Shown one piece after another: positions 1-64,000 of a DNA stretch of 64,000 bases. Position numbers and translations under genes: made by a program. Below the pieces are notes generated by a model. It saw only the letters and a list, made by a program, of their open reading frames with translations. It was not told the origin of the DNA and did not search any database. This stretch comes from Planctomycetota bacterium (GTDB lineage: Bacteria; Planctomycetota; B15-G4; SIAN01), in contig JANNXA010000051.1 of the NCBI GenBank assembly GCA_031409275.1, forward strand, positions 356,809 through 420,808, read 5' to 3'. The stretch's first letter is position 1, and the number at the start of each line of letters is the position of its first letter.

Positions 1-2448
1 GTGGTGTGCGACCAGGTCGAGGACCCCAAGCAGGCGAAGGGGCTGGTCGAGCGCGCCGTCACCCGCGTCGTCACCGCCGGCACCCTCCTCGAGGAGGCGT
101 TGCTCGACAGCGGTCGGCACAACTTCCTGGCGGCGCTCGCGCTCGACCGGCGCGGCGCCGAGCCCGCCTTCGCGCTCGCCTGGCTCGACCTTTCGACTGG
201 CCACTTCGAGGCCGCGAGCTTCGTTGCCGAGCGGCTGCGCGACGAGCTGCATCGCCTCGCGCCGGCCGAACTCCTGCTGCCGCTCGCCTGGAAGGAGAAG
301 GCGCCGCCGGCCGCCGCCTACCTGCTTGCCGCTGGCGTTGAGGGCCCTGCGCTCGCGTGGCGCCCCGATCACGACTTCGCCGCCGACCTCGGCCGCAAGC
401 TGCTGTGCGAGCAGTTCGCCGTCGGCGACCTCGCCGGCTTCGGCCTCGAGCAGGACGATCCGGTCATCGGACCGGCGGCGGCGCTGGTCGCCTACGCGCG
501 CGACACGCAGCGCGGCGCCATCGACCACCTGCTGCCGCCACGGCGACGCGCCGACGACGGCACCATGCGTCTCGACCGCGCCGCGATCCAGGCGCTCGAG
601 CTGTTCGAGACGACGCGCGAGCGGCGACGCGAAGGCTCGCTGCTGGCCGTGGTCGACCGCACGCGAACCGCGGCGGGCGCGCGGCTCCTGCGCGACTGGC
701 TCGCCGCGCCGCTGTGCGACCCGGCGGCGATCGACGCGCGCCTCGCCGCCGTCGATGAGCTCGCCACGGCCGATGGCCGCCGCGGCGCGCTGCGCGATCA
801 GCTCGAAGGCATCTTCGACCTCGAGCGCATCGTGGCACGCCTCGCCGCGCGACGCGGCAGCCCGCGCGACCTCGCGCAGTTGCGCGACACATTGCGCCGG
901 TTGCCGGCGCTGCGCACTGCGCTCGCGGACGTTCGCTCGGCGAAGCTGAACGCGCTGCAGTTCCGGCTGGTGGCGCCGCCCGCGCTGCAGGAACTGCTGG
1001 AACGGGCGATCGACGATGCCCCGCCGCTTTCCACCAAGGAAGGCGGCTTCATCCGCGCCGGTTTCCACGCCGAACTCGACGAGCTGCGTCGATTGCGCTT
1101 CGACGTGCAGGCGATCCTCGCCGATCTGCAGCGCCGCGAAGTCGAGCGCACGCAGATCCCGACGCTGAAGGTCGGCTTCAACAGCGTCTTCGGCTACTAC
1201 CTCGAGATCACCCACGCCCAGCGCGATCGGGTGCCCGCCGACTACATCCGCAAGCAGACGCTGAAGAACGCCGAGCGCTACATCACGCCGGAACTGAAGG
1301 AGCTCGAAGGGCGCGTGCTCTCCGCCGAGGAGCGCTCGGTGCGCCTCGAACTCGAACTCTTCGAGCAGGTGCGCGCCGATGCGTCGACCTCGACGCGCGC
1401 GCTGCAGGAGCTCGCCGCCGCGCTCGCCGAGCTCGACGCGCTGCAGGGCTTCGCGGCGGCCGCGCGCGAGCACGCCTTCGTCCGCCCGCAAGTCGACGCC
1501 TCACGTCGTCTGGAGATCGACGAGGGGCGCCACCCGGTGCTCGCCGCGGCGCTCCCACCCGGCGCCTTCGTCGCGAACGACACGCGGCTGGGCGGCGACG
1601 GGGCGTGCTTCGCCCTGATCACCGGTCCGAACATGGCCGGCAAGTCGACCTACCTGCGACAGAACGCGCTGATCGTGCTGCTGGCGCAGGCAGGCAGCTT
1701 CGTCCCGGCGAAGCGCGCCTCGATCGGCGTGGTCGACCGCATCTTCACGCGCGTCGGCGCCAGCGACGATCTGGCTCGCGGCGCCTCGACCTTCATGGTC
1801 GAAATGGCGGAAACGGCCAACGTCCTCCACCACGCCACCGATCAGAGCCTCGTGATCCTCGACGAAGTCGGCCGCGGCACGGGCACCTTCGACGGCATGT
1901 CGCTCGCGCGCGCCCTCGCCGAGCACCTCGCCGGCACCATCCGTTGCCGAACGTTCTTCGCGACCCACTACCACCAGCTCACTCAGCTCGCCGAGGAGCT
2001 GCCAGCGGTGGTGAACCTCTCCGTCGCGGTGCGCGAATGGGGCGACGAGATCCTCTTCCTGCATCGAATCGTCGCGGGCGGTACGGACCGCAGCTACGGA
2101 CTCCATGTCGCTCGCCTCGCCGGAATCCCGCCGACGGTGATCGAGCGCGCCAAGGTGCTGCTTGCCGATCTCGAGCGACTGACGCCCGAGGTGGAGCGCC
2201 GCACGAAGATGGCGGCGCCGGCGGGCACCACGCTGCCCGAGCCGGCCGCGGGTGCGGTCGGGATCGCCGATCGAATCGCGCGCGAGCTGCGCCGGCTCGA
2301 CGTCGATCGGCTGACGCCGCTGCAGGCGCTCGCGCGGCTCGCCGAGTTGAAGCAGCTGGCGCAAGGCGAGATCGTGAATGTGAAGCGACGCGCCGAGAAG
2401 AGCGGTGACGCCTCCCCCACGCTCTTCGGTCACGGCACCGGCGCCTGA
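1..2448 (+). CDS. mutS: DNA mismatch repair protein MutS (5' end lies outside the window)
   Basis: Walker A GPNMAGKSTYLRQ, DRIFTRVGASDDL, STFMVEM, LDEVGRGT, FATHYH, SYGLHVARLAG and RKQTLKNAERY. The ORF begins inside domain I. Confidence 0.97.
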   Translation: MVCDQVEDPKQAKGLVERAVTRVVTAGTLLEEALLDSGRHNFLAALALDRRGAEPAFALAWLDLSTGHFEAASFVAERLRDELHRLAPAELLLPLAWKEKAPPAAAYLLAAGVEGPALAWRPDHDFAADLGRKLLCEQFAVGDLAGFGLEQDDPVIGPAAALVAYARDTQRGAIDHLLPPRRRADDGTMRLDRAAIQALELFETTRERRREGSLLAVVDRTRTAAGARLLRDWLAAPLCDPAAIDARLAAVDELATADGRRGALRDQLEGIFDLERIVARLAARRGSPRDLAQLRDTLRRLPALRTALADVRSAKLNALQFRLVAPPALQELLERAIDDAPPLSTKEGGFIRAGFHAELDELRRLRFDVQAILADLQRREVERTQIPTLKVGFNSVFGYYLEITHAQRDRVPADYIRKQTLKNAERYITPELKELEGRVLSAEERSVRLELELFEQVRADASTSTRALQELAAALAELDALQGFAAAAREHAFVRPQVDASRRLEIDEGRHPVLAAALPPGAFVANDTRLGGDGACFALITGPNMAGKSTYLRQNALIVLLAQAGSFVPAKRASIGVVDRIFTRVGASDDLARGASTFMVEMAETANVLHHATDQSLVILDEVGRGTGTFDGMSLARALAEHLAGTIRCRTFFATHYHQLTQLAEELPAVVNLSVAVREWGDEILFLHRIVAGGTDRSYGLHVARLAGIPPTVIERAKVLLADLERLTPEVERRTKMAAPAGTTLPEPAAGAVGIADRIARELRRLDVDRLTPLQALARLAELKQLAQGEIVNVKRRAEKSGDASPTLFGHGTGA

Positions 2449-2474
2449 AGTTCGCGGCGCCGGCAGGCCGCTGC

Positions 2475-2526
2475 TCAGCGCACTCTTACAGCGCACTTTT
2501 TCAGCGGACTCGCTCAGCGCACGGCG
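2475..2526. repeat. Four tandem 13-bp direct repeats, core (T/A)CAGCG(C/G)AC
   Basis: tcagcgcactctt / acagcgcactttt / tcagcggactcgc / tcagcgcacggcg starting at 2475, 2488, 2501 and 2514, in the spacer between convergent genes. Confidence 0.75.
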
Positions 2527-2530
2527 TCGA

Positions 2531-3430
2531 TCAGCGCGAGCCGCTGCGCGCCCGCTGGACGCCCGACGCGAGGCCGAGCGCACGGAAGGCGACGATCGTC
2601 CACCAACCGACGTCGATCTCGGCAGGCTTGCGGCCGATGCGAGCATCCGACGGGTCGTCGTGGTGGTTGCGATGCCAGTTCTCGCCCTGCATGAAGTGGA
2701 ACGGCGCGAGCCACCAGACGTTCTTGCTGCTGCCGCCGACCGAATCGGCGTCGCCGAGGTGGCAGATGCTGTTGATGGTGCACTGCAGATGGAGCGCCAC
2801 CAGCAGGCGCGCCGGACCGAGCCAGAACCAGGCCGTCGGCGAAATCAGCATCGGGCCGAAGAAGGACAACGCGAGCAGCGGAATCTGCAGGTGCGTCCAG
2901 ACGCTGTAGCGCGATTTCGACATCAGAGGGCCGCAATAGCGCGCGACCGGAGCCTGTCCGGCCTGCCAGAGCCACCGCAGATGCGCCCACCAGAATCCGC
3001 CCTGCGACGGCGAGGAGATGTCCTCGATCGAATCGCTGGTGGCGTGGTGGAGTCGATGATTCGCGGCCCAGGTCAGCGGCGTGCCCGATCCGTTCAGGGC
3101 GGCGAAGAAGATCAGCGGCTGTTCGACGAGCCAATGGAGCTTGACGGCGCCGTGGGCAAGCCCGCGATGGTAGGCCACCGTCGTTCCGAGGCCACCGAGC
3201 ATGGTGAGGACGTAGGTCGTGACCAGCAGCCCCAGCGAGGGCCGCTCCGTGATGAAGGGCGCCACCAACAGCGAGCCGTGCAGGAGGACAATCCACCCGA
3301 GCGTGGGGATGTCACCCCTCGAGCACCACCACCACGGGCGGCGCCAAGGCTCGGCGACTTCACAGTGGCGCGGACGCGCGACCGGCTTCGACTCGACGAC
3401 AGGAGCTGCAGCGGGAGGGCTCGCGAGCAC
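2531..3430 (-). CDS. Acyl-CoA/acyl-lipid (delta-9-like) fatty acid desaturase
   Basis: Three His boxes (HRGLAH, HRLHH, WHRNHH), hydrophobic TM segments, and GGAG upstream of the GTG start. Confidence 0.9.
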   Translation of the reverse strand: MLASPPAAAPVVESKPVARPRHCEVAEPWRRPWWWCSRGDIPTLGWIVLLHGSLLVAPFITERPSLGLLVTTYVLTMLGGLGTTVAYHRGLAHGAVKLHWLVEQPLIFFAALNGSGTPLTWAANHRLHHATSDSIEDISSPSQGGFWWAHLRWLWQAGQAPVARYCGPLMSKSRYSVWTHLQIPLLALSFFGPMLISPTAWFWLGPARLLVALHLQCTINSICHLGDADSVGGSSKNVWWLAPFHFMQGENWHRNHHDDPSDARIGRKPAEIDVGWWTIVAFRALGLASGVQRARSGSR

Positions 3431-3514
3431 GAAAGCTCCAGGTTCCTAGAGGGTCGCCAGGTCCGAGTGAGGGCGGCAACTTTAGCGGCCGTCCCGCCGT
3501 CGGCACTCCCGAAA

Positions 3515-3709
3515 TCAGGGGTCGGAGCAGTCGCGAATGAAGCCACAACGGGGGCAGACCACCTTGCAGTGACGGTCGAGCTGCGGTTCACCGCAAAGTT
3601 CGCAACGCGCGTCGTCGGGGGCGAAACGACGGCCAAGCGACCCTTCCGGCAACCCCTCATCGGCGATTCGCCGCACCGGCTGCTTCTCTTCTTCCGCCCC
3701 CGTGGTCAC
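3515..3709 (-). CDS. Small (64 aa) zinc-ribbon protein, CxxC...HCxxxCxxC...DCSDP
   Basis: GTG at 3709 overlaps the ubiD-family stop (GTGA). C-terminus is CELCGEPQLDRHCKVVCPRCGFIRDCSDP. Confidence 0.7.
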   Translation of the reverse strand: MTTGAEEEKQPVRRIADEGLPEGSLGRRFAPDDARCELCGEPQLDRHCKVVCPRCGFIRDCSDP

Positions 3710-5553
3710 CGGCCGCCCGCCCCCTGCGGGGCATCGAGGTGGCCTCGATCGGAGTCGCCGGCCGCCATCCCGCGGGGAAAGTACTCCGCCCAGCGGCGAT
3801 CGACGGTGGCACGGGTCACCGGGTCGCAGAAGAGCTCGTCGGGAAGATGTCCCTTCATTCGGGCATCGATCACCAGCGGCGGCCGCCGGACGAGTTGCCG
3901 CTCCACCAGGGTCTCCTCCGCCGCGAAGAGGTCGCGCGCGGGATCGAATCGAGTGAACGTGGTCCACAGGAAGTTGACGCTGCTGGCCGTCGCGCGAGCC
4001 ACGTCATCCGTCAGCACCACGAGCGGCCAGGAGCCAAGCGACCGGTCGGCGGCAAGTCGCTCCGCGAAGCCGGGATCCGCCGTGTGGAGCGGCCCCTCGA
4101 CCACGAGGCATCCCGCGCAGAACGGCGCGAGCGCACGGACCCCCGCCGGCGCCGCTCCCGAGAACTCCGTGGGCAGCGTTCGGACCGGCTCCCCGAGCCC
4201 GAGCAGGACCCCCTTGCTGCCTTGGTTCAGCTTGGCTCCTGCGTAGTCGAGCGTGTCCATCGAGAGGTTCGGGAAGACGAACAGGTCGGTTTCGATCCGG
4301 GTGCGCGCCAGCACGTGGACCAGCAGCTTCTTGAAGTCGTGCAGGTCGATTTGCTGATCGGTCAGCAGCAGGAACTTGGTGAGCGACAGCTGCCCTTCGC
4401 CAAGGATCCGGAACGCGCTGACCATTGCCTCGCGCTTGTAGCGGTCGCGAACGACCGCCGCGGCGAGCGCGTGGTAACCCGTCTCGCCGTAGGACCAGAG
4501 GTCGACGACGCTCGGCATCGCCAACGGGAACAGCGGTGCCAGCAGCCCCTGCAGGAAGTCGCCGAGGAAGAAGTCCTCCTGGCGCGGCTTGCCGACGACG
4601 GTCGCTGGCAGGATCGCATCGCGTCGGCGGAAGCGCTGCTCGACCTCGAAGACTGGGAAGTCGTGCGTCAGCGAGTAGTAGCCGTAGTGGTCGCCAAATG
4701 GCCCTTCGGGTCGCCGCACCCCGGCGCGCACCTTTCCGACCAGCGCGAACTCCGCATCGGCAAGCAGCGCATGCGGCGCGCGCGCGTCATGCACCAGCGG
4801 CAGCCGACGACCGAGCAGCAACGACGCGAGGAGCAGCTCGGGGACGTTCTCCGGCAGCGGCGCCAGCGCGGCGGCCAGCGCGGCCGGAGGGCCGCCGAAG
4901 AAGACGGTCGTCGGCAGGTCGAGGCCACGAGCTTCCGCCGCGTGATGGTGGAAGCCGCCGCCCTTGGCGATCTGCCAATGCATGCCGGTGGCGCGATCGC
5001 CGTGGCGCTGCATGCGATAGATGCCGAGGTTCCCCGGCCCGCCCGGTCGCCCGTCGGCGTCGAGCGCCTCGGTGTACACCAGCGGAAGCGTCGCGAAGCA
5101 GCCGCCATCTTGCGACCACGACTGCGTGAGCGGCAGTTCGTCGAGGCGCGGGGCCTCGACCACTTCGGTGATCGGCGCACGCGACGAACGACGCATGCCG
5201 ACGCGGGCCAGGCGAGCCAGCAGCCCGCGCGCGCGCCAGAACTTCCCAAGCGACGGCGGCGGCAGCTCCTGCGCGAATCGAACCAGATCGGCGACGAACT
5301 CGTGCGGTCGGCCAAACGCGATCTCGACCCTCCGCGCGTTGCCGAACAGGTTGGTCACCAGACGGAACGGGCTGCTTTTCACCCGCCGGAACAGGAGCGC
5401 TGGTCCGCCGGCCGCGATGACGCGACGATGGATCTCGGCCACTTCGAGACGCGAGTCGACCTCGACATCGACTTCGACGAGCTCGCCGTTCGCCGCGAGG
5501 CGGGCGAGGAGTTCACGCAGATCGGCGGGAGGCAGAGGCGCGGGGCGAGCCAT
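3706..5553 (-). CDS. UbiD-family prFMN-dependent decarboxylase (menaquinone-pathway MqnL-like long form)
   Basis: GGPALLF, NLGIYRMQ, EGPFGDHYGYY, VGKPRQED, LWTTFTRFDP and IDARMK. Start taken as ATG 5553 (MARPAP). Confidence 0.9.
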   Translation of the reverse strand: MARPAPLPPADLRELLARLAANGELVEVDVEVDSRLEVAEIHRRVIAAGGPALLFRRVKSSPFRLVTNLFGNARRVEIAFGRPHEFVADLVRFAQELPPPSLGKFWRARGLLARLARVGMRRSSRAPITEVVEAPRLDELPLTQSWSQDGGCFATLPLVYTEALDADGRPGGPGNLGIYRMQRHGDRATGMHWQIAKGGGFHHHAAEARGLDLPTTVFFGGPPAALAAALAPLPENVPELLLASLLLGRRLPLVHDARAPHALLADAEFALVGKVRAGVRRPEGPFGDHYGYYSLTHDFPVFEVEQRFRRRDAILPATVVGKPRQEDFFLGDFLQGLLAPLFPLAMPSVVDLWSYGETGYHALAAAVVRDRYKREAMVSAFRILGEGQLSLTKFLLLTDQQIDLHDFKKLLVHVLARTRIETDLFVFPNLSMDTLDYAGAKLNQGSKGVLLGLGEPVRTLPTEFSGAAPAGVRALAPFCAGCLVVEGPLHTADPGFAERLAADRSLGSWPLVVLTDDVARATASSVNFLWTTFTRFDPARDLFAAEETLVERQLVRRPPLVIDARMKGHLPDELFCDPVTRATVDRRWAEYFPRGMAAGDSDRGHLDAPQGAGGR

Positions 5554-5560
5554 CGTCACC

Positions 5561-6913
5561 TCAATCGTGGCGCAGCGTCTCGACCGGATCGAGGCGCGCG
5601 ACACGCAGGGAGGCGAGGAAGGCGAAGAGCAGCGTCACCGCGAAGGTGGCCGCCACCGCCAGGCCGATCAGCTCCGGCTGGAAGGCGACCGGAATGCGCT
5701 CGAAGAAATAGACGCCGGCGTCCCACAGCCGTTTGCCGGTCCAGCGCGAGATCCCGTCGTGGAGCGCATTGATGTTCTGCGCGATCAGCGCGCCCGAGAC
5801 CAGCCCGAGCAGGGCGCCGATCACCGTGACCAGGGTCCCCAGCGCGGTGAAGATCGACGCGATCCCCAGGGCCGAGCCGCCGAGCGCCGCCAGCGTGCCG
5901 ACGTCGCGGAGCTTCTCGCTCACCAGCAGATGGATCGAGACCAGCAGATTGAAGCCGGCGACGATGACGATGAAGAACAGGCAGAGGTCGAGCACCTGCC
6001 GCTGATTGTCGATCGCGTGGAGGATCTCGGCCGCCTTCATCTCCCAGGTCAGGATCGGCGTCTCGAAGTCGTCACGGAGACGGTAGGGAGCCAGGCGCGC
6101 TTCGAGCCGCGCGCACATCTCGACGAGGTCGACGCCTGCCGCGGCCTTCACGGCAATCTCGGTCGAGGCCGCCAGCGTGCCGGCGAAACGCTGCAACTGC
6201 GCCCGCGGCGCGTAGGCCCGCGTCAGGTCCTCGATGAAGGACTCGGTCTGGAAGGTGCCCACGACCTCGAACAGGGCCGCTTGCGCCTCGACCCCGTGCT
6301 CGCGCGTCGTCGCGTCGTCCATGTCGGGAATCGTCATCAGCTCGATCAGCGCGCCGCGCTCGAGTCGCAGCGCCTGCGCGCAGCGCTCGCCGATCAGCAG
6401 CGGGATCGCGGGCGAACTCGACGGCGGCAGATCGCCTCGATCGAACGGACGGGCGAGATCGGGCACCCGATTCGGCGCCGGAGCGCGCGCGAGGAAGCTC
6501 ATGAAATCGCCGACCGAGGCCTCCGCCGCGGGATCGACTCCGATCACGTCGAGCACCGAGCGTCGCGAGATCGAGCCGATCGCGATCACCTCCGGGAGCT
6601 TCATCCCGGGCGGCAGGATGCACGGCCGGCGCAAGCGCGGCGCCGCGCCCACCACGTGATCCGTCGCGAGGATCGTGCGGACCATCGCATCGGTCGGCAG
6701 CGTCGCGCCCGACTCGCCGCGCTGGATCACCGTCGTCTGCACGGTGATGTCGGAAGCGCTGCCGCGCCAGATGCGCGACAGCTCCTGCGTGACGCCATTG
6801 AAGATCGAATCGACCACCAGGATCGAGGCGACGCCCAGAAGGACGCCAACCACCGAAACCCAGAGGATCGGCAGGCTCTTCAGCCAGCGCCAGGCGATCA
6901 CCCAGCGGTACAT
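5561..6913 (-). CDS. LolC/LolE-like (MacB/FtsX family) ABC permease
   Basis: N-terminal TM, large periplasmic domain, IVIVAGFNLL..VSEKLRDVGTLAALG, YFFERIP and ARLDPVETLRHD. Confidence 0.88.
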   Translation of the reverse strand: MYRWVIAWRWLKSLPILWVSVVGVLLGVASILVVDSIFNGVTQELSRIWRGSASDITVQTTVIQRGESGATLPTDAMVRTILATDHVVGAAPRLRRPCILPPGMKLPEVIAIGSISRRSVLDVIGVDPAAEASVGDFMSFLARAPAPNRVPDLARPFDRGDLPPSSSPAIPLLIGERCAQALRLERGALIELMTIPDMDDATTREHGVEAQAALFEVVGTFQTESFIEDLTRAYAPRAQLQRFAGTLAASTEIAVKAAAGVDLVEMCARLEARLAPYRLRDDFETPILTWEMKAAEILHAIDNQRQVLDLCLFFIVIVAGFNLLVSIHLLVSEKLRDVGTLAALGGSALGIASIFTALGTLVTVIGALLGLVSGALIAQNINALHDGISRWTGKRLWDAGVYFFERIPVAFQPELIGLAVAATFAVTLLFAFLASLRVARLDPVETLRHD

Positions 6914-6954
6914 GATTCAGGCTCGAGCAGGGCCGCGCCGCCGCGGCGGCTGCT

Positions 6955-8256
<1,302 letters not shown>

Positions 8257-8400
8257 GGTCGCGAGCGGCCTTCCTCGAGTTCCCACCGATCTCGACGCGC
8301 TTTCCGCGATCGCCCGTCGCGTCCGTCATCGAGACTCGGAGAGGGGTCGCGAGGATAGCGCGCGCGCGCGCGTTCGCCGCGGCTGCGTATCCTGCGCGCC

Positions 8401-8904
8401 ATGACGCGCCAGGACGCCGCCACCCGTACTTGGACCGAGCTCACCCGCGGCTGCCGGGTCTTCGCGCTGGCCACCGCTTCGGCGAGCGGCAGTTGGAGCA
8501 CGCCGCTCTTCTTCGCGGCCGCCCCCTCGGGCTTCACCCTCTACTTCATCACCTCGCCCGCCAGCCGCCACTCCCGCGAGGCGCGGCGTGACCCGCGCGG
8601 CGCCGGCTCGGTCTGGAGGGTGCCTCGCGAGCTGAACGCCCTGCACGGCGCGCAGTTTCAGGGGCGGATCGTGGCGCTGCGCGGCATCTCCGCGACCGCC
8701 GCGCGCGACTGCTACTTGCGCCGCCATCCCGCCGCGGCCCGCCACCTCGCCGCCGCGACCCGCGAACGCTTCTTCGCGTTCGAGATCGACTGGGTGAAGG
8801 TCACCGACAACCGCCTCGGCTTTGGCTGGAAGGAGGTGCTGCGCCGGCCGATCGACACCCCGCCGGCCCCTCCCGCTCAGCCCGCGAAGAAACGGAAGAC
8901 GTGA
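8401..8904 (+). CDS. Pyridoxamine 5'-phosphate oxidase-like FMN-binding split-barrel protein (YhbP/UPF0306-like)
   Basis: LATA...WSTPLFF, SRHS, GAQFQG and WVKVTDNRLGFGWKE. TATCCT lies 7 nt before the ATG. Confidence 0.75.
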   Translation: MTRQDAATRTWTELTRGCRVFALATASASGSWSTPLFFAAAPSGFTLYFITSPASRHSREARRDPRGAGSVWRVPRELNALHGAQFQGRIVALRGISATAARDCYLRRHPAAARHLAAATRERFFAFEIDWVKVTDNRLGFGWKEVLRRPIDTPPAPPAQPAKKRKT

Positions 8905-9383
8905 GGCACGTAGGTGCCGCCGAACCACCAGCCGATGACGACTCCCCCGGCACCGGCAGCCCCCCAGAGGAGCATCTCCCCCGCGGCCGGAGCGAGCGGC
9001 GCGTCGGCCGGCTGATGCGGCAGCGAGAAGCCGTCGTAGACCGCTGCCGGCCCGTTGCCCGCCACGAAGTGGAGCGGGGTCGCCGCAACATCGATCAGGT
9101 GGAACGCCGCGAGTCCCGTCTGCAGCACGCAGTCGCCGACGAACAGCAGCGGCACCCAGCCGCGGGAGTGGTCCGGCCCATCGGTGAAGTTCCACGCGTC
9201 GCGCGCGGCAACCCAGGGCACCTGCAGCGGCGCGGTCACCACCACGAACAGGTCCTGCCCGAGACGGCGCGCGGATTCGGCGGGTGCCGGAAACGCGGCG
9301 CAGCCCTGAAACGCCAGCGCGGCCAGCAGGCCGACCACGCAGTCGCGCACCGGGAGAGTCACAGCGAGGCGGGCTCGCGCCAC
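8877..9383 (-). CDS. Hypothetical membrane lipoprotein
   Basis: Lipobox-like LAFQGC, further hydrophobic segments, and the GTG start lies 7 nt downstream of the previous gene's stop. Confidence 0.55.
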   Translation of the reverse strand: MARARLAVTLPVRDCVVGLLAALAFQGCAAFPAPAESARRLGQDLFVVVTAPLQVPWVAARDAWNFTDGPDHSRGWVPLLFVGDCVLQTGLAAFHLIDVAATPLHFVAGNGPAAVYDGFSLPHQPADAPLAPAAGEMLLWGAAGAGGVVIGWWFGGTYVPHVFRFFAG

Positions 9384-9390
9384 GCTTCGC

Positions 9391-9948
9391 TCAGTTGCCG
9401 GCGGCCGTCGACTTGGCCGGATCGCGTCGCACGAAGGTGAGCGAGTCAGCGTTCCAGAAGTCGGTCACGGCGTTCTCGTCGGCCAGCGTCAAGCGCGCCT
9501 TCTGCAGCTTGATGCGACGCGACTGCGACTCGCAGTTGTAGAGGAACTTCATCAACTGATCGCGGTGCTTGGGCTTGTCCTTCTTGAAGTCGACCACGAA
9601 GCTCTGGTCGACGAAGCCGCCCTTGCTGTTCTTCTCCGGATCACGCGGCTTGAACAGGTAGTCGGACGAGGGGTTGAACTGGCTGCGCTGCGCCTGCGCG
9701 CTGAAGTAGCTCAGGATCCCCGCCTTGTCGGCGGAGTCGAGCGGCGCCTTGTCGTTCTTCTTCTCGTCCTCGAGCAGCTTGATGTCCTTCGCGACCTCGC
9801 CGACTTCGCGGCAGATCGTGCTGGTGGAGACGATGTCGCGCTCGAGCGCGGTGATCTTGCGCCCGAACCAGAGCCAGCCGCCAAAGAACGCCACGATCAG
9901 CAGACCCGCCAACCAGAGCGTCAACTTGACGAAATCGACTTCCTTCAC
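9391..9948 (-). CDS. GspM/PilO-like bitopic membrane protein
   Basis: GTG 9948 overlaps the upstream stop (GTGA). N-terminal TM plus coiled coil, and it follows the PilM/GspL-like gene. Confidence 0.55.
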   Translation of the reverse strand: MKEVDFVKLTLWLAGLLIVAFFGGWLWFGRKITALERDIVSTSTICREVGEVAKDIKLLEDEKKNDKAPLDSADKAGILSYFSAQAQRSQFNPSSDYLFKPRDPEKNSKGGFVDQSFVVDFKKDKPKHRDQLMKFLYNCESQSRRIKLQKARLTLADENAVTDFWNADSLTFVRRDPAKSTAAGN

Positions 9949-11723
9949 GGCGTGCCTCCCTTCGACGACGACCGTGGATCGAAGCCGATCACCAGGTCGA
10001 TCTCGAGGTTGCTGACCTGCAGGCGACCGTCCTTCGTGCCTGAAGTCGACGGCTCCTGCACGGACGCCACGGCCGGACAGTCGCGGATCGCCCGCACCAG
10101 CGCGTCGACGCTCTCCGGCGAGGTGAGGATCCCGCTCAGCTTGAGCGAGGGCTTGTCCTTGCCGACGTCGAGATCGATGGCGGTCAACTGCAGGCGGCCG
10201 ATCTTCTTCAGATCGCGATCGATCGCGCCAACCACGGCGTTCAAGTAGTCGAGGCCCGAAGGCAGCCGCGGGATCGAGCTCGAGCGACCAAGTTCCGAGG
10301 CGAGGTCGTCCTTGGAGCGCTTGAGCTCCGCGAGCGCCTTGCGGACGGCGTCGATAGGAGCGACCTTGCCGCCGTTCACCTGTTCGTAGAGTTCGGTCGA
10401 AGCGGCGTGCGTCGAATGCTCGGCGAGTACGGCTGTCGCCGCGGCGAAGAGCTCGAATTCGCGCTGACGATGCAGCTTGATCCGCTCGATGCACAACAGC
10501 GCAACGCAGACCAGCAGGACGATCGCCAGCGACGCCAGCGCCACCTTGACCTGGTCGAAGCGGCGGGCGTAGCGAACCTCCTCCTGCCGGAACTCGATCG
10601 TGCTGCCACCGATGGCGCCGAGGAGTCGCAGGCCCAGGCCGAGCGCCGCCACCCCTTCCGCGTTGGCGGTTTCGAGTTCCTCCGCGTTCAGGCTGTGGGC
10701 GACGCGGTCGTAGGGGCGCACCACTTCGACCGGCAGTCGCAGCGACGATTCGACGTGCGCGACGAACTCGGGCGAACGGACCGCGGTGCCCATCAACAGC
10801 ACCTTCTGCGCCTCGGCCACGGACGGGCCGAGCTTGAAGAGGGTGCGGGTCACTTCACGGCGCAGGCGCGAGAAGTAGTCGAGTCCGTGACGGCGCGTGG
10901 CGCGGGTCGCGTCCTCGGCGAGGTCGTCGACCACGACCATCGTTTCGTCGCTGTCGGCGCGTGGAGCTGATTCCTTGCCCGGGGTCGCCGCCGACTCGGC
11001 GGCACCGGCTGGCAGCGCCGCCATCGGCACCGGCGCCGGCGTGACCCCGAAGCGGAGCACGCGCGCGGCCAGCAGCGTGTCGCCGCGCATGACCAGCAGA
11101 TGCGTCAGGTCGCCGTCGCACTCGAGCGCGACGACCGTCTGACCGACCGGCTCCGATCCGGGCGGCCCGTCCACCGCGGCCGGCGGCGGCGGCTCGACGT
11201 AGCCGGTCGCGCGCAGCGCGCCGTAGAGCGAGGTGAGGTGGAGGTCGGCCGTCTGCGGATCGACGCCGATGGTGCCGAGGTCAGCGAGCGCGCCGCGGAT
11301 CGACTCCTTCGGGCACGCGGCGATGAGCAGGCGCGAGCCGCCACGGCCATCGCGATTGAACAGCTGATAGCTGACGACGACGGAGTCGATCTCGACGAGC
11401 TGCAGGTGGCTCTCGGCCTCGAACTTCACCACCTTGTCGATCTGCTCGGCGGAGGTGAATGGCAGGTCGAGCTCGCGGAAGGTGCAGTCGAGCGAGGCGA
11501 TCGCGACGCCGGCGGGGTCCTTCTGCAAGCGGCGTTGCGAGGCGATCGCGCGCAGCGCTTCGGCGTAAGCCGCGCGCGCTGGCGCGATGCCCTCCGCAGG
11601 TGGAGCTGCGGCGACGACGTCGGCCGCGCTGAAGCTCTTCACCTTGGGGTTCTTGGCCGTGCCGTCGATTTCGACGGCGCGTGCACGGACGTGAGTGAGG
11701 TCGACGGCGAGTTGGGTCGGCAT
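9945..11723 (-). CDS. PilM/GspL-like actin-fold protein fused to a TM and PilN-like periplasmic domain
   Basis: LAVDL..., FRELDLPF...IDKVVKFEAESHL, ALGLGLR, EFRQEE, a TM segment, then LKLSG..ESVDALVRAI. Confidence 0.72.
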   Translation of the reverse strand: MPTQLAVDLTHVRARAVEIDGTAKNPKVKSFSAADVVAAAPPAEGIAPARAAYAEALRAIASQRRLQKDPAGVAIASLDCTFRELDLPFTSAEQIDKVVKFEAESHLQLVEIDSVVVSYQLFNRDGRGGSRLLIAACPKESIRGALADLGTIGVDPQTADLHLTSLYGALRATGYVEPPPPAAVDGPPGSEPVGQTVVALECDGDLTHLLVMRGDTLLAARVLRFGVTPAPVPMAALPAGAAESAATPGKESAPRADSDETMVVVDDLAEDATRATRRHGLDYFSRLRREVTRTLFKLGPSVAEAQKVLLMGTAVRSPEFVAHVESSLRLPVEVVRPYDRVAHSLNAEELETANAEGVAALGLGLRLLGAIGGSTIEFRQEEVRYARRFDQVKVALASLAIVLLVCVALLCIERIKLHRQREFELFAAATAVLAEHSTHAASTELYEQVNGGKVAPIDAVRKALAELKRSKDDLASELGRSSSIPRLPSGLDYLNAVVGAIDRDLKKIGRLQLTAIDLDVGKDKPSLKLSGILTSPESVDALVRAIRDCPAVASVQEPSTSGTKDGRLQVSNLEIDLVIGFDPRSSSKGGTP

Positions 11724-11750
11724 GGCGGCGCGATTGTAGTCCCGGAGTTG

Positions 11751-12101
11751 CTACTTCGACTCGGCGCCAATCCCTTGCGCTCGCCAGTGGCGAGCCTGCT
11801 CGGGGGTCAGAAGCGCCTCGATCTCTCGATCCGCGGCCGCGGCCGTCGCGTTGACCGAGTCCTGCCAGGCACCTTCCTTGGCGACCAGATCGCTGCGCCA
11901 ACGCTCGGCAATGGCGGCCAGCGCCGCCTTCTGCGCCTCGCTCAAGTCGAGCGTGGTCATCCGCCGCGAGGCCTGATCGGCCAGATCGGAGAGGGACGGG
12001 GTCTTGCGACCGAAACGCTCCGCCGCGACCACCGCGCCGGCCCCCACCGCCGCCCACAGCAGCGCGTGGAGCACCATCCACCCCGCCATTCGCTGACCCA
12101 T
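11751..12101 (-). CDS. Spy/CpxP-like (LTxxQ) periplasmic protein
   Basis: N-terminal hydrophobic segment, LDLSEAQ and LLTPEQ motifs, third gene of the ECF cassette. Confidence 0.6.
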   Translation of the reverse strand: MGQRMAGWMVLHALLWAAVGAGAVVAAERFGRKTPSLSDLADQASRRMTTLDLSEAQKAALAAIAERWRSDLVAKEGAWQDSVNATAAAADREIEALLTPEQARHWRAQGIGAESK

Positions 12102-12155
12102 CGTTCGCTCCGTCCCCGGGTCCGGTCCGCCTCGTCGCTCGCGCTGAGCTGCCCG

Positions 12156-12680
12156 TCAACGCGGGTCGGAGAGCACCATCTCGAAGTAACTCGGCGGTGC
12201 CGACCACCCCTTCTGCCAGCGCTCGAGCACCCGGCGCAACGCCGGATCGGCTCGCTCGAGCGCGCTGGGAGTGACCGTTGCGCTGGCCTGCTGCGGCCCC
12301 CACACCACCCCGCCCACACCTAGGAGGAGCAGGATCCCCGCCGCCACCGCGGCGCTGCGACGCACCCAGCGCATCACCGGCGCGATCGGAAGGTCGCCAT
12401 CCCGGTCGGAGGCAGTGTGGGAAGGTGCCGCCTCCATCTTGATGCGCGCCATGATCCGCTCGTCGAGCCCGACCGGCGGCCGGCGCGCCGCGAGCGCCGC
12501 CTCTTCGCGCAGCAGCCCGCGCATCGATCGCCACTCGACCGCCACCCGGGCGCAACGAGGGCAGCCGTCGATGTGGTCGGCCAACAGGATCTGCTCGCGT
12601 TCGGGGAGTTCGCCGTCGAGCGAGCGGCTGAGCCACTGCAAGACGTCGTCGTGCGACGCGTTCGTTTCAGAGTGTTCCAT
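12156..12680 (-). CDS. Zinc-finger (zf-HC2) anti-sigma factor
   Basis: LSRSLDGEL...HIDGCPRC (HxxxCxxC), a single TM, directly downstream of the ECF sigma. Confidence 0.88.
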   Translation of the reverse strand: MEHSETNASHDDVLQWLSRSLDGELPEREQILLADHIDGCPRCARVAVEWRSMRGLLREEAALAARRPPVGLDERIMARIKMEAAPSHTASDRDGDLPIAPVMRWVRRSAAVAAGILLLLGVGGVVWGPQQASATVTPSALERADPALRRVLERWQKGWSAPPSYFEMVLSDPR

Positions 12681-12686
12681 GCTTCT

Positions 12687-13301
12687 TCACGCCTCATCCG
12701 GGAGCAGGTCGGCAGCACCTTCCGCCCCGAGTTTCTCGATCAACCAATCGCGCATCCGCGCCCGCGCTCGAAACAACCGCGACTCGACGGTCCCTTTCGG
12801 GATCTGCAGTGCTTGCGCGAGCTCGTCGTAGCTCAGGTCGCCGAACTCGCGCATCACGAGGATCGACTTGAACGGCTCCGGCAACGCGTCGACCGCCGCT
12901 CGAACCCAGGCGATCGCTTCGCCCCGCTGCGGTCCGGCCGCCGGCGGCGCCGAACTCGACGGCAGGCTCTCCGCAAAGGTCGAGTCGCCGGCATCGAGCG
13001 AGACCGCCGACTGCCGGCGGCGCCGCTTCGCGACGTCGACCGCGGCGTTCACCGCGATGCGATACAGCCAGGTGAAGAGCGCCGCGTCGAACTGGAAGCC
13101 GGCCAGGTTCCGCCAAGCGCGGAGGAACGTCTCCTGGACCACCTCTTCTGCATCGGCCCGCTCGCGCACGATGCGCAGCACCACTTCATGGAGGCGCGCG
13201 CTATGGCGTTCGACGATCGCGCGAAAGGCCTCTTGCGAGCCTGCGCGAGCGGCGAGAACCAGTGCGTGTTCCTCATTCGGTGCTGTCATCGTGGCATTCA
13301 A
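12687..13301 (-). CDS. ECF-type RNA polymerase sigma factor
   Basis: DAEEVVQETFLRAW, FTWLYRIAVN and LSYDELAQALQIPKGTVESRLFRAR. Start is TTG 13301 or ATG 13289. Confidence 0.95.
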   Translation of the reverse strand: MNATMTAPNEEHALVLAARAGSQEAFRAIVERHSARLHEVVLRIVRERADAEEVVQETFLRAWRNLAGFQFDAALFTWLYRIAVNAAVDVAKRRRRQSAVSLDAGDSTFAESLPSSSAPPAAGPQRGEAIAWVRAAVDALPEPFKSILVMREFGDLSYDELAQALQIPKGTVESRLFRARARMRDWLIEKLGAEGAADLLPDEA

Positions 13302-13309
13302 GCGCTCCC

Positions 13310-13337
13310 TTGGACGCGGACGGTGGCCGCCTCTTCC
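13310..13337 (-). promoter_or_regulatory. Possible autoregulatory ECF promoter GGAAG-N16-CGTCCAA
   Basis: Resembles the GGAAC-N16/17-CGTC ECF consensus, just upstream of the sigma gene. Confidence 0.3.
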
Positions 13338-13398
13338 CCTCGGCAGCGGCGGGAAAAAAGCGGGCTAACATCCTCCCCCGTCGCGCACAAGGAAGGCC

Positions 13399-16137
13399 AT
13401 GTCCGTCCACCCATCATCGACCGCCGATCGCGGCTCGTCTCCAGCCCCCGTCGCGCCCCGGGGCGTGAAGGCCTCGGCGCGCCGCGCGATCCTCGGCGCG
13501 AGCGCGCTGATCGTGCTGGCCGCAGCGTGCGCGGAGTCGCCGGCGGTCGGGCCGCGATCCCCAGCGCCGGCCGCCGGCCTGCAACGGCTGCTGCCGGGGG
13601 TGGCGAGCGCAGGCGCTTCCTGGAGCGTCGATTCCGCCTGGCACCGCAGCAGCCTGCCCGTGCTTGCCCCCGAGCGCACCGTCGCCCCGAGCTTCGCCTG
13701 CGACTTCGACGAACCGGTGCGGCCGGCGGATGCGCATTGGCTGACGGCGCCCGAATTCGGCGCGCTGGTGCGCGGCAACGTCGATCCCGCGACGGTCGCG
13801 ACCGCGCAACGAAGCTCTGGTCGCCTGCAACTGCCTCAACGCGAGAGCGTCGCCGTCGTCGTGCTCCCGGCAAGTCCCATCACGCCCTACGTCGTCACCT
13901 TTCGCATGGCGGGCGCAACGCAGCGGAACGAGTCGCGCCTCTTCGTGCTCGACTTGGCGGAAGACCTCTCCACCATCGAACAACCGCTCCCGCTGCTCGC
14001 ACGCATCCGCGGCAGCAAGCAGGTCGAGGCTGTGCGCGAGGCGGCGGTGCGCGACGCGCCGCCAAGCGACCCGACGCAGCGCCAGCTTGCGCTTGAACCC
14101 GAGGTCACGCAGGTCGACGCCGACGGGACGACGACGTGGCGCATCGCCTTCAGCAGTTTCTGGCGCACGCGCGCGCTCGCCTTCGCCATCTGCGGCAGCA
14201 GCGCCGGCGCGACGTCGATCGACGACTTCCGCGTGCACGAGCTGCCGGCTCGTGCCCTGCTCGCGCTGCCGCCCGGATCGGCGTCATCGTTCGACCTGCC
14301 GCGACCGTTCGAGAGCCTCGATCCGGTGCTGCGCACCACCAAGGTGCGCATCGATTGGGAGACGCGCCGCGCGCTGCTGCTTCCGCGCGGAGCGACGGCT
14401 CGTTGCCGCTTCGACGCGCCCGAAGGCGCCGCTGGCGGCCGGCTCACTTTCGCCCTCGCGATCGTGCGCGAGGAGCGCCTCTGCGTGCGCGGACCGCGGC
14501 GCGAGCGGGTACGCATCGACTTTGCCGGCACGACGCAGGAGGTCGAAGTCGAACTCGCGTTCGAGCAGCCGAGCGGCTGGCGCGAAGTCGAGCTGCGGTT
14601 GCCGGCCGAAGGCACGGCGCGCGAACTGCAGATCACCGTGCTGGGCGATGACGATCCGTCGGGGCCGTTGATCGCGGTCAGCGATCCGCTGCTGCATCCG
14701 CGCGATCCGACGGCACGGCGCGCGGGCGGTGGCCCCTTGAACGTCGTGGTGATCTCGCTCGACACGCTGCGCGCGGATCGGCTGGGCAAGCGAGTCGGCG
14801 GCCATTCGCTGACGCCGCGCCTCGATGAGCTCGCGGCGCGATCGCTCACCTGCAACAGCGCGCTCGCCAACGCCTCCTACACGCTGCCGTCCCACGTCTC
14901 GCTCTTCACCTCGCAACGGCCTGGCGACCACGGCGTGCTCAGCGTCAACGATCGTTTCTCGCCGGAACGCTCGACCACGTTCACGCGCCTCGTCGCGCGG
15001 CACGGCTATGCCACCGCGGCGTTCACTTCTGGCGGGATGCTGAACGCCGAGTTCTGCGGCATCGATCTCGGTTTCGATCAGTTCGGCGAGATCGATGCGC
15101 TGCTGACTCCCGACGACACGCTGCGCGCTACCGCGCCTCTGCAGCAACGCGTCGCCTACAACCGCGAGCTCGCGCGAAGGCAGCGTCTCGACGCGGCGCC
15201 CTTCGCCTGGCTCGCCGGCCATCGTGGCGAGCCGTTCTTCCTCTTCCTGCACAGCTACCTGACGCACAACTACCAGGCCGACCCGGAGCTGCGCGCCGCA
15301 TTCACGCGCGGCTTGCCGCCCACGCCGCTGCGACTGCACGGCCCGATCCCCTACAAGCAGCTGCTCTGCGCGCGCTACCTCGCGGAAGAAGGGCGCAACG
15401 ACCCGCGCTTCGAATTCGTCGGCGAAGGCGCTCACGAGTTCGTGCCGGAGCGGGATCTGCCGTGGATCGAGGCGCTCTACGACGCGACCGTCGCGCAGGC
15501 GGATCGCGACGTCGGGCGCGTGCTCGACGAGCTCGAGCGCCAGGGACTCACCGATTCCACCATCGTCGTGGTGACCTCCGACCATGGTGAGGAGTTCCTC
15601 GAACATGGCGACCTGTCGCACGCCCGTTCGCTGTTCGACGAGATCCTGCGCGTGCCGCTGCTGATCCACGTTCCGGGCAGCGTGGCGCGCCGGATCGACG
15701 AACCCGTCGAGCACATCGACGTGGTCCCGACGCTGCTCGCTCGGATGGGCCTCCCGCGCGATCCGAGGATGATCGGCAGCGACCTGCTTGCACCAGGGTT
15801 CGAGGCGCGCGCGATCACCGTGCACGAGGGCACCGAAGGTTCCGCGAGCGGCATGACGTTGCGAGCGGCGCGGACGCGCGGCGGCAAGCTGATCGTCGAG
15901 ACGCCGCTTGCACCACCGCAGCTGCCTCCCTCCGCGAGCGCGCTCGAACAGCTGAAAGCGCTCGGCTACGTCGGTGGCGCCGGAGTGACCGGCGGCTACT
16001 ACGACCTGCGCCTCGATCCGCGCGAACTGCGCGACCTCTCCGCGGACGACGCGCGGACGCCGCAGCAGTCGGCGCAGATGGAGGCGTTGGCGCGCCACCT
16101 GTTCGAGAGTCCGCGCGCCGATGGAACGGAACGATGA
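13399..16137 (+). CDS. Sulfatase-like (alkaline phosphatase superfamily) lipoprotein
   Basis: Lipobox LAAAC, NVVVISLDTLRAD, YTLPSHVSLFT, SDHGEEF and LKALGYV. SD AAGGAAGG, with -10-like TAACAT at 13366. Confidence 0.88.
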   Translation: MSVHPSSTADRGSSPAPVAPRGVKASARRAILGASALIVLAAACAESPAVGPRSPAPAAGLQRLLPGVASAGASWSVDSAWHRSSLPVLAPERTVAPSFACDFDEPVRPADAHWLTAPEFGALVRGNVDPATVATAQRSSGRLQLPQRESVAVVVLPASPITPYVVTFRMAGATQRNESRLFVLDLAEDLSTIEQPLPLLARIRGSKQVEAVREAAVRDAPPSDPTQRQLALEPEVTQVDADGTTTWRIAFSSFWRTRALAFAICGSSAGATSIDDFRVHELPARALLALPPGSASSFDLPRPFESLDPVLRTTKVRIDWETRRALLLPRGATARCRFDAPEGAAGGRLTFALAIVREERLCVRGPRRERVRIDFAGTTQEVEVELAFEQPSGWREVELRLPAEGTARELQITVLGDDDPSGPLIAVSDPLLHPRDPTARRAGGGPLNVVVISLDTLRADRLGKRVGGHSLTPRLDELAARSLTCNSALANASYTLPSHVSLFTSQRPGDHGVLSVNDRFSPERSTTFTRLVARHGYATAAFTSGGMLNAEFCGIDLGFDQFGEIDALLTPDDTLRATAPLQQRVAYNRELARRQRLDAAPFAWLAGHRGEPFFLFLHSYLTHNYQADPELRAAFTRGLPPTPLRLHGPIPYKQLLCARYLAEEGRNDPRFEFVGEGAHEFVPERDLPWIEALYDATVAQADRDVGRVLDELERQGLTDSTIVVVTSDHGEEFLEHGDLSHARSLFDEILRVPLLIHVPGSVARRIDEPVEHIDVVPTLLARMGLPRDPRMIGSDLLAPGFEARAITVHEGTEGSASGMTLRAARTRGGKLIVETPLAPPQLPPSASALEQLKALGYVGGAGVTGGYYDLRLDPRELRDLSADDARTPQQSAQMEALARHLFESPRADGTER

Positions 16138-18815
16138 AGCGCGGGGCCGGCCTCGTCCCAGCACTCATGACGTCGACGCTGCTGGCGTTGGCGATCCTCG
16201 CGGCGACGCTGTGGCGGGGACGCGCTCCTGCGCCCATGCCACCCATTCGGCTGTTCGAGCGAGCGCTCGCGGATCCGAGCACGGCGCACTTCGAGTTCGC
16301 AACCGCGGAACGACCGCCGCGCGCCGTGCAGCGCTGGCAGTTCAGCGGCAGCAGAGCAGGATGGATCGAGCTCGATGAACGCGGGGCGCTAGCGACCGCC
16401 AATGGCGGCAGCGAGCGCTCCCAATCGATCGATCGATCCGACGGCGCGGCGGTGCTTCGCTTCGCGGCTGCGCGCGGCGGTCTCATCCACGCAATCCCGA
16501 TGGCGCCGCAACGACTGCTGCGCGTGGTCGCCACCGTGACGCGTGCGAAGGTGCCGGGCGGTGGCCCCGTGGTCGGCAACGCGGCCCCGCGGGTGTTCGC
16601 GCAGCCGACCCTGCGACCGCTGCAGCTTGCGACCGAACTCGCCAGCCGCAGCTACCTCGAACTCGCGCTCGACCGAACCGTCCTCCTCACGACCGAACCG
16701 CTGCTGGGTTCAGCGAGCGCGCCCGCCGACGGACAGCGCCACGAACTCGCGGTAACGCTGGTGACGCCCGCCGAGACGCAAGGCCTCACCTTGCTGTTCG
16801 CTGCGGGCGACGGGAGTGTCGCGGGCGAAGTCGACCTCGAGGAGGTGCGCGTCGAGGAGGTGCCGTTGCGCGATTGGCTCGCGCTCGGTGGCAGCAGCGA
16901 GGCGGCGCCGTCGGCCGCGGACGCAGCGCTCTCCCTCGTCGCCCCATTTTCGCCGCGCGAGATCGGGGTCCTCGATCCGCCCGTCGCCGCGTTGCCAGCG
17001 CTGCGCAAGGTGGAGCATCTGCTCGAACAGCGCGACTCGGTGCTGCTGCCGCCGCCGGCGCTCGCGGCATTCGAATGCGACCTGCCCGCAGGCTCTTGGC
17101 GACTCGAGTACGGCGTCGCTCGGCTCTTCGAGTCGCGCAAGAACTTCGGCCGCGCGAAGCTCGCGGTGGAGTTGCGCGTCGTCGCGCCAGGCCGCGCGGC
17201 CTGGCATCAGCGCACGAACCTCGAGCCGCACGAAACAGCCGGCTGGATCGATCGCACCCTCGACTTGAACGACCATGTCGGCGGCCGGATCCGCGTCGAG
17301 TTCGAGTGCAACGCGGAGACGAAGAGCGCCGATCTCGCCGTCGTCGGTGCGCCGATCCTGCGACGTCTCGGCGCAATCGACCCGCGCTGGAACGTCATCC
17401 TCGTCTCGCTCGACACCGTTCGTGCCGACCACTTGAGCGTGAATGGCTACCCGCGGCCGACCACTCCGAACCTCGACGAACTGGCGCGCCAATCGGCCTG
17501 GTTTCGCGCCGCGTCGAGCACCTCTTCGTACACGCTGCCAGCGCACGCCTCGCTCTTCACCGGACAACTGCCGTCGCGCCATGGCGCCCATTCGGAGAGC
17601 CCGGGACGCAACCGGCTCTGGAGCGACCGTTCCGACCTGTTGGCCGACCGTTTTCGCGAGGAGGGGTGGCTGACGGCGGCGTTCACCGGCGGCGTCTACC
17701 TGCGGGCGAGCTTCGGCTTCGACCAAGGCTTCGATCGCTACGACGCCACCGACCTCGCGTTGCCGCTCGACACCGAACGGGCGCGCAAGCTGCCCTTCCA
17801 CGGAGAACCCGAGCGCAACGCCGCCTACCGCAAAGGCCGTCCGTTCGGCCACGCGCTCGAGTGGATCCGCGCCCACGCCGATGCGCCGTTCTTCCTCTTC
17901 CTCCACACCTACCTCGCGCATGAGTACGTCGCCGGGCCGGCCAACGAAGCGCGTTTCCTCGGCAGCACGCAGAGCACGCTCGCGCGCGGCGACCTCAAGT
18001 TCATCCGCGACCGGACACTCACGGAGTCGCCCACGCCCGGCGATCTGCAGCGCTACGTCGACGCCTACGACGCAACGCTGCGCGAAGCGGATGACCACGT
18101 CGGCGCGCTGCTCGCGCTCCTCGATGACCTGCAGCTCGACGATCGCACGATCGTCATCGTGGTCTCCGATCACGGCGAGGAGTTCCTCGACCACGGCAGC
18201 GTCAACCACGGACGAACGCTCTACGAAGAGATGGTTCACGTGCCGCTGCTGATGCGAGTGCCCGGCGCGGCGGCGCGAGAGATCGACCTGCCGGTGTCGC
18301 TGCTCGATGTCGCGCCGACGCTGATCGAGCTGTGCGGCCTGACGAGTCGACATGCGCAGGACGGCCGATCGCTCGTCGAGTTGCTGCGCGGCGGGACGCT
18401 GCCTTCCGTTCCGATCGAAGCGGAGCTCGACCTCATTCGCGAGAACCGCTGGTTCATGCGGCGCCTCGACGGCGACAAGTCGATCGAAGTGCGCGACGAG
18501 CGGAGCGCTGCACGCGTCGCGGAAGATGCGCGCGCGCGTGCAGCGCCGCGTCGAATGGACTTCGCGGTGGGCCTCGATCCGAACGAGACCCGCGATCGCG
18601 CGCACGCGACGCCCGAGGAAGAGGCGCTCGCGGCCGAGCGATTCGAGCAGCTCGCCGAGCAACGCGATGCGGCGCGCGAGCGGCGCGCCGCCGCGAAGCG
18701 AGACGAACGCGCGACCCCAAGCTCAGCGGATCAGTTCGACGTCAGCAAGATCGGCGGCTACGTCGAGCATCGACCCGAGGACGATGCCGAGGACGCCGAG
18801 AGCGACGGCGGCTGA
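16134..18815 (+). CDS. Sulfatase-like hydrolase with N-terminal membrane anchor
   Basis: NVILVSLDTVRAD, YTLPAHASLFTG and SDHGEEFLDHG. ATGA overlap with the upstream paralog. Confidence 0.88.
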   Translation: MKRGAGLVPALMTSTLLALAILAATLWRGRAPAPMPPIRLFERALADPSTAHFEFATAERPPRAVQRWQFSGSRAGWIELDERGALATANGGSERSQSIDRSDGAAVLRFAAARGGLIHAIPMAPQRLLRVVATVTRAKVPGGGPVVGNAAPRVFAQPTLRPLQLATELASRSYLELALDRTVLLTTEPLLGSASAPADGQRHELAVTLVTPAETQGLTLLFAAGDGSVAGEVDLEEVRVEEVPLRDWLALGGSSEAAPSAADAALSLVAPFSPREIGVLDPPVAALPALRKVEHLLEQRDSVLLPPPALAAFECDLPAGSWRLEYGVARLFESRKNFGRAKLAVELRVVAPGRAAWHQRTNLEPHETAGWIDRTLDLNDHVGGRIRVEFECNAETKSADLAVVGAPILRRLGAIDPRWNVILVSLDTVRADHLSVNGYPRPTTPNLDELARQSAWFRAASSTSSYTLPAHASLFTGQLPSRHGAHSESPGRNRLWSDRSDLLADRFREEGWLTAAFTGGVYLRASFGFDQGFDRYDATDLALPLDTERARKLPFHGEPERNAAYRKGRPFGHALEWIRAHADAPFFLFLHTYLAHEYVAGPANEARFLGSTQSTLARGDLKFIRDRTLTESPTPGDLQRYVDAYDATLREADDHVGALLALLDDLQLDDRTIVIVVSDHGEEFLDHGSVNHGRTLYEEMVHVPLLMRVPGAAAREIDLPVSLLDVAPTLIELCGLTSRHAQDGRSLVELLRGGTLPSVPIEAELDLIRENRWFMRRLDGDKSIEVRDERSAARVAEDARARAAPRRMDFAVGLDPNETRDRAHATPEEEALAAERFEQLAEQRDAARERRAAAKRDERATPSSADQFDVSKIGGYVEHRPEDDAEDAESDGG

Positions 18816-18859
18816 GCGAAGCGCTGCGAGCGTGGATCCGAGTCGCGAACGCGAGTCGC

Positions 18860-19480
18860 CTACCAGTCGCAGCCGCCGCCCCATCGGCCGTCGTAGCCGC
18901 CGTACCAGCGCCACGGTGACGTCAACAGCGCGAGCCCGGCTCCGATCGCAGCGCCACGGCCGCGGTGGTGGTACTGGTGACCGATGATCGCGCCGACACC
19001 GGTGTAGACGGCGGTGCGTGCGAGCGTCGATTCCCACGGCTCGTAGTCGTAACGACGCGCGTAGCGCACGGGGCGAACGTCGTGGTAGACGACGCGCTCG
19101 ACGACGCGCCGCGCCGGCAACGGCGCCGGTGCGTAGGTGCGAGGCGCGCCGACGAGGGATCGGAAGGAGGCGTCGCGCTCCGCTTCGGTGAGCGCGCGGA
19201 CGGACGGACGGTGCTCGACCGGCGGAAGGTTGCCGGAAGCGGGGGGCACGCTCGGCGCTGCCGGCGTCGTCGCGGGCGGTGGCAAGACAACTTGCGCCGG
19301 CGCGAGCGGCGCCACCGTCGGCGGCGCCACCATCACCTGCGGAGCGGGCGGGGGCAACGGCATCGGCGCCGGCGTGAGCGTCCGGGCGGGCGGATCCACT
19401 CGCGTGGTTGCCGGCGACTGACACGCAGCGGTCGCGAAGCCGGCCGCAACGGCGAGGGCACGAAGGGTCGTGAACGACAT
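18860..19480 (-). CDS. Pro-rich glycine-zipper lipoprotein
   Basis: Lipobox ATAAC, Pro-rich linker, and TGVGAIIGHQ...GAAIGAGLALL glycine zipper. Start ATG 19480. Confidence 0.7.
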   Translation of the reverse strand: MSFTTLRALAVAAGFATAACQSPATTRVDPPARTLTPAPMPLPPPAPQVMVAPPTVAPLAPAQVVLPPPATTPAAPSVPPASGNLPPVEHRPSVRALTEAERDASFRSLVGAPRTYAPAPLPARRVVERVVYHDVRPVRYARRYDYEPWESTLARTAVYTGVGAIIGHQYHHRGRGAAIGAGLALLTSPWRWYGGYDGRWGGGCDW

Positions 19481-19519
19481 GGCGATCTCCTCGAGCTCCA
19501 CGGGACCGCAGCGCGCGGC

Positions 19520-19933
19520 TCAGTGCTCCGCCGACTTCGCCGTCTTCACCTCGACATGGAACCGCGTGGCACCGCGCGCAATCGACTCGCGCGCGACGTC
19601 CTTGGTCTGGCCGCCGGCGACGAGCACGTGCTCGAATGGAGAGGTCGGTTCGACGGCGAAGCCGGTGTCGTCCTTGAAGGTCCACGCCATCTGCACGTGC
19701 TGATCCTTCGGCGTCTTGTTGACGAAGCGCAGCTGTGCGCGCAGACGACCGTCCGGCAGCAGTTGCTCGCGATGGTCGATCAGTTCGAGCGACCACTTCA
19801 CTTCGTCGTCCATCACCACGAGCGCGGTCGCGTCGGCGGTGGCGACCCGATCGGGTGCCTTCTCATGCGCTTGGAACGGCGGACCGCCACAGGCTGCGAG
19901 GAGCAGGAGAGCGCAGGTCGCGAGTGTCTTCAT
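19520..19933 (-). CDS. YcfL/DUF1425-like lipoprotein
   Basis: MKTLATCALLLLAAC lipobox, DGRLRAQLRFVN...WTFKDDTGF, and position in the lpoB operon. Confidence 0.7.
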   Translation of the reverse strand: MKTLATCALLLLAACGGPPFQAHEKAPDRVATADATALVVMDDEVKWSLELIDHREQLLPDGRLRAQLRFVNKTPKDQHVQMAWTFKDDTGFAVEPTSPFEHVLVAGGQTKDVARESIARGATRFHVEVKTAKSAEH

Positions 19934-19943
19934 CGGCGAATCC

Positions 19944-21086
19944 TCATCGAAGGACGCGCTGGTAGACCAGCACGTCGCCTTGCGGCGGAACCACGACGAC
20001 CTGCGTCGTCGGCCCAGCGATCCGCCATCCCGCGGACGGCCGGATCTCGATCTCATGGCTCCCTGGAGGGAGCTCGAAGCGCAACAGTTGGACTTCGTTC
20101 GGGAGGCTCGTCCAATGCCGGGTATCGGCTTCCGCCCGCACGGCGAACGAGGTCAGCAGCAGCGCCGCTCCGGCGACGAGCGCTCCGGCCTGGTACTTCT
20201 TCGGCAGATCGTCGGCGACGAGCAACGCCCCCACTCCCGCGACCTTCGACCCGGTCTTGACCGCCGACTTGGCGTTCAGCACGGAGTCGAAGTCGCGTCC
20301 TCCGCGAGTGGTCGCTTGGAAGTAGACATCGCCCGCCTTCGCCGCTGAACCGACGCTCGCGCCATCGACCAGGACATCGATCGCGGACGGAGTGGAGCCA
20401 TCGGCGATGAAGCGGGTCTGCTCGCCATGCTCGCCGACGTTGATCTTGGTGGGACCCCGCCCGACATCGACCACGACCACGACGTTGCCTTGATTCGACG
20501 CGGCCATCGCGGCGCACTGAGGCACAAGATTGCGAGCGCTGGTGTAGCTGCGCTCGGCCATCCCAGGATCGGAGAGCTGCTCGTAGCAGAATCCTTCGAG
20601 GAAGAGCGCGGGAGCGAAGTCGCAGTCGTACGCCTCTTCGCCTTGGCCCGAATCGACGAAGATCGCGTTCTTGAACCCAGCCAACGCGTTGTCGGTCACG
20701 CCGAGCAACAAGTTCACGATCCCGAGGTAGTACGAGTTCATCGCCCGTTCGTGCGGATCGCCGCGCCACTGCTTCGACGCCTCGGATCCAAGGATTGCGC
20801 CCACCGCGTCCGAACCGCTCCCGCCAAAGCCCCCCATGATCTGCGCCGCCTCGCTGAAGAGACGGAGAGCCTCTGCGAGACCGCGCCGTTCGAGTGCAAG
20901 GACCCCAAGCTCGTTCAGGTAGAGCGCGCGCCCCTCGGCGTCGTCCTCGATCTGCGACTCGAGCTGCGATTTCGCCCGATCGCGGTCGCCGGCGTACCAG
21001 GCACGGCCCGCCGAAGCGGAGCCTGGTGACGCGCACGCCGCGCTGCCCAGCAGCAGAACAAGCGAGGTAGCGACACGCGCCCGCAT
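19944..21086 (-). CDS. TPR-containing lipoprotein (COG3014-like)
   Basis: Lipobox GSAAC, WRGDPHER, TPR helices and ADTRHWTSLPNE. Start ATG 21086. Confidence 0.7.
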   Translation of the reverse strand: MRARVATSLVLLLGSAACASPGSASAGRAWYAGDRDRAKSQLESQIEDDAEGRALYLNELGVLALERRGLAEALRLFSEAAQIMGGFGGSGSDAVGAILGSEASKQWRGDPHERAMNSYYLGIVNLLLGVTDNALAGFKNAIFVDSGQGEEAYDCDFAPALFLEGFCYEQLSDPGMAERSYTSARNLVPQCAAMAASNQGNVVVVVDVGRGPTKINVGEHGEQTRFIADGSTPSAIDVLVDGASVGSAAKAGDVYFQATTRGGRDFDSVLNAKSAVKTGSKVAGVGALLVADDLPKKYQAGALVAGAALLLTSFAVRAEADTRHWTSLPNEVQLLRFELPPGSHEIEIRPSAGWRIAGPTTQVVVVPPQGDVLVYQRVLR

Positions 21087-21117
21087 CGGAAGAGCTCCGC
21101 TTTGCCCAGGCTCCCGA

Positions 21118-21720
21118 TCAGCGATAGAGCACGCCGCGCTCGCCGACCTTCTTCCATTCGTTGTCATCCTGCCAGAGGATCGCGCCCGTCTCGGCGTCGG
21201 TGAGGCGGAAGGTCGCGACGATGTAGTCGGACTCCGCGTCTCCGTTCGTCTTGCTCAGCGACTTCAGCGTGCTGAGCAGGAAGTAGTCCGAGCCGAGCGG
21301 CGCCGCCGCGAGGTTGGGCTGGCCCTGTGCGTCGGTCGGAACGCTGACGGCGCCGCTGCGCTTGAGCGCGCGCTCGCGCTGGATGACTTCCCAGTTCTCG
21401 CGATCAACGAACTGCACGCGACCGCCCGAGTTCTGGATGAGCAGCGTCATGATGCGGTCGACGATCATCGAGTCGTTGATCTGGAACCGCGTCTCGTTCT
21501 TCGGATCTTGAACCACGACGTACGGAGTGCCGCGGGTGTAGAGCCGATCCATCGCGAGGATCGACCGCGCGATCTTGTCGGCGGTCGCTCGGATGTCTCC
21601 GGAGTCGATGCCGGTGCCACCGAGTGCGTCGTCTTGATCGGGATCGACGCGCTGGGTCGGCGAACTGCACGCCGCAAGCGAGCACATCAGCGTCGCCGCC
21701 AACCACCAAGCCTTGACCAT
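21118..21720 (-). CDS. Penicillin-binding protein activator LpoB-family lipoprotein
   Basis: SLAAC lipobox, RVDPD, GRVQFVDR, GSDYFL and FRLTDAETGAILWQD. Start ATG 21720. Confidence 0.78.
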   Translation of the reverse strand: MVKAWWLAATLMCSLAACSSPTQRVDPDQDDALGGTGIDSGDIRATADKIARSILAMDRLYTRGTPYVVVQDPKNETRFQINDSMIVDRIMTLLIQNSGGRVQFVDRENWEVIQRERALKRSGAVSVPTDAQGQPNLAAAPLGSDYFLLSTLKSLSKTNGDAESDYIVATFRLTDAETGAILWQDDNEWKKVGERGVLYR

Positions 21721-21900
21721 CGCCGCATCTCCTTTGGTGCCGCCGCGCATCGCTCGAGCCTGGGGCATCCCGTGCCGAAGGCCACCCGATCGTCCTCGCT
21801 TCCAGGCACGGAAGCAAGCGCCACTACGACGGAGCGCCTTCATCGGACAAGCGTTGGAAGCGGTTTGCGAAGCCCGCGGGAGCTCGTCGCCCGCTTCGGG

Positions 21901-21938
21901 AAATGAAACAGGGGGCGGCGCCGAAGCACCGCCCCCTG
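21901..21938 (-). terminator. Rho-independent terminator of the 21994-23613 gene
   Basis: Minus strand reads CAGGGGGCGGTGC-TTCG-GCGCCGCCCCCTG-TTTCATTT: a long GC stem, cUUCGg loop and U-rich tail. Confidence 0.88.
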
Positions 21939-21993
21939 CCAAATATCAGCTTGCTCCTCCTTGCGGAGGCTCAAACCCGATCGTGAAGCCTGT

Positions 21994-23613
21994 TCAGCTC
22001 CAGTCGATCTTCATCATCCAGTTCGCAGTCGTGAACTGGACGGCCGGCGTGGAGAAGCCATTCGCAGTGAAGTAGCTGCTCGTCGTCGGGATGCTCGTGC
22101 AAGAACCGGTCGGGTTGGCGTCATCGTCCGCACCATCCGTGTCCGACCCGATCCACACGCAGGTGTCGCCCGTCGCCCACTTCATCGCGACGACGCCGTT
22201 GGCGAGGTTCGCGAGGGTGGAGTTCGAGGAGACATTCACGTCCGGGAAGTCGTAGACGGTGGCCGGGTAGCTGAAGTCAGCCGCATTGGAGGCCATCGAC
22301 AGCGTGGTCGCCGAAGCAACCGTCGCGGCCGGGGCGCCCGGGCTCGCCGTGTTCTCTTCGTAGAGGCCGACCGAACCCCAAGACGGGCCAGTCGACGCGC
22401 CACAGAAGTCCCACGAAGCCGCTTCGACAGCGGTGACCGTGGTCACGGGGCACGGGTTACCGAGCGGATCGGTGAGGCCACCGACCGTAACGGTGAAGTA
22501 GTCCTTCGAGCTCGCCGGGTTCTGGACCTTCCAGATGTTGCCGTCGAGCGAACCGTCATCACGCTGACCGAAGCAGACGCACGGGTTGCAGTCGGCCAGG
22601 GACGGGGTCACGTTGACCGTGACCGCGTTCGTCGCCTTGACCTTCGGCTTGCCGTTCTTCTTCAGGTCGCAGTTGTCGAGGTAGAAGCCCGACACCGTGA
22701 ACTGAACGCCGGCCGGAATGCAGGGGCCGGAGGACGGATCGGACAGGAAGCCGCCGATCGTGCCCTGAGACTGGTCCGCGATCGAGGTGCTGTTCTCGTA
22801 GCCCGTCGACAGGACGAACGGGGGCACCTGGAAGAACGGATAGCCCGGGATCGTGACGCCCTGGATGTAGGCCGTCGGCTGAATCGCGCACTGCGACCAC
22901 AGGGTCGCGGCGATGAAGCCGGTCTGCGCAACATCAACGACACCCGTCGCATTATTGACGGTCATGTACGCCGAGCCGCTGCCGACGTTGCCCTTGCCGA
23001 TCACGCGAACCATGAGGTCGTGACCGGTGAGGATCGTCGCCGTCGAAGAATAGTTGCTGGACGTGAAGTAGCTGCGGCCGTCGGAGTTCGACGCGTCCGA
23101 GCAGAGCCACGTGCCCGAGTCACCCGTGAGGCAGGTGGTGACAGCGTGCAGGCCACCGGTGCCGACAGTGACGTTCGGCAGGTCGTAGCCCACGAAGCCC
23201 GGGCAGAAGCCCGAAGCCACGCCCGGGTTACCCGTGATCGTCACCGAGCCGCTGAGCGATCCGAGGATCGAGAGCGGAGCGTTGGTGTCAGGGGTCGTGC
23301 CGGTCGTGTCGATCGCGTTGTCACCGGCGAGCATCACGTACTTGATGCCGATGGTGCCGGTCGAGGTGGACTGCCAGGTGTTGAGAGCAACACCGTCGAC
23401 ATTCATCCCGCCCGCCATCTGGTCGAAGTCGACGTTGAACGCGTCGCCTGCGCCCGTCGGGTTGAACACCTTCCAAGACGTCTCCGCACCACCGTCGTCG
23501 AACAGGATCGACATCGACTGGCCGAGACCACCCACCGGCGGGACCGGGATCGTCTGCGCGGTAGCAACCGCAGAGAGACCCAGGACCGCGAGGGAAGCGA
23601 ACCACTTCCGCAT
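21994..23613 (-). CDS. Secreted Gly/Ser/Thr/Cys-rich protein with internal duplication; candidate S-layer/cell-wall protein
   Basis: Sec signal MRKWFASLAVLGLSAVATA-Q, SD AGGAGG, its own terminator, and two homologous halves. Confidence 0.8.
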   Translation of the reverse strand: MRKWFASLAVLGLSAVATAQTIPVPPVGGLGQSMSILFDDGGAETSWKVFNPTGAGDAFNVDFDQMAGGMNVDGVALNTWQSTSTGTIGIKYVMLAGDNAIDTTGTTPDTNAPLSILGSLSGSVTITGNPGVASGFCPGFVGYDLPNVTVGTGGLHAVTTCLTGDSGTWLCSDASNSDGRSYFTSSNYSSTATILTGHDLMVRVIGKGNVGSGSAYMTVNNATGVVDVAQTGFIAATLWSQCAIQPTAYIQGVTIPGYPFFQVPPFVLSTGYENSTSIADQSQGTIGGFLSDPSSGPCIPAGVQFTVSGFYLDNCDLKKNGKPKVKATNAVTVNVTPSLADCNPCVCFGQRDDGSLDGNIWKVQNPASSKDYFTVTVGGLTDPLGNPCPVTTVTAVEAASWDFCGASTGPSWGSVGLYEENTASPGAPAATVASATTLSMASNAADFSYPATVYDFPDVNVSSNSTLANLANGVVAMKWATGDTCVWIGSDTDGADDDANPTGSCTSIPTTSSYFTANGFSTPAVQFTTANWMMKIDWS

Positions 23614-23848
23614 GCGAAAATCCTCCTGAGAAGAACGAACCTATGTCTTGGGCACCGGCTTACTTGGTTTCAGCTGGGATCCCGAGGGTGACCACGCAGG
23701 ACAGTCTCGAGAGACCGAAGCGCGCGCCATCCTTGGGTGATTTTCATGTTGTCGTTGCGTCGCGGTCCGAGGACGGCAGGCCGAAGTTCGCCGCACCGTT
23801 CCGACCATCGTGGTGAGTTGGTTGGGACAACTCGACCCAGGCCGTTCG

Positions 23849-23876
23849 AATGTAGCTCGGCTTTCGGTGTCGTCAA
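23849..23876 (-). promoter_or_regulatory. Sigma70-type promoter TTGACG-N16-TACATT with upstream A-tract
   Basis: -35 at 23871-23876, -10 at 23849-23854, and an AAAAAA tract further upstream. Implies a 5' UTR of about 230 nt. Confidence 0.55.
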
Positions 23877-24420
23877 CTCGTCGGATCGAAACTTTTTTGT
23901 GCCTCGCCCAGGGCGCTGCACCTCTCAGCTCGATCAGACCGTTAGCGCAGGTTTCGACTCAAAATGTCCCAATCGTGTTCCTCGTGCGGTTCGAAGCGCG
24001 AATAATTCCGCGACCTACGTCCGCCGGACCGCCCTGATGATCGACCTCCGCACGCCAGGTCTAGTTCGGATCAGGCTCCATCCGTACGGCGACGACCGCG
24101 CATCGAGGGTCGCGCGACTTGCCCGGGCCGAGAAGCGGGTTAGAACGTGGAACCTTCTTGGAGGTTGCCACCTCTAAGAAGCGCTCTTAAGCCTGCTCGC
24201 TCGCAGGCTTGCCGGTACCCAAGTCGACGAAGCCACACTTAGTTCTATTTCCGCACCTTGCCTTGCGGGAGTCGAACTGCCGATGGTCGATCCACACGCC
24301 AGCGGCGATGGATCACGGTGTGGCCGTCAACGCAGGAAATCTTCCTGCGGCGATCGCCGGACTCGCGCTTCCCTCCCTTCCGCTTGGCGCGGAAGACCCG
24401 TTCACCAACGAGGGAAGTCG

Positions 24421-27400
24421 ATGATTTCGTCGAGCCGTTCGAACTCTCGCCGCGGCCACGCCCTGCTGTTCGCGATCCTGCTGATCGTGGCTGTGGTCGG
24501 CGCGGCCGTCGCTCTGTTTGTCCTGCGCAAGGACGCCGAGCGGCCGGCCGTCACCCCAGTCGACCGGTCAAGTCACGCCCCGAGCGAAGCGCCGACGACG
24601 CCCGCCGACGACATGAGCGCTTCGATCAAGAGCGGCGGCCGCGAACCAAAGCGCTCGGAGAAGGGGATCAACTTCAGCGTCGTCTGCCTCGGCCCAGGTG
24701 GTGCAGAGGAACCGCTCAAGGACCTCGAAGTCGTCGCGATCCCGGCCACGACCGGTGGAATCGCGCTCGAGCACCAGGTGTCTGCGCGGACTGACGCGAA
24801 AGGCACGGTGCAGTTCACGAACCTGCCCTACACGGTCTACGAGGTGCGAGCGGCCCCGGCCGGCTTCGTGCCACTCAATGTGCGCGGCGGCAGGGACGGC
24901 AAGCGCGTCGAATTCCTGTTTCAGCGCGGCGCGGTCGCCTCCGGCTCGATCCTGAATGCCGAGACCGGCGAGCCGATCGCCGACGCCTACGTGCAGATCC
25001 GTTGCGACTTCGGCAACTCATTGACGACCCAGCGCATCCAGATGGCGCTGCGCCAAGGCGTCGACCCGCGCGACATCGAGGGCTACGACCTGCTCGAGAA
25101 CCCCCGCCCGTCGTTCCGCGCGGAAGCGACCAGCGGCCCCGACGGCAAGTACACCATCGCCAGCGCTCCGTACGACCTCAACCTGCTGCTGTCCGTGGAG
25201 CATGACTCGTACTGCGCGTTCGAGGAGGTCTTTCCTGCCAACGCGGGTGAGCCCATCACGCGCGATGTGCGCCTGTTCCCGCGCGTCGACATCTTCGGCA
25301 AGGTCGTCGCCGATGATTCCGGCGATCCGATTCCCGGCGTCAAGGTCCAGGCGGCCGAAGGCGGGATTCCGCTGAGCGTGATGATCATGCTCGGCCGCGG
25401 CAGCGGCGTGATCGTCGACTCGGTCACCGACGCCAACGGCAGCTACCGGTTGAAGAACATGCCGCGCGGCAAGCAGTTCGTTTCGGTGACGTATCCGGGC
25501 TACGAAGAGTTCAACGGCGCATTCGAGATCAAGACCAACGATCCCGAGTTCCTGTACGAGATTCACCTGAAGCGCTCCGCTTCGCTCTCGGGCCGAGTGG
25601 TCGACAACGCCAACCAGCCGATCGAGGGGGTGTCGATCTACTACGCGACCTCCGAGACGCAGGTGATGGGCAGCAAGGGACTCCCTGCCGAGCCCCACGC
25701 GCGCACGGGTCCGGACGGCTCCTTCCAGCTCCGCGCCGTCCCGGTCGCGCGCACGTTCAACGTCCTCGCCCGTCATCCGGACTACGTGAACACGCAGCAG
25801 GACCACTTCGTCCTGCAAGCGGGCGAAGAGATGACCGGCGTCGAGTTGATGATGAGCCACGGCGGCTCGATCACCGGCGAAGTGGTCGACGCGCTGCGGC
25901 AACCGCTTGCTGGTGCGTCGATCGTCGCCACTCCGGTCAAGCCGGTCGGCGCACCGCTGCGCGCCGTCGTGAGCGCCGCCGACGGTTCTTGGGTGATCAA
26001 CAACACGCAGCCGGCGATCTTCGAACTCGCCTGCGAGGCTCCGGGCTACTGCAAGTCGACGCTCAACAACGTGCGCGACGTGGCAACCGGCGTGCAGTTC
26101 GTGCTGGTCAAGGAAGCGATCTACTCCGGCCGCTTCCTCACCGGCGACGGCCAGCCGATCCCGCGCTTCAAGGTGCGCCTGCGGATGTCGAACGCGCCGA
26201 AGGACAGCGAGGCGCGCGTCGAAGCCGTGCGTGATCGTGACGGCAAGTTCGAGCTCAAGGGCCTGGCGCCCGGTCTCTGGGACTTCGAGTTCACTGCGGA
26301 GAAGCTCACGCCGTTGCTCGTCTCGCGTGTCGCGCTGCGCGAAGCGGAGCGCATCGACGGTCAGGAACTCAAGGTACTCGAGGGCGGCCGCGTCGGCGGA
26401 ATCGTGAAGTCGCTCGCTGGCAAGCCGGTGCAGGCAGCGCTCATTCGAATGGACTTCCTCGAGTCGTTCTCGTCGACCGACAAGACGTTCACGACGCTGC
26501 AGGCCTCTTCGAACTCGAACGGCGAGTTCGAGATCAAGAACCTGCTGCCAGGCCGTTACCTGATCTGGGCCTCGCATCCTTCATTCGCGCCCGTCCCTGA
26601 GCGCGAGATCGTCGTCGACATGGGGCCGCGGCAAGAGATCGAGTTCTCGCTGCCGAAGCCGGCGTCGTTGCGTGTCGTCGTTCGTGACGAAGAGGGCAAC
26701 ACGGTCCCCGGCGCGAGCGTCTGGCTCTTCCAAGGCGATTCGCCGACCGATTCGGCCAAGAAGCTCGTCGGCCCCAACGGCATGGTCGGTCTGCAAGTCC
26801 CGAAGAACGACGGCGAGCGCAGCGGGATCGCGTCGGCGTCCGAGCAGATGCAAGGCACCGGCCCGAAGGTGCAGGTCGGCGAGACCGGCGAAGTGTCGTT
26901 CTCGCGCAAGGAGCCGGGCAAGTGGACGCTCTGGGTGACGGGCGGCGGCTACTACAAGTATTCCGCGCGCCTCAACCTCGAAGCGGGCAAGGAGTCGGTC
27001 CACGAAGCCGCGCTGAAGAAACTCCAGGCGGGCGTTTCTCAGCAGGACGCGTACGACGACAACAAGGCCGCGCTCGCGCAACGCAACGAGCGCAAGAATC
27101 CTGGTGTCGATGACGCTGAAGGCGCGGGCGTTCGAGAACTCACGCCGGAACAGCGTCTCGTCCTCGACATGCAGCGCGACGGCGAAGAGCTGAACGCCGA
27201 GCAGATGGAGACGCTCAAGGAAGCGCGGCGCATCCTCAAGCGTGCGCAGAGCGGCCACGACAAGAAAGAGGGCGGCGACGACGGCAAGTCGACCTCGAAG
27301 GAGGATCGCGCCAGCCGCCGCAAGGCGAGCGCCGACACCGACGGCGATGGCAAGGTCTCACCGGAGGAGCGCGAAGCGCAGAAGCAGCGCGCGGAGAAGC

Positions 27401-27462
27401 GCAAAGAGAAGAAGGCGGACGGCGAAGGCAGCGAGGGCGCCAAGGAAGGCGGCGGGCGCTGA
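24421..27462 (+). CDS. Membrane-anchored multi-domain carboxypeptidase-regulatory-like (transthyretin-fold repeat) protein with C-terminal EF-hand-like loop
   Basis: N-terminal TM, repeated G.VVD..G.PI.G(A/V) and TD.NG.Y motifs, and a charged tail containing DTDGDGKVSPEE. Start ATG 24421. Confidence 0.82.
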   Translation: MISSSRSNSRRGHALLFAILLIVAVVGAAVALFVLRKDAERPAVTPVDRSSHAPSEAPTTPADDMSASIKSGGREPKRSEKGINFSVVCLGPGGAEEPLKDLEVVAIPATTGGIALEHQVSARTDAKGTVQFTNLPYTVYEVRAAPAGFVPLNVRGGRDGKRVEFLFQRGAVASGSILNAETGEPIADAYVQIRCDFGNSLTTQRIQMALRQGVDPRDIEGYDLLENPRPSFRAEATSGPDGKYTIASAPYDLNLLLSVEHDSYCAFEEVFPANAGEPITRDVRLFPRVDIFGKVVADDSGDPIPGVKVQAAEGGIPLSVMIMLGRGSGVIVDSVTDANGSYRLKNMPRGKQFVSVTYPGYEEFNGAFEIKTNDPEFLYEIHLKRSASLSGRVVDNANQPIEGVSIYYATSETQVMGSKGLPAEPHARTGPDGSFQLRAVPVARTFNVLARHPDYVNTQQDHFVLQAGEEMTGVELMMSHGGSITGEVVDALRQPLAGASIVATPVKPVGAPLRAVVSAADGSWVINNTQPAIFELACEAPGYCKSTLNNVRDVATGVQFVLVKEAIYSGRFLTGDGQPIPRFKVRLRMSNAPKDSEARVEAVRDRDGKFELKGLAPGLWDFEFTAEKLTPLLVSRVALREAERIDGQELKVLEGGRVGGIVKSLAGKPVQAALIRMDFLESFSSTDKTFTTLQASSNSNGEFEIKNLLPGRYLIWASHPSFAPVPEREIVVDMGPRQEIEFSLPKPASLRVVVRDEEGNTVPGASVWLFQGDSPTDSAKKLVGPNGMVGLQVPKNDGERSGIASASEQMQGTGPKVQVGETGEVSFSRKEPGKWTLWVTGGGYYKYSARLNLEAGKESVHEAALKKLQAGVSQQDAYDDNKAALAQRNERKNPGVDDAEGAGVRELTPEQRLVLDMQRDGEELNAEQMETLKEARRILKRAQSGHDKKEGGDDGKSTSKEDRASRRKASADTDGDGKVSPEEREAQKQRAEKRKEKKADGEGSEGAKEGGGR

Positions 27463-27499
27463 ACGAGCCGCTCCGATCTGAAGCGCAACGAGGAAGACG

Positions 27500-28906
27500 A
27501 TGAAGCAGTCGATGCGGTCCTCTTCGCCGTGGTGGGCGGCCTTGCTGCTCGCCACGGCGAACGTGTCAGCGACAGCGCAAACGCCCCAGACTGCGCCGCC
27601 GGCGAACGGTGGCCGTGGCGCGAACAACGGCGCCGACGGCAAGCAGGTCGCAAAAACGCCACTGAGCATGCAGCCGTTCGCGCCGAACAAGTCGACGTGG
27701 GCGCGGTTCAGCGAGCACAAGATCCGAGCCGATCGCGTCGAGCCATCGGAAACGGAGCTCGCGGCGCGCTTCGGACTCGAACGCGTCGGGCCCCGCGCCC
27801 TCGATCAGGTCGTCGAGTACCGCCACCCGAAGAACGGGATGCTCTTCGTGTTCATTCCCGGCGGCACCTTCCGCATGGGATCGAATCACGGCGACATCTA
27901 CTCGAACCGGATGGTCCTCGACTCCGGGCGCCGAGGGAAGGTCGACGAAGCGTACTTCGGCCAGGAACAGCCGCAGTTCGAGATCTACGTCTCGCCGTTC
28001 TTCATCGGCGTCTACGAGGTCACCAACGCCGAGTATCGGACGTTCCTCGAAGAAATGCGGGCGGGCAAGGTGCCGGTCGAATGCGAGTGGCCGATCCTGT
28101 TCGGCCGCCCGGATCACGTCCCGTATCTGCAAGGAGATCCTCGACGCGCCCCCTTTGATGGCGATCGGCAGCCCATCGCCGGTATTTCGTGGCTCGACGC
28201 CTGGGCGTTCTCGAGCTGGATGGGTGGCCGCCTCCCGACCGAGGCCGAATGGGAGAAGACGGCGCGTGGCACCGATGGCCGCACGTTTCCGTGGGGCAAC
28301 CAGTTCGATGCGATGCGCCTCAACGTCGCGGAGAGCCAGAATCACAAGTCGCTCGCCGTCGGCACGTTTCCAGGCGGACGCAGTCCCTACGGCTGCTTCG
28401 ACATGGGTGGCAACGTCTCCGAGTACTGCGTCGACGCCTTCGAAGAGACCCTCTTTCGCGTGCTGCCGTTGAGCAACCCTTGTCTCCTGGAACGCTACCC
28501 GCCCCGCGATCAGCGCGCTCAGCGCGGCGGCAACTGGAACCGCTTCGGGCTTCTCTACAAGGCGCGCGGCAGCGCCCGTGCATGGAGCAAGATGACGCCG
28601 GCCTACCCCGATCCACACAAGGAGTCGATGGACACCTTTCCGGTGACGGAGTACCTCTACAGCGGAATGCGTGTCTGTTTGCCGACCTCGGTCGACGTCT
28701 TCCCGGACGGAGCCAAAGAACAGCTGATGGCGCAGGCCAAGGCGGTTCGCGATCAACGCATCGAGGCGCTGCGCAAGAAGCAGGAAGCGACCGGCAAGCG
28801 CGAAGGCGCGCCGAACGTGCCGGGATTGCCGGGCACGGTGCCGGCCCCCGAGTCCGGCACGGACCCGGACGATGACGGCGGCGGTGGATCGCGGCGCGAT
28901 CGCTGA
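27500..28906 (+). CDS. Secreted FGE-sulfatase (SUMF1/EgtB/PvdO fold) domain protein
   Basis: IPGGTFRMGS, YEVTNAEY, RLPTEAEWEKTARG, FPWG, SPYGCFDMGGNVSEY and RGGNW, plus a signal peptide. Confidence 0.88.
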   Translation: MKQSMRSSSPWWAALLLATANVSATAQTPQTAPPANGGRGANNGADGKQVAKTPLSMQPFAPNKSTWARFSEHKIRADRVEPSETELAARFGLERVGPRALDQVVEYRHPKNGMLFVFIPGGTFRMGSNHGDIYSNRMVLDSGRRGKVDEAYFGQEQPQFEIYVSPFFIGVYEVTNAEYRTFLEEMRAGKVPVECEWPILFGRPDHVPYLQGDPRRAPFDGDRQPIAGISWLDAWAFSSWMGGRLPTEAEWEKTARGTDGRTFPWGNQFDAMRLNVAESQNHKSLAVGTFPGGRSPYGCFDMGGNVSEYCVDAFEETLFRVLPLSNPCLLERYPPRDQRAQRGGNWNRFGLLYKARGSARAWSKMTPAYPDPHKESMDTFPVTEYLYSGMRVCLPTSVDVFPDGAKEQLMAQAKAVRDQRIEALRKKQEATGKREGAPNVPGLPGTVPAPESGTDPDDDGGGGSRRDR

Positions 28907-28975
28907 AGCTCGCGTCCTGACCTCGACTTTCGCAGCACCGTTCGAGGCGCGACGTCGCTGGCGACCCGCCGGCGA

Positions 28976-30208
28976 TCAGCTCGACAGGTTGCGCAGATCG
29001 TGGCCGAGCTTGTCGCGCTTGGTGCGCAGGTAGTCGCGGTTCAGATCGTTGGCGACCGTTTCGAGCGGCACGCGCTCGACGATCTCGAGGTCGTAACCAC
29101 GAATCGCGTGGTACTTGCGCGGGTTGTTGGTGAGCAGGCGCAGGCGCAGGATCCCTAGATCCCGCAGGATCTGCGCGCCGATCCCGTAATGGCGCACGTC
29201 GTCGGGCAGCCCGAGCGCTCGGTTCGCCTCCACCGTGTCGAGCCCCTGGCCCATCTGCAGCGCGTAGGCCCGCAGCTTGTTCTCGAGTCCGATCCCGCGC
29301 CCCTCCTGCTGCATGTAGAGCAGAGCACCAGTTCCGACCCGAGCGATCTGGGCGAGCGCGGAATGGAGCTGAGCGCCGCAATCGCAGCGCAGCGACTCGA
29401 TCAGGTCACCCGTGAAGCACGACGAGTGCACGCGCACCAGGATGGGCTCGGCAAGCGGGCCGGTTCGGACGGCAGGATCGGGGATCCCCATGGTCAGCGC
29501 CACGTGCGGATCGCGGTCCACGAGCGAGCGATAGAGGTGGACGTCGAACTCGCCGTAGCGCGTCGGCAGCTTGATCGACACGGTGCGTTCGATCAGCCGT
29601 TCGTGGGCGCGGCGCCACTCGATGATCTCGGCGATCGAGGTCATCTTGAGCCCGTGGGTCGCGCAAAACACCTCGAGGTCGGGGACGCGCGCCATCGTGC
29701 CATCGTCGTTCAGGATCTCGCAGACGACGCCGGCTGGCTGCAGGCCGCTCATCTTGCAGAGATCGACGATCCCTTCGGTGTGGCCGGTGCGGACCAGGAC
29801 GCCGCCCGGTTCCGCACGCAGCGGCGGGATATGGCCGGGCCGGACCAGCTCTTCGGGCCGGCAGTCGGGTCGCGCGGCGGTCCGGATGGTGAGCGCGCGA
29901 TCCGCCGCCGAGATGCCCGTGGTGATCCCGAATCGCGCGTCGATCATGACCGTGAATGCCGTGCCGTGGCGTGCCGTGTTCTGCCGCGCCTGCGGCTCGA
30001 GGCCGAGCCGGTCGATGCGCTCGGCCGCCATCGGCATGCAGATCAACCCACGCCCCATGCGCGCCATGAAGTTGATCGCCTCAGGCGTGGCGAGCTCCGC
30101 CGCCATGCAGAGGTCGCCCTCGTTCTCGCGATCCTCGTCGTCCACGACGACGATCATTCGCCCGGCGCGCAGCTCGTCGAGGATCTCGTTCATTGGCGAC
30201 AAGGACAT
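28976..30208 (-). CDS. ribBA: Bifunctional DHBP synthase / GTP cyclohydrolase II
   Basis: VDDEDRENEGDL, RTGHTE, RVHSSCFTGD..SLRCDCG, QEGRGIGL and LLTNNPRK. Start ATG 30208. Confidence 0.96.
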   Translation of the reverse strand: MSLSPMNEILDELRAGRMIVVVDDEDRENEGDLCMAAELATPEAINFMARMGRGLICMPMAAERIDRLGLEPQARQNTARHGTAFTVMIDARFGITTGISAADRALTIRTAARPDCRPEELVRPGHIPPLRAEPGGVLVRTGHTEGIVDLCKMSGLQPAGVVCEILNDDGTMARVPDLEVFCATHGLKMTSIAEIIEWRRAHERLIERTVSIKLPTRYGEFDVHLYRSLVDRDPHVALTMGIPDPAVRTGPLAEPILVRVHSSCFTGDLIESLRCDCGAQLHSALAQIARVGTGALLYMQQEGRGIGLENKLRAYALQMGQGLDTVEANRALGLPDDVRHYGIGAQILRDLGILRLRLLTNNPRKYHAIRGYDLEIVERVPLETVANDLNRDYLRTKRDKLGHDLRNLSS

Positions 30209-30279
30209 CGGCGGCTCCGCAGCGAGGCTCGATCGGGACCGGGGAGCAGCGTAGCCGGCCTCGCGGCGAGGACGAGGCG

Positions 30280-31998
30280 TCAGGGATAGGTGACGTCGAG
30301 GCGCAGCACGTCGAGGTGCAGCGTGCGCAGCGGAGGCGAACGCGACCCGGGAAGTGGCAGAGCGCTGACCCGCAGCCGCACCTCGAGGGTGAGCGGGTCG
30401 AGGTAGTCGCTCGGGGGCGACAGGGTCAGGCTCTTGGCCACGTCGTCGATGCCGACCGCGTCGAAGTCGAGGACCTCGTAGCGGCCGAGCGACACATTCC
30501 AGGCCTCGATCTGCTGCGGGACCCCCGAGGTGGAGTAGCTCGACTCGACCTCGGCGACCAGCGCGGTCGGATTCGCGGCGTTCAGGGCGAAGGTCGCCCC
30601 AACCCGCAGCGGCCGCGGCCGGCGCCCCGTCGTGACGTCGACGATCGAGTAGTCGACGTCGTCGCTCGCTTCCGCCCCCGAAGGCGCGCCGCTCTCGGTG
30701 GTGCCCGGCTCGAACGACCACTTCACCGGATCGACTTCATCGGTGACCGGTCGCACGCGGATCACCCGCTGTCCGGTGTGGTCGACCAGATAGAGGTAGC
30801 CGTCCGGACCGAGCTGCGCGTCGGTGACGACGCCGAAGCTCTTCCCCCACAGCAGCGAATCGCGCTCGACCGAGTCATCGGCGACCTGATCGGCAAGGCC
30901 GCCCGACAGGACGAAGGAGTGACGCGCCGCGTCCAGCTTCGCCGCGTAGAGCTGCTTCAGGTTGTTGTCCGCGAAGACGCAGACGTTGGCGAGGTCGTGC
31001 GGAAAGAGCTTCGACGTCAGGAAGGTGATCGCCGTGATCCCGACCGGCTTCTTGAACGAGTAGACCGGGTCGAGATAGGCCGAGTTCTGCAGCACGACGA
31101 GATCGGACTCGTCATATGCGACGAAGCCATTCTCGAAGTAGGTCGCATCGCGCGCGTCGGGCCCCATGAGCTTGAGCCAACCGCTGTTCATCCCTCTCGG
31201 CACCCGGCAGATCTCGTCGTAGTTGCTCGAGCCGTTCTCGGTGTTCCACAGCTCGCCGGTCACCGGATCGAAGCAGAGGCCGAATCCGTTGCGCAGCCCG
31301 TAGCTCCACCACAGGTGCAACGCCGTGTCGGACTCGCCGACGAAGGGATTGTCGCTCGGAATGGTGCCGTCGGGGCGAATGCGGAAGATGCCGCCGACCG
31401 AGGCGCTGCCGCTCGCCGCCGTGTTCTGCTCGACGCGCTCCTTGCCGCCGAAGCGGCCGCGATTGAGGTCGCCGGTCTGCCCGTAGAGCATCCCGTCGGG
31501 GCCAAAGCGCATCACGCCGCCGTCGTGGTTGGGTCCGTTGCCCTGCGCGGCATCGCTGGGGAATGCGACCAGCGGTCCGAAGACGCTGCCCAGCGTGGTG
31601 CCGTTCCACGTGTAGCGTTCGACGCGATTGTCGGCCCAGCTCGCGTTCACGTTGGTGTCGCCGCCGGTCGTGCTCTTCGAGTAGTAGACGTAGACGTAGC
31701 CGTTGTGAACGAAGTCGGGGTCGGCGACGATGCCAAGCCCGCCGCGCTCCTGGTCGATGTTGACGGGGAGGTCGAGCGCGTCGCCGACGATGACCCCGTT
31801 CTTGACCCAGCGCACCTTCCCATCGTGCTTCTGGAAGAGCAGCATCTCGCCGGCGCCGATCCACGCGAACGTGGTCGGGTTGCTCGAGAATCCGCTGGCC
31901 CAGACGGAGAGCCGAAGGCGCGGATCGACCAGCGTCTGCGCGCGCGCGCTGACGGGCGACGCCCCCACGATCAGGAGAGTGCACAGCCACTTCGACAT
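30280..31998 (-). CDS. PQQ-dependent soluble sugar dehydrogenase (GSDH family) with C-terminal beta domain, paralog B
   Basis: Signal peptide, ERGGLGI..DPDF, HDGG.MRFGPDG.LY and YGLRNGFG..FDP.TGELWNTENG. Confidence 0.85.
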   Translation of the reverse strand: MSKWLCTLLIVGASPVSARAQTLVDPRLRLSVWASGFSSNPTTFAWIGAGEMLLFQKHDGKVRWVKNGVIVGDALDLPVNIDQERGGLGIVADPDFVHNGYVYVYYSKSTTGGDTNVNASWADNRVERYTWNGTTLGSVFGPLVAFPSDAAQGNGPNHDGGVMRFGPDGMLYGQTGDLNRGRFGGKERVEQNTAASGSASVGGIFRIRPDGTIPSDNPFVGESDTALHLWWSYGLRNGFGLCFDPVTGELWNTENGSSNYDEICRVPRGMNSGWLKLMGPDARDATYFENGFVAYDESDLVVLQNSAYLDPVYSFKKPVGITAITFLTSKLFPHDLANVCVFADNNLKQLYAAKLDAARHSFVLSGGLADQVADDSVERDSLLWGKSFGVVTDAQLGPDGYLYLVDHTGQRVIRVRPVTDEVDPVKWSFEPGTTESGAPSGAEASDDVDYSIVDVTTGRRPRPLRVGATFALNAANPTALVAEVESSYSTSGVPQQIEAWNVSLGRYEVLDFDAVGIDDVAKSLTLSPPSDYLDPLTLEVRLRVSALPLPGSRSPPLRTLHLDVLRLDVTYP

Positions 31999-32046
31999 CG
32001 CGGAAACCCCCAAGAAGTTCGATCCGAACCGAGCGACGGGCCTCGC

Positions 32047-32760
32047 TCAGCTCATGCGGCGCACGCTGCCGTCGGCTCGCGACCCAACGAGGACGAAGTC
32101 GACGAGGTCGACGAAGATCCCGTGCTCGACCAGGCCCGGGATCGCGTCGAGCGCGTGAGCCAGCGCCACCGGATCGGGGATCGAAGGGAACTTCGCGTCG
32201 ACGACGAGGTTGCCGTGGTCGGTCACGACCGGCCCATCCTTGCCGCCGCCCTTGCGCAACTGCGGCGTCGCGCCGAGCGCCAGCAGCGCCCGCTCGACCG
32301 TGCGCAACGCGATGGACAGCACCTCGAGCGGCACGGCCCACTTGACCCCCAGCACGTCGACGAGCTTGCCGTCGTCGACCAGCACGACGAAGCGAGTCGC
32401 GGCCGTGGCGACGATCTTCTCCTGCGTGTGCGCCGCGCCGCCGCCCTTGATCAGCGCAAGTTGCGGCGACACCTCGTCGGCGCCATCGAGCGCGAGATCG
32501 ATGCGATCGACGTCGTTCAGCGCGCGCACGTCGAGCCCGGCGTGGCGCGCCAACTCGAGTGCCGACCACGAGGTCGGCACGCCGACCATCGAGAGCCCTT
32601 CCTCGCGCCGTCGGCGCCCGAGCTCCGCGATGGCGAAGGCGGCGGTCGACCCGGTGCCAAGCCCTACCACCATCCCCGATTCGACCAACGCGGCCGCCGC
32701 GAGTCCGACCTTGCGACGCGCCTCGAGCTCGATCGGATTGGCGCTCTTCTGCACGCTCAC
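32047..32760 (-). CDS. rpiA: Ribose-5-phosphate isomerase A
   Basis: GLGTGSTA, DGADEV, LIKGGGAAHTQEKIV, VVTDHGN and IPGLVEHGIF. GTG 32760 overlaps the upstream stop. Confidence 0.96.
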   Translation of the reverse strand: MSVQKSANPIELEARRKVGLAAAALVESGMVVGLGTGSTAAFAIAELGRRRREEGLSMVGVPTSWSALELARHAGLDVRALNDVDRIDLALDGADEVSPQLALIKGGGAAHTQEKIVATAATRFVVLVDDGKLVDVLGVKWAVPLEVLSIALRTVERALLALGATPQLRKGGGKDGPVVTDHGNLVVDAKFPSIPDPVALAHALDAIPGLVEHGIFVDLVDFVLVGSRADGSVRRMS

Positions 32761-34493
32761 GGGTAGGTGACGTCGAGCCGGAGCATGTCGATGAAGAGCG
32801 TCTGCCGCTTGGCGCTGAACGGCACGCGCCACGGCTTGAGCGGCAACGCGGAGATCCGCGTCAGGACGGTGAGCGTCGTCGGATCGACGTAGTCGGCCGG
32901 AGTCGCGAGGACCAGGCTCTTCGCCTTGTCCGTGTTGCCGATGACATCGAGGTCGAGCTTGACCCAGCGCGCCTGCACGACGTTCCATGCCTCGATCAGC
33001 TGCGTGACGCCCACTCCCTTGCGGCCGAAGCGCGTCTCGACCTGCAACGTGATCGCCGTCGGCGTCGCGCTGTTGAGCACGCATTCGGTTCGCACGGTCA
33101 GGCGGGTGGGGAAGGGCGTCAGCGTGGCGTCGGAGAAGGAGTAGGTCTTGTCGTCGCTGGTCTCAGCGTTCTCCGGCGTGCCCGCGATGATCAGCCCCGG
33201 GTCTGGCAGCCAACGACTCGGATCGACCTGGTCCGTGACCGGGCGCACGCGCACGATCCGGTTGCCGGCCAGGTTCACCACGTAGAGGTAGCCGTCCAAG
33301 CCGATCTGCGCGTCGGTCACGACGCCCCAACTGCTGCCCCAGAGCAACTTGTTGCGCTCGGTGGTGGTGTCAGCAACCTTGTCGGTGAGGCCGCTCGGCA
33401 GTTTGAACTCGGTCCGCGAGCTCTTCATCTCGGCGAAGAAGAGGCTGCCGGTGTTGTTGTCGCCGAAGATGCAGTGGTTCACGAGATCGTCGGGGAAGAG
33501 CTTCGATCCGAGGAACGCGATGGCGGTGATGCCGATCGGCGTCTTGAGCGAGAAGACCGGATCGAGGTAGGCCGAGTTCGTCAACGCGACGAGGTCCGAT
33601 TCGTCGTACGGCATGTTGCCGTTCTCGCCGTAGGTCGCGTTGCGGGAGTCCGGGCCCATGATCTTGAGCCAGCCGCTGTTCATCCCCTTCGGCACCCGGC
33701 AGACCTCGTCGTAGAGGTTCGGGCCGTTCTCGGTGTTCCACAACTCGCCGTTCACGGGATCGAAGGTCATCCCGAAACCGTTGCGCAGCCCGTAGCTCCA
33801 CCAGAGGTGCAGCGACGTGTCGGCCTCGCCGACGAAGGGGTTGTCGCTCGGGATCGTGCCGTCGGTGTTGAGACGGAAGAGGCCGCCGACGATGGCGCTC
33901 CCGCTGGTCGCCGTGTTCTGCTCGACGCGCTCGTTGCCGCCGCCGAAGCGACCGCGATTCAGGTCGCCGGTCTGGCCGTAGAGCTTGCCGTCCGGCCCGA
34001 TGCGGATGACGCCACCATCGTGATTGTCGCCGTTGCTCTGCATCGAGTCGAACGGGAACGCCACCAGCGGCCCGAACACGCTGCCGAGCGTGCTGCCATT
34101 CCACGTGTAGCGCTCGACACGGTTGTCGGCCCAGCTTCCGCTCGCCGACGTGTCGCCCGACGTGGTGCTCGCCGAGTAGTAGATGTAGACGAAGCCGTTG
34201 TTCGCGAAGTCGGCGTCGGCGGCGATGCCGAGCCCGCCGCGCTCGCTCGAGTTGTTCACGGCAAGGTCGAGCGCGGTGCCGAGGATCGCTCCGTCCTTCA
34301 CCCAGCGCACCTTGCCGTCGTTCTTCTGGATGACCAGCATCTCGCCCGGACCGATCCAGGTGAACGTGGTCGGGCTCGAAAGGCCGGTCACCCAGTTCGC
34401 CAGACGCAGGCGCGTGTCGACCAAGGTCTGCGCCGGAGCGATCGCCGGCAGCGCCGCGATCCAGACGAAGGAACGAACGAGGTGACGCATCAC
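32757..34493 (-). CDS. PQQ-dependent soluble sugar dehydrogenase (GSDH family), paralog A
   Basis: Same motifs as 30280-31998, and both proteins end in LRLDVTYP. Confidence 0.85.
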   Translation of the reverse strand: MMRHLVRSFVWIAALPAIAPAQTLVDTRLRLANWVTGLSSPTTFTWIGPGEMLVIQKNDGKVRWVKDGAILGTALDLAVNNSSERGGLGIAADADFANNGFVYIYYSASTTSGDTSASGSWADNRVERYTWNGSTLGSVFGPLVAFPFDSMQSNGDNHDGGVIRIGPDGKLYGQTGDLNRGRFGGGNERVEQNTATSGSAIVGGLFRLNTDGTIPSDNPFVGEADTSLHLWWSYGLRNGFGMTFDPVNGELWNTENGPNLYDEVCRVPKGMNSGWLKIMGPDSRNATYGENGNMPYDESDLVALTNSAYLDPVFSLKTPIGITAIAFLGSKLFPDDLVNHCIFGDNNTGSLFFAEMKSSRTEFKLPSGLTDKVADTTTERNKLLWGSSWGVVTDAQIGLDGYLYVVNLAGNRIVRVRPVTDQVDPSRWLPDPGLIIAGTPENAETSDDKTYSFSDATLTPFPTRLTVRTECVLNSATPTAITLQVETRFGRKGVGVTQLIEAWNVVQARWVKLDLDVIGNTDKAKSLVLATPADYVDPTTLTVLTRISALPLKPWRVPFSAKRQTLFIDMLRLDVTYP

Positions 34494-34610
34494 GATGCTC
34501 CAGCGGCGAGGTCGAGGGGCGAACGCCCGGCAGGGCGCCCTTCCTAGCGCAACCCCGCCGATTTGGGAAGCGACGCACTTTCGGTGCCGAGGTCGTCCGC
34601 TCCGCCGCGT

Positions 34611-37136
34611 TCAGCTCGTCGTCGTTGGCGGCTCCGGTGCTGGCTCCGTCGGCGGGAGTTCCGCCGGCTCACCGCCATCGGCGTCGTCGTGCACGAGTCG
34701 TCCGACCGAGGCGACCTGATCGGCGTCGCTCTTGAAGCGGACCAGGCGAACGCCCTGCGTGTTGCGCCCGAGCGTGGAGATGCCGCGCACCGGAGTGCGC
34801 ACCACCAATCCCTGCTGCGTCGCGACCAGCAAATCGTCCTCGTCGGTCACATCGAGCACGCCGACGACCGCGCCGTTCCGCTCCGTGGTCTTGATGTTGA
34901 TGATCCCGAATCCGCCGCGCCCCTGGACGCGATACTCCTCCAGCGGGGTGCGCTTGCCGAAGCCGTTGGCACAAACGGTGAGCACGGTCGCGTTGGGCGG
35001 CGCGAGGATCAGGCTCACGACCGCGTCCTCTTCGCGCAGGTTCATGCCGCGGACGCCGGTGGCGGGCCGCCCCATCGCGCGCACGTCCTCGAGTTCGAAG
35101 CAGATCGCCTGCCCGTCGCGCGAGGCGAGCATCACGCGATCGCCTTCGCGAGCCACGCGAACTCCGACCAGCGCGTCGCCCTCGTTCAAGCCGATGGCGA
35201 TGATCCCGCCCCGCATCGGCCGCGAGAACGCCGACAGTTCGGTTCGTTTGATGACGCCGCGGCGCGTGGCCATCACGAGGTAGCCGGTCGTGAACGTGCG
35301 GACCGGGATCACGCGCGTGATCTTCTCTTCGCCCTGCAGTTGCAGCAGGTTCGCGATCGCGCGGCCACGCGAATAGCGCGACAGCAGCGGGAGCTGGTAC
35401 ACCTTGAGCCAGTGCACGCGCCCGCTGTCGGTGAAGAGCAGCAGGTAGTCGTGGTTGTTGGCGATGAAGACCTGCTCGACGAAGTCCTCATCCTGCGCGT
35501 CGGTGCCGATGATCCCCTTGCCGCCGCGCCGCTGCGCGCGGTACTCGCCGGAAGAGAGGCGCTTCACGTAGCCCTTGCGGCTGATCGTGACCGTCATCTC
35601 CTCGTCGGGGATCAGGTCCTCGGGCACGGTGTCGTCGAGCGGCTCGCCGATGTCGGTGCGGCGCGCGTCGCCGAATTCCCGCGCGGTCTTCTCGACCTCT
35701 TCCTTGACGATGCGGTCGACCTCCTTGGGGTCGCCGAGGATCTTGCGGTAGCCAGCGACTTCGGCGGTGACCTCGCGATGCTCCTGCTCGATCTTCTCGC
35801 GCTCGAGCGCGGTCAGGCGATGCAGGCGCAGGTCGACGATGGCATCGGCCTGCCGCTCGGACAGGGCGAACTTCGCCATCAGGTTGGTCTTGGCGTCGTC
35901 GCGGTCGGCCGAGGCGCGGATGGTCTTGATGACCTCGTCCATCTGCGACAGGACGATCAGGAACCCTTCGAGGATGTGCAGGCGATCGAGCGCCTTGCCG
36001 AGCAGGAAGCGCGTGCGTCGCGTGACGACGATGCGCCGATAGGCGACGAACTCGACCAGCAGGTCCTTGAGCGACAGCGTGCGCGGCCGGCCGTTGACCA
36101 GCGCGATGTTGATGATCGAGAACTTGTCCTGGAGCTGCGTGTACTCGTAGAGACGGTTGAGGACGACCTTCGCGTCTTCGCCGGCGCGGCACTCGACGCA
36201 GATGCGGATGCCGTCCTTGTCGCTCTCGTCGCGGACTTCGTTGGCGCCTTCGAGGCGACCATCCTTGATCAGCTCGGCGATCTTCTCGATCAGGACGGTC
36301 TTGTTGACCTGGTAGGGGATCTCGGTGATGACGATGCGCTGGCGATTGCCCTTGGCGCCGAACTCCTCGAAGACCGCCTTGCCACGCACAACGACGTAGC
36401 CGCGACCGGTGCGATACGCCTCGCGCACGCCGTAGGTGCCGCACAGGATCCCGCCGGTCGGGAAGTCGGGCCCCTTCACCAGCTCCATCAACTCATCGAC
36501 CGTGATCTCGGGGCGATCGACGACTGCGGTCAGCGCCGCGCACACCTCGGTGAGGTTGTGCGGCGGCATCGAAGTCGCCATGCCGACGGCGATGCCGTTG
36601 CTGCCGTTCACCAGCAGGTTCGGGAAGCGGCTCGGGAGGACGGTCGGTTCCTGGCGCGTCCCCTCGTAGTTGGGGACGAAGTCGACCGTGTCGAGCTCGA
36701 GGTCCTCCATGATCGCCGCGGTGGCGGCGGTCATGCGCGCCTCGGTGTAACGCATCGCGGCCGGCGGATCGCCATCGATCGAGCCGAAGTTCCCTTGGCC
36801 CTGCACCAGCGGGTAGCGCATGTTGAACGGCTGCGCCATGCGGACCAGCGTCGGATAGATGACCGACTCGCCGTGCGGGTGGTAGTTGCCCGACGTGTCG
36901 CCGGCGATCTTGGCGCACTTGCGCTGCTTGCTGCGCGGACCGAGGTTCAGGTCGTTCATCGCGACGAGGATTCGTCGCTGCGAGGGCTTCAGGCCGTCGC
37001 GCACGTCGGGCAGCGCGCGGCTGACGATGACCGACATCGCGTAGGACAGGTAGCTGTCCTTCATCTCCTGCTCAAGCAGGAGCGGGCGTTCGTTCGAGGG
37101 CAGGTCGGCGACAGGCAGATCAGGAGTATCGGGCAC
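34611..37136 (-). CDS. gyrA: DNA gyrase subunit A
   Basis: YAMSVIVSRALPDVRDGLKP, YHPHG, AAMRYTE (catalytic Tyr), GyrA-box QRRGGKG and C-terminal pinwheel repeats. Confidence 0.97.
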   Translation of the reverse strand: MPDTPDLPVADLPSNERPLLLEQEMKDSYLSYAMSVIVSRALPDVRDGLKPSQRRILVAMNDLNLGPRSKQRKCAKIAGDTSGNYHPHGESVIYPTLVRMAQPFNMRYPLVQGQGNFGSIDGDPPAAMRYTEARMTAATAAIMEDLELDTVDFVPNYEGTRQEPTVLPSRFPNLLVNGSNGIAVGMATSMPPHNLTEVCAALTAVVDRPEITVDELMELVKGPDFPTGGILCGTYGVREAYRTGRGYVVVRGKAVFEEFGAKGNRQRIVITEIPYQVNKTVLIEKIAELIKDGRLEGANEVRDESDKDGIRICVECRAGEDAKVVLNRLYEYTQLQDKFSIINIALVNGRPRTLSLKDLLVEFVAYRRIVVTRRTRFLLGKALDRLHILEGFLIVLSQMDEVIKTIRASADRDDAKTNLMAKFALSERQADAIVDLRLHRLTALEREKIEQEHREVTAEVAGYRKILGDPKEVDRIVKEEVEKTAREFGDARRTDIGEPLDDTVPEDLIPDEEMTVTISRKGYVKRLSSGEYRAQRRGGKGIIGTDAQDEDFVEQVFIANNHDYLLLFTDSGRVHWLKVYQLPLLSRYSRGRAIANLLQLQGEEKITRVIPVRTFTTGYLVMATRRGVIKRTELSAFSRPMRGGIIAIGLNEGDALVGVRVAREGDRVMLASRDGQAICFELEDVRAMGRPATGVRGMNLREEDAVVSLILAPPNATVLTVCANGFGKRTPLEEYRVQGRGGFGIINIKTTERNGAVVGVLDVTDEDDLLVATQQGLVVRTPVRGISTLGRNTQGVRLVRFKSDADQVASVGRLVHDDADGGEPAELPPTEPAPEPPTTTS

Positions 37137-37251
37137 GGATCCTCGGCCTCCCCAGAGCGGTCGGACCTGCCACGGCCCGCCAAAAGCGCCGGCGCAGGAA
37201 GGCGGGGATTATCTCAGGTTGCGCCCGCAAACGAGCGCCCGAGAAACGGGC

Positions 37252-38901
37252 TCAGAACCATCCGTTCAGCAGGAGCAGCGCGCCGCCAGCCGCCACGAAA
37301 TAGGCCGCCAGCCCGCGCAGCTCTCGGCGCAGTCGAATCGGAAAGGGCGCCGCCACCCGCCGCGCGAGCCCGGGCGCATCGTCCCCAAGCGAGCGGGCGT
37401 CAGCCGGGAGCGGCTCGGCCGCCTCGGGGTGGGGCCGGCGCAGCAGGACTCCGCTCGCCGCGAGGGAGAGGAGTGCGACCGCGATCTGTGCGCCGGTGCC
37501 AAGCACCAGGATCCGCCACGCCACGAGCGCGAGGCCGAACAACGCACCGAGCAGCCCGAAGACGCGCCCCCCTTCGCCTCCTTCCACCCGCCCGCGGAAG
37601 AGCTCGACGAAGGGCAGGCTCGGCGCTCCGGCGCGGCCGCCCACCAGGGCGAAGGTCGACGCCAGCAACCCGACCGCGCCCGCCGCGAAGCCGAACGCGA
37701 CGCCGCGGGCGTGAATCAGCAGCGCCATGACGACGACGGCCAGCGGCAGCGCGACGCTGTACCACAACGCCTTGCGCGCGCCCCCCTCCAGCGAGCGGCT
37801 GCGCGCAACGCCCAGGAAGCGCAGCAGGAACCCACCCGTCGGCGAATCGCTGTAGCGCAACAGCAGGCAAGAGAGCGCGAGCACAAGCGCCGGAAGCTGC
37901 GCGAACAACAGCGCGAAGAGGCCGCCGTCGTCCTGCCCGCTTCCCATCGCCAGGAACAGCAGCGGATAGGCGAGCAGCGGCAGCGCCTGCAGCCGGAAGC
38001 TCCGCTCGCGACGCAGCAGCCGCAGCGCCAGCCGAAACGTCGGGCGCTCAGCGACCGTCACGGCGAAGCGCTCGAAGGCGCGCCGCCACGGCGGCGGCGC
38101 ATCGGCACGCCGAGTCGGAGGGGTCGCCGCCAGCTCTTCGAGCAGCGGCAGGTAGCCGCGCGCTGCCGCCAGCAGCGCCAAAGCGACGGCCGCGCACGCC
38201 AGCGGCACCAGCCAGGCAAGGCCAGCGACCGCGGGTTCGCCGTCGGCAAGGAAGAGGGCGGCGTCACTGAACCACGCGCTCGGCAGGAGCGGCAGGCGAC
38301 TGCCTTGCGCCAGCGCGCGCGCCGACGAAGCGGGCATCGCGAGCCACCCTCCGGTCGCCACGACGAGCAGCAACGCACGCACCCAAGCGAGCGTCTCGCG
38401 CAAATGCGCGCGCGGCAGTGCCCGGCGCAACCAGAGCAATCCGAGGATCGCGCCCCCCGCGATCGTCGCGGCGAACAGCAGGAAGAGCAGCGCGAAGGTG
38501 ATCGCACGCGCGAACGCGCCATGCACCAGGAGCGCCGCGCAGCTCGGCAGGATCAGGGCGAACGCCTTCGCCGACACCGGCAATGCGAGCGCGCCGAGTC
38601 GAGCGTGGGCGTAGGCGACGGGTGCGATGGGATAGCTGCGCAGCAGCTGCAGATCCCGCGGATCGAGCCAGGCGCTTGCGACATCCCCGACCGCGTCGAC
38701 CAGCGCGAAGAGCCCGAGCAACGCGAAGCAGAGGCCCGCTGCGGCGCGCCCTTCCTCGGCCGCCGCGATGCCGGCCACCAGCGCCCCCACGAGCGTCGAG
38801 AAGAGGATCCCGGACAGCAGTGTCGCGCTGCCGAGCCCGGCCGCCTCGACCACGTCGAGGCGCAGGCAGTGCAGCAGGAGCGCCCGCGTGCTTCGGCGCA
38901 T
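37252..38901 (-). CDS. Polytopic membrane protein, probable ABC-2-type permease partner
   Basis: Many hydrophobic helices and DLQLLRSYPI, in an operon with an ABC ATPase. Confidence 0.65.
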   Translation of the reverse strand: MRRSTRALLLHCLRLDVVEAAGLGSATLLSGILFSTLVGALVAGIAAAEEGRAAAGLCFALLGLFALVDAVGDVASAWLDPRDLQLLRSYPIAPVAYAHARLGALALPVSAKAFALILPSCAALLVHGAFARAITFALLFLLFAATIAGGAILGLLWLRRALPRAHLRETLAWVRALLLVVATGGWLAMPASSARALAQGSRLPLLPSAWFSDAALFLADGEPAVAGLAWLVPLACAAVALALLAAARGYLPLLEELAATPPTRRADAPPPWRRAFERFAVTVAERPTFRLALRLLRRERSFRLQALPLLAYPLLFLAMGSGQDDGGLFALLFAQLPALVLALSCLLLRYSDSPTGGFLLRFLGVARSRSLEGGARKALWYSVALPLAVVVMALLIHARGVAFGFAAGAVGLLASTFALVGGRAGAPSLPFVELFRGRVEGGEGGRVFGLLGALFGLALVAWRILVLGTGAQIAVALLSLAASGVLLRRPHPEAAEPLPADARSLGDDAPGLARRVAAPFPIRLRRELRGLAAYFVAAGGALLLLNGWF

Positions 38902-38914
38902 CGCGAAACGGCGT

Positions 38915-40033
38915 CTAGCCGCCGCTCGCCGGCGGCTGGTCCTTGGCGGGATCGATGTTGCGGCGTCGAAGGGCGGCGTTCGGATCGCCGATGGCGGCGA
39001 TGTCGTCCGGCCCGAACTGGGTCGGCGTCGGCAGCTGCAGTCCGGGCGGCAACACGCGGCGGAAGCGATCCTGTGCCGTGCGCACGCGAGCGCTGCCCTT
39101 GATGGCCGCGATGTTCAGCGCCTTCAAGTTCGGCCCCGCCGGATAGCGCAAGACGACTGCGGTCGCGCGGTAGACGTCGTGCCATGGAACATTGGTCGAG
39201 CGCGTCACCCGATCGGCCATCAGGATGTACGCGGCCTGTTTGTTGTAGATCGGCCCGGTGATGTCGCCCTGCTCGAGCTCGAAGAGCGCCTTCGCGAATG
39301 GATAGAGGTAGAGCAACCCGCCGCGCTCGTCCTCGAGCGTGAGGCCGTCGACGCTGCGCGAAGTCTCGTCCTCGCTGTGCGTGCGGACGACGTCCCGCAT
39401 CGGCGCGCCCGCCTTCAGCTTCGCGATCGCAGCGGCGGCCCGCTTCTCCACATCGGGGAGGTCGTCGCGATAGTGCAGCAGCATCGCCTTCTGCTCGACG
39501 ATCTCCGAGAGCACGACGGTGACGAACATCGACTCGTCGCCCGACGGAGCGACGCGCGTGAGCGACCCGTAGAACTCGTCCCACTCCGCATCGGTCACCG
39601 GCAGCACGGAGACGATCGTCGACGTCACCGCGCGCGTCTGACCTGGGTGGTCGGGATCGGGCTCGTCGCGAATCAGCGTGCGCGGCTCTTGCCCCTCGAG
39701 CCACACTTCGAAGGCCGTCCCTTCGGCCACTGGATCGAACTGAGTGCGACGCCCATCCGGAGTCGCCGCCACATCGAAGAACTTCAGCGTCGCCAGATTG
39801 GCGCCGAGCGTCGTGTTGTCGACGAAACGCTGGGGCGGCGGCGGCGGCTTGCTCGCGTCTTCCGGCCGCTTCCGTTCCCGGCGACGCTTCTCGTCGCGGC
39901 GCTTCTCGTCGCGCGACTTCTCTTCTTTGGGCTGCGGCGGCTCCTCTTGAAACGCCGGGAGCGCTCCCGCCAGCAGGAAGAGGGCGAGGGCGCTGCCGAA
40001 GCGCGCCGCCAAGCGACGATCAGGACGTGGCAA
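38915..40033 (-). CDS. Exported parvulin/PpiC-like peptidyl-prolyl isomerase or chaperone
   Basis: Signal peptide and LKAGAPMRDVVRTHSEDETSR...FAKALFELEQGDITGPI..AAYIL. Confidence 0.65.
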   Translation of the reverse strand: MPRPDRRLAARFGSALALFLLAGALPAFQEEPPQPKEEKSRDEKRRDEKRRRERKRPEDASKPPPPPQRFVDNTTLGANLATLKFFDVAATPDGRRTQFDPVAEGTAFEVWLEGQEPRTLIRDEPDPDHPGQTRAVTSTIVSVLPVTDAEWDEFYGSLTRVAPSGDESMFVTVVLSEIVEQKAMLLHYRDDLPDVEKRAAAAIAKLKAGAPMRDVVRTHSEDETSRSVDGLTLEDERGGLLYLYPFAKALFELEQGDITGPIYNKQAAYILMADRVTRSTNVPWHDVYRATAVVLRYPAGPNLKALNIAAIKGSARVRTAQDRFRRVLPPGLQLPTPTQFGPDDIAAIGDPNAALRRRNIDPAKDQPPASGG

Positions 40034-40084
40034 AGGCGATCTCCGCGAAGGCCGGACCGGCCGGCCGAGGGGCGTCAGGGGGCG

Positions 40085-40870
40085 TCACGGGGTCAGACGA
40101 GAACTAGCGAGGAAACGTTCCGCCCGCGCTTCGACGTCGGCGTCGAAGGTGAGCTGCCTGAAGAGTTGCTCCAGAGAACGCTCGGGGCGACCGCGCAAGA
40201 GCGCCTCGGGCGCCCCATCGGCAACGATTTCACCTTCGTGGAGGATCAGTACCCGGGTGGCGACGCTCTCGGCGACATCGAGCAGGTGGGAACTGTAGAG
40301 CACCGCGACGCCGCGCTGCGACAGTCGCCGCAGGATCTCCTTCACCTGCAGCACGGTCGGCGCGTCGAGGCCAAACAGCGGCTCATCGAGCAGCACCAGC
40401 GCCGGTTCCACCATGAAGGCGGCCGCCAGCGCCGTGCGTTGCCGATTGCCGCGCGAACAGGCCGCGAGGGGAACGTCGACCAGGTCGTCGAGCCCCAAGG
40501 AACCGAGCAGCTCGGGAATGCGCTTGGCCGCAGTCGCGTCGTCGAGCTCGTGGAGGCCGGCCACCAGCTCGAGCTGCTCCCGCGGCGTCAACGCGTCGTA
40601 GAGCGGCGCCGTGTCGGGGACGAAGGCGATCTGGCGACGAATCGCGTCGGCCTCGGTGGCCGGGTCACGGCCCAGCACGCGCACGCTGCCGCCGTCGCGC
40701 GGGAGCTGTCCGGTGAGGATGCGGATCGTGGTCGACTTGCCCGCTCCGTTGGGGCCGAGGAAGGCGACCACTTCGCCGGGCGCGATCGTGAACGAGACGT
40801 CCTTCAGCACGCGGCGCGCGCCAAACGACTTGCTGAGTCCCGTGACTTCGATCGCCGCCGCGCCGCTCAC
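40085..40870 (-). CDS. ABC transporter ATP-binding protein (ABC-2 type)
   Basis: GPNGAGKST, CSRGNRQR, LLDEP and YSSH. Confidence 0.92.
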   Translation of the reverse strand: MSGAAAIEVTGLSKSFGARRVLKDVSFTIAPGEVVAFLGPNGAGKSTTIRILTGQLPRDGGSVRVLGRDPATEADAIRRQIAFVPDTAPLYDALTPREQLELVAGLHELDDATAAKRIPELLGSLGLDDLVDVPLAACSRGNRQRTALAAAFMVEPALVLLDEPLFGLDAPTVLQVKEILRRLSQRGVAVLYSSHLLDVAESVATRVLILHEGEIVADGAPEALLRGRPERSLEQLFRQLTFDADVEARAERFLASSRLTP

Positions 40871-40912
40871 GCCTCGCTCCTGCTGCCCGCCGATGGAACG
40901 CCCCGGAACGGG

Positions 40913-43498
40913 TCACGACATCGTATCGAGCAGCGCCGTCCGCGGCGCCGCGCGCGCCGCATGGCGACCGGGCAACCAACCTGCCAACCACCCCGTCGCC
41001 GTCGCCGCCACCAGCGTCAAGAGCGCCGTCTGGAGCGACGGCGCTGGCGTCACGGCGAACCCCATCTCCTCGAGCGAGAGGATGCGCAAGGCGACGCTGG
41101 CGGCCGCGCCACCGAATGCGAGCCCGAGCAGTCCGCCCATGAAACCGAGCAGCGCCCCCTCGGTCCGAAGCATGCGCGCGACCAGCGAGAGAGGAGCCCC
41201 CAGCGCGCGCAAGAGCGCCAACTCGCGACGGCGCAGCAGCACCGACACCAGCAGCGCGTGCAGCGTGCCGAGGAACGCGACGAGCACCGCCAGCCCTTCC
41301 TGCGCCAGCAGCAGCGTCCAGTAGCGCTCGACGATGCCCATCACGTTGTGCTGCACCGTCGCGGCATCGGCGACCAACGCAGTCGGCTGACCCGTCATGA
41401 CCCGCTCCACGTCGCTCTTGACGTCGGCGATCGGCCGCGTCCCATCGAGCGTCAGCGCGAACTCCTGCACCGCGTCATCGTGGAAGGCTCGCCGATAGAA
41501 GTCGTCGTCGATCCAGATCGAGCCGCGCGGCCAGAGGTAGTCCTCCACCACCGCCAGCACGCGCAGTCCGAGCGGGCCATCGGGGCTGGCCAGCACCACG
41601 CTCGCCCCGCGCGCCTTGCCGAAGCGGTGGGCGAAGCCCTCGCTGACGAAGCACCCCTCGCCACGCGCCAATGCCGCTTCGTCGCGATCGTCGCCCGCCA
41701 CGTATTCAGGGTCACCGGCCTCCGCTGGCCCACCCGCGTCGTAGGCGAACAGCAGCACCCGTTCGCCCTGGTAAGGCAGGCGCGAGAAGCGCAGTCCGTG
41801 GCTGTGCAGCACGCCGGGAATCGCGGCGAGTTCGCCATTCAGGCGCCACTCGAAGTCGCAACCGACCATGCCCGAACCGACGAAGTCCTGCCCCATCACC
41901 AGCAGGTCTTCGCCGACGTTCGCCGCGAACCAGCGGTTGAGCATGCGCACGTAGCTCTTCACCAGCACGTCCGTCGAAAAGACCAGCCCGAAGCCGAGCG
42001 CGATGGCCACGACCGTCAACGCCGTCTGTCCCGCGGCGCGCGCGCAATGGTCGCGAGCGAGTCGCGCCGCGACGCCCCCCGAGCGCAGCAGCCACGGGCC
42101 GCTCACGCGCAGCGCCAGCGTCAGCAACGGCTTCGCCCCGACGGCGAGCGCGCCGATCAGCAGCGCGATGACCAGGTAGCCGCCGTGTGGCAATCGACGC
42201 CCGTCGACGAAACAGAGCGCCATCGCCAGTCCAACGAGCAGCGCCGCCATCGTCGCCGCGCGCTTCGAGCCATGGTCGGCCCCGCGCGACTCCCCGCGCG
42301 CCGCGACCAACGCGGCGACCGGTGCCGCTCGCGCCGCCGCCAACGCGGGTGGCACCACCGCCAGCAACGCTGCCACGACGCCCGCCGCCAATCCCGCCAG
42401 CGCTTCGCCCAGCGAGGGCGTTCGCGCCACGACTTCGACGCGATCGAAGGTCTGTCCGACGGTCGACCAGAAGAGCGATCCCATCGTCCGCGCCAGCAAC
42501 TGCCCCAGCAGCAGACCGGCCAGCCCGCCCAGCGCTCCGATCGCCGCCGCCTCCGCGAACAGCAGCACCTTCAAGCGCGCCGCGGTCAGTCCGAGGCAGC
42601 GCACGATGGCCAGCTCGCGGCGCCGCTCGGCGAGCGCCATCGACAGCGTGCTGTGCACGAGGAAGGCCGCGATCACCAGCGACAGCCACGCAACGAAGCG
42701 CAAGGCGAGCCGAAAGCTGCCGAGCGTCGCGTCGAACTCATGCGCCTGCGAGGCGGGATCCTCGAGTTCGGCGCGACCGGCAAGAACACCGCGCAGCGCG
42801 CGCTCGACCCCTTCGCGATCGGCCGCGGCGTCGCGCCACACCTGGATCGTGTCGACTCGCTGCTTGAGCCCTGCCAGTCGCATCGCGTCCTCGAGTGGCG
42901 CGCCGACCGCGACCTGCAGCGAGCCGTCGAGGAGTCCGGCGGCGTCGAACGTCGCCGCGACGCGCGCCGCCTGCGATCCCGATGGCGTCACGACGAAGAG
43001 CTCGTCGCCCGGCTCGACCCCCCACTCGGCCGCAACGCGAGTCGGCAGATAGAGAGGAACAGCGCCGCCGAACAGCACCGCCAGTGGACTCGCCAAAGCG
43101 CGGAACGCTGGTCGCGGCAACCCCGGCGTCCCCTCGGGCAAGGTGGCGGGGTCGATCCCGACGACCAGGACATTCCAGTGCTCGATCGTTGCGCCGCGCC
43201 CCATCGCGAACGGCCGGATCACCATCGGCGCCGCGGCGCGCACGCCGGCCACGGTGCGCAGCTCATTCGCCAGCTCGAGCGGCACCCCGGCGCGTCCGAC
43301 GCGGACGGTCCAGTCGGCTCCCGCCGCACGCGCGCGCGCCGTCTGCGCGAAGGAGTCGAGCACGCCGCGATTGAGCGCGGCCATGGCGAGGAACGCCCCG
43401 ACGCCAAGCGCCACCGACCCGAGCGCCAGCAGCGTGCGCAGCGCATGGCGCCGGAAATGGCGCAGCGAGAGGAGCCTCAGGACCGCGAGCAGATTCAC
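40913..43498 (-). CDS. FtsX-like permease with two MacB/FtsX modules
   Basis: Two ERRRELA/RRRELALLRALG motifs and two periplasmic domains. GTGA overlap with the ATPase. Confidence 0.88.
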   Translation of the reverse strand: MNLLAVLRLLSLRHFRRHALRTLLALGSVALGVGAFLAMAALNRGVLDSFAQTARARAAGADWTVRVGRAGVPLELANELRTVAGVRAAAPMVIRPFAMGRGATIEHWNVLVVGIDPATLPEGTPGLPRPAFRALASPLAVLFGGAVPLYLPTRVAAEWGVEPGDELFVVTPSGSQAARVAATFDAAGLLDGSLQVAVGAPLEDAMRLAGLKQRVDTIQVWRDAAADREGVERALRGVLAGRAELEDPASQAHEFDATLGSFRLALRFVAWLSLVIAAFLVHSTLSMALAERRRELAIVRCLGLTAARLKVLLFAEAAAIGALGGLAGLLLGQLLARTMGSLFWSTVGQTFDRVEVVARTPSLGEALAGLAAGVVAALLAVVPPALAAARAAPVAALVAARGESRGADHGSKRAATMAALLVGLAMALCFVDGRRLPHGGYLVIALLIGALAVGAKPLLTLALRVSGPWLLRSGGVAARLARDHCARAAGQTALTVVAIALGFGLVFSTDVLVKSYVRMLNRWFAANVGEDLLVMGQDFVGSGMVGCDFEWRLNGELAAIPGVLHSHGLRFSRLPYQGERVLLFAYDAGGPAEAGDPEYVAGDDRDEAALARGEGCFVSEGFAHRFGKARGASVVLASPDGPLGLRVLAVVEDYLWPRGSIWIDDDFYRRAFHDDAVQEFALTLDGTRPIADVKSDVERVMTGQPTALVADAATVQHNVMGIVERYWTLLLAQEGLAVLVAFLGTLHALLVSVLLRRRELALLRALGAPLSLVARMLRTEGALLGFMGGLLGLAFGGAAASVALRILSLEEMGFAVTPAPSLQTALLTLVAATATGWLAGWLPGRHAARAAPRTALLDTMS

Positions 43499-44226
43499 GA
43501 GCGCGCCACGCGATCGGGCGGTGCCAGTCGTCCGTCGCGCAACAACAGCACGCGATCCGCGAAAGGCAGCGCCGCCGGATCGTGCGTCACGACCACCACG
43601 GTTCGCTGCTCGTCATGCGCGAGCCCGCGCAGCAGCGTGAAGATCTCCTGGCCGCGCGCCGAGTCGAGGCTGCCGGTCGGCTCATCGCACAAGAGCACCG
43701 AAGGATCGGCGATCAGCGCGCGCGCGATGGCGACGCGCTGTCGCTCACCACCCGAAAGCTGATCGGGCAGATGGTCGGCGCGAGCGGCCAGTCCGACCTG
43801 GAAGAGGCGCTTTGCGGCGGCGACGTGCGCTTGCGCCTCGCTGACCCCATCGAGCAGCAGCGGCAACAGGACGTTCTCCTGCGCCGTCAGCGTCGGCAGC
43901 AGATGGAACTCCTGGAAGACGAAGCCGAGATGGCGACGGCGCAGTTCGGCCAGCTGCTCGTCCCCAAGCTGCGCGAGATCCAGCGGGGGTGCGCCCGCCT
44001 TGAAGTGGAGCTGCACCGCGCCGGCGCTCGGCCGCTCGAGTCCACCCAGCAGATGGAGCAGCGTGCTCTTGCCCGACCCCGACGGCCCCATCACCAGCAA
44101 CAGCTCGCCCCGCGCCACGTCGAGGTCGACCCCCGCGAGCGCCGCGACGACTTCCCCGCCACGCTCGAAGTGCCGCGTCACGCCCCGCAGCGTGAAGATC
44201 ACATCCGCCGAAGCCGTCGTACCCAT
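43495..44226 (-). CDS. ABC transporter ATP-binding protein (LolD/MacB type)
   Basis: GPSGSGKST, GFVFQEFHL, LSGGERQRVAIARAL, CDEPTGSLD and VTHD. Confidence 0.94.
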   Translation of the reverse strand: MGTTASADVIFTLRGVTRHFERGGEVVAALAGVDLDVARGELLLVMGPSGSGKSTLLHLLGGLERPSAGAVQLHFKAGAPPLDLAQLGDEQLAELRRRHLGFVFQEFHLLPTLTAQENVLLPLLLDGVSEAQAHVAAAKRLFQVGLAARADHLPDQLSGGERQRVAIARALIADPSVLLCDEPTGSLDSARGQEIFTLLRGLAHDEQRTVVVVTHDPAALPFADRVLLLRDGRLAPPDRVARS

Positions 44227-44431
44227 CCCGGCAACTTAGCCGCACGACTTCAATCGCCTCGAAACCTCGCGCCCTCGCCCGCCGCCGCAGATGCCTCCCC
44301 GCCGCACGCTCCTCCCGAAGGCACCTCGCCTCGGTTTCGCCTGCGCGCCGACGCGGTCCAAAGTCTGGCTCCGCCAGGAGCCGACCCTGCTTCCTCGACA
44401 AAGCAGATCCCCCCGCGCCGCACTCTCCGTG

Positions 44432-44673
44432 GGGCGCAGCGCCGAGGGTTCGGCTGCTAGGAGGAGTGCCCGAAGCTGTGTCCGCAGGACACTGCGATGG
44501 GCGCCCCGACGTCTCGCGTACCCGCGAGCGTCTGTAGCAGATGCCGCCCCGCCGCAAGCCCCGTTGGGCGCAGCGCCGAGGGTTTGGCTGCTAGGAGGAG
44601 CGCCCGAAGCTGTGTCCGAAAGGACACTGCGATGGGCGCTTCGACGCCGCAGACGAGCCCTCGCCGCAAGCCC
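44432..44673. repeat. Two tandem copies of a ~110-130 bp palindromic (REP/MITE-like) structured element
   Basis: Copies at 44432-44561 and 44566-44673 share gggcgcagcgccgagggtt.ggctgctaggaggag.gcccgaagctgtgtcc..ggacactgcgatgggcgc and end in cgccgcaagccc. Confidence 0.85.
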
Positions 44674-45657
44674 CTACAGGATGCGACGGCCGAAGGCGGA
44701 GAGGACCAACCCCACCGCGAACTCTGCCGTCCGGTTGCGCGTGTCGAGCACGGGGTTCAGCTCGACGACCTCCATCGACAGCATCTTCTTGCTGTCGGCG
44801 GCGAGTTCCATCAGCAGGTGCGTTTCGCGGAAGTTGAGGCCACCGTTGACCGCGGTGGCGACACCGGGCGCAACCATCGGATCGATGCCGTCGAGGTCGA
44901 CCGACAGGTGGAAGCCGGCGGTGCCATAGGTGACGCGTTCCAGCGCGCGGCGCGCCACTTCGCTCATGCCGAACTGATCGACCTCTTTCATCGTGAAGAC
45001 CAGCGCGCCCGACTTCTTGATCAGGTCCTTCTCGCCCGTGTCGAGATCGCGAATGCCGATCAGAACGGTGTGCTCCGGCTTCACCTTCGGCGCGAAGCCG
45101 CCGAGCTTGACGAGCTCCGGACTTCCGTAGCCGAGCAGCACTCCGAGCGGCATCCCGTGGACGTTGCCGGTCGGGCTGGTGTCGGGCGAGTTCATGTCGC
45201 CGTGCGCGTCGACCCAGATCAGCCCGATCGATTCGCCCTTCGCGTGGAAGTGGCCGGCCACGCCAGCGACCGTTCCCATCGCGATCGAATGGTCGCCGCC
45301 CAGCACGATCGGCCGGCGGCCCTTGGCGACGCTCGCCTGCACCTTCTTGCGCAGCTGTTCGCAGCAGCGGGCGATCTCCTTGGCGAACTTCGCCTTCGAG
45401 TCGCCGACCTTGGTCGTCTCGCGCGACTCGACGTGCAGATCGCCGCCATCGCGCACGTCGTAGCCAAGCTGCTCGAGCTTCTCCTCGAGGCCGGCAATAC
45501 GGATGGCGCTCGGCCCCATGTCGGTGCCGCGGCGCGCGCCGCCGAGGTCCATCGGCACGCCGAGCACATCGATCAAGTGGCGCGGCGCGGCCTTGCTCGT
45601 GCTCTTGAGCGTGCTCTTGTGGCTGGTCTTGGCGACAGGTTTGGTGGTGGTCTTCAC
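44674..45657 (-). CDS. rocF: Arginase
   Basis: GTDMGPSAIR, LGGDHSIA, WVDAHGDMN, GNVHGMP, SVDLDGIDP and EVVELNP. Start GTG 45657. Confidence 0.92.
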   Translation of the reverse strand: MKTTTKPVAKTSHKSTLKSTSKAAPRHLIDVLGVPMDLGGARRGTDMGPSAIRIAGLEEKLEQLGYDVRDGGDLHVESRETTKVGDSKAKFAKEIARCCEQLRKKVQASVAKGRRPIVLGGDHSIAMGTVAGVAGHFHAKGESIGLIWVDAHGDMNSPDTSPTGNVHGMPLGVLLGYGSPELVKLGGFAPKVKPEHTVLIGIRDLDTGEKDLIKKSGALVFTMKEVDQFGMSEVARRALERVTYGTAGFHLSVDLDGIDPMVAPGVATAVNGGLNFRETHLLMELAADSKKMLSMEVVELNPVLDTRNRTAEFAVGLVLSAFGRRIL

Positions 45658-45841
45658 GGCGCTCTTCTCGTCGTTTCGGGGCTTTGGATGGTAGCCCCGG
45701 CCTGCGCCGCGGAGTCGCGCGGGACGGAATATCGCCACGGCGGGATATTCATGCCGAACGGCCGCGGCGGACCGTTCCTTCACGGCATGAATTCGCGCGC
45801 GCGGACCGATCCAATCCGCCGCGCACCCGCTGCCGCAGGGC

Positions 45842-46582
45842 TCACGCGATCGAACGCCCGCCATCGACCGCGATCACCGCGCCGGTGATGAACTCGGGTC
45901 CGTTGGCGAGGAACGCGACCGTGCGCGCCACGTCGTCGGGAGTGCCGACGCGCTTCAGCAACGTCGCGGCGATGGCACGTTCACGCTGCGTCGAATCGAA
46001 CTCCTCGGGCAGCAGCACCGGTCCGGGAGCGACCGCATTCACCCGCACCCGCGGCGCCAGCGCCCGCGCCAATCCATGCGTCAGCGACAAGAGGCCCGCC
46101 TTGGCGGCGCTGTAGGGCAGGTAGGCCGGGTAGGGACGCGTCGCCGCGGCATCGAGGACGTTCACGATCTGCCCTCGTCCCGACGCCGCCAGCAGCGGAG
46201 CCGCGAACTGCGCGCAGAAGAAGGGGGCCTTCAGATTCGACGCCAGCAGCTCGTCCCACTCCTCCTCGCTGACCGAGGCGAACGGCGTGGCGTAGAACGA
46301 GGAGGCGTTGTTCACCAGCAGGTCCAGGCGTCCGACCAGCTCGGCAACGACCCCGAAAAGCCCCTCGATCTCGGCGACCGCCGAGAGGTCGGCACGCACC
46401 AGCCAGCTGCGCCCCCCGAGGGCCTCGACTTCGCGCGCGGTCTCCTCCGCCTCCGCTCGCGAGCGGCGCCAATGGACGACGACGTCGAAACCGCCGCGAG
46501 CCAGATCGAGGGCGATGGCGCGCCCGACCCGCCTTGCGGCGCCGGTGACCAGCGCGATTCGCCGCTCGCCGGCGGCCGGCAC
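45842..46582 (-). CDS. SDR oxidoreductase, pteridine reductase (PTR1/FolM)-like
   Basis: TGAARRVG, LVNNASSF, YSAAK and RVNAVAPG. Start uncertain (GTG 46582, or upstream). Confidence 0.85.
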   Translation of the reverse strand: MPAAGERRIALVTGAARRVGRAIALDLARGGFDVVVHWRRSRAEAEETAREVEALGGRSWLVRADLSAVAEIEGLFGVVAELVGRLDLLVNNASSFYATPFASVSEEEWDELLASNLKAPFFCAQFAAPLLAASGRGQIVNVLDAAATRPYPAYLPYSAAKAGLLSLTHGLARALAPRVRVNAVAPGPVLLPEEFDSTQRERAIAATLLKRVGTPDDVARTVAFLANGPEFITGAVIAVDGGRSIA

Positions 46583-46652
46583 GGCCGCGACTTCCGACTT
46601 CCTTCGGGTCGCTGGCTTGATCGCCCTGCCTCGCTTGCTCAACTCACCCTCC

Positions 46653-46958
46653 ATGCCATGGAACAAGGTCACCACCGTCCGCGACATTCCTCAAGGTAGC
46701 CGCAAGCACGTCACCCTTGCCGGCCACGAGTACATGCTCCTCCATACGAAGGAGGGGATCTGGTGCATCGACCATCGCTGCCCGCATGCCGACGGCGCGG
46801 TGGGCGACGGGATGATCCTCGGCCAGAACATCACCTGCCCGCTGCACAAGTGGCGCTTCGACCTCTGCGACGGCTCGCACGCCCACAAGGGAACGAAGAA
46901 CCTCGGCGTCTACGCGGTGAAGGTCGAGGGCGAGGACGTGCTGATCGAGACGGGCTGA
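46653..46958 (+). CDS. Rieske [2Fe-2S] ferredoxin
   Basis: CPHADG and CPLHKWRFDL motifs. ATG 46653 (MPWNKV). Confidence 0.9.
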   Translation: MPWNKVTTVRDIPQGSRKHVTLAGHEYMLLHTKEGIWCIDHRCPHADGAVGDGMILGQNITCPLHKWRFDLCDGSHAHKGTKNLGVYAVKVEGEDVLIETG

Positions 46959-46976
46959 GCGGGAGCCGGCCGTTCC

Positions 46977-47378
46977 TCAGAACGGCAGCTCCTCGTCGGG
47001 ATCGAGCGGTGGCGACTCGCGACCGGCGGCAGAGTCGCCCGCGGCCGGCTCCTCCTTCTTGCGGCGTTTCCGTTTGCGCGGTGCGGCGTCTTCTCCCGCT
47101 TCGTCGGCGCCGCCTTCCGCCGCTTCGGCCGCGGCGTCATCGTCATCGAGGTCCTTCAGCACTTCGACGACGCGCGCCTCGGTCGCCTTCAATTTGGCGC
47201 GGCACACCTTGAGCAGCGCGACGGCCCGCTCCACTTTCAGGGCAAGCTCGTCGACGTCGACCTCGTCGCGATCGATCGAGGCGAGCAACTGCTCGATCTC
47301 CTCGACGGCCGCGGCGTAACGCACCGCATCGGGCTCGTCGCCCGCCGCATCCTTCGCATCGCGTCCCTGTCCCATCAC
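46977..47378 (-). CDS. xseB: Exodeoxyribonuclease VII small subunit
   Basis: YAAAVEEIEQLL..IDRDEVDVDELALKVERAVALLKVCRAKL. Overlaps the xseA stop. Confidence 0.88.
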   Translation of the reverse strand: MMGQGRDAKDAAGDEPDAVRYAAAVEEIEQLLASIDRDEVDVDELALKVERAVALLKVCRAKLKATEARVVEVLKDLDDDDAAAEAAEGGADEAGEDAAPRKRKRRKKEEPAAGDSAAGRESPPLDPDEELPF

Positions 47379-49150
47379 GATCGCTCCTCGCGGCGCGCAC
47401 CCGCGCCATCGGTCGTTTCGCCCGCCGTGCTCTTCACCACCGTCGCGGCCACCTGCCCACGCGCCAGCTGCGCGTGCAGCATCGCGCCGGGAGCGAGCTG
47501 CGCCGCCTCGCGAATCGTCTGCCCCAACGCATCGCGCACGATCGCAAAGCCGCGCCGCAAGGTGGCCTGCGGATGGAGCGACGCCGCGCGCAGCTCCAGA
47601 TCGGCAAGTCGAGCGGAGCGGCGCTGCAAGGTGGCGCGCAGCCGCGCCGGCTCGAAGCGCTCGATCAGCTTGGTCAACAGGGACGCCCGCAGCCGACCTT
47701 GAGCGCGCGTGAGCTCGCCCAGCCGGACGCGCGCATCGGCCAACGCGGTCCGCGCGCTGCGCACTCCCGACTGCAGCGCCGGCGCCAGCCGCGCACGCGC
47801 CGCGGCCAGCCGCTCGCGCGCACCACGACCGGCGGCATGCGCCCCGGCGGCGACGGCGGCGGCGACTCGGCGCAACCGCTCGCGCTCAGCGGGCAGCACA
47901 CGGCCGAGCGCCTCGCGCAACGCCGCGCCGCCTTGCGCCAGGAGCTGCTCGTAGGCGGCGACCCGCGCCACGATCGCGGCGGCGGCGGCGGTCGGCGTCT
48001 TCTCGCTGTGCGCGATCAGGTCGACCACCGAGACGTCGCGTTGATGGCCGATGCCGGAGATCACCTTGAGCGGCGACGTCGCCACGGCGAGCGCTACCTG
48101 CAAGGCATCGAACCCCATCAAGTCGGTCTTCGCGCCGCCGCCGCGGACGATCGCGACGACGTCGAACGCGTCGAGATGCGTGTCGAACCAGGCCAATGCC
48201 GCTGCCAGTCCGCGTTCCAGCCCGGCGCCCTGCACGCGCGTGTCGATGGCGGTGATGACGAAGGCGTAGCCGCTGCGCGAGAGTTCGTTGACGAAGTCGT
48301 TGTAGGCATCCGAGCCGGCGCTGGTGATCAGGCCGACGCGCAGCGGCACCAGCGGCCACGGCAGCGCACGATTGCGCTCGCGCAGGCCGCGGCGATCGAG
48401 CTCGGCCAGCACCTTGGCGCGATCCTGCGCCAGCTTCCCGAGCGTGTGGATCGGATCGACGTCCTCGACGACGAGCTGGTAGCTCCCCTTCGGGGCGTAG
48501 AGCTCGACGCGCACGGCGAGACGCACTTCGAGGCCATCCTTCAGCTCGAACGGTGCATCGGCGGCGGCCAGCTTCTTCTCGATCTCGCGGCGCGCGTTGG
48601 CGAAGAGGACGGCGGCGACGGTGGCACGCACCATGCCCCCTTCGCCATCCGTCGCTTTCTCGATCAGCTCGAACCAGACGTGCGGCCGGTGGCGGCTGCG
48701 CTCGAAGCCGGCGATCTCGCCGACCACCCACAGTCGCTGCGGGAACGCGGCGAGCAGCACCTGCTGCACGCGACTGTTGAGCGCGGAGACGGTCCACGAT
48801 TCGGGCGGCGCGATCGCGGCGGCGGCGGCCGCGGTCGCGGGTGGCGCGTCGGCGAAGAGCGCAGCCACCGCAGCGCGCGGCGCCGCCGGCGCCACGATCC
48901 CCTCGGCGAGCGTCTGCGTCCCGCCACGCGCCGCGTACGCCTCGCGCGCCGCCGCGGCCACTGCGAAGCCGTGCGGCACCAGCAGATCGACCACCTCGAC
49001 CACGCTCTCGACGGGCGCGCTCCAGCAGCGGTTCAGCTTGTCGAAGCTGCGGCGCGACAGCCCGCGCACCACATCGACGAGCGTCGGGTGGTACGGAAAG
49101 CGGATGACGACCTTCGCGTCACCTTCGAGCTCGATCGAACGTCCCGTCAC
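47375..49150 (-). CDS. xseA: Exodeoxyribonuclease VII large subunit with extra N-terminal (HARP-like) domain
   Basis: WTVSALN, WVVGEI, GLITSAGSDAYNDF, VQG, IVRGGG, SGIGH, KTPTAAA and LRRGFAIV. GTG 49150. Confidence 0.9.
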   Translation of the reverse strand: MTGRSIELEGDAKVVIRFPYHPTLVDVVRGLSRRSFDKLNRCWSAPVESVVEVVDLLVPHGFAVAAAAREAYAARGGTQTLAEGIVAPAAPRAAVAALFADAPPATAAAAAAIAPPESWTVSALNSRVQQVLLAAFPQRLWVVGEIAGFERSRHRPHVWFELIEKATDGEGGMVRATVAAVLFANARREIEKKLAAADAPFELKDGLEVRLAVRVELYAPKGSYQLVVEDVDPIHTLGKLAQDRAKVLAELDRRGLRERNRALPWPLVPLRVGLITSAGSDAYNDFVNELSRSGYAFVITAIDTRVQGAGLERGLAAALAWFDTHLDAFDVVAIVRGGGAKTDLMGFDALQVALAVATSPLKVISGIGHQRDVSVVDLIAHSEKTPTAAAAAIVARVAAYEQLLAQGGAALREALGRVLPAERERLRRVAAAVAAGAHAAGRGARERLAAARARLAPALQSGVRSARTALADARVRLGELTRAQGRLRASLLTKLIERFEPARLRATLQRRSARLADLELRAASLHPQATLRRGFAIVRDALGQTIREAAQLAPGAMLHAQLARGQVAATVVKSTAGETTDGAGARREERS

Positions 49151-49755
49151 TTCGGCTCCTCGCGTCTCGGCGCCGCGGGTGCGGCAGGCTTCGCAGGATA
49201 GAAGTCCTCTGGATCGGTCCCCAGCGCGTCGGCGACGCGATTGATGTAGTTGAAGTAGGCGATCACCTGCACCGCGTCGTGGATCGCGCGATCGGAGAGG
49301 CCCGCCGCCCGCAGCGCTTCGACGTCGTCGCGGCCGCACGCGGCCGGTTCGCGCGTGAGTTTCTCGGCGTACCCGCACAGCGCCTGATCGAGCGGCGCGA
49401 GGCCGGCCCCGCGCCAGTCGACCTTCGCCGCCGCCACCAGCGCGTCGGCCGCGGCTGCCCCCACCGTCTTCTCCGCCTCCGACCGGAGGTCGTGCGAGTG
49501 TGCCTCGGTTCAGTAGTGGCAGCCGTTCGTGCGCGACACGACCACGGCCAGCAGCTCGCGTTGCACGCGCGAGAGCGGCGAGGCGCCATGCATCGCGACG
49601 CCGTAGTGGCGCATCGAGGCATCGAGGAGCGGCGGATTGGGGCTCATCGTCTTGACGATGTTCCAGACGCGGCCGGCGCGGCCGATGGCGGCGTCGTACT
49701 GCGCCTTCAGCGACCCCGTCGCCTCATGCACTTCCACCAGGCGGATGTGGGCCAT
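49147..49755 (-). CDS. AhpD/carboxymuconolactone decarboxylase-family peroxidase-related selenoprotein (Sec at codon 82, TGA 49512-49510)
   Basis: MAHIRLV...RELLAVVVSRTNGCHY-TGA-TEAHSHDLR...YAEKLT..P...LRAAGLSDRAIHDAVQVIAYFNYINRVADALG is one continuous frame with a CxxU motif and a downstream hairpin. Confidence 0.88.
49476..49489 (-). promoter_or_regulatory. Putative bacterial SECIS hairpin
   Basis: Minus strand CCTCC-GGTC-GGAGG. The loop starts with G, about 25 nt after the TGA. Confidence 0.65.
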
Positions 49756-49797
49756 CGTTGCGCTCCCCTCTTCGCCGACCCCGCTACCATCGCGGCC

Positions 49798-51243
49798 ATG
49801 AACGAGCGGCGACGCTACTCGGTGATCCGGGACCCCGTCCACGGCGACCTCTACCTCACCGACGAGGAGATGGCGCTGCTCGACACCGCGGCGATGCAGC
49901 GGCTGCGCGGCGTGCGGCAGCTCGGCACCGCCTACCTCGTCTACCCCGGCGCGCAGCACACCCGTTTCGAGCACTCGCTCGGCACGCTCCACGTCGCCAG
50001 CCGGCTCATCGCCGCGATCAACCGCAACCGCGAGCTGCGGCCGGAGGGACTGCTCGGCATCGCGGCCGACGAGGAGCGCATCGTGCGCGCCGCCGCGCTG
50101 CTGCACGACGTCACCCACATCCCGTCCGGCCACAACATCGAGGACGTGCGCGGCATCCTCGATCGCCACGACTCGGCGCCGCGCTACCTCGCGCTCCTCG
50201 GCGAAGGGAGCGAGCTCGGGACGCTGCTGTCGCGCATGGGGATCCGGCGCGAGGTGCTGGCCGTGCTGCTGCCGGAAGGGACGCCCGGCTGGCCCGAAGT
50301 CCCGGCTTGCTGGCGTGAACTGCTCTCCGACACGATCTGCGCCGACCTGCTCGACTACCTGAAGCGCGACGCCTACTTCACCGGGCTCAACCTCGCCTAC
50401 GACGAGCGCGTGCTCTCCTACTTCATGGTCGATCGCGCCAGCGGCCATCTCTTCGTCGACGTCGAGAAGCGCGGCCTCTTGCGCGAGGACATCCTCTCGG
50501 AGCTGCTGCGCGTCCTCGAAGCGCGCTACTTCTTCAGCGAGCGCGTCTACTACCACCACGCGAAAGTCGCGGCCGGCGCCATGGTGGCGCAGGTGGTCGA
50601 GACCGCGCTGCTGCACGGCGGCCTGCAGAAAGAGCAGCTCTTCACGCTGACCGACGCCGAGCTCCTGCCGCTGCTCGAGCGCCATGTCGCCGCCCCGACG
50701 CCGACGGGCCGCTCGGAGAATTCCGGCGGCGAGCTCTTCGCCGCGGTGCGCAGCGACGTCGCCGACGAACTCGCGCGCGCACGCGAACTGGCGACGCGGC
50801 TGCGTTCGCGCCGCCTGCTGAAGCGCGCCTGCGTCTATCCGCTCTACGCCAACCGCGGCGTGCAGCAGGAGCTGCTCGATCGTTTCTTCGCGCCGGGCCG
50901 CCATGGCGAACGGCAATCCTTCGAGCGCGACGTGCGCGAGCAGCTTCGTCGCGCCGGCCACGAGCCGGTCTTGATCCAGCTCTATTGCCCGTCGCGCAAG
51001 ATGCAGCTGAAGGAAGCCGCGACCCACGTGCGCTACCCGGGCGCCGCCGCCATCGCGCCGCTGTCGACGTTCGCCGACAAGCTGCCGCGACTCGCCGACC
51101 TCGAACGCTCCTATCGCGACCTCTGGAAGCTCTACCTCTTCGCCGGCAGCGACGACCCGCGCGTCCTCGCCGAGATCGGCCGCATCGCCGCGCGCCTGCT
51201 GCCCGGCGCCGTCAACGTCTACCAGCCGACTGCGGAGCGCTGA
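49798..51243 (+). CDS. HD-domain phosphohydrolase, SAMHD1/dNTP triphosphohydrolase-like
   Basis: IRDPVHG, QRLRGVRQLG..YLVYPGAQHTRFEHSLG, LLHD, ADLLDYLKRD and ERVYYHH. Confidence 0.88.
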   Translation: MNERRRYSVIRDPVHGDLYLTDEEMALLDTAAMQRLRGVRQLGTAYLVYPGAQHTRFEHSLGTLHVASRLIAAINRNRELRPEGLLGIAADEERIVRAAALLHDVTHIPSGHNIEDVRGILDRHDSAPRYLALLGEGSELGTLLSRMGIRREVLAVLLPEGTPGWPEVPACWRELLSDTICADLLDYLKRDAYFTGLNLAYDERVLSYFMVDRASGHLFVDVEKRGLLREDILSELLRVLEARYFFSERVYYHHAKVAAGAMVAQVVETALLHGGLQKEQLFTLTDAELLPLLERHVAAPTPTGRSENSGGELFAAVRSDVADELARARELATRLRSRRLLKRACVYPLYANRGVQQELLDRFFAPGRHGERQSFERDVREQLRRAGHEPVLIQLYCPSRKMQLKEAATHVRYPGAAAIAPLSTFADKLPRLADLERSYRDLWKLYLFAGSDDPRVLAEIGRIAARLLPGAVNVYQPTAER

Positions 51244-51678
51244 GTCCTGAGAGCTGCGCGTTGAGCGTCAAGCTGCGCGGAACTTTGAGAGCTCGCGGAG
51301 GGCGCAGCCGTCAGCGCCACGTCGTCACCTCACCCGAGGCTCGCCGTCGCTCTCCCGCGCCGCGCCGCCGCCACCCGCGACGCACGGTCTCCTCCCCGCA
51401 TCCGGCGGCGCCCCCCTCCCACCTCACCTACCACCTCGGTTGGGTTTCAGCTGCGAAGCGCGCGCAGCGCCGCTTCGTCTGCTGCAAACCCCGCGCGATG
51501 AGCCGCGCACCGCGCGGTCTCGTCGCCGCGCGCGTTGAGCTGCGGGCCTGGTCCGAATGCTGGCGAGCCCTCGCCGCGTTTCTCCAGGGGTGGAGCCGAG
51601 CGGAGACAGCGGGCTCGCCAGTGCTCGATCCGGTCGGAATGATGTCGGCCATCGCGGTAGCCATCGTCGGAGCGATCC

Positions 51679-54396
51679 ATGAGCCGTTCCATCGTCCGCC
51701 TCGGCGTGATCTCGGCGATCTCCGTCGCCTTCATCGCTGTCGAATCCGCATCACGAGCCGCGGTCCGCGTGGCCCCGCGCGCGAACCAACCTCCGATCAT
51801 CACTGTCGAGCTGCCGCCGAACCCAGGCTACTTCTACGACGGCAACGTCGTGCGCATGACCGTGCGCGTGATCGACCCCGACGGCGACCTTGTCACTGCC
51901 GTCATGGATGGCGCAATCGAGGTCGAGGGGTTCCGGCCGATCGTCGCCGCGCCGTCGGGCACGAGCCGTGAGATCGTCTGGTACACGAGTTCCGCGCTTG
52001 CCGGCCACAACGAGCTGGTGATCACCGCGTGGGACGACGCGGAGCCAGCGGTCCACGTCCGCCACCGCGAATCGCTGCTCGTACTCGGGACCGATCGGGG
52101 CCGTCGCATCGCGTTCCACGATCTCGACGGCGACGGTGACGACGAGCTTTTCGCCGCCGCCTACAACGGTGACGTCATTCCCGTCCACAACGCCGGCGCG
52201 ATCGCGCTGTTCGATCAATACGGCGTCCGCGGACCGGGCATGCGGCCGAGTCTGCTCACCGCGGCGACGCCGGCCAGTTCCGGGCAGGTCGGCTGGTCGA
52301 TCGGTGGCGGCATCCAGATCGCCGATGTCACGGGCGACGGCCGCCCCGACCTGATCGCCCGTGATGCGACGGCGCTGCTGGTCTGGAGCGCGCCCGATCC
52401 GGCCGCCTCGTTCACCGGCGCGAGCGCGACGTTGAAGTGCAGTGATCCGACGAGCGGCTTCTACGGCGGCGCGACGGACTGGATCGTCGTCGACGTGACC
52501 AACGACGGCGTCGCCGACGTCATCGCGGTCGCGTCGGGCGCCGACGTCAACGGCGTGGTCGACGCGGGCGAGATCTGCGTGTTCGCCGGCGGGCCGGGGA
52601 TGACCGGAACTCCCGCGCCGATGGCCACGCTGCACCTCCCGAACGCGGTCGCCGGCGATCAGCTCGGCCTCGTGCGGATCGGGTGGTACGCGCAGGGGCT
52701 GCTGATTGGCGACGTGACGGGTGACGGCGTGGCCGACGTCGTCGCCTGCGCATCCCAGGCCGATCGTCCCGGCTTCATCAACTGCGGTCGTCTCTTCGTC
52801 TGGGAGGGCGGCGCGGCGCTGACCGGCTCGCCCGCTCCGACGGCGACCCTCGACGCGCTCAGCACCAAAGGCGGGGACATGCTCGGCTACGACGGCACCG
52901 GCGAGGGGGTCTTCCTCGTCGACGTGACCGGCGATGGCGTGCGCGACGTCGTCGCGGCGTGCCCGGAGGTGGGCGCTGGCGGCAGCCTCTTCCTGTGGCA
53001 TGGCGGCGCGACTCTCGCCGGGTCGATCGACGCGACGGCACAGCTGCGCCAGGCGACTCCGCAAGCGGGCGATGGCGTCGGCCGGACCGGCGCGTGGGGC
53101 GAGGGGATCCAGTTCGTCGACCTGAATAGCGACGGGATCCAGGACGTGCTCGCGTGCGCGACTTTCGCGGACGTCAACGGCCAGAAAAACGCCGGCGCGC
53201 TTTTCTATTGGCCGGGCGGCAATCTCAGCGGACTCGTCTTCCAGTCCGCGATCCTGCAGCGGGCAGTTCCCGTGAAGCACGACGACCTCGCCCAGAGCCG
53301 TTGCGGTCTCCAGTTCGCCGACGTCACGGGCGACGGCCAGCTCGACGTCGTGACGATCAGCCCGAACGCCGACGGCGCTGCGATCGACAGCGGCGTGATC
53401 GACGTCTGGCAGGGCGGCGCAGGCTTCAGCGGCACCGTGACACCGACTGCCGAGCTGCAGGTGAGCGGCGCCGTCGCGTCGGACCTGCTCGGCGTGGCAA
53501 ACGGAAAGTACGCGGTCGGCGCGTGCGGCATGCTGCTCGTCGACGTGACCGGCGACGGCGTGAACGACGTGATCGCGGTCGGCTCTCAGGTCGACGTCGG
53601 TGGCGTCAGCGATGCGGGCGCCGCGTATGTGTGGGCTGGCGGCGCGGGCCTTACGGGTGGCGCGATCGTTGCGCCGAGCGCTCGCCTTTCCGATCCGGCG
53701 CCGGTGAAAGACGAACTGCTCGGCTACCGGACGCAGAACGGTTGCGCCGTCCACGCAGGCGACGTCGACGGCGACGGCGTGCTCGACGTCGTCCTGCTCG
53801 CGACGAGCGATCCGAGTTACCGCAATCCACCGGCAAGCGTGCGCGCGAAGGTCTTCACCTTCGCCGGTGGCGCGGCGATGGCCGGCAATCCGGCGCCGAG
53901 CCTGACCGGCACGTCGCCGCAGGATTGGGATGGCATGGGCAACTTCGGCGAGGAGTGCTTCCTCGCCGACGTGAACTGCGACTTCAAAGCTGACGTGGTC
54001 ACACACGTCCCGGCTCACGAGCGCTTCGTCCACGGCGCGCAAGCGATCGGCGCGATCTACGTGTTCTTCGGCCGATCGACAGGAGTCGTGCAGCCGATGA
54101 TCTTCCGGAACTCGATCGCCGCGATCGCCGACGGCGACGACAGCTGGATCCCGCCGCCGGAGGACATCGACGGCGACAGCCGGATCGACCTCGTCATCGT
54201 CCAGCCGTTTGCCGACTCGGGGACGATCCGCGACGTCGGCCAACTGTTGCTGTGGCGCGATCCCCTGCGAGGGAACGGCAACGGCAGGGGTTTCGTCTCG
54301 CTGCCGCCGGGCGGGTTCGGGCCAGCGCCGCAGACCGATCCTGAAATCGCGACGCCGGAGCTCCGGCTCGGGACCTACGCCAACCTGGGGCGGTGA
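51679..54396 (+). CDS. Secreted FG-GAP/VCBS (integrin-alpha-like) repeat protein
   Basis: Signal-like N-terminus and many DVTGDGV.DV(I/V)A...AG...(V/F)W.GG repeats. Confidence 0.88.
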   Translation: MSRSIVRLGVISAISVAFIAVESASRAAVRVAPRANQPPIITVELPPNPGYFYDGNVVRMTVRVIDPDGDLVTAVMDGAIEVEGFRPIVAAPSGTSREIVWYTSSALAGHNELVITAWDDAEPAVHVRHRESLLVLGTDRGRRIAFHDLDGDGDDELFAAAYNGDVIPVHNAGAIALFDQYGVRGPGMRPSLLTAATPASSGQVGWSIGGGIQIADVTGDGRPDLIARDATALLVWSAPDPAASFTGASATLKCSDPTSGFYGGATDWIVVDVTNDGVADVIAVASGADVNGVVDAGEICVFAGGPGMTGTPAPMATLHLPNAVAGDQLGLVRIGWYAQGLLIGDVTGDGVADVVACASQADRPGFINCGRLFVWEGGAALTGSPAPTATLDALSTKGGDMLGYDGTGEGVFLVDVTGDGVRDVVAACPEVGAGGSLFLWHGGATLAGSIDATAQLRQATPQAGDGVGRTGAWGEGIQFVDLNSDGIQDVLACATFADVNGQKNAGALFYWPGGNLSGLVFQSAILQRAVPVKHDDLAQSRCGLQFADVTGDGQLDVVTISPNADGAAIDSGVIDVWQGGAGFSGTVTPTAELQVSGAVASDLLGVANGKYAVGACGMLLVDVTGDGVNDVIAVGSQVDVGGVSDAGAAYVWAGGAGLTGGAIVAPSARLSDPAPVKDELLGYRTQNGCAVHAGDVDGDGVLDVVLLATSDPSYRNPPASVRAKVFTFAGGAAMAGNPAPSLTGTSPQDWDGMGNFGEECFLADVNCDFKADVVTHVPAHERFVHGAQAIGAIYVFFGRSTGVVQPMIFRNSIAAIADGDDSWIPPPEDIDGDSRIDLVIVQPFADSGTIRDVGQLLLWRDPLRGNGNGRGFVSLPPGGFGPAPQTDPEIATPELRLGTYANLGR

Positions 54397-54671
54397 CGCG
54401 CGAGTCCTTCAGCGCGGCTCCGGCGAGCTCAATGAACCCCGCCGGCGCGAGGAGATCCCCGCTGCGATCGGCGGGCGCGCCAGCAACGGCGTGCCACTCA
54501 CAACGAGTGCAGGTGATCCTCTCGAGTCACGGACGGCCGGCTCGGGCCAGCGCGCAGAGCGGTTCGCTGCGAAGGGCTCCTCGCGGGGCGGCCCGCCGCG
54601 CTACGGCGAGTTCGTCGGGAACTGTGGTCGCGTTTTGGGACCCCGTTGCCCGGCCCGCGCCGCCGACCGCT

Positions 54672-56975
54672 TCAGCTACCGCTCGCGGACTTCCCAGCCG
54701 CTTCCGGCTCACAGCAATCGTCGGCGGCGGGGAACACGTAGCACTTCAGCTCCGACGGCTCGAGCGCCGTCGCGCCCTCGACCGCGAGCCACGCGCGATC
54801 CAGCGCGACTCCGGCGAAGCGCGACACCGTCCCCGAACCCGGCCAGCGCACTTCGACGGCGGTGATCGCCGTCGCATCGCCAAGCCCAAGCTCGAGCTGC
54901 AACGACGAGCTGCCGAAGCTGCCGCCGGTGCCGACCACCTGATGGATCGAGCGCGCGCCACGCGGCGTGGCAACCTCGACGCGCACGCGCGCGCCCTGCG
55001 CCGCGCGATTCGCCTGCACACCGCGGAAGCGCAGCGTCACCCAGTGGTTGCCGTGGCCCGGGTTGGCGAAGACGACGGTCGGGTAGTAGTCGCCAGTCAG
55101 CGCGCCGCCCGCTTCGAGGTAGACGTCCTGGTCACCGTCACCGTCGAGGTCGGCCCAGGCGACGCCGTGCCCCTTCTGGATGTGACCGAAGCCGCCGGCC
55201 GTCGTGACATCCTGGAAGGTGCCGTCGCCGGCGTTGCGGAACATGCGATTGGGCAGCAGCGCGCGCAGGCTCGGCGCGCCGTTGCCGAGGTAGAAGTCGG
55301 TGAAGCCGTCGTTGTCGAGGTCGCCGAAGTTGCTGCCCATGGTCAGCACGGCGCGATCGACGCCGGCCGCCTTGGCCACGTCGTTGAACTTGCCGCCCCC
55401 CTCGTTGTGGTAGAGGCGCGGCACCGAGGCGAGCTCCTTGCCGAACAGCAGGTTGCCCACCTCGCTGATCGAGTCGCTGGTGAACAGTCCGTTGCCGGCG
55501 ACGAAGAGGTCGAGGCGGCCGTCGTTGTCGTAGTCGAAGAACCAGGTCGGGAAGCTCATCGCCGGCTCGGCGACGCCAGCCGACGCCGTGACGTCGACGA
55601 AGTGGATTCCCTCGTCGCCGCCCGCCACGTTCTTCAGCAGGACGTTCGCCTCCTCGCGCCGCGAGTAGTAGAGGTCGACGCGCCCGTCGTCGTCGAAGTC
55701 GCCGGCCGCGACCCCCTTCACCCAGCCGACGATGTCGGCGCCCACTTCCTCGGACACCTCGCGGAAGGTGCCGTCACGATTGCTGAGCCAGAGCTCGCTC
55801 GGCTGCGCCTTCGCGTCGGGCTGCGTCTCGTTGCCGATGATCAAGTCGAGCCAGCCGTCGTTGTTCAGGTCGGCCCACTGCGCCGCCTGCGTCGCGTGGT
55901 AGGCGAGGACGCCCGCCTCCTCGGTCACGTCCTCGAAGGTGCCGTCGCCGCGGTTGCGCAGCAGCGAGTTGGGCATCCGGCCGATCTCGCCCATCCAGGC
56001 GCCGCGCAGCACCAGGACGTCGGCGTCGCCGTCGTTGTCGTAGTCGGCGTGGCAGCAATTGAGGCCACCGGTCAGCCCCTCGAGCCCCGCCTCGCGAGTG
56101 CGTTCGACGAAGCGACCGACGCCTTTGTCGTCGACGCGCGCGACGAAGAAGCGCGCCGGGTCCTCGAGCCCGATCGCGGTGCAGAAAACGTCGATCAGGC
56201 CGTCGCCGTCGAAGTCCTCGAGGCAGACGCCGCCCGAACGGGTCGCGATGCCGAGCCCGAGCGCCGGCGCGACGTCGGGGAAGCGGCCGCAGTCGTAGCT
56301 CGACGCCAGCGCCTCGGGCTCCAGGCGCCACCGCTCGGGCACGCCGTCGGGCCAGCGGCCGAGCGTCATCGCCGCGAGGTTCAGCAGCCAGCGCGACTCG
56401 ATGTCGTCGGGGAACTCCTCGCAAAGCTCGAGGTAGAGCTTGAACGCCTGCTCCGACCCCTCGCGCTCGACGTGCTGGCCGCCCGGCGCGATCGGCGCGA
56501 TGCACGACGCGCACGCGTGGTGGCCGATGCAGTTCTCGAGCTCGCCGAGCCGCAGCCAGGTGATGGCGCGCCAGCGCTTCAGGTCGGCCTGGAACTCGGC
56601 GTCCGGCTTGCCGAACCGCTCGAGCCACGTCTTCTCGGCGAGGTCGAACTCGGCCAGCGCGCCGGCGGCGTCGTTCATCTGCACCAGCTCGCGGGCGAGC
56701 AGGCGGTGCTTGCGCGGCTCGTCGTCGCTGCCGCGCGAGTCTTCGAGCTGCTCGAGCCGCCACTGGAGGCGCTCGGCGTTGAGCATGTAGCCCTCGGGCC
56801 GCTTGTAGTCGATCTCCTCGCGGATCTCGGCCAGTTCGTCGACCATCCACAACGTGCCGGAGCTGCGCGGGTCGCCTGGCTGCGGCACGGGGCGTCGTGA
56901 ATCGAGCCACCAGGCCACTCCGGCGCCGACGCCGACCAGCGGCAGCAGGATGAGGACGAGATCACGCGACTTCAT
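54672..56975 (-). CDS. CRTAC1 / ASPIC-UnbV family protein with N-terminal TPR-like region
   Basis: N-terminal TM, repeated DYDNDG/DFDGDG motifs, GHIQKGHGVA and NRAAQGARV...LGLG...VRWPGSG. Confidence 0.9.
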   Translation of the reverse strand: MKSRDLVLILLPLVGVGAGVAWWLDSRRPVPQPGDPRSSGTLWMVDELAEIREEIDYKRPEGYMLNAERLQWRLEQLEDSRGSDDEPRKHRLLARELVQMNDAAGALAEFDLAEKTWLERFGKPDAEFQADLKRWRAITWLRLGELENCIGHHACASCIAPIAPGGQHVEREGSEQAFKLYLELCEEFPDDIESRWLLNLAAMTLGRWPDGVPERWRLEPEALASSYDCGRFPDVAPALGLGIATRSGGVCLEDFDGDGLIDVFCTAIGLEDPARFFVARVDDKGVGRFVERTREAGLEGLTGGLNCCHADYDNDGDADVLVLRGAWMGEIGRMPNSLLRNRGDGTFEDVTEEAGVLAYHATQAAQWADLNNDGWLDLIIGNETQPDAKAQPSELWLSNRDGTFREVSEEVGADIVGWVKGVAAGDFDDDGRVDLYYSRREEANVLLKNVAGGDEGIHFVDVTASAGVAEPAMSFPTWFFDYDNDGRLDLFVAGNGLFTSDSISEVGNLLFGKELASVPRLYHNEGGGKFNDVAKAAGVDRAVLTMGSNFGDLDNDGFTDFYLGNGAPSLRALLPNRMFRNAGDGTFQDVTTAGGFGHIQKGHGVAWADLDGDGDQDVYLEAGGALTGDYYPTVVFANPGHGNHWVTLRFRGVQANRAAQGARVRVEVATPRGARSIHQVVGTGGSFGSSSLQLELGLGDATAITAVEVRWPGSGTVSRFAGVALDRAWLAVEGATALEPSELKCYVFPAADDCCEPEAAGKSASGS

Positions 56976-57026
56976 GGCGAGGCGATCCGTGAACGTGGAG
57001 GAGACCTGGCAAACGGGGCCGCGATC

Positions 57027-59294
57027 TTACGGCGACTTTCCGTCGGGCGCGGCCGGCGGGCAGCAATCCGGCGCTTCGCCGAAGCGGAACGGGCGCAGCG
57101 CCACCGGCTGCAGCGTCGCCTCCCCTTCGATCGCAAGCCAGGCGCGCTCCATCGGCACGTCCGTGAAACGGGAGAGCGTGCCGGAGCCCGGCCAGCGCAC
57201 GTCGATCGAGCGGATCGCGGTCGCGTCGCCGAGTCCAAGTTCCATCCGCAGCGAGCTCGAACCGAAGCTGCCACCGGTGCTCACCACCTGATGCAGGGTG
57301 CGTGGACCACCTGGCGTGTCGAGCACGACGGTCACGCGCGCGCCGATGGCGCTGCGATTCGCCTTCACCCCGCGCAGGTGGAGCGCGACCCAACGGTGGG
57401 CATGGCCGGGATTCTCGTAGAGGACGTTGGGGTAGACGTCGCCGTCGAAGAAACCGCCGACCTCGAGGAAAAGGTCGACGTCGCCATCGTCGTCGACGTC
57501 GCCCATCGCGACCGCGTGCCCCTTCTGCAGATGGCCGGTGCCGGAGGCGAAGGTGACATCGACGAAGCGCTTGCCGCCGTCGTTCTTGTAGAGGCGATTG
57601 GGCAGGAGCGCGTCGAGCGGCGGCGAGCCGTTGCCGAGGTAGATCTCATCGAACCCGTCACCATCGAGGTCCGCGAAGTTGGAGCCCATCGACAGGATCG
57701 CGCGGTCGAGGCCAGCCGCGGCGCCGAGCTCGACGAAGCGGCCGCCGTCGTTGTGGAAGAGTCGGGTCGGCGCGAGCGGCATCAGGCCACTCATGACCTT
57801 TCCGATGTCGAACGCGTGCTCGTTGGCCAGCGGCGCATTGGTCGAGACGAAGAGGTCGTCGCGCCCATCCTGGTCGTAGTCGAAGAACCAGCTCGGGAAG
57901 CTCATCTTCGTGCCTTCGTCGATCCCCGCAATCGCCGTCACATCCTCGAAGCGGAAGCCGGGCGCGTGGTCGGAGGCGACGTTGCGAAGCAGTTGGTTCC
58001 GGCCGTTGCGCTTCGAGACGTACAGGTCGACGCGATCGTCACCATCGAAGTCGCCGACGGCCAGCGACTTGTTCCAGCCGATCGAGGTGGCGCCGACCTG
58101 TTCGGCCACCTCCTCGAACGTGCCGTCACGGCGGTTCCAGTAGAGCTCGCAAGGATGCGGATGTTGGGGATCCTGCGTCTCGTTGCCGATCGCGAGGTCG
58201 AGCCAGCCGTCGCCGTCGAAGTCGCGCCACTGTCCCGTCTGCGTCGGATGGAACGAGAGCAGTCCCGCCGCCTCGGTCACGTCCTCGAAGTGGCCTTCTC
58301 CCGTGTTGCGGAGCAGCGAGTTGGGCAGGCGCCCTTGCTCGCCCCACCACGCGCCGCGCAGGACCAGCACGTCGGCGTCGCCATCGTTGTCGTAGTCGGC
58401 GTGCACGAGGTTGAGCCCGCCCATCAGCCCGGCAAGCCCCGCCTCCTTCGCGCGATCGACGAAGGTGCCATCGCCCTGGTTCACGTAGAAGTGGAGCGGC
58501 TCGTGCAGGCCGATCGAGCTGGTGAACAGGTCGAGACGTCCATCGCCATCGAAATCCTCCATGCAGGCGCCGCCCGACAAGGATGAGTCGGCGATGCCGG
58601 CCTGCGGCGCGACGTTGCGCATCCGCGGGAAGGGGACTTCCGACTCGAAGGTCGAAGGCGGCAGCCGGAAGCGCTCCGGCACCGCGTCGGGCCAGTGACC
58701 GAGCGTCATCGCCGCGAGGTTCAGCAGCCAGCGCGCATCGAGGTCGTCGGGACGCCGCTCGAGGAGTTGCCCGTACAGCACGAGCGCCTGCTCGGAGCCA
58801 CGTCGCTCGACATGCTGAGCCGCCGCGGCGATCGGCAAGACGCACGACTGGCAGCCGTGGTGCTCGAGGCAGTTCTCGATCTCGCCGAGGCGCAGCCACG
58901 AGATCGCCTTCCAGCGCAGGAAATCGACGGCGACCGCCTCCGCGTCCGCCGCGTTCGCGCCGAAGTCACGCGCGTAGGCGCGCTCGGAGGCCTCGAACTC
59001 GGGCAGCGCCTCGAGCGGCGAGCCGCGGTGAAGCAGTTCCTTCGCCAGCTGGAGCCGCTGCTTCCACTCGTTGCTCTTGCCCTCGGCGGCTTCCACCTGC
59101 TTGCGCCGCCATGGGACCCGCAGCTCATTCCAGCAGTAGGCGTCCTTCCCCTTCAGATCTCGATCCTCGGCCCAATCGGCGAGGCGCTCGATCATCACGA
59201 GCGTGCTCAAGCTGCGCGGATCGCCCGGCTCGCGGACGGGGCCGCGCGGCCACGCGATCCAAGCGGCGAGCGCCGCGAGCGCCGCCGCGGCCAT
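57027..59294 (-). CDS. CRTAC1 / ASPIC-UnbV family protein, tandem paralog
   Basis: Same architecture as 54672-56975. Start uncertain (ATG 59294 or TTG 59387). Confidence 0.88.
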   Translation of the reverse strand: MAAAALAALAAWIAWPRGPVREPGDPRSLSTLVMIERLADWAEDRDLKGKDAYCWNELRVPWRRKQVEAAEGKSNEWKQRLQLAKELLHRGSPLEALPEFEASERAYARDFGANAADAEAVAVDFLRWKAISWLRLGEIENCLEHHGCQSCVLPIAAAAQHVERRGSEQALVLYGQLLERRPDDLDARWLLNLAAMTLGHWPDAVPERFRLPPSTFESEVPFPRMRNVAPQAGIADSSLSGGACMEDFDGDGRLDLFTSSIGLHEPLHFYVNQGDGTFVDRAKEAGLAGLMGGLNLVHADYDNDGDADVLVLRGAWWGEQGRLPNSLLRNTGEGHFEDVTEAAGLLSFHPTQTGQWRDFDGDGWLDLAIGNETQDPQHPHPCELYWNRRDGTFEEVAEQVGATSIGWNKSLAVGDFDGDDRVDLYVSKRNGRNQLLRNVASDHAPGFRFEDVTAIAGIDEGTKMSFPSWFFDYDQDGRDDLFVSTNAPLANEHAFDIGKVMSGLMPLAPTRLFHNDGGRFVELGAAAGLDRAILSMGSNFADLDGDGFDEIYLGNGSPPLDALLPNRLYKNDGGKRFVDVTFASGTGHLQKGHAVAMGDVDDDGDVDLFLEVGGFFDGDVYPNVLYENPGHAHRWVALHLRGVKANRSAIGARVTVVLDTPGGPRTLHQVVSTGGSFGSSSLRMELGLGDATAIRSIDVRWPGSGTLSRFTDVPMERAWLAIEGEATLQPVALRPFRFGEAPDCCPPAAPDGKSP

Positions 59295-59635
59295 CAAGAG
59301 CGGAGCGCGAGCGACTCGACCGCGATCACGAGCGCCAATCGGCGCGACGCGCGAGGTGCTGGCGTTGGAGGTCGGAAGGGAAGTCAAAGTTGCCTTGTCG
59401 CCGAGCGTGGCGCCCGGCCGAGAATCCGAAAGCGCCCGGCTGTACGCGTTCCGTTGGGACCTCTTACCTCTTCGAAGCAAAGCGACCGGACGATGAGTCC
59501 GATTTTTCGGCAGCCTCCGGGCGGCCGCGTCGACTCGACTTCCCTCTGGCAAGCCGCGCGCCGCGGCGCTTCAATGGCGGCCGCTTTGCCGGCCCCGGAC
59601 GCTCGCGCCCGAGGCCCTCACGACGCACTCGATGC

Positions 59636-59711
59636 AGGGGTGTAGCTCAATTGGCAGAGCGGATGATTCCAAATCATCAGGTTGCGGGTTCGATTCCTGC
59701 CGCCCCTGCCA
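59636..59711 (+). tRNA. tRNA-Trp (CCA)
   Basis: AGGGGTG/CGCCCCT acceptor stem, GCTC/GAGC D-stem, GATGA-TTCCAAA-TCATC anticodon arm, GGTTCGATTCC T-arm and encoded CCA; 76 nt. Confidence 0.96.
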
Positions 59712-59920
59712 TTTGTAAACCACGCTGAACGCTGCACTTGCGGCGTACCCGACCGGCCAGGTCGGTGCGGCGAGCTGAACATCGGTCGGAAGAACGTTCC
59801 CGCCGACCGCCTGCAGCGCTCCTCACCGCGACATCGAGTTCCGCGGCGGGCGCGTGGTATTCCGCCGCGAGATGCGCGGGTGAGCGCGGCTGCCGCGACC
59901 GAATCGCGAGAGGGGCGTGG

Positions 59921-61771
59921 CTACCGCAGCCCGGTCCCGTTGCACCAATGGCAGGTCTCGATGGTGCCCGAGCGATGGACGGTGCCCATGACCCAACCAC
60001 CGCGGCTGTCGCTGCCGCCGGTCGCGCTCCAGATCATCTCCTGCGACGCGCTGCCCGCGACGTAGAGCGAGCCGGTGCCGTCGCAGCGAAGACACCAGCC
60101 GTCGAACGCCGGGTAGTCGTCCGATGACTCGACTTCGACGGGCTCCGCGTCTGCCTCTCGCTGCCGCGCCTCGCTCGCGAGACGCTCTTCCTGGAACCGC
60201 CGCGCCGCCTCGGCGCGTTCGCTGTTCTGCGCGAGTCGCTCCAAGTCGGTCTTCGTCTTCAAGAGGCTCACGCGGTCGTACTCGACGGTGACGCCATTGC
60301 GACGGTCGAAGTACTCGATGCAATCGCCGGCTTCGCAACGGACCTCGCTGCGCTCGTTCGCGAAGGAACCGGTCGCGTCGAACGTCTCGACCCGCTCGCC
60401 CGCGGAGTAGACCTCGGTGTGGCCGTCGCTCGTCAGGTAGGCGCCCTCTTCGGGTCGGCCGCCAAGAAACTGCCCGACGAAGTAGCCGCGTTCGGGTCGG
60501 AACAGCAGTCCGTAGCCATGCGGGAGCAGGCGTTCACCATCGCGCACCGCGGTCCCGATGTAGGCGGAGCCGTCGACGTACTTCGCCGCCACCCGGACCT
60601 CGCCGTCGTCGAGTTGCGCGTGCACCGTCTCCTGAATGGTGACGGTCGCCCGCTCGAGCGGGATGCCGAAACGACAGGGGCCAACGGTCGCCGGGCGCTC
60701 CGCTGACAAGTAGAGCCCGCGGCCGACCAGCGAGTCGGCGCCGATGAAGAGATCGCCATTGGCGAAGAGCAGCGCGACGTCCGGCGCGATGGCGACGTCG
60801 TGCAGCACCATGCAGCGCCGCCACGGGTCGAACGTGGGTTCAGGGCGAGTCCCATCGACGCGAACGGTGACGGCAGCGCCGTCGGCGCAGCGAATCGTCG
60901 CCATGGCGCCGTCGCGCTCGATCGTCACGCCTTTCGCGCTCGCCAGGACGCCAGGGAATACGACGTCGGCCGGGAAGGTGAAGTCGCCGAGTTCCTTCGC
61001 CACGCGCGCGGCCCGATCGGCCGCGACCGCTTCCTTCGCGGCGGCGAGCTGCGCCTCGAATTCGAGCGCCAGCGGGACCGCGCGTCCCTCGATCTGCTGC
61101 AGCTTTCGCGCCACCACCTCGAAGTGTCCCGCCGCCAACAGCGCTCGTGCCTGGCGCAGCAGCCCGGAAGTCGCAACGGCGGGACGATCCCCGAGGAGCG
61201 CCTTCTCCGTCCCGAAGCGGTAGCACAACGCCGCCTGTTGGTGGCCTCCCTCCTCATTCCAGCGGTCGCCGAGGACGAGCCACGCTGACGCAAGAGCCGC
61301 CTCATTTCCGCTGTCCCCGAGCGCTAACACCTTTGCTTCGAGATCGGCCTTCGTCGGCGCTCCGTTCGTGAACCGGCCGTGCTCCGCCATCAGTCGCGTC
61401 CACGCCTGCTTCGCGTCGGGGTCGCTCGACTCGAACGACGCGTCGTTCCAGTAGTCGATCGCGCGATCGATCTTGCCGATCCGCTCGCAGGCGGTCGCAG
61501 CACGAACGTGAAACCATGCCCGCTCGGCATCGGTGCTGAAGGCGCAGTCGACCTGGTCCGCGAGGTCAGCGACTCTGGCGAAGTTCTGCTCACTCCAGGC
61601 GAGCCTGAAATCAGGAAGCAGCTTCGAGGCCGCGTCACGCCTGGCCGCCTTCCCGGCCTCGTACTCGGCCATCTCAGCGTCGCGGGCGAACGCCCCGAAG
61701 ATCTCACCGGTTCCGCTGCAGCAGCCGCAGCCAGCAAGGAACAGCGACGCGAGCAAGCTCAGGAAGCGCAT
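59921..61771 (-). CDS. Hypothetical lipoprotein: TPR-like + MORN-like + coiled coil + DnaJ-type Zn finger
   Basis: FLAGC lipobox, helical repeats, YIG...PHGYG...YFVGQF, and CLRCDGTG plus CHWCNGTG. Confidence 0.7.
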   Translation of the reverse strand: MRFLSLLASLFLAGCGCCSGTGEIFGAFARDAEMAEYEAGKAARRDAASKLLPDFRLAWSEQNFARVADLADQVDCAFSTDAERAWFHVRAATACERIGKIDRAIDYWNDASFESSDPDAKQAWTRLMAEHGRFTNGAPTKADLEAKVLALGDSGNEAALASAWLVLGDRWNEEGGHQQAALCYRFGTEKALLGDRPAVATSGLLRQARALLAAGHFEVVARKLQQIEGRAVPLALEFEAQLAAAKEAVAADRAARVAKELGDFTFPADVVFPGVLASAKGVTIERDGAMATIRCADGAAVTVRVDGTRPEPTFDPWRRCMVLHDVAIAPDVALLFANGDLFIGADSLVGRGLYLSAERPATVGPCRFGIPLERATVTIQETVHAQLDDGEVRVAAKYVDGSAYIGTAVRDGERLLPHGYGLLFRPERGYFVGQFLGGRPEEGAYLTSDGHTEVYSAGERVETFDATGSFANERSEVRCEAGDCIEYFDRRNGVTVEYDRVSLLKTKTDLERLAQNSERAEAARRFQEERLASEARQREADAEPVEVESSDDYPAFDGWCLRCDGTGSLYVAGSASQEMIWSATGGSDSRGGWVMGTVHRSGTIETCHWCNGTGLR

Positions 61772-62265
61772 CGGCGGGATCCTCGCCATGGGAGTGACCA
61801 GACCCGCGCGCGCTGCGCGATCGGACGCATCATCGGCGCATCCGGCAGGAAGCGGCAAGCCCGCTCCGCACCGCGCCGTTCGGGACTTTCGGTTCGACCG
61901 CTCGGCACGGCGACGGCACCCGCGCCGGCACGCCGCGTCTCCCCCGAGCCCTTACCGCAGCGGAATCTGGAGGGACGGAGCCCATGCGCCGCCTCCGGAT
62001 CGATGACCATCGCTTGGACCCACTGGTCCAGAAGACTGTCAACCCGACCAACTCGCCGAAGCCAGGCGGGCCGAGAGCGCACCGCCGTCCGGAGCCCCAG
62101 CAGCGATCGATCGGGCGCTCGGGTCGCTTGCGCCGATCCTTCCCGGGCCCGCGCAACGTCGGCACCGCAATGTTGTTGATCTTCGTGTCCGGCCCATCGC
62201 GCCCCGCCTCGACGAACGTCGACGGGATCCGACTGCGCACCGCGCCGGACCAACGGAGGAACGCC

Positions 62266-63870
62266 ATGGAGTCTTCGAGGAAGCTGCTCGCCCGGATCAA
62301 GGCGAGGTTGGTGCGACGCTTTTGCACGATCGCTCCCCTGCCGCTCGGGCTCGTGCTGGTCGCCATCACCGCGCCCGGCGCGCTCGCCACCGATCGCTGG
62401 GTCCCCACGAAATACACGTCAATTCAGGCGGCGATCAACGCCAGCGTCGATGGTGACAACGTCTGGGTGAGGCCGGGCACGTATCACGAGAACATCAACC
62501 TGCTCGGCAAGAGCATCACCGTCCAGTCCGAGTACTCCCAGCGCGCCACCATCGATGGCGACCAGCGCGGCGCGTGTGTCACGCTCGACAGCGGCAAGGC
62601 GTCGGCGAGCCTGTATGGGTTCCGGTTGGTCGATGGTTCGGGGCAATACGACAAGAAAACCGGGCAGACGTTCGGCGGCGGGATCTGCCAGACGGCGGGC
62701 TATCTCATGATCGCCGACTGCGTCGTCACGGGATGCCAGGCGACCTGGGGCGGTGCGCTCTTCGCGGGGAGCGGAGCGATCGCCGAAGTGGACAACTGTC
62801 TGCTCGAACGCTGCAACACGAAGACCGCCTACAACTTCGGCGGCGCCATCGCGGTCACCGACTCGACCCTGAATTTCGACGGCTCCACGATCCAGGACTG
62901 CGGGACGACCAGCTACACCTCCGGCGGCGGCGGAATCTATGCCGCTCGCAGCGGTGTCTACTGTTTCGACGCTCTCATCACTCGTAACAAGGCCAGCTCG
63001 GGCGGCGGCCTGTGGCTCCAAGACAGCGATTTCAACGTGGCCGCGGAGATCAGCGGCAACATCGCGAAGGGATCGGGCGGAGGTGCCGCGGTCTACCAGT
63101 GCCACAAGCAATCGCGGTTCGAGCTCTGCCAGTTCACCTACAACGCCGCCGACCGCACCAGCGCCAGCGAGGGTGGCGGCCTCTGGCTCGTCGACTCCGT
63201 GGTCGATCTGCACAATTGCGACTTCCTCTACAACCGCAGCAAGGCGGGGGGCGCTCTCGCGACTGTGCTCGGGAGCGTCTCGACGATCGACTATTGCAGC
63301 TTCCGCGGAAACTCGGCTCGCGCCGGCGGCGGGATCTACGTGAACGAGGCCGACTTCACCGCCTCCAACTCGATCATCGCCGGGAACAACGCCCTCTTCT
63401 CGCCAGCGATGACCTACGACGGTGGTGGCGGGATCTTCAGCTTCAACGGTGCCTTCAACCTCCACCTCTGCACGGTCACCGAAAACCGGGCGCTCGTCAA
63501 TGCCAGTGGCATCTTCCACAGTGGTACACGCGGGACGTTTCCGGTGTTGATGGGCACCATCGTCTGGGGCAACGGCGGTCCCGGCCTCGCACGCAACATC
63601 GACGACCGCAGCGCCTCCCAGCCCATGTTCCTGCAGGAGTGCGACTACGAGGTCGGTGACGACCCCCATCCGAACCTCAACTTCCAGGTCGACCCGCGTT
63701 TCGACCCCGCCTCGTTCGTCTACGACCTGCTGCCGAGTTCGCCACTGATCGACGTCGTCCAGTCGGGAAGCCTCAGCACCAGCGCCTACGACTTCGACGG
63801 CGACCCGCGACGGCGCGACGGCAATGGCGACGGTGTGACGTGGTACGACTGCGGGACGCAGGAGTATTGA
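62266..63870 (+). CDS. Secreted right-handed beta-helix (pectin lyase-like, Pmp-like GGA(I/L)/FxxN repeats) protein
   Basis: VPTKYTSIQAAIN..GDNVWVRPGTYHENIN, GGG(I/L) repeats and C-terminal LLPSSPLID...DFDGDPR...DCGTQEY. ATG 62266 with GGAGG SD. Confidence 0.85.
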   Translation: MESSRKLLARIKARLVRRFCTIAPLPLGLVLVAITAPGALATDRWVPTKYTSIQAAINASVDGDNVWVRPGTYHENINLLGKSITVQSEYSQRATIDGDQRGACVTLDSGKASASLYGFRLVDGSGQYDKKTGQTFGGGICQTAGYLMIADCVVTGCQATWGGALFAGSGAIAEVDNCLLERCNTKTAYNFGGAIAVTDSTLNFDGSTIQDCGTTSYTSGGGGIYAARSGVYCFDALITRNKASSGGGLWLQDSDFNVAAEISGNIAKGSGGGAAVYQCHKQSRFELCQFTYNAADRTSASEGGGLWLVDSVVDLHNCDFLYNRSKAGGALATVLGSVSTIDYCSFRGNSARAGGGIYVNEADFTASNSIIAGNNALFSPAMTYDGGGGIFSFNGAFNLHLCTVTENRALVNASGIFHSGTRGTFPVLMGTIVWGNGGPGLARNIDDRSASQPMFLQECDYEVGDDPHPNLNFQVDPRFDPASFVYDLLPSSPLIDVVQSGSLSTSAYDFDGDPRRRDGNGDGVTWYDCGTQEY

Positions 63871-64000
63871 GAGGCTGAGATGAATCCGGAAAGCGGGGAG
63901 CAGATCCCTCGCGCTGCCAGGGCCTAACACTTCGTTCGCCGCCCTGGCAGCGCCACTCCCCGGCCCATCAACGGCGCGGCTCGGGGAGGTGGTGCTAGCG

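Follow-up and report, generated by a model that had tools for sequence, protein, structure and literature searches.

The locus described here is quite probably a group of four ordinary-to-variant genes that are neighbours through a likely inherited order within one family, and its notable member is an exonuclease VII (ExoVII) large subunit whose HARP-like domain would, by prediction, anchor the nuclease at junctions of single- and double-strand DNA.

Gene content and layout of the locus

The sequence analysed, here called the window, is a 64,000-nt stretch from a Planctomycetota bacterium (GCA_031409275.1 JANNXA010000051.1:356809-420808), and the locus spans positions 46977-51243:

46977..47378, minus strand: xseB, exonuclease VII small subunit (TIGR01280, 42.1 versus 35; PF02609)
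47375..49150, minus strand: xseA, exonuclease VII large subunit, 591 aa (TIGR00237, Pfam)
49147..49755, minus strand: ahpD-like selenoprotein gene, 202 codons (202 aa), selenocysteine (Sec) at codon 82
49798..51243, plus strand: HD-domain phosphohydrolase gene, EF1143/SAMHD1 type, 481 aa

A preliminary description of this DNA had called the products a Sec-containing AhpD-like protein, a HARP-XseA, an XseB and a SAMHD1-like HD enzyme, and profile searches bear out these calls. The junctions it had pointed to are present as well: the final TGA of ahpD shares GTGA with the xseA start (49150-49147, minus strand), xseA and xseB overlap in GTGATG (47378-47373, minus strand), and 42 bp (49756-49797) lie between the ahpD ATG and the divergent HD gene. 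The xseB gene, which ends at 46977 (minus strand), may start at GTG 47378 or ATG 47375, has its own Shine-Dalgarno (SD) sequence and encodes a protein with a charged C-terminal tail. An Rfam scan of the 64-kb window gave a tRNA-Trp as its sole match.

The selenoprotein and the HARP-like domain exceed chance; the gene overlaps do not. In genome-wide counts made with a crude, purpose-made gene finder, 728 (26%) of the 2769 pairs of adjacent genes on one strand allowed a 4-nt RTGA overlap, the share being 33% among the 2191 such pairs no more than 150 bp apart.

An exonuclease VII large subunit with a HARP-like N-terminal domain

XseA scores 286.9 bits against TIGR00237 (cut-off 180) and is laid out as a HARP-like domain, an Ala/Pro-rich linker, an OB fold, a catalytic domain and a coiled coil. 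Its residues D285, R336, H369 and D372 align with the catalytic D155, R205, H238 and D241 of the E. coli protein, and it is like E. coli ExoVII (XseA4-XseB24, PDB 8TXR) in the OB fold, the catalytic residues, the coiled coil, the C-terminal segment and the XseB partner. In two accounts of the E. coli enzyme (PMC10835039, PMC3439923) the OB fold is the first domain. Here, in contrast, a HARP-like domain and a variable linker stand ahead of it, and because these approximately 115 additional N-terminal residues include a folded domain, XseA departs from the standard OB-first four-part architecture and is an ExoVII variant. A single-sequence protein search returned only three close XseA proteins.

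48914..49150, minus strand: HARP-like domain of XseA, N-terminal, approximately 79 aa

The profile evidence marks this domain as HARP-like, the predicted fold may be of the same kind, and an ExoVII carrying it is apparently undescribed: searches of a largely open-access literature found neither a HARP-carrying exonuclease VII nor an account of the domains of planctomycete XseA. The top PDB profile match of the domain is SMARCAL1 HARP (4O66, E 5e-4), and it differs from HARP as defined by PF07443 in that the window's copy falls below the Pfam gathering score (15.6 versus 25 bits). Ten of 12 aligned domain members match HARP weakly (best E 0.0015), and among the relatives listed a precomputed PF07443 match was present in 23 of 120, counted by eye. 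An SNF2-like look was seen in 63 of the best 150 library matches to the domain, and 8 of the 10 non-XseA matches scanned carried PF07443 at E<=1e-4; the closest relatives of the domain are the HARP repeats of SNF2 proteins. A single-protein scan of genome contigs found 9 loci, all in Planctomycetota, and of 20 divergent HARP proteins looked up 2 clusters were placed, both in the same phylum.

When the predicted domain model (pLDDT 89.6) was used in a fold search, the top four rows were XPB/UvsW N-terminal domains (Z 6.0-6.4, rmsd 2.2-2.5, 55-65 residues aligned), with unrelated folds reaching 5.7, eIF2D/eIF1-like folds scoring nearly as high as XPB/UvsW, and 4O66 at Z 4.2. Foldseek with the same model gave no match at E<=0.001, a single-sequence PDB search with the N-terminal domain gave nothing meaningful, and in the ESM Atlas all matches were below 0.9, the highest being 0.86; a HARP cluster found there at 0.77 serves as a lead only. 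Compared with SMARCAL1 HARP (PF07443, 4O66) and with the N-terminal domains of T4 UvsW and archaeal XPB, the domain here is present in a single copy, fused to a nuclease and without an ATPase motor. The primary HARP structure paper reportedly linked HARP to XPB and MutS domains; our literature search found no paper joining HARP, the damage recognition domain, XPB and MutS.

The HARP-XseA fusion occurs in at least eight Planctomycetota families, and HARP-type XseA proteins make up one side of a fully supported tree split. We give an even chance to the reading that a Planctomycetota ExoVII clade gained the domain with which fork-remodelling motors (SMARCAL1, UvsW, XPB) recognise junctions; this domain would aim the nuclease, without an ATPase, at forks, gaps or protein-blocked overhangs and so make it a structure-selective ExoVII. 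The domain might instead be a mere remnant of the HARP fold, or serve in protein interaction, and have no bearing on DNA substrate choice. The sub-threshold Pfam score, the middling Z values and the near-equal eIF2D/eIF1-like folds are consistent with this, as are the occurrence of XseA without the domain in most related families and the existence of stand-alone copies, but we regard it as doubtful: the fusion is fixed in the counted families (f1, 8/8; f47, 5/5; f106, 2/2), residues F18, R34, W43 and F62 are invariant in 25 fusions of 34-55% identity (rows chosen by the HARP profile), and the nearest kin are repeats of SNF2 motors. If the HARP-like domain does redirect ExoVII, it would offer a natural experiment on substrate choice by this enzyme, which according to PMC10835039 is not understood, and would also inform on the role of HARP away from a motor.

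The AhpD-like selenoprotein and the HD phosphohydrolase

49510..49512, minus strand: in-frame TGA, predicted selenocysteine codon of a C-H-Y-U motif, conserved in homologues
49476..49489, minus strand: bSECIS-like hairpin, 5-bp stem, 4-nt GGUC loop with G first, loop 25 nt after the UGA

The first gene fits the known AhpD-like CxxU selenoproteins, with Sec incorporation and peroxidase activity predicted. With U read as C, the protein scores 129.7 bits against TIGR01926 (cut-off 81.8) over residues 4-184. The TGA is present in 27 of 27 aligned orthologue rows, which were picked as best matches, and a Cys homologue exists in genome G005 as a CGYC version. The genome encodes selA, selB, selC (tRNA-Sec) and selD, each above its cut-off; the selD gene itself contains a TGA. 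Bacterial SECIS elements are described as having a 4-16 bp stem and a 3-9 nt loop with G in first or second position, 16-37 nt from the UGA (PMC13188914), and the ahpD hairpin agrees with this description in every respect. Across the hairpin alignment 96% of cells are paired and one pair is changed on both sides in 3 of 27 rows; the overall folding z-score of the region was no better than that of shuffled sequences. We rejected the reading of ahpD as a broken gene because the TGA, the frame and the hairpin are conserved across the phylum. PMC2398784 and PMC13326102 present AhpD-like CxxU proteins as a common selenoprotein family and AhpD-like as a family in BSepDB, respectively. Set against the AhpD-like 1 selenoproteins (COG2128, CxxU; TIGR01926), the protein is alike in its CxxU motif, coding-region bSECIS and above-cut-off score and has no differences of its own; only the xseA neighbour differs, and this in one family. 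Among 54 motif rows, one of them spurious, the codon next to the TGA is GTG in 21 and GTC in 2; a translational restart immediately past the UGA might account for this bias, but pairing with the downstream CAC or shared ancestry would do so equally well.

The HD protein is likely an ordinary EF1143/SAMHD1-type enzyme, a predicted dNTPase. Its best PDB match is 2O6I (E 1.6e-25), SAMHD1 following at approximately 5e-17, and the similarity covers roughly the first 260 of its 481 residues. In an alignment to SAMHD1 and 2O6I that used the residue list in PMC7045340, the H-HD-D metal motif is intact and an equivalent of His210 is present, as in the EF1143/SAMHD1-type dNTP triphosphohydrolases (2O6I), while allostery and activity are here predicted from sequence. 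The protein scores 15.4 against 400 bits for NF041026 and lies far under the cut-offs of anti-phage dGTPase families; PADLOC gave it only a partial dGTPase match (E 1.4e-5) and returned no match for AhpD, XseA or XseB.

Gene order among relatives

The four-gene order is likely inherited and not a selenium-controlled unit. In counts over related genomes that are not independent and include many fragmented assemblies, ahpD adjoins xseA in 7 of the 8 genomes of the window's own family, with junctions of -4, 0, +15, +5, +5, -1 and +10 nt (starts in relatives inferred), so that the 4-nt overlap is found in one of eight members. In the eighth genome, G007, the two genes are split by an AbiEi/AbiEii pair of 1.8 kb that runs in the opposite direction. 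The preliminary description had set conserved gene order as a test of its proposal, and the order fails outside the family: ahpD never adjoins xseA among the 26 other genomes of the order that encode the two, nor among 21 further genomes whose XseA is of the HARP type. In the sister-family genome G041 they are 5.9 kb apart with several genes in between, all four genes still falling within 11 kb, and in the single-contig genome G192 they are 2.9 Mb apart. Neither ahpD nor the HD gene was found in any of 20 xseA neighbourhoods examined; a TGA-containing AhpD relative and selA are each present in 21 of 22 other HARP-xseA genomes, in no case with the AhpD gene next to xseA. The HD gene was not found in 21 of 42 genomes of the order, and in the 12 genomes of family f4 it lies on contigs other than those of ahpD and xseA. 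Rieske and arginase genes adjoin xseB in 6 of the 6 relatives whose contigs extend that far; these unrelated neighbours are just as syntenic.

Expression signals and the question of selenium dependence

49156..49161, minus strand: xseA Shine-Dalgarno GAGGAG, 5 nt before the GTG
49195..49200, minus strand: TATCCT, putative -10 hexamer of an internal promoter for xseA and xseB, downstream of the Sec codon and 44 nt ahead of the xseA GTG
49785..49790, plus strand: TACCAT, putative -10 hexamer of a leaderless HD promoter, 7 nt before the HD ATG, score 12.8
49812..49817, minus strand: TAGCGT, putative -10 hexamer for ahpD, within the first HD codons, low context score of 5.9

All promoters given here are proposed from hexamers alone; a sigma-70 scan, which needs both hexamers and suits a 69% GC genome poorly, reported 0 promoter-like sites in the region. 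The xseA SD pairs with the genome's own 16S 3' end at -7.9 kcal/mol, which beats three quarters of sampled genes, and its start region costs 10.6 kcal/mol to unfold against a genome median of 13.9. The corresponding regions of relatives are more structured (14-19 kcal/mol), as would suit translational coupling; the presence of an SD is compatible with such coupling.

A putative internal xseA promoter likely lies downstream of the Sec codon. TAT-CCT, composed of two rare codons, spells a single one of the 1166 Tyr-Pro pairs counted inside genes, and it is retained in 4 of 4 relatives with Tyr-Pro, other A/T-ending codons there being mostly lost. Its context score of 7.2 is close to the median (7.3) of TANNNT sites inside genes, it is absent from G003 and G006, and a TANNNT lies no more than 70 nt upstream of xseA in 8 of 23 other HARP-xseA loci. 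The HD gene is likely leaderless: no SD was found upstream of its start, TAC[C/G]AT before it is kept in all but one of the 8 family members, and genome-wide TANNNT peaks 6-11 nt before ATG. TAGCGT is also present in 7 of 8 members, the eighth having a different TANNNT at a similar distance.

In the explanation we favour, a promoter overlapping the HD gene start would transcribe ahpD, and SelB would read its UGA as Sec by way of the hairpin to yield a CxxU thiol/selenol redox protein. Ribosomes would not need to cross the Sec codon for xseA and xseB to be expressed, because beyond it come the likely internal promoter and an SD that is strong and fairly accessible. XseA and XseB would assemble as a normal ExoVII, the HARP domain, on a flexible linker whose length varies widely, supplementing the OB fold with binding to forks, gaps or overhangs, and the HD enzyme would be a hydrolase of the dNTP pool, made from its own, probably leaderless transcript. 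This arrangement suggests that having its own promoter may shield a gene that follows a selenoprotein gene.

The gene calls of the preliminary description stand, but its regulatory inference, that Sec decoding gates ExoVII output through reliance of xseA on upstream translation and that the genes form with the dNTPase an oxidative-damage or anti-phage unit, is not supported. Selenium control of xseA is unlikely because the adjacency is confined to one family and xseA has its own SD and, past the Sec codon, a likely promoter of its own, two findings that the description had itself named as refuting its proposal. A selected module of this kind would accord with the proximity of all four genes in G041, with the uncommonly short divergent gap (42 bp or less in 24 of 599 divergent pairs genome-wide) and with the fact that, among 17 Sec candidates found in a genome scan, ahpD alone has a 4-nt overlap with the next gene. 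We nevertheless consider it highly improbable, given the missing adjacency in the 26 and 21 other genomes, the undetected or separately located HD genes, the unconserved ahpD-xseA overlap, the single-copy xseA and xseB in their housekeeping gene context, and the lack of both a conserved gene set and a solid PADLOC match. A literature search found no selenoprotein-exonuclease VII operon, and a common 4-nt overlap together with family-level synteny can mimic a regulon.

An unselected side effect is less improbable, if still unlikely: were ahpD, xseA and xseB carried mainly on one transcript, a UGA left undecoded for want of selenium would leave approximately 360 nt untranslated, and polarity or lost re-initiation would lower ExoVII. 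The genes share a strand with no terminator-like site seen at the ahpD-xseA junction, the two lie within 15 nt of each other in 7 of 8 family genomes, Rho is probably encoded (E 1.6e-145; 485.6 bits, slightly under the 509 cut-off), and two relatives (G003 and G006) have no internal hexamer. A precedent is fdhF of Treponema primitia, where transcription beyond the Sec codon is truncated in a selenium-dependent manner according to PMC3892789. The general mechanism, Sec decoding controlling downstream output, would be shared, but the effect was measured there inside the selenoprotein gene, whereas here it is a proposal that the internal promoter would likely bypass. Against such dependence stand the strong SD and the conserved -10-like hexamer that the window and four relatives have past the UGA, as well as the full separation tolerated in G007. 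A weaker point is that 4 of the 5 genus members have an in-frame GTG or ATG 16 codons past the UGA, at which translation might restart.

Gene layout and selenocysteine decoding

The locus consists of three minus-strand genes and one divergent gene (positions in the window):

49755-49147, minus strand: AhpD-like gene, with an in-frame TGA at 49512-49510 in the motif C-H-Y-U; above the TIGR01926 cut-off
Minus strand, beginning at a GTG that overlaps the final codon of ahpD: xseA, 591 aa; above the TIGR00237 cut-off
Minus strand, overlapped by xseA: xseB; above the TIGR01280 cut-off
Plus strand, starting 42 bp from ahpD and divergent from it: HD gene

The sequence confirms the layout of the preliminary description, namely the in-frame TGA, the 4-nt ahpD/xseA overlap, the xseA/xseB overlap and the 42-bp divergent gap, and AhpD, XseA and XseB all exceed their NCBIfam cut-offs. 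The genome (5.59 Mb, 69% GC, 93% complete) encodes SelA, SelB, tRNA-Sec and SelD, the last itself TGA-containing, and the named relatives found in searches are Planctomycetota. A hairpin with a 5-bp stem and a GGUC loop 25 nt after the UGA fits the bSECIS model given in PMC13188914. Across 27 ahpD orthologues, which are best hits from the order and share kinship, a 6-pair stem is paired in 96% of alignment cells versus 27-56% in slid controls, and three of the 27 rows carry a two-sided change at one stem pair; folding energy of the region alone is no better than that of shuffles. A blind genome scan for TGA, redox motif and hairpin returned 17 candidates including ahpD, and is incomplete since it missed selD. 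With the Sec machinery, the bSECIS-like hairpin and the TIGR01926 match, the AhpD-like Sec gene proposed earlier is real and belongs to a known kind of selenoprotein; AhpD-like CxxU proteins appear among the common selenoproteins in PMC2398784.

The genome appears selenoprotein-rich: most of its 17 candidates resemble thioredoxins, peroxiredoxins or glutaredoxins (UxxC, TxxU, CxxU), and among them are four long paralogues that carry a thioredoxin-like domain with W-U-G-P-C at the C terminus and have a hairpin in common. Four of five genus members have an in-frame GTG or ATG 16 codons past the Sec UGA (window 49462-49464, minus strand), which follows the GGAGG arm of the SECIS by 11 nt. The codon right after the UGA is GTG in 21 of 54 rows versus GTC in 2. 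Such start-like codons could possibly restart the C-terminal half of AhpD, or reflect only structure and ancestry.

Conservation of gene order

The ahpD/xseA/xseB/HD arrangement is characteristic of a single family, to which the window's genome belongs. There, ahpD immediately precedes xseA in 7 of 8 genomes, with junctions of -4 (window), 0, +15, +5, +5, -1 and +10 nt (relatives' starts inferred). In the eighth (G007) an opposite-strand AbiEi/AbiEii pair fills 1.8 kb between the two; the pair is a type IV toxin-antitoxin system (L027:1676-3291). Rieske and arginase genes adjoin xseB in all six relatives whose contigs extend that far; unrelated neighbours are thus conserved at least as well as the block itself.

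The order contributes 34 other genomes, 26 of them with matches to both genes, and in none of these are the two adjacent. Although many of the assemblies are in fragments, no xseA lies in the sequence flanking the 22 top-scoring ahpD loci from outside the family. In a sister-family genome ahpD and xseA lie 5.9 kb apart, separated by several genes including an other-strand acyltransferase and an Mrp/NUBPL ATPase; ahpD and HD are separated there by a sigma-factor gene. HD was detected in 21 of the order's 42 genomes; in the 12 genomes of family f4 it lies on contigs separate from ahpD and xseA. Of 22 further genomes with HARP-type XseA, selA is present in 21, and 21 encode a TGA-containing AhpD relative, in some cases a distant one and perhaps a paralogue; adjacency was seen in none, the distance being about 56 kb in five and 2.9 Mb in G192, with different contigs otherwise. 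None of 20 xseA neighbourhoods fetched from these genomes holds ahpD or HD. In two loci of family f27 (L152, L154), a ClpB-like gene lies between xseA and xseB, which are about 3 kb apart.

Elsewhere in the window, 51679-59552 holds genes for a 905-aa protein with FG-GAP repeats and for two FG-GAP/ASPIC-UnbV proteins in tandem; several relatives share the synteny of the ASPIC genes. ARAGORN and Rfam agree on a tRNA-Trp (59636-59711); a 99-nt tRNA-Gly called by ARAGORN (60812-60910, minus strand) is without Rfam support and probably spurious.

Expression of xseA

Of 2769 neighbouring same-strand gene pairs called by a crude gene finder made for this analysis, 728 could form a 4-nt overlap. The xseA start has its own Shine-Dalgarno sequence, GAGGAG, 5 nt upstream of the GTG (-7.9 kcal/mol against the genome's 16S tail; quartile -6.6 and median -4.3 in 300 sampled genes). 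Opening the start region costs 10.6 kcal/mol versus a median of 13.9; those of relatives are more structured (14-19 kcal/mol).

TANNNT is the -10 consensus. In this genome it peaks 6-11 nt upstream of ATG starts (165 of 2625 ATG genes), suggesting that a substantial group of mRNAs is leaderless, and is scarce within genes (0.17 per kb). The sole TANNNT within ahpD, TATCCT at 49200-49195, lies beyond the Sec codon, 44 nt upstream of the xseA GTG, and encodes Tyr186-Pro187 by two rare codons; only 1 of 1166 interior Tyr-Pro pairs is spelled this way. Both codons are retained in all four relatives (two genera) that keep Tyr-Pro, while in the same comparisons 26-32% of the codons for conserved residues have changed and, of the 11-14 other codons ending in A or T, just 1-2 survive in each. 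Where xseA is separated from ahpD (G007), TATCCT is gone from ahpD and TATCGT stands 50 nt before xseA. The hexamer is absent from G003 and G006, and its context score is only average. TATCCT is likely an internal xseA promoter, and xseA expression probably need not await Sec decoding.

The preliminary description raised the possibility that Sec decoding gates xseA output within a module of ahpD, xseA, xseB and HD. With adjacency a family trait, the overlap common genome-wide, a strong Shine-Dalgarno sequence and a putative promoter beyond the Sec codon, we regard such a selected module as very improbable. A passive effect, in which selenium alters read-through transcription into xseA, is also unlikely but deserves more weight, because the genome encodes a probable Rho and selenium-dependent truncation of transcription beyond the Sec codon of fdhF is shown in PMC3892789. 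We consider it probable that the locus reflects inherited gene order with xseA insulated.

The HD protein

Among proteins of solved structure, the HD protein is closest to 2O6I (E 1.6e-25), followed by SAMHD1 at E about 5e-17, and it carries the H-HD-D motif and the His210 equivalent (residues as listed in PMC7045340). These features uphold the SAMHD1-like call and suggest putative dNTPase activity, but the anti-phage link is not supported, the protein scoring far under anti-phage dGTPase cut-offs. The gene lacks a Shine-Dalgarno sequence, and seven of the eight family members have TAC[C/G]AT 7 nt ahead of its ATG, which makes a leaderless, separately transcribed mRNA likely.

A HARP-like domain on XseA

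The catalytic residues of XseA, as identified in PMC3439923, are conserved. Ahead of the OB fold, about 79 residues are predicted to fold confidently (pLDDT 89.6). The top PDB match of a 12-row domain profile is the SMARCAL1 HARP domain (E 5e-4); PF07443 is weakly matched by 10 of the 12 rows, the window's own domain falling under the cut-off. The best 150 hits from 1.84 billion representatives comprised 63 SNF2-like proteins (by motif), 35 XseA, 31 short and 21 other proteins, and of ten hand-picked non-XseA hits run against Pfam, nine were SNF2 and eight carried HARP. The nearest solved folds are the XPB and UvsW N-terminal domains (Z 6.0-6.4, middling, with unrelated folds close behind).

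The domain occurs in at least 26 of 401 sampled genomes of the phylum, an undercount because scoring was limited to 14 candidates in each genome. Outside the window's family there are 22 hits, every one of them in frame with XseA. HARP-XseA spans at least eight families altogether, and the gene call made earlier holds. Where counted, presence is all-or-none (f1 8/8, f47 5/5, f106 2/2), and the domain was not found in f2 (0/16), f3 (0/5), f4 (0/12), f9 (0/34) or f78 (0/16). Of the 120 top-scoring longer proteins bearing it, 115 are XseA. An unrooted tree built from 54 XseA cores, drawn from part of the loci with partial and near-duplicate rows omitted, separates 36 HARP-bearing from 18 HARP-less rows at 100/100, the HARP-less rows all coming from one order. 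The length of the HARP-to-OB stretch ranges from 18 to 118 residues across 25 aligned fusions, as would fit a flexible tether, and the fused domain is predicted to target XseA to DNA junctions. Precomputed Pfam tables already show the architecture (23 of 120 relatives listed); a literature search, with most subscription journals and all supplements outside its reach, found no paper on it. HARP-XseA is best read as an apparently undescribed exonuclease VII variant.

Many SNF2 library hits (P0126-P0271) have two or three HARP repeats in a SMARCAL1-like architecture, some with inteins. Stand-alone HARP-like ORFs (about 85-130 aa, 40-66% identical to the XseA domain) lie away from xseA in three of five genus members, and several similar short proteins were among the profile search hits:

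G000 (the window's genome), C12:49192-49464 (locus L034, 5130-5525, minus strand): stand-alone HARP-like copy
G005 (relative), contig C20 (locus L033): stand-alone HARP-like copy
G007 (relative), contig C572 (locus L031): stand-alone HARP-like copy

Follow-up and report, generated by a model that had tools for sequence, protein, structure and literature searches.

A predicted AhpD-like (CxxU) selenoprotein encoded by a UGA-interrupted gene in a Planctomycetota bacterium

An AhpD-like selenoprotein with a CxxU motif was described in 2005 from Sargasso Sea data, where it was represented by 27 sequences (PMC1088965), and 299 AhpD-like selenoprotein sequences were found in the GOS data (PMC2398784). 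BSepDB has a family page for the AhpD-like selenoprotein (PMC13326102). In a 2026 review, the family is listed as "AhpD-like protein, TIGR01926, CxxU" and is graded "Predicted with high confidence" instead of "Experimentally verified"; Table 1 of this review uses the name "AhpD-like 1" (COG2128 / TIGR01926), with MCB9421940.1 as representative (PMC13188914). Catalytic relays have been published for AhpD from M. tuberculosis (Glu118/Cys130/His132/Cys133/His137) and for PA0269 (Glu36/Cys48/Tyr50/Cys51/His55), the latter being reported there as only a weak H2O2 peroxidase (PMC3141380). Loss of DR1765 sensitises D. radiodurans to H2O2, and both Cys residues matter (PMC8945050). A literature search retrieved no paper that combines selenoprotein, Planctomycetota and SECIS, and nothing relevant was found when biochemical work on a Sec-containing AhpD was searched for. 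As the family is listed only as predicted in the review (PMC13188914), the expression of any member, together with an activity test, would be a modest and real advance.

The gene analysed here is located in a window of 64,000 nt (the whole stretch of DNA that was analysed) on contig JANNXA010000051.1; the assembly (GCA_031409275.1) is 92.9% complete and consists of 55 contigs. The frame 49755-49147 (-) is interrupted by one TGA, with 81 aa encoded before it and 120 aa between it and the terminal TGA. When TGA is translated as U, there is a single 202-aa frame with the motif C79-H80-Y81-U82-T-E-A-H86. As noticed originally, the gene is split into an ORF that ends with ...NGCHY at 49510 and a 105-aa ORF (49464-49147). 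It is highly probable that the gene is intact and that UGA82 codes for Sec, the product being predicted to reduce peroxides or disulfides by means of its selenol; Sec read-through at UGA82, taken by itself, is very likely. The proposal of a single 202-aa Sec protein is upheld by the presence of the Sec genes and by the retention of the TGA in 106/106 orthologous loci (see below). For the annotation, one 202-aa selenoprotein replaces two fragments or a pseudogene. This splitting mistake is common in databases, as 69 of the 120 listed database homologues are C-terminal-only products. The gene had also been described as hidden. This is true for ordinary gene callers; it does not hold for the family, which is already catalogued (PMC1088965; Table 1 of PMC13188914). 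All features are listed in Table 1.

Table 1. Positions of the AhpD-like gene and its features within the window
Feature	Position	Strand	Basis or remark
AhpD-like (TIGR01926) CDS, 202 aa, ATG to terminal TGA, single internal TGA	49147..49755	(-)	
In-frame TGA, codon 82, predicted selenocysteine (CxxU)	49510..49512	(-)	Orthologue conservation and alignment to Cys homologues
Shine-Dalgarno-like GAGGGGAG	49763..49770	(-)	7 nt 5' of ATG; putative, from sequence
Predicted SECIS core, codons D89-L90-R91-S92-E93-A94	49474..49491	(-)	Covariation, codon lock
Glu67, equivalent of M. tuberculosis AhpD Glu118	49555..49557	(-)	106/106 orthologues; spacing as in PMC3141380
Cys79, equivalent of Cys130; putative resolving residue	49519..49521	(-)	106/106 orthologues
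Tyr81, equivalent of AhpD His132 and PA0269 Tyr50	49513..49515	(-)	106/106 orthologues; PMC3141380
His86, equivalent of His137	49498..49500	(-)	106/106 orthologues
GTGA, terminal stop overlapping predicted GTG start of downstream xseA	49147..49150	(-)	

The read-through product matches TIGR01926 with 129.7 bits (cut-off 81.8) over residues 4-184, spanning the TGA. The AhpD core domain (TIGR00778) is also above its cut-off (44.7 vs 27.8), and the Pfam match is CMD (PF02627). Several other families were ruled out. The M. tuberculosis-type AhpD (TIGR00777) scores 26.5 (cut-off 191.95), NF041238 (AhpD_rel_CFYUT, a model of 357 positions) scores 69.4 (cut-off 175), and both TIGR04030 and TIGR04029 are under their cut-offs. 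Six solved structures were matched by sequence, the best being 6K40 from D. radiodurans (E 9e-30). In the alignments to three structures (6K40, 2OYO, 3C1L), the column of the TGA is the second Cys of CxxC, which is the position that had been assigned to it originally. An AlphaFold2 model, in which Cys was substituted for Sec, has a mean pLDDT of 96.3. Upon fold comparison, this model matched AhpD-like structures, with 6K40 on top (TM 0.80); PA0269, S. pneumoniae AhpD, Bmp8 and sestrin are lower-ranking matches.

For the analysis of orthologues, 30 loci from 61 related genomes (including the locus under study) were combined with 80 loci from a genome collection, which were the best among 562 confirmed ones, and 106 loci remained after removal of four duplicates. 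These span Planctomycetota, Chloroflexota, Gemmatimonadota, Acidobacteriota and others. Column 82 is TGA in all 106 distinct loci, whereas the terminal stops differ (TGA 66, TAG 26, TAA 14). Conservation is similar on either side of the TGA (0.67 for residues 1-81, 0.80 for 83-93 and 0.70 for 113-185), and E67, C79, Y81 and H86 are invariant. A metagenome scan that used a Cys-type homologue as query resulted in 73 loci, of which 60 were retained after removal of three without the column, two that were too short and eight duplicates. Among these, the column is TGA in 54, TGC/TGT in five and GCG in one distant match; it is never TGG. When 48 database homologues were aligned, 21 had CxxC, while the column was Trp in 12, Arg in one and Gly in one. 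The homologue alignment, which had been suggested as a check, shows Cys or TGA at this column, as is required for the Sec reading. For an assembly in 55 contigs, it might be considered that the TGA stands for a TGC/TGT that was misread or misassembled, or that a nonsense mutation has recently turned the gene into a pseudogene. However, a TGA in 106/106 distinct orthologous loci makes a sequencing error untenable, and with 54 of the 60 distinct metagenome loci from a Cys-type query also having TGA and with a downstream part that shows no decay, the probability of such an explanation is negligible.

The TGA might also be a real stop, so that a conserved split AhpD is made as two polypeptides, one of 81 aa and one of 105 aa, the latter starting from GTG 49464. 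In the copy under study, this GTG is preceded by GGAGG/GGAG, and the many C-terminal-only products among the listed homologues would fit such an arrangement. Yet only 15 of the 106 orthologues have a start codon (ATG, GTG or TTG) in the column of the GTG. In 83 of the 106, none is found on the way from the TGA to the invariant His86, and 24 lack a start codon within 34 codons. Variable terminal stops contrast with a column that is always TGA, the stop is at the position of the catalytic Cys, and fragments are the expected output of gene callers. Two separate polypeptides are therefore very improbable. As His86 is encoded 3' of the TGA, only read-through joins it with Cys79 in one chain.

With a suppressor tRNA or an altered genetic code, read-through of UGA82 might insert Trp, Cys or Gly instead of Sec. 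The database homologues with Trp, Arg or Gly at the column would be consistent with this. However, gene callers probably produced the Trp entries by translating TGA as W, because the TGG codon is absent from the column in the 106 and 60 loci for which DNA was analysed. In addition, TGA terminates selA and the AhpD-like gene itself in this genome, no intron-free tRNA other than the Rfam tRNA-Sec has the anticodon TCA, and Trp would abolish CxxC chemistry. We thus consider such a reading hardly credible and retain Sec as the residue at position 82. The genes selA, selB, selC and selD, for which a search had been recommended, were all found in the genome: selA (484 bits, cut-off 268), selB (334 bits, cut-off 242), selD (338 bits, cut-off 125) and a tRNA-Sec (76 bits, anticodon TCA). 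The selD gene carries an in-frame TGA of its own (C-A-G-U-A-A-K), which is followed by a 9-bp hairpin. A scan of the genome gave 154 TGA codons that are flanked by coding signal both 5' and 3'. Of these, 34 have a SECIS-like hairpin, the AhpD-like gene being one of them. Twenty of the 34 hairpin candidates were analysed with Pfam, and 10 match thioredoxin-fold, peroxiredoxin, glutaredoxin or MsrA families. Seven candidates were analysed with NCBIfam, and two pass curated (seleno)protein cut-offs, one of which is not among the Pfam matches; a third scores 261 (cut-off 300) on a partial stretch. When selD is included, the genome has at least 12 other TGA read-through Sec candidates of redox families.

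Co-occurrence with selA was analysed in 151 genomes of the phylum, each at least 90% complete, with a match threshold of E up to 1e-12. An AhpD-like match was found in 71 genomes and selA in 110. The match carries TGA in 68 genomes (position verified only for the fetched loci), of which 65 have selA, as counted by hand among genomes that include kin and thus are not independent. Two TGA carriers without selA (G092, G152) have selB above the cut-off. The third, G134 (90% complete), has TGA forms, yet none of selA, selB, selD and tRNA-Sec is above cut-off, the match from the tRNA search being a tRNA-Leu. Since two peroxiredoxin-like matches of G134 also have an internal TGA, the lack of sel genes is likely explained by a contig that is missing from the assembly. 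Three genomes have only stop-free matches; these have Cys at the column and are devoid of selA.

A SECIS-like hairpin about 25 nt after the TGA had been part of the original prediction. Its distance was confirmed (the stem starts 21 nt and the loop 26 nt after the TGA), and in the copy under study it has the sequence CCUCC-GGUC-GGAGG (49489-49476, (-)). The bare hairpin folds with -7.0 kcal/mol, a value that drops to -10.6 when a bulged extension is included. The bSECIS consensus model has a loop of 3-9 nt, a stem of 4-16 bp, a G among the first two loop nucleotides that is followed by G/U, a distance of 16-37 nt from the UGA, and an MFE at or below -7.5 (PMC13188914). The copy under study agrees with this model by its loop GGUC, its upper stem of 5 bp, the spacing of 25 nt and the energy with the extension (the bare hairpin being at -7.0). 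When taken alone, however, the hairpin is not above chance. Single-sequence folding of the 60 nt from the TGA gave z = +0.34, with 129 of 200 shuffles folding as well, and in the minimum-energy fold these 60 nt pair otherwise. An Rfam scan of 48800-50100 gave no match at E up to 1, and of the 1984 TGA codons in this genome at which long coding-like stretches terminate, 343 also pass our own loose SECIS rule. The significance of the hairpin comes from the comparison of orthologues, where the evidence is strong, not from the single-sequence fold.

The consensus of the SECIS core in the family is GACCUC-(CGK-NNN)-GAGGUC. In 106/106 orthologues, Leu90 is encoded by CTC and Glu93 by GAG; at other positions of these genes, CTC accounts for 37% of the Leu codons and GAG for 66% of the Glu codons. 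For the loop codon of Arg91, only CGG and CGT were found (105/105), to the exclusion of CGC, which is the commonest elsewhere (49%), so that the loop G-G/U of the consensus model is kept. At further conserved columns for Leu, Arg and Glu, the codons are mixed. Phe168 is also near-fixed (TTC in 104/106), so that one fixed codon would not suffice as evidence. Across the orthologues, 98.4% of 612 cells of the six-pair stem are paired, vs 25-52% when the stem is slid; both sides are changed in nine cells, and none of 500 shuffles is as high. A C-G pair is replaced by U-A in 11 of the 106 orthologues. On a quick tree, seven changes are needed for this, of which at least three are forced by well-supported branches. 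Three of the six pairs never vary, so that covariation rests on one pair. The synonymous codon lock and this covarying pair indicate that the hairpin is under selection at the RNA level and not only at the protein level, as is expected of a SECIS. The copy under study keeps the upper part of the consensus stem, has lost two of the six lower pairs and has an extra C-G pair. At least five of the six pairs can also form in all four members (L130-L133) of the Cys-bearing clade that is nearest, in which Thr replaces Cys79. This is possibly explained by recent reversion, and a comparison with this clade does not tell constraint on the RNA apart from constraint on the protein; the stem is absent from distant Cys forms. 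As a codon-locked SECIS, the hairpin would force the peptide D-L-R-x-E-(V/I), a clean case of an RNA signal that shapes a protein sequence.

The residues Glu67/Cys79/Tyr81/Sec82/His86 have the same spacing as the published relays of AhpD and PA0269, and the relay Glu-x11-Cys-x-(His/Tyr)-Cys/Sec-x3-His on a helical hairpin is found in the read-through product, both in its sequence and in the model. Sec82 occupies the position of Cys133 in the Glu-Cys-Cys-His relay of AhpD, so that a role in peroxide or disulfide reduction is likely. Cys133 is reportedly the attacking residue of AhpD. From the relay spacing and the data on DR1765, we infer a selenolate nucleophile and a resolved state with a Cys79-Sec82 bond. 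By analogy with standard bacterial Sec biology, SelD would make selenophosphate, SelA would convert Ser-tRNA(Sec) to Sec-tRNA(Sec), and SelB would bind the G-G/U apical loop of the hairpin and deliver Sec at UGA82. As judged from M. tuberculosis AhpD and PA0269, Glu67, a water and His86 may form a relay beside Sec82, the selenolate of which would attack either a hydroperoxide or a disulfide in a partner such as a peroxiredoxin. Cys79 would resolve the intermediate, and the resulting Cys79-Sec82 selenenyl-sulfide would be re-reduced by a lipoyl- or thioredoxin-type donor. We infer the label "peroxidase" from the family and the active-site residues. The weak activity of the Cys homologue PA0269 counts against a peroxidase role.

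Sec may also be inserted while the function is not peroxide defence, an alternative that concerns function only. Selenium enzymes catalyse reductive deiodination, and the protein might be a reductive dehalogenase like Bmp8. The model matches this debrominase (6OHJ) with a TM of 0.72 at 20% identity, and neither a peroxiredoxin nor a lipoyl gene recurs among the 17 annotated neighbour clusters; a literature search on Bmp8 found nothing relevant. Far closer matches are, however, AhpD-like antioxidant proteins (6K40, 40% identity, TM 0.80), and DR1765 protects against H2O2 in a CxxC-dependent manner (PMC8945050). A dehalogenase is thus unlikely, and an AhpD-type redox role, given read-through, is probable.

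The genomic neighbourhood is not conserved across the 106 loci: antisense frames of the gene itself aside, no cluster is found in more than 10, and the representatives of the 17 annotated neighbour clusters are unrelated housekeeping genes, with no redox partner across phyla. A sigma-70 scan of 46500-50200 gave no promoter-like site, and a single terminator-like site was found, which is at chance level. In the Planctomycetota family of the host, the gene is located between a divergent HD-domain gene and xseA, the latter starting within about 16 nt downstream in seven of eight loci. It is tempting to speculate that the selenoprotein gene acts in this family as a selenium gate for DNA repair via exonuclease VII, which we consider improbable. 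The stop of the gene overlaps the predicted start of the gene for an exonuclease VII with a HARP-like domain (xseA, then xseB), so that, under such a gate, only ribosomes that insert Sec at UGA82 would reach the coupled start, and scarce selenium would lower the output of exonuclease VII. An AGGAG site of its own for xseA argues against strict dependence on read-through.

When compared to known systems, the gene shares with the AhpD-like selenoprotein family the TIGR01926 match above cut-off, the CxxU motif, a single Sec and a SECIS within the ORF that fits the published consensus; by these features, no difference was found. DR1765 (6K40) and the related TIGR01926 structures 2OYO, 3C1L, 2PFX and 2PRR were compared as a group. 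They share a full-length sequence match, the same all-helical fold and the motif C-x-Y-C-x-x-x-H, but have Cys instead of Sec, are about 40% identical and are devoid of the SECIS-coding segment D-L-R-x-E-V. AhpD from M. tuberculosis (TIGR00777; 1KNC) has the same relay spacing, with Glu118/Cys130/His132/Cys133/His137 corresponding to Glu67/Cys79/Tyr81/Sec82/His86, while its topology differs (TM 0.46); the gene under study has Tyr for His132 and no adjoining ahpC. The CMD/AhpD helical hairpin is common to NF041238 (AhpD_rel_CFYUT), which also has CxxU, and to CMD (PF02627), true CMDs being described as lacking the CxxC relay (PMC3141380). The gene is an ordinary member of the AhpD-like (TIGR01926, CxxU) selenoprotein family and does not represent a new family.

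The HD-domain phosphohydrolase gene is divergent from the AhpD-like selenoprotein gene, and xseA and xseB follow the latter downstream (see the table). Because the gap between the HD-domain gene and the ATG of the selenoprotein gene is only 42 nt, there is almost no space for a promoter. A scan covering this gap (window 46500-50200) revealed no sigma-70-like site. The product of xseA carries, ahead of the OB fold, an additional N-terminal segment that gave a weak match to HARP (E 0.016, below the cut-off). The order HD-domain gene, selenoprotein gene, xseA is found at seven of the eight loci from the family of this organism and was not seen in the other loci.

Positions of the genes discussed (G000, genome holding the window; G134 and G135, other genomes of the phylum set)
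Feature	Location	Strand	Characteristics
HD-domain phosphohydrolase	window 49798-51243	+	PF01966, PF19276
xseA	window 49150-47375	-	putative GTG start overlaps selenoprotein stop (GTGA)
xseB	window 47378-46977	-	overlaps end of xseA
Tandem paralogous long genes	window 54672-56975 and 57027-59552	both -	repeated DxDxDG motifs
L203, read-through candidate	G000:C6:2306	-	G-V-G-U-S-G; TGA and SECIS-like hairpin
L209, read-through candidate	G000:C23:25248	-	E-S-C-U-G-S-G; TGA and SECIS-like hairpin
L216, read-through candidate	G000:C43:63697	+	G-C-V-U-N-N-G; TGA and SECIS-like hairpin
L207/L230, large FG-GAP/ASPIC-UnbV gene	G000:C14, TGA at 295797	-	in-frame TGA, D-L-U-S-F-W-W-R
L223, L224, AhpD-like	G134:C69 and G134:C104		TGA-type
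L226, AhpD-like orthologue	G135:C15:64551-66451		

In a close clade of relatives sharing about 50% identity (loci L130-L133 and database proteins P0015-P0020, P0022 and P0023), position 82 is occupied by Cys and Thr replaces Cys79 (N-S-T-R-Y-C), which results in a one-cysteine site. A pairable stem is still present in L130-L133. This clade possibly represents a recent reversion from Sec to Cys. No sel genes above the cut-off were found in G134 (90% complete), even though it codes for two TGA-type AhpD-like genes; this absence is probably due to an assembly gap. In G135, the orthologue of the selenoprotein gene adjoins selA in a tail-to-tail arrangement.

The hairpin of the large FG-GAP/ASPIC-UnbV gene is strong, and its loop is GUU. 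Matches to this gene, 21 of 23 of which contain TGA, are distributed over 16 of the 151 phylum genomes. These domain terms are absent from the main text of a 2026 review of selenoprotein families (PMC13188914), and a literature search for them gave no match. As judged by eye from their sequences, the tandem genes in the window are apparently FG-GAP/ASPIC-UnbV-like; neither had an NCBIfam family above the cut-off.

Three further read-through candidates from G000 (L203, L209 and L216) had no Pfam or NCBIfam match over the tested stretches. Another 11 TGA read-through genes of this genome fall into known redox kinds (L205, L208, L210, L211, L213, L214, L215, L217, L220, L221 and L222): two peroxiredoxins with TPGU, an MsrB-MsrA fusion (GUFWG), glutaredoxin and ArsC-like kinds, a VPGUxxT thioredoxin-like kind, and Trx7/PDZ together with other thioredoxin folds.
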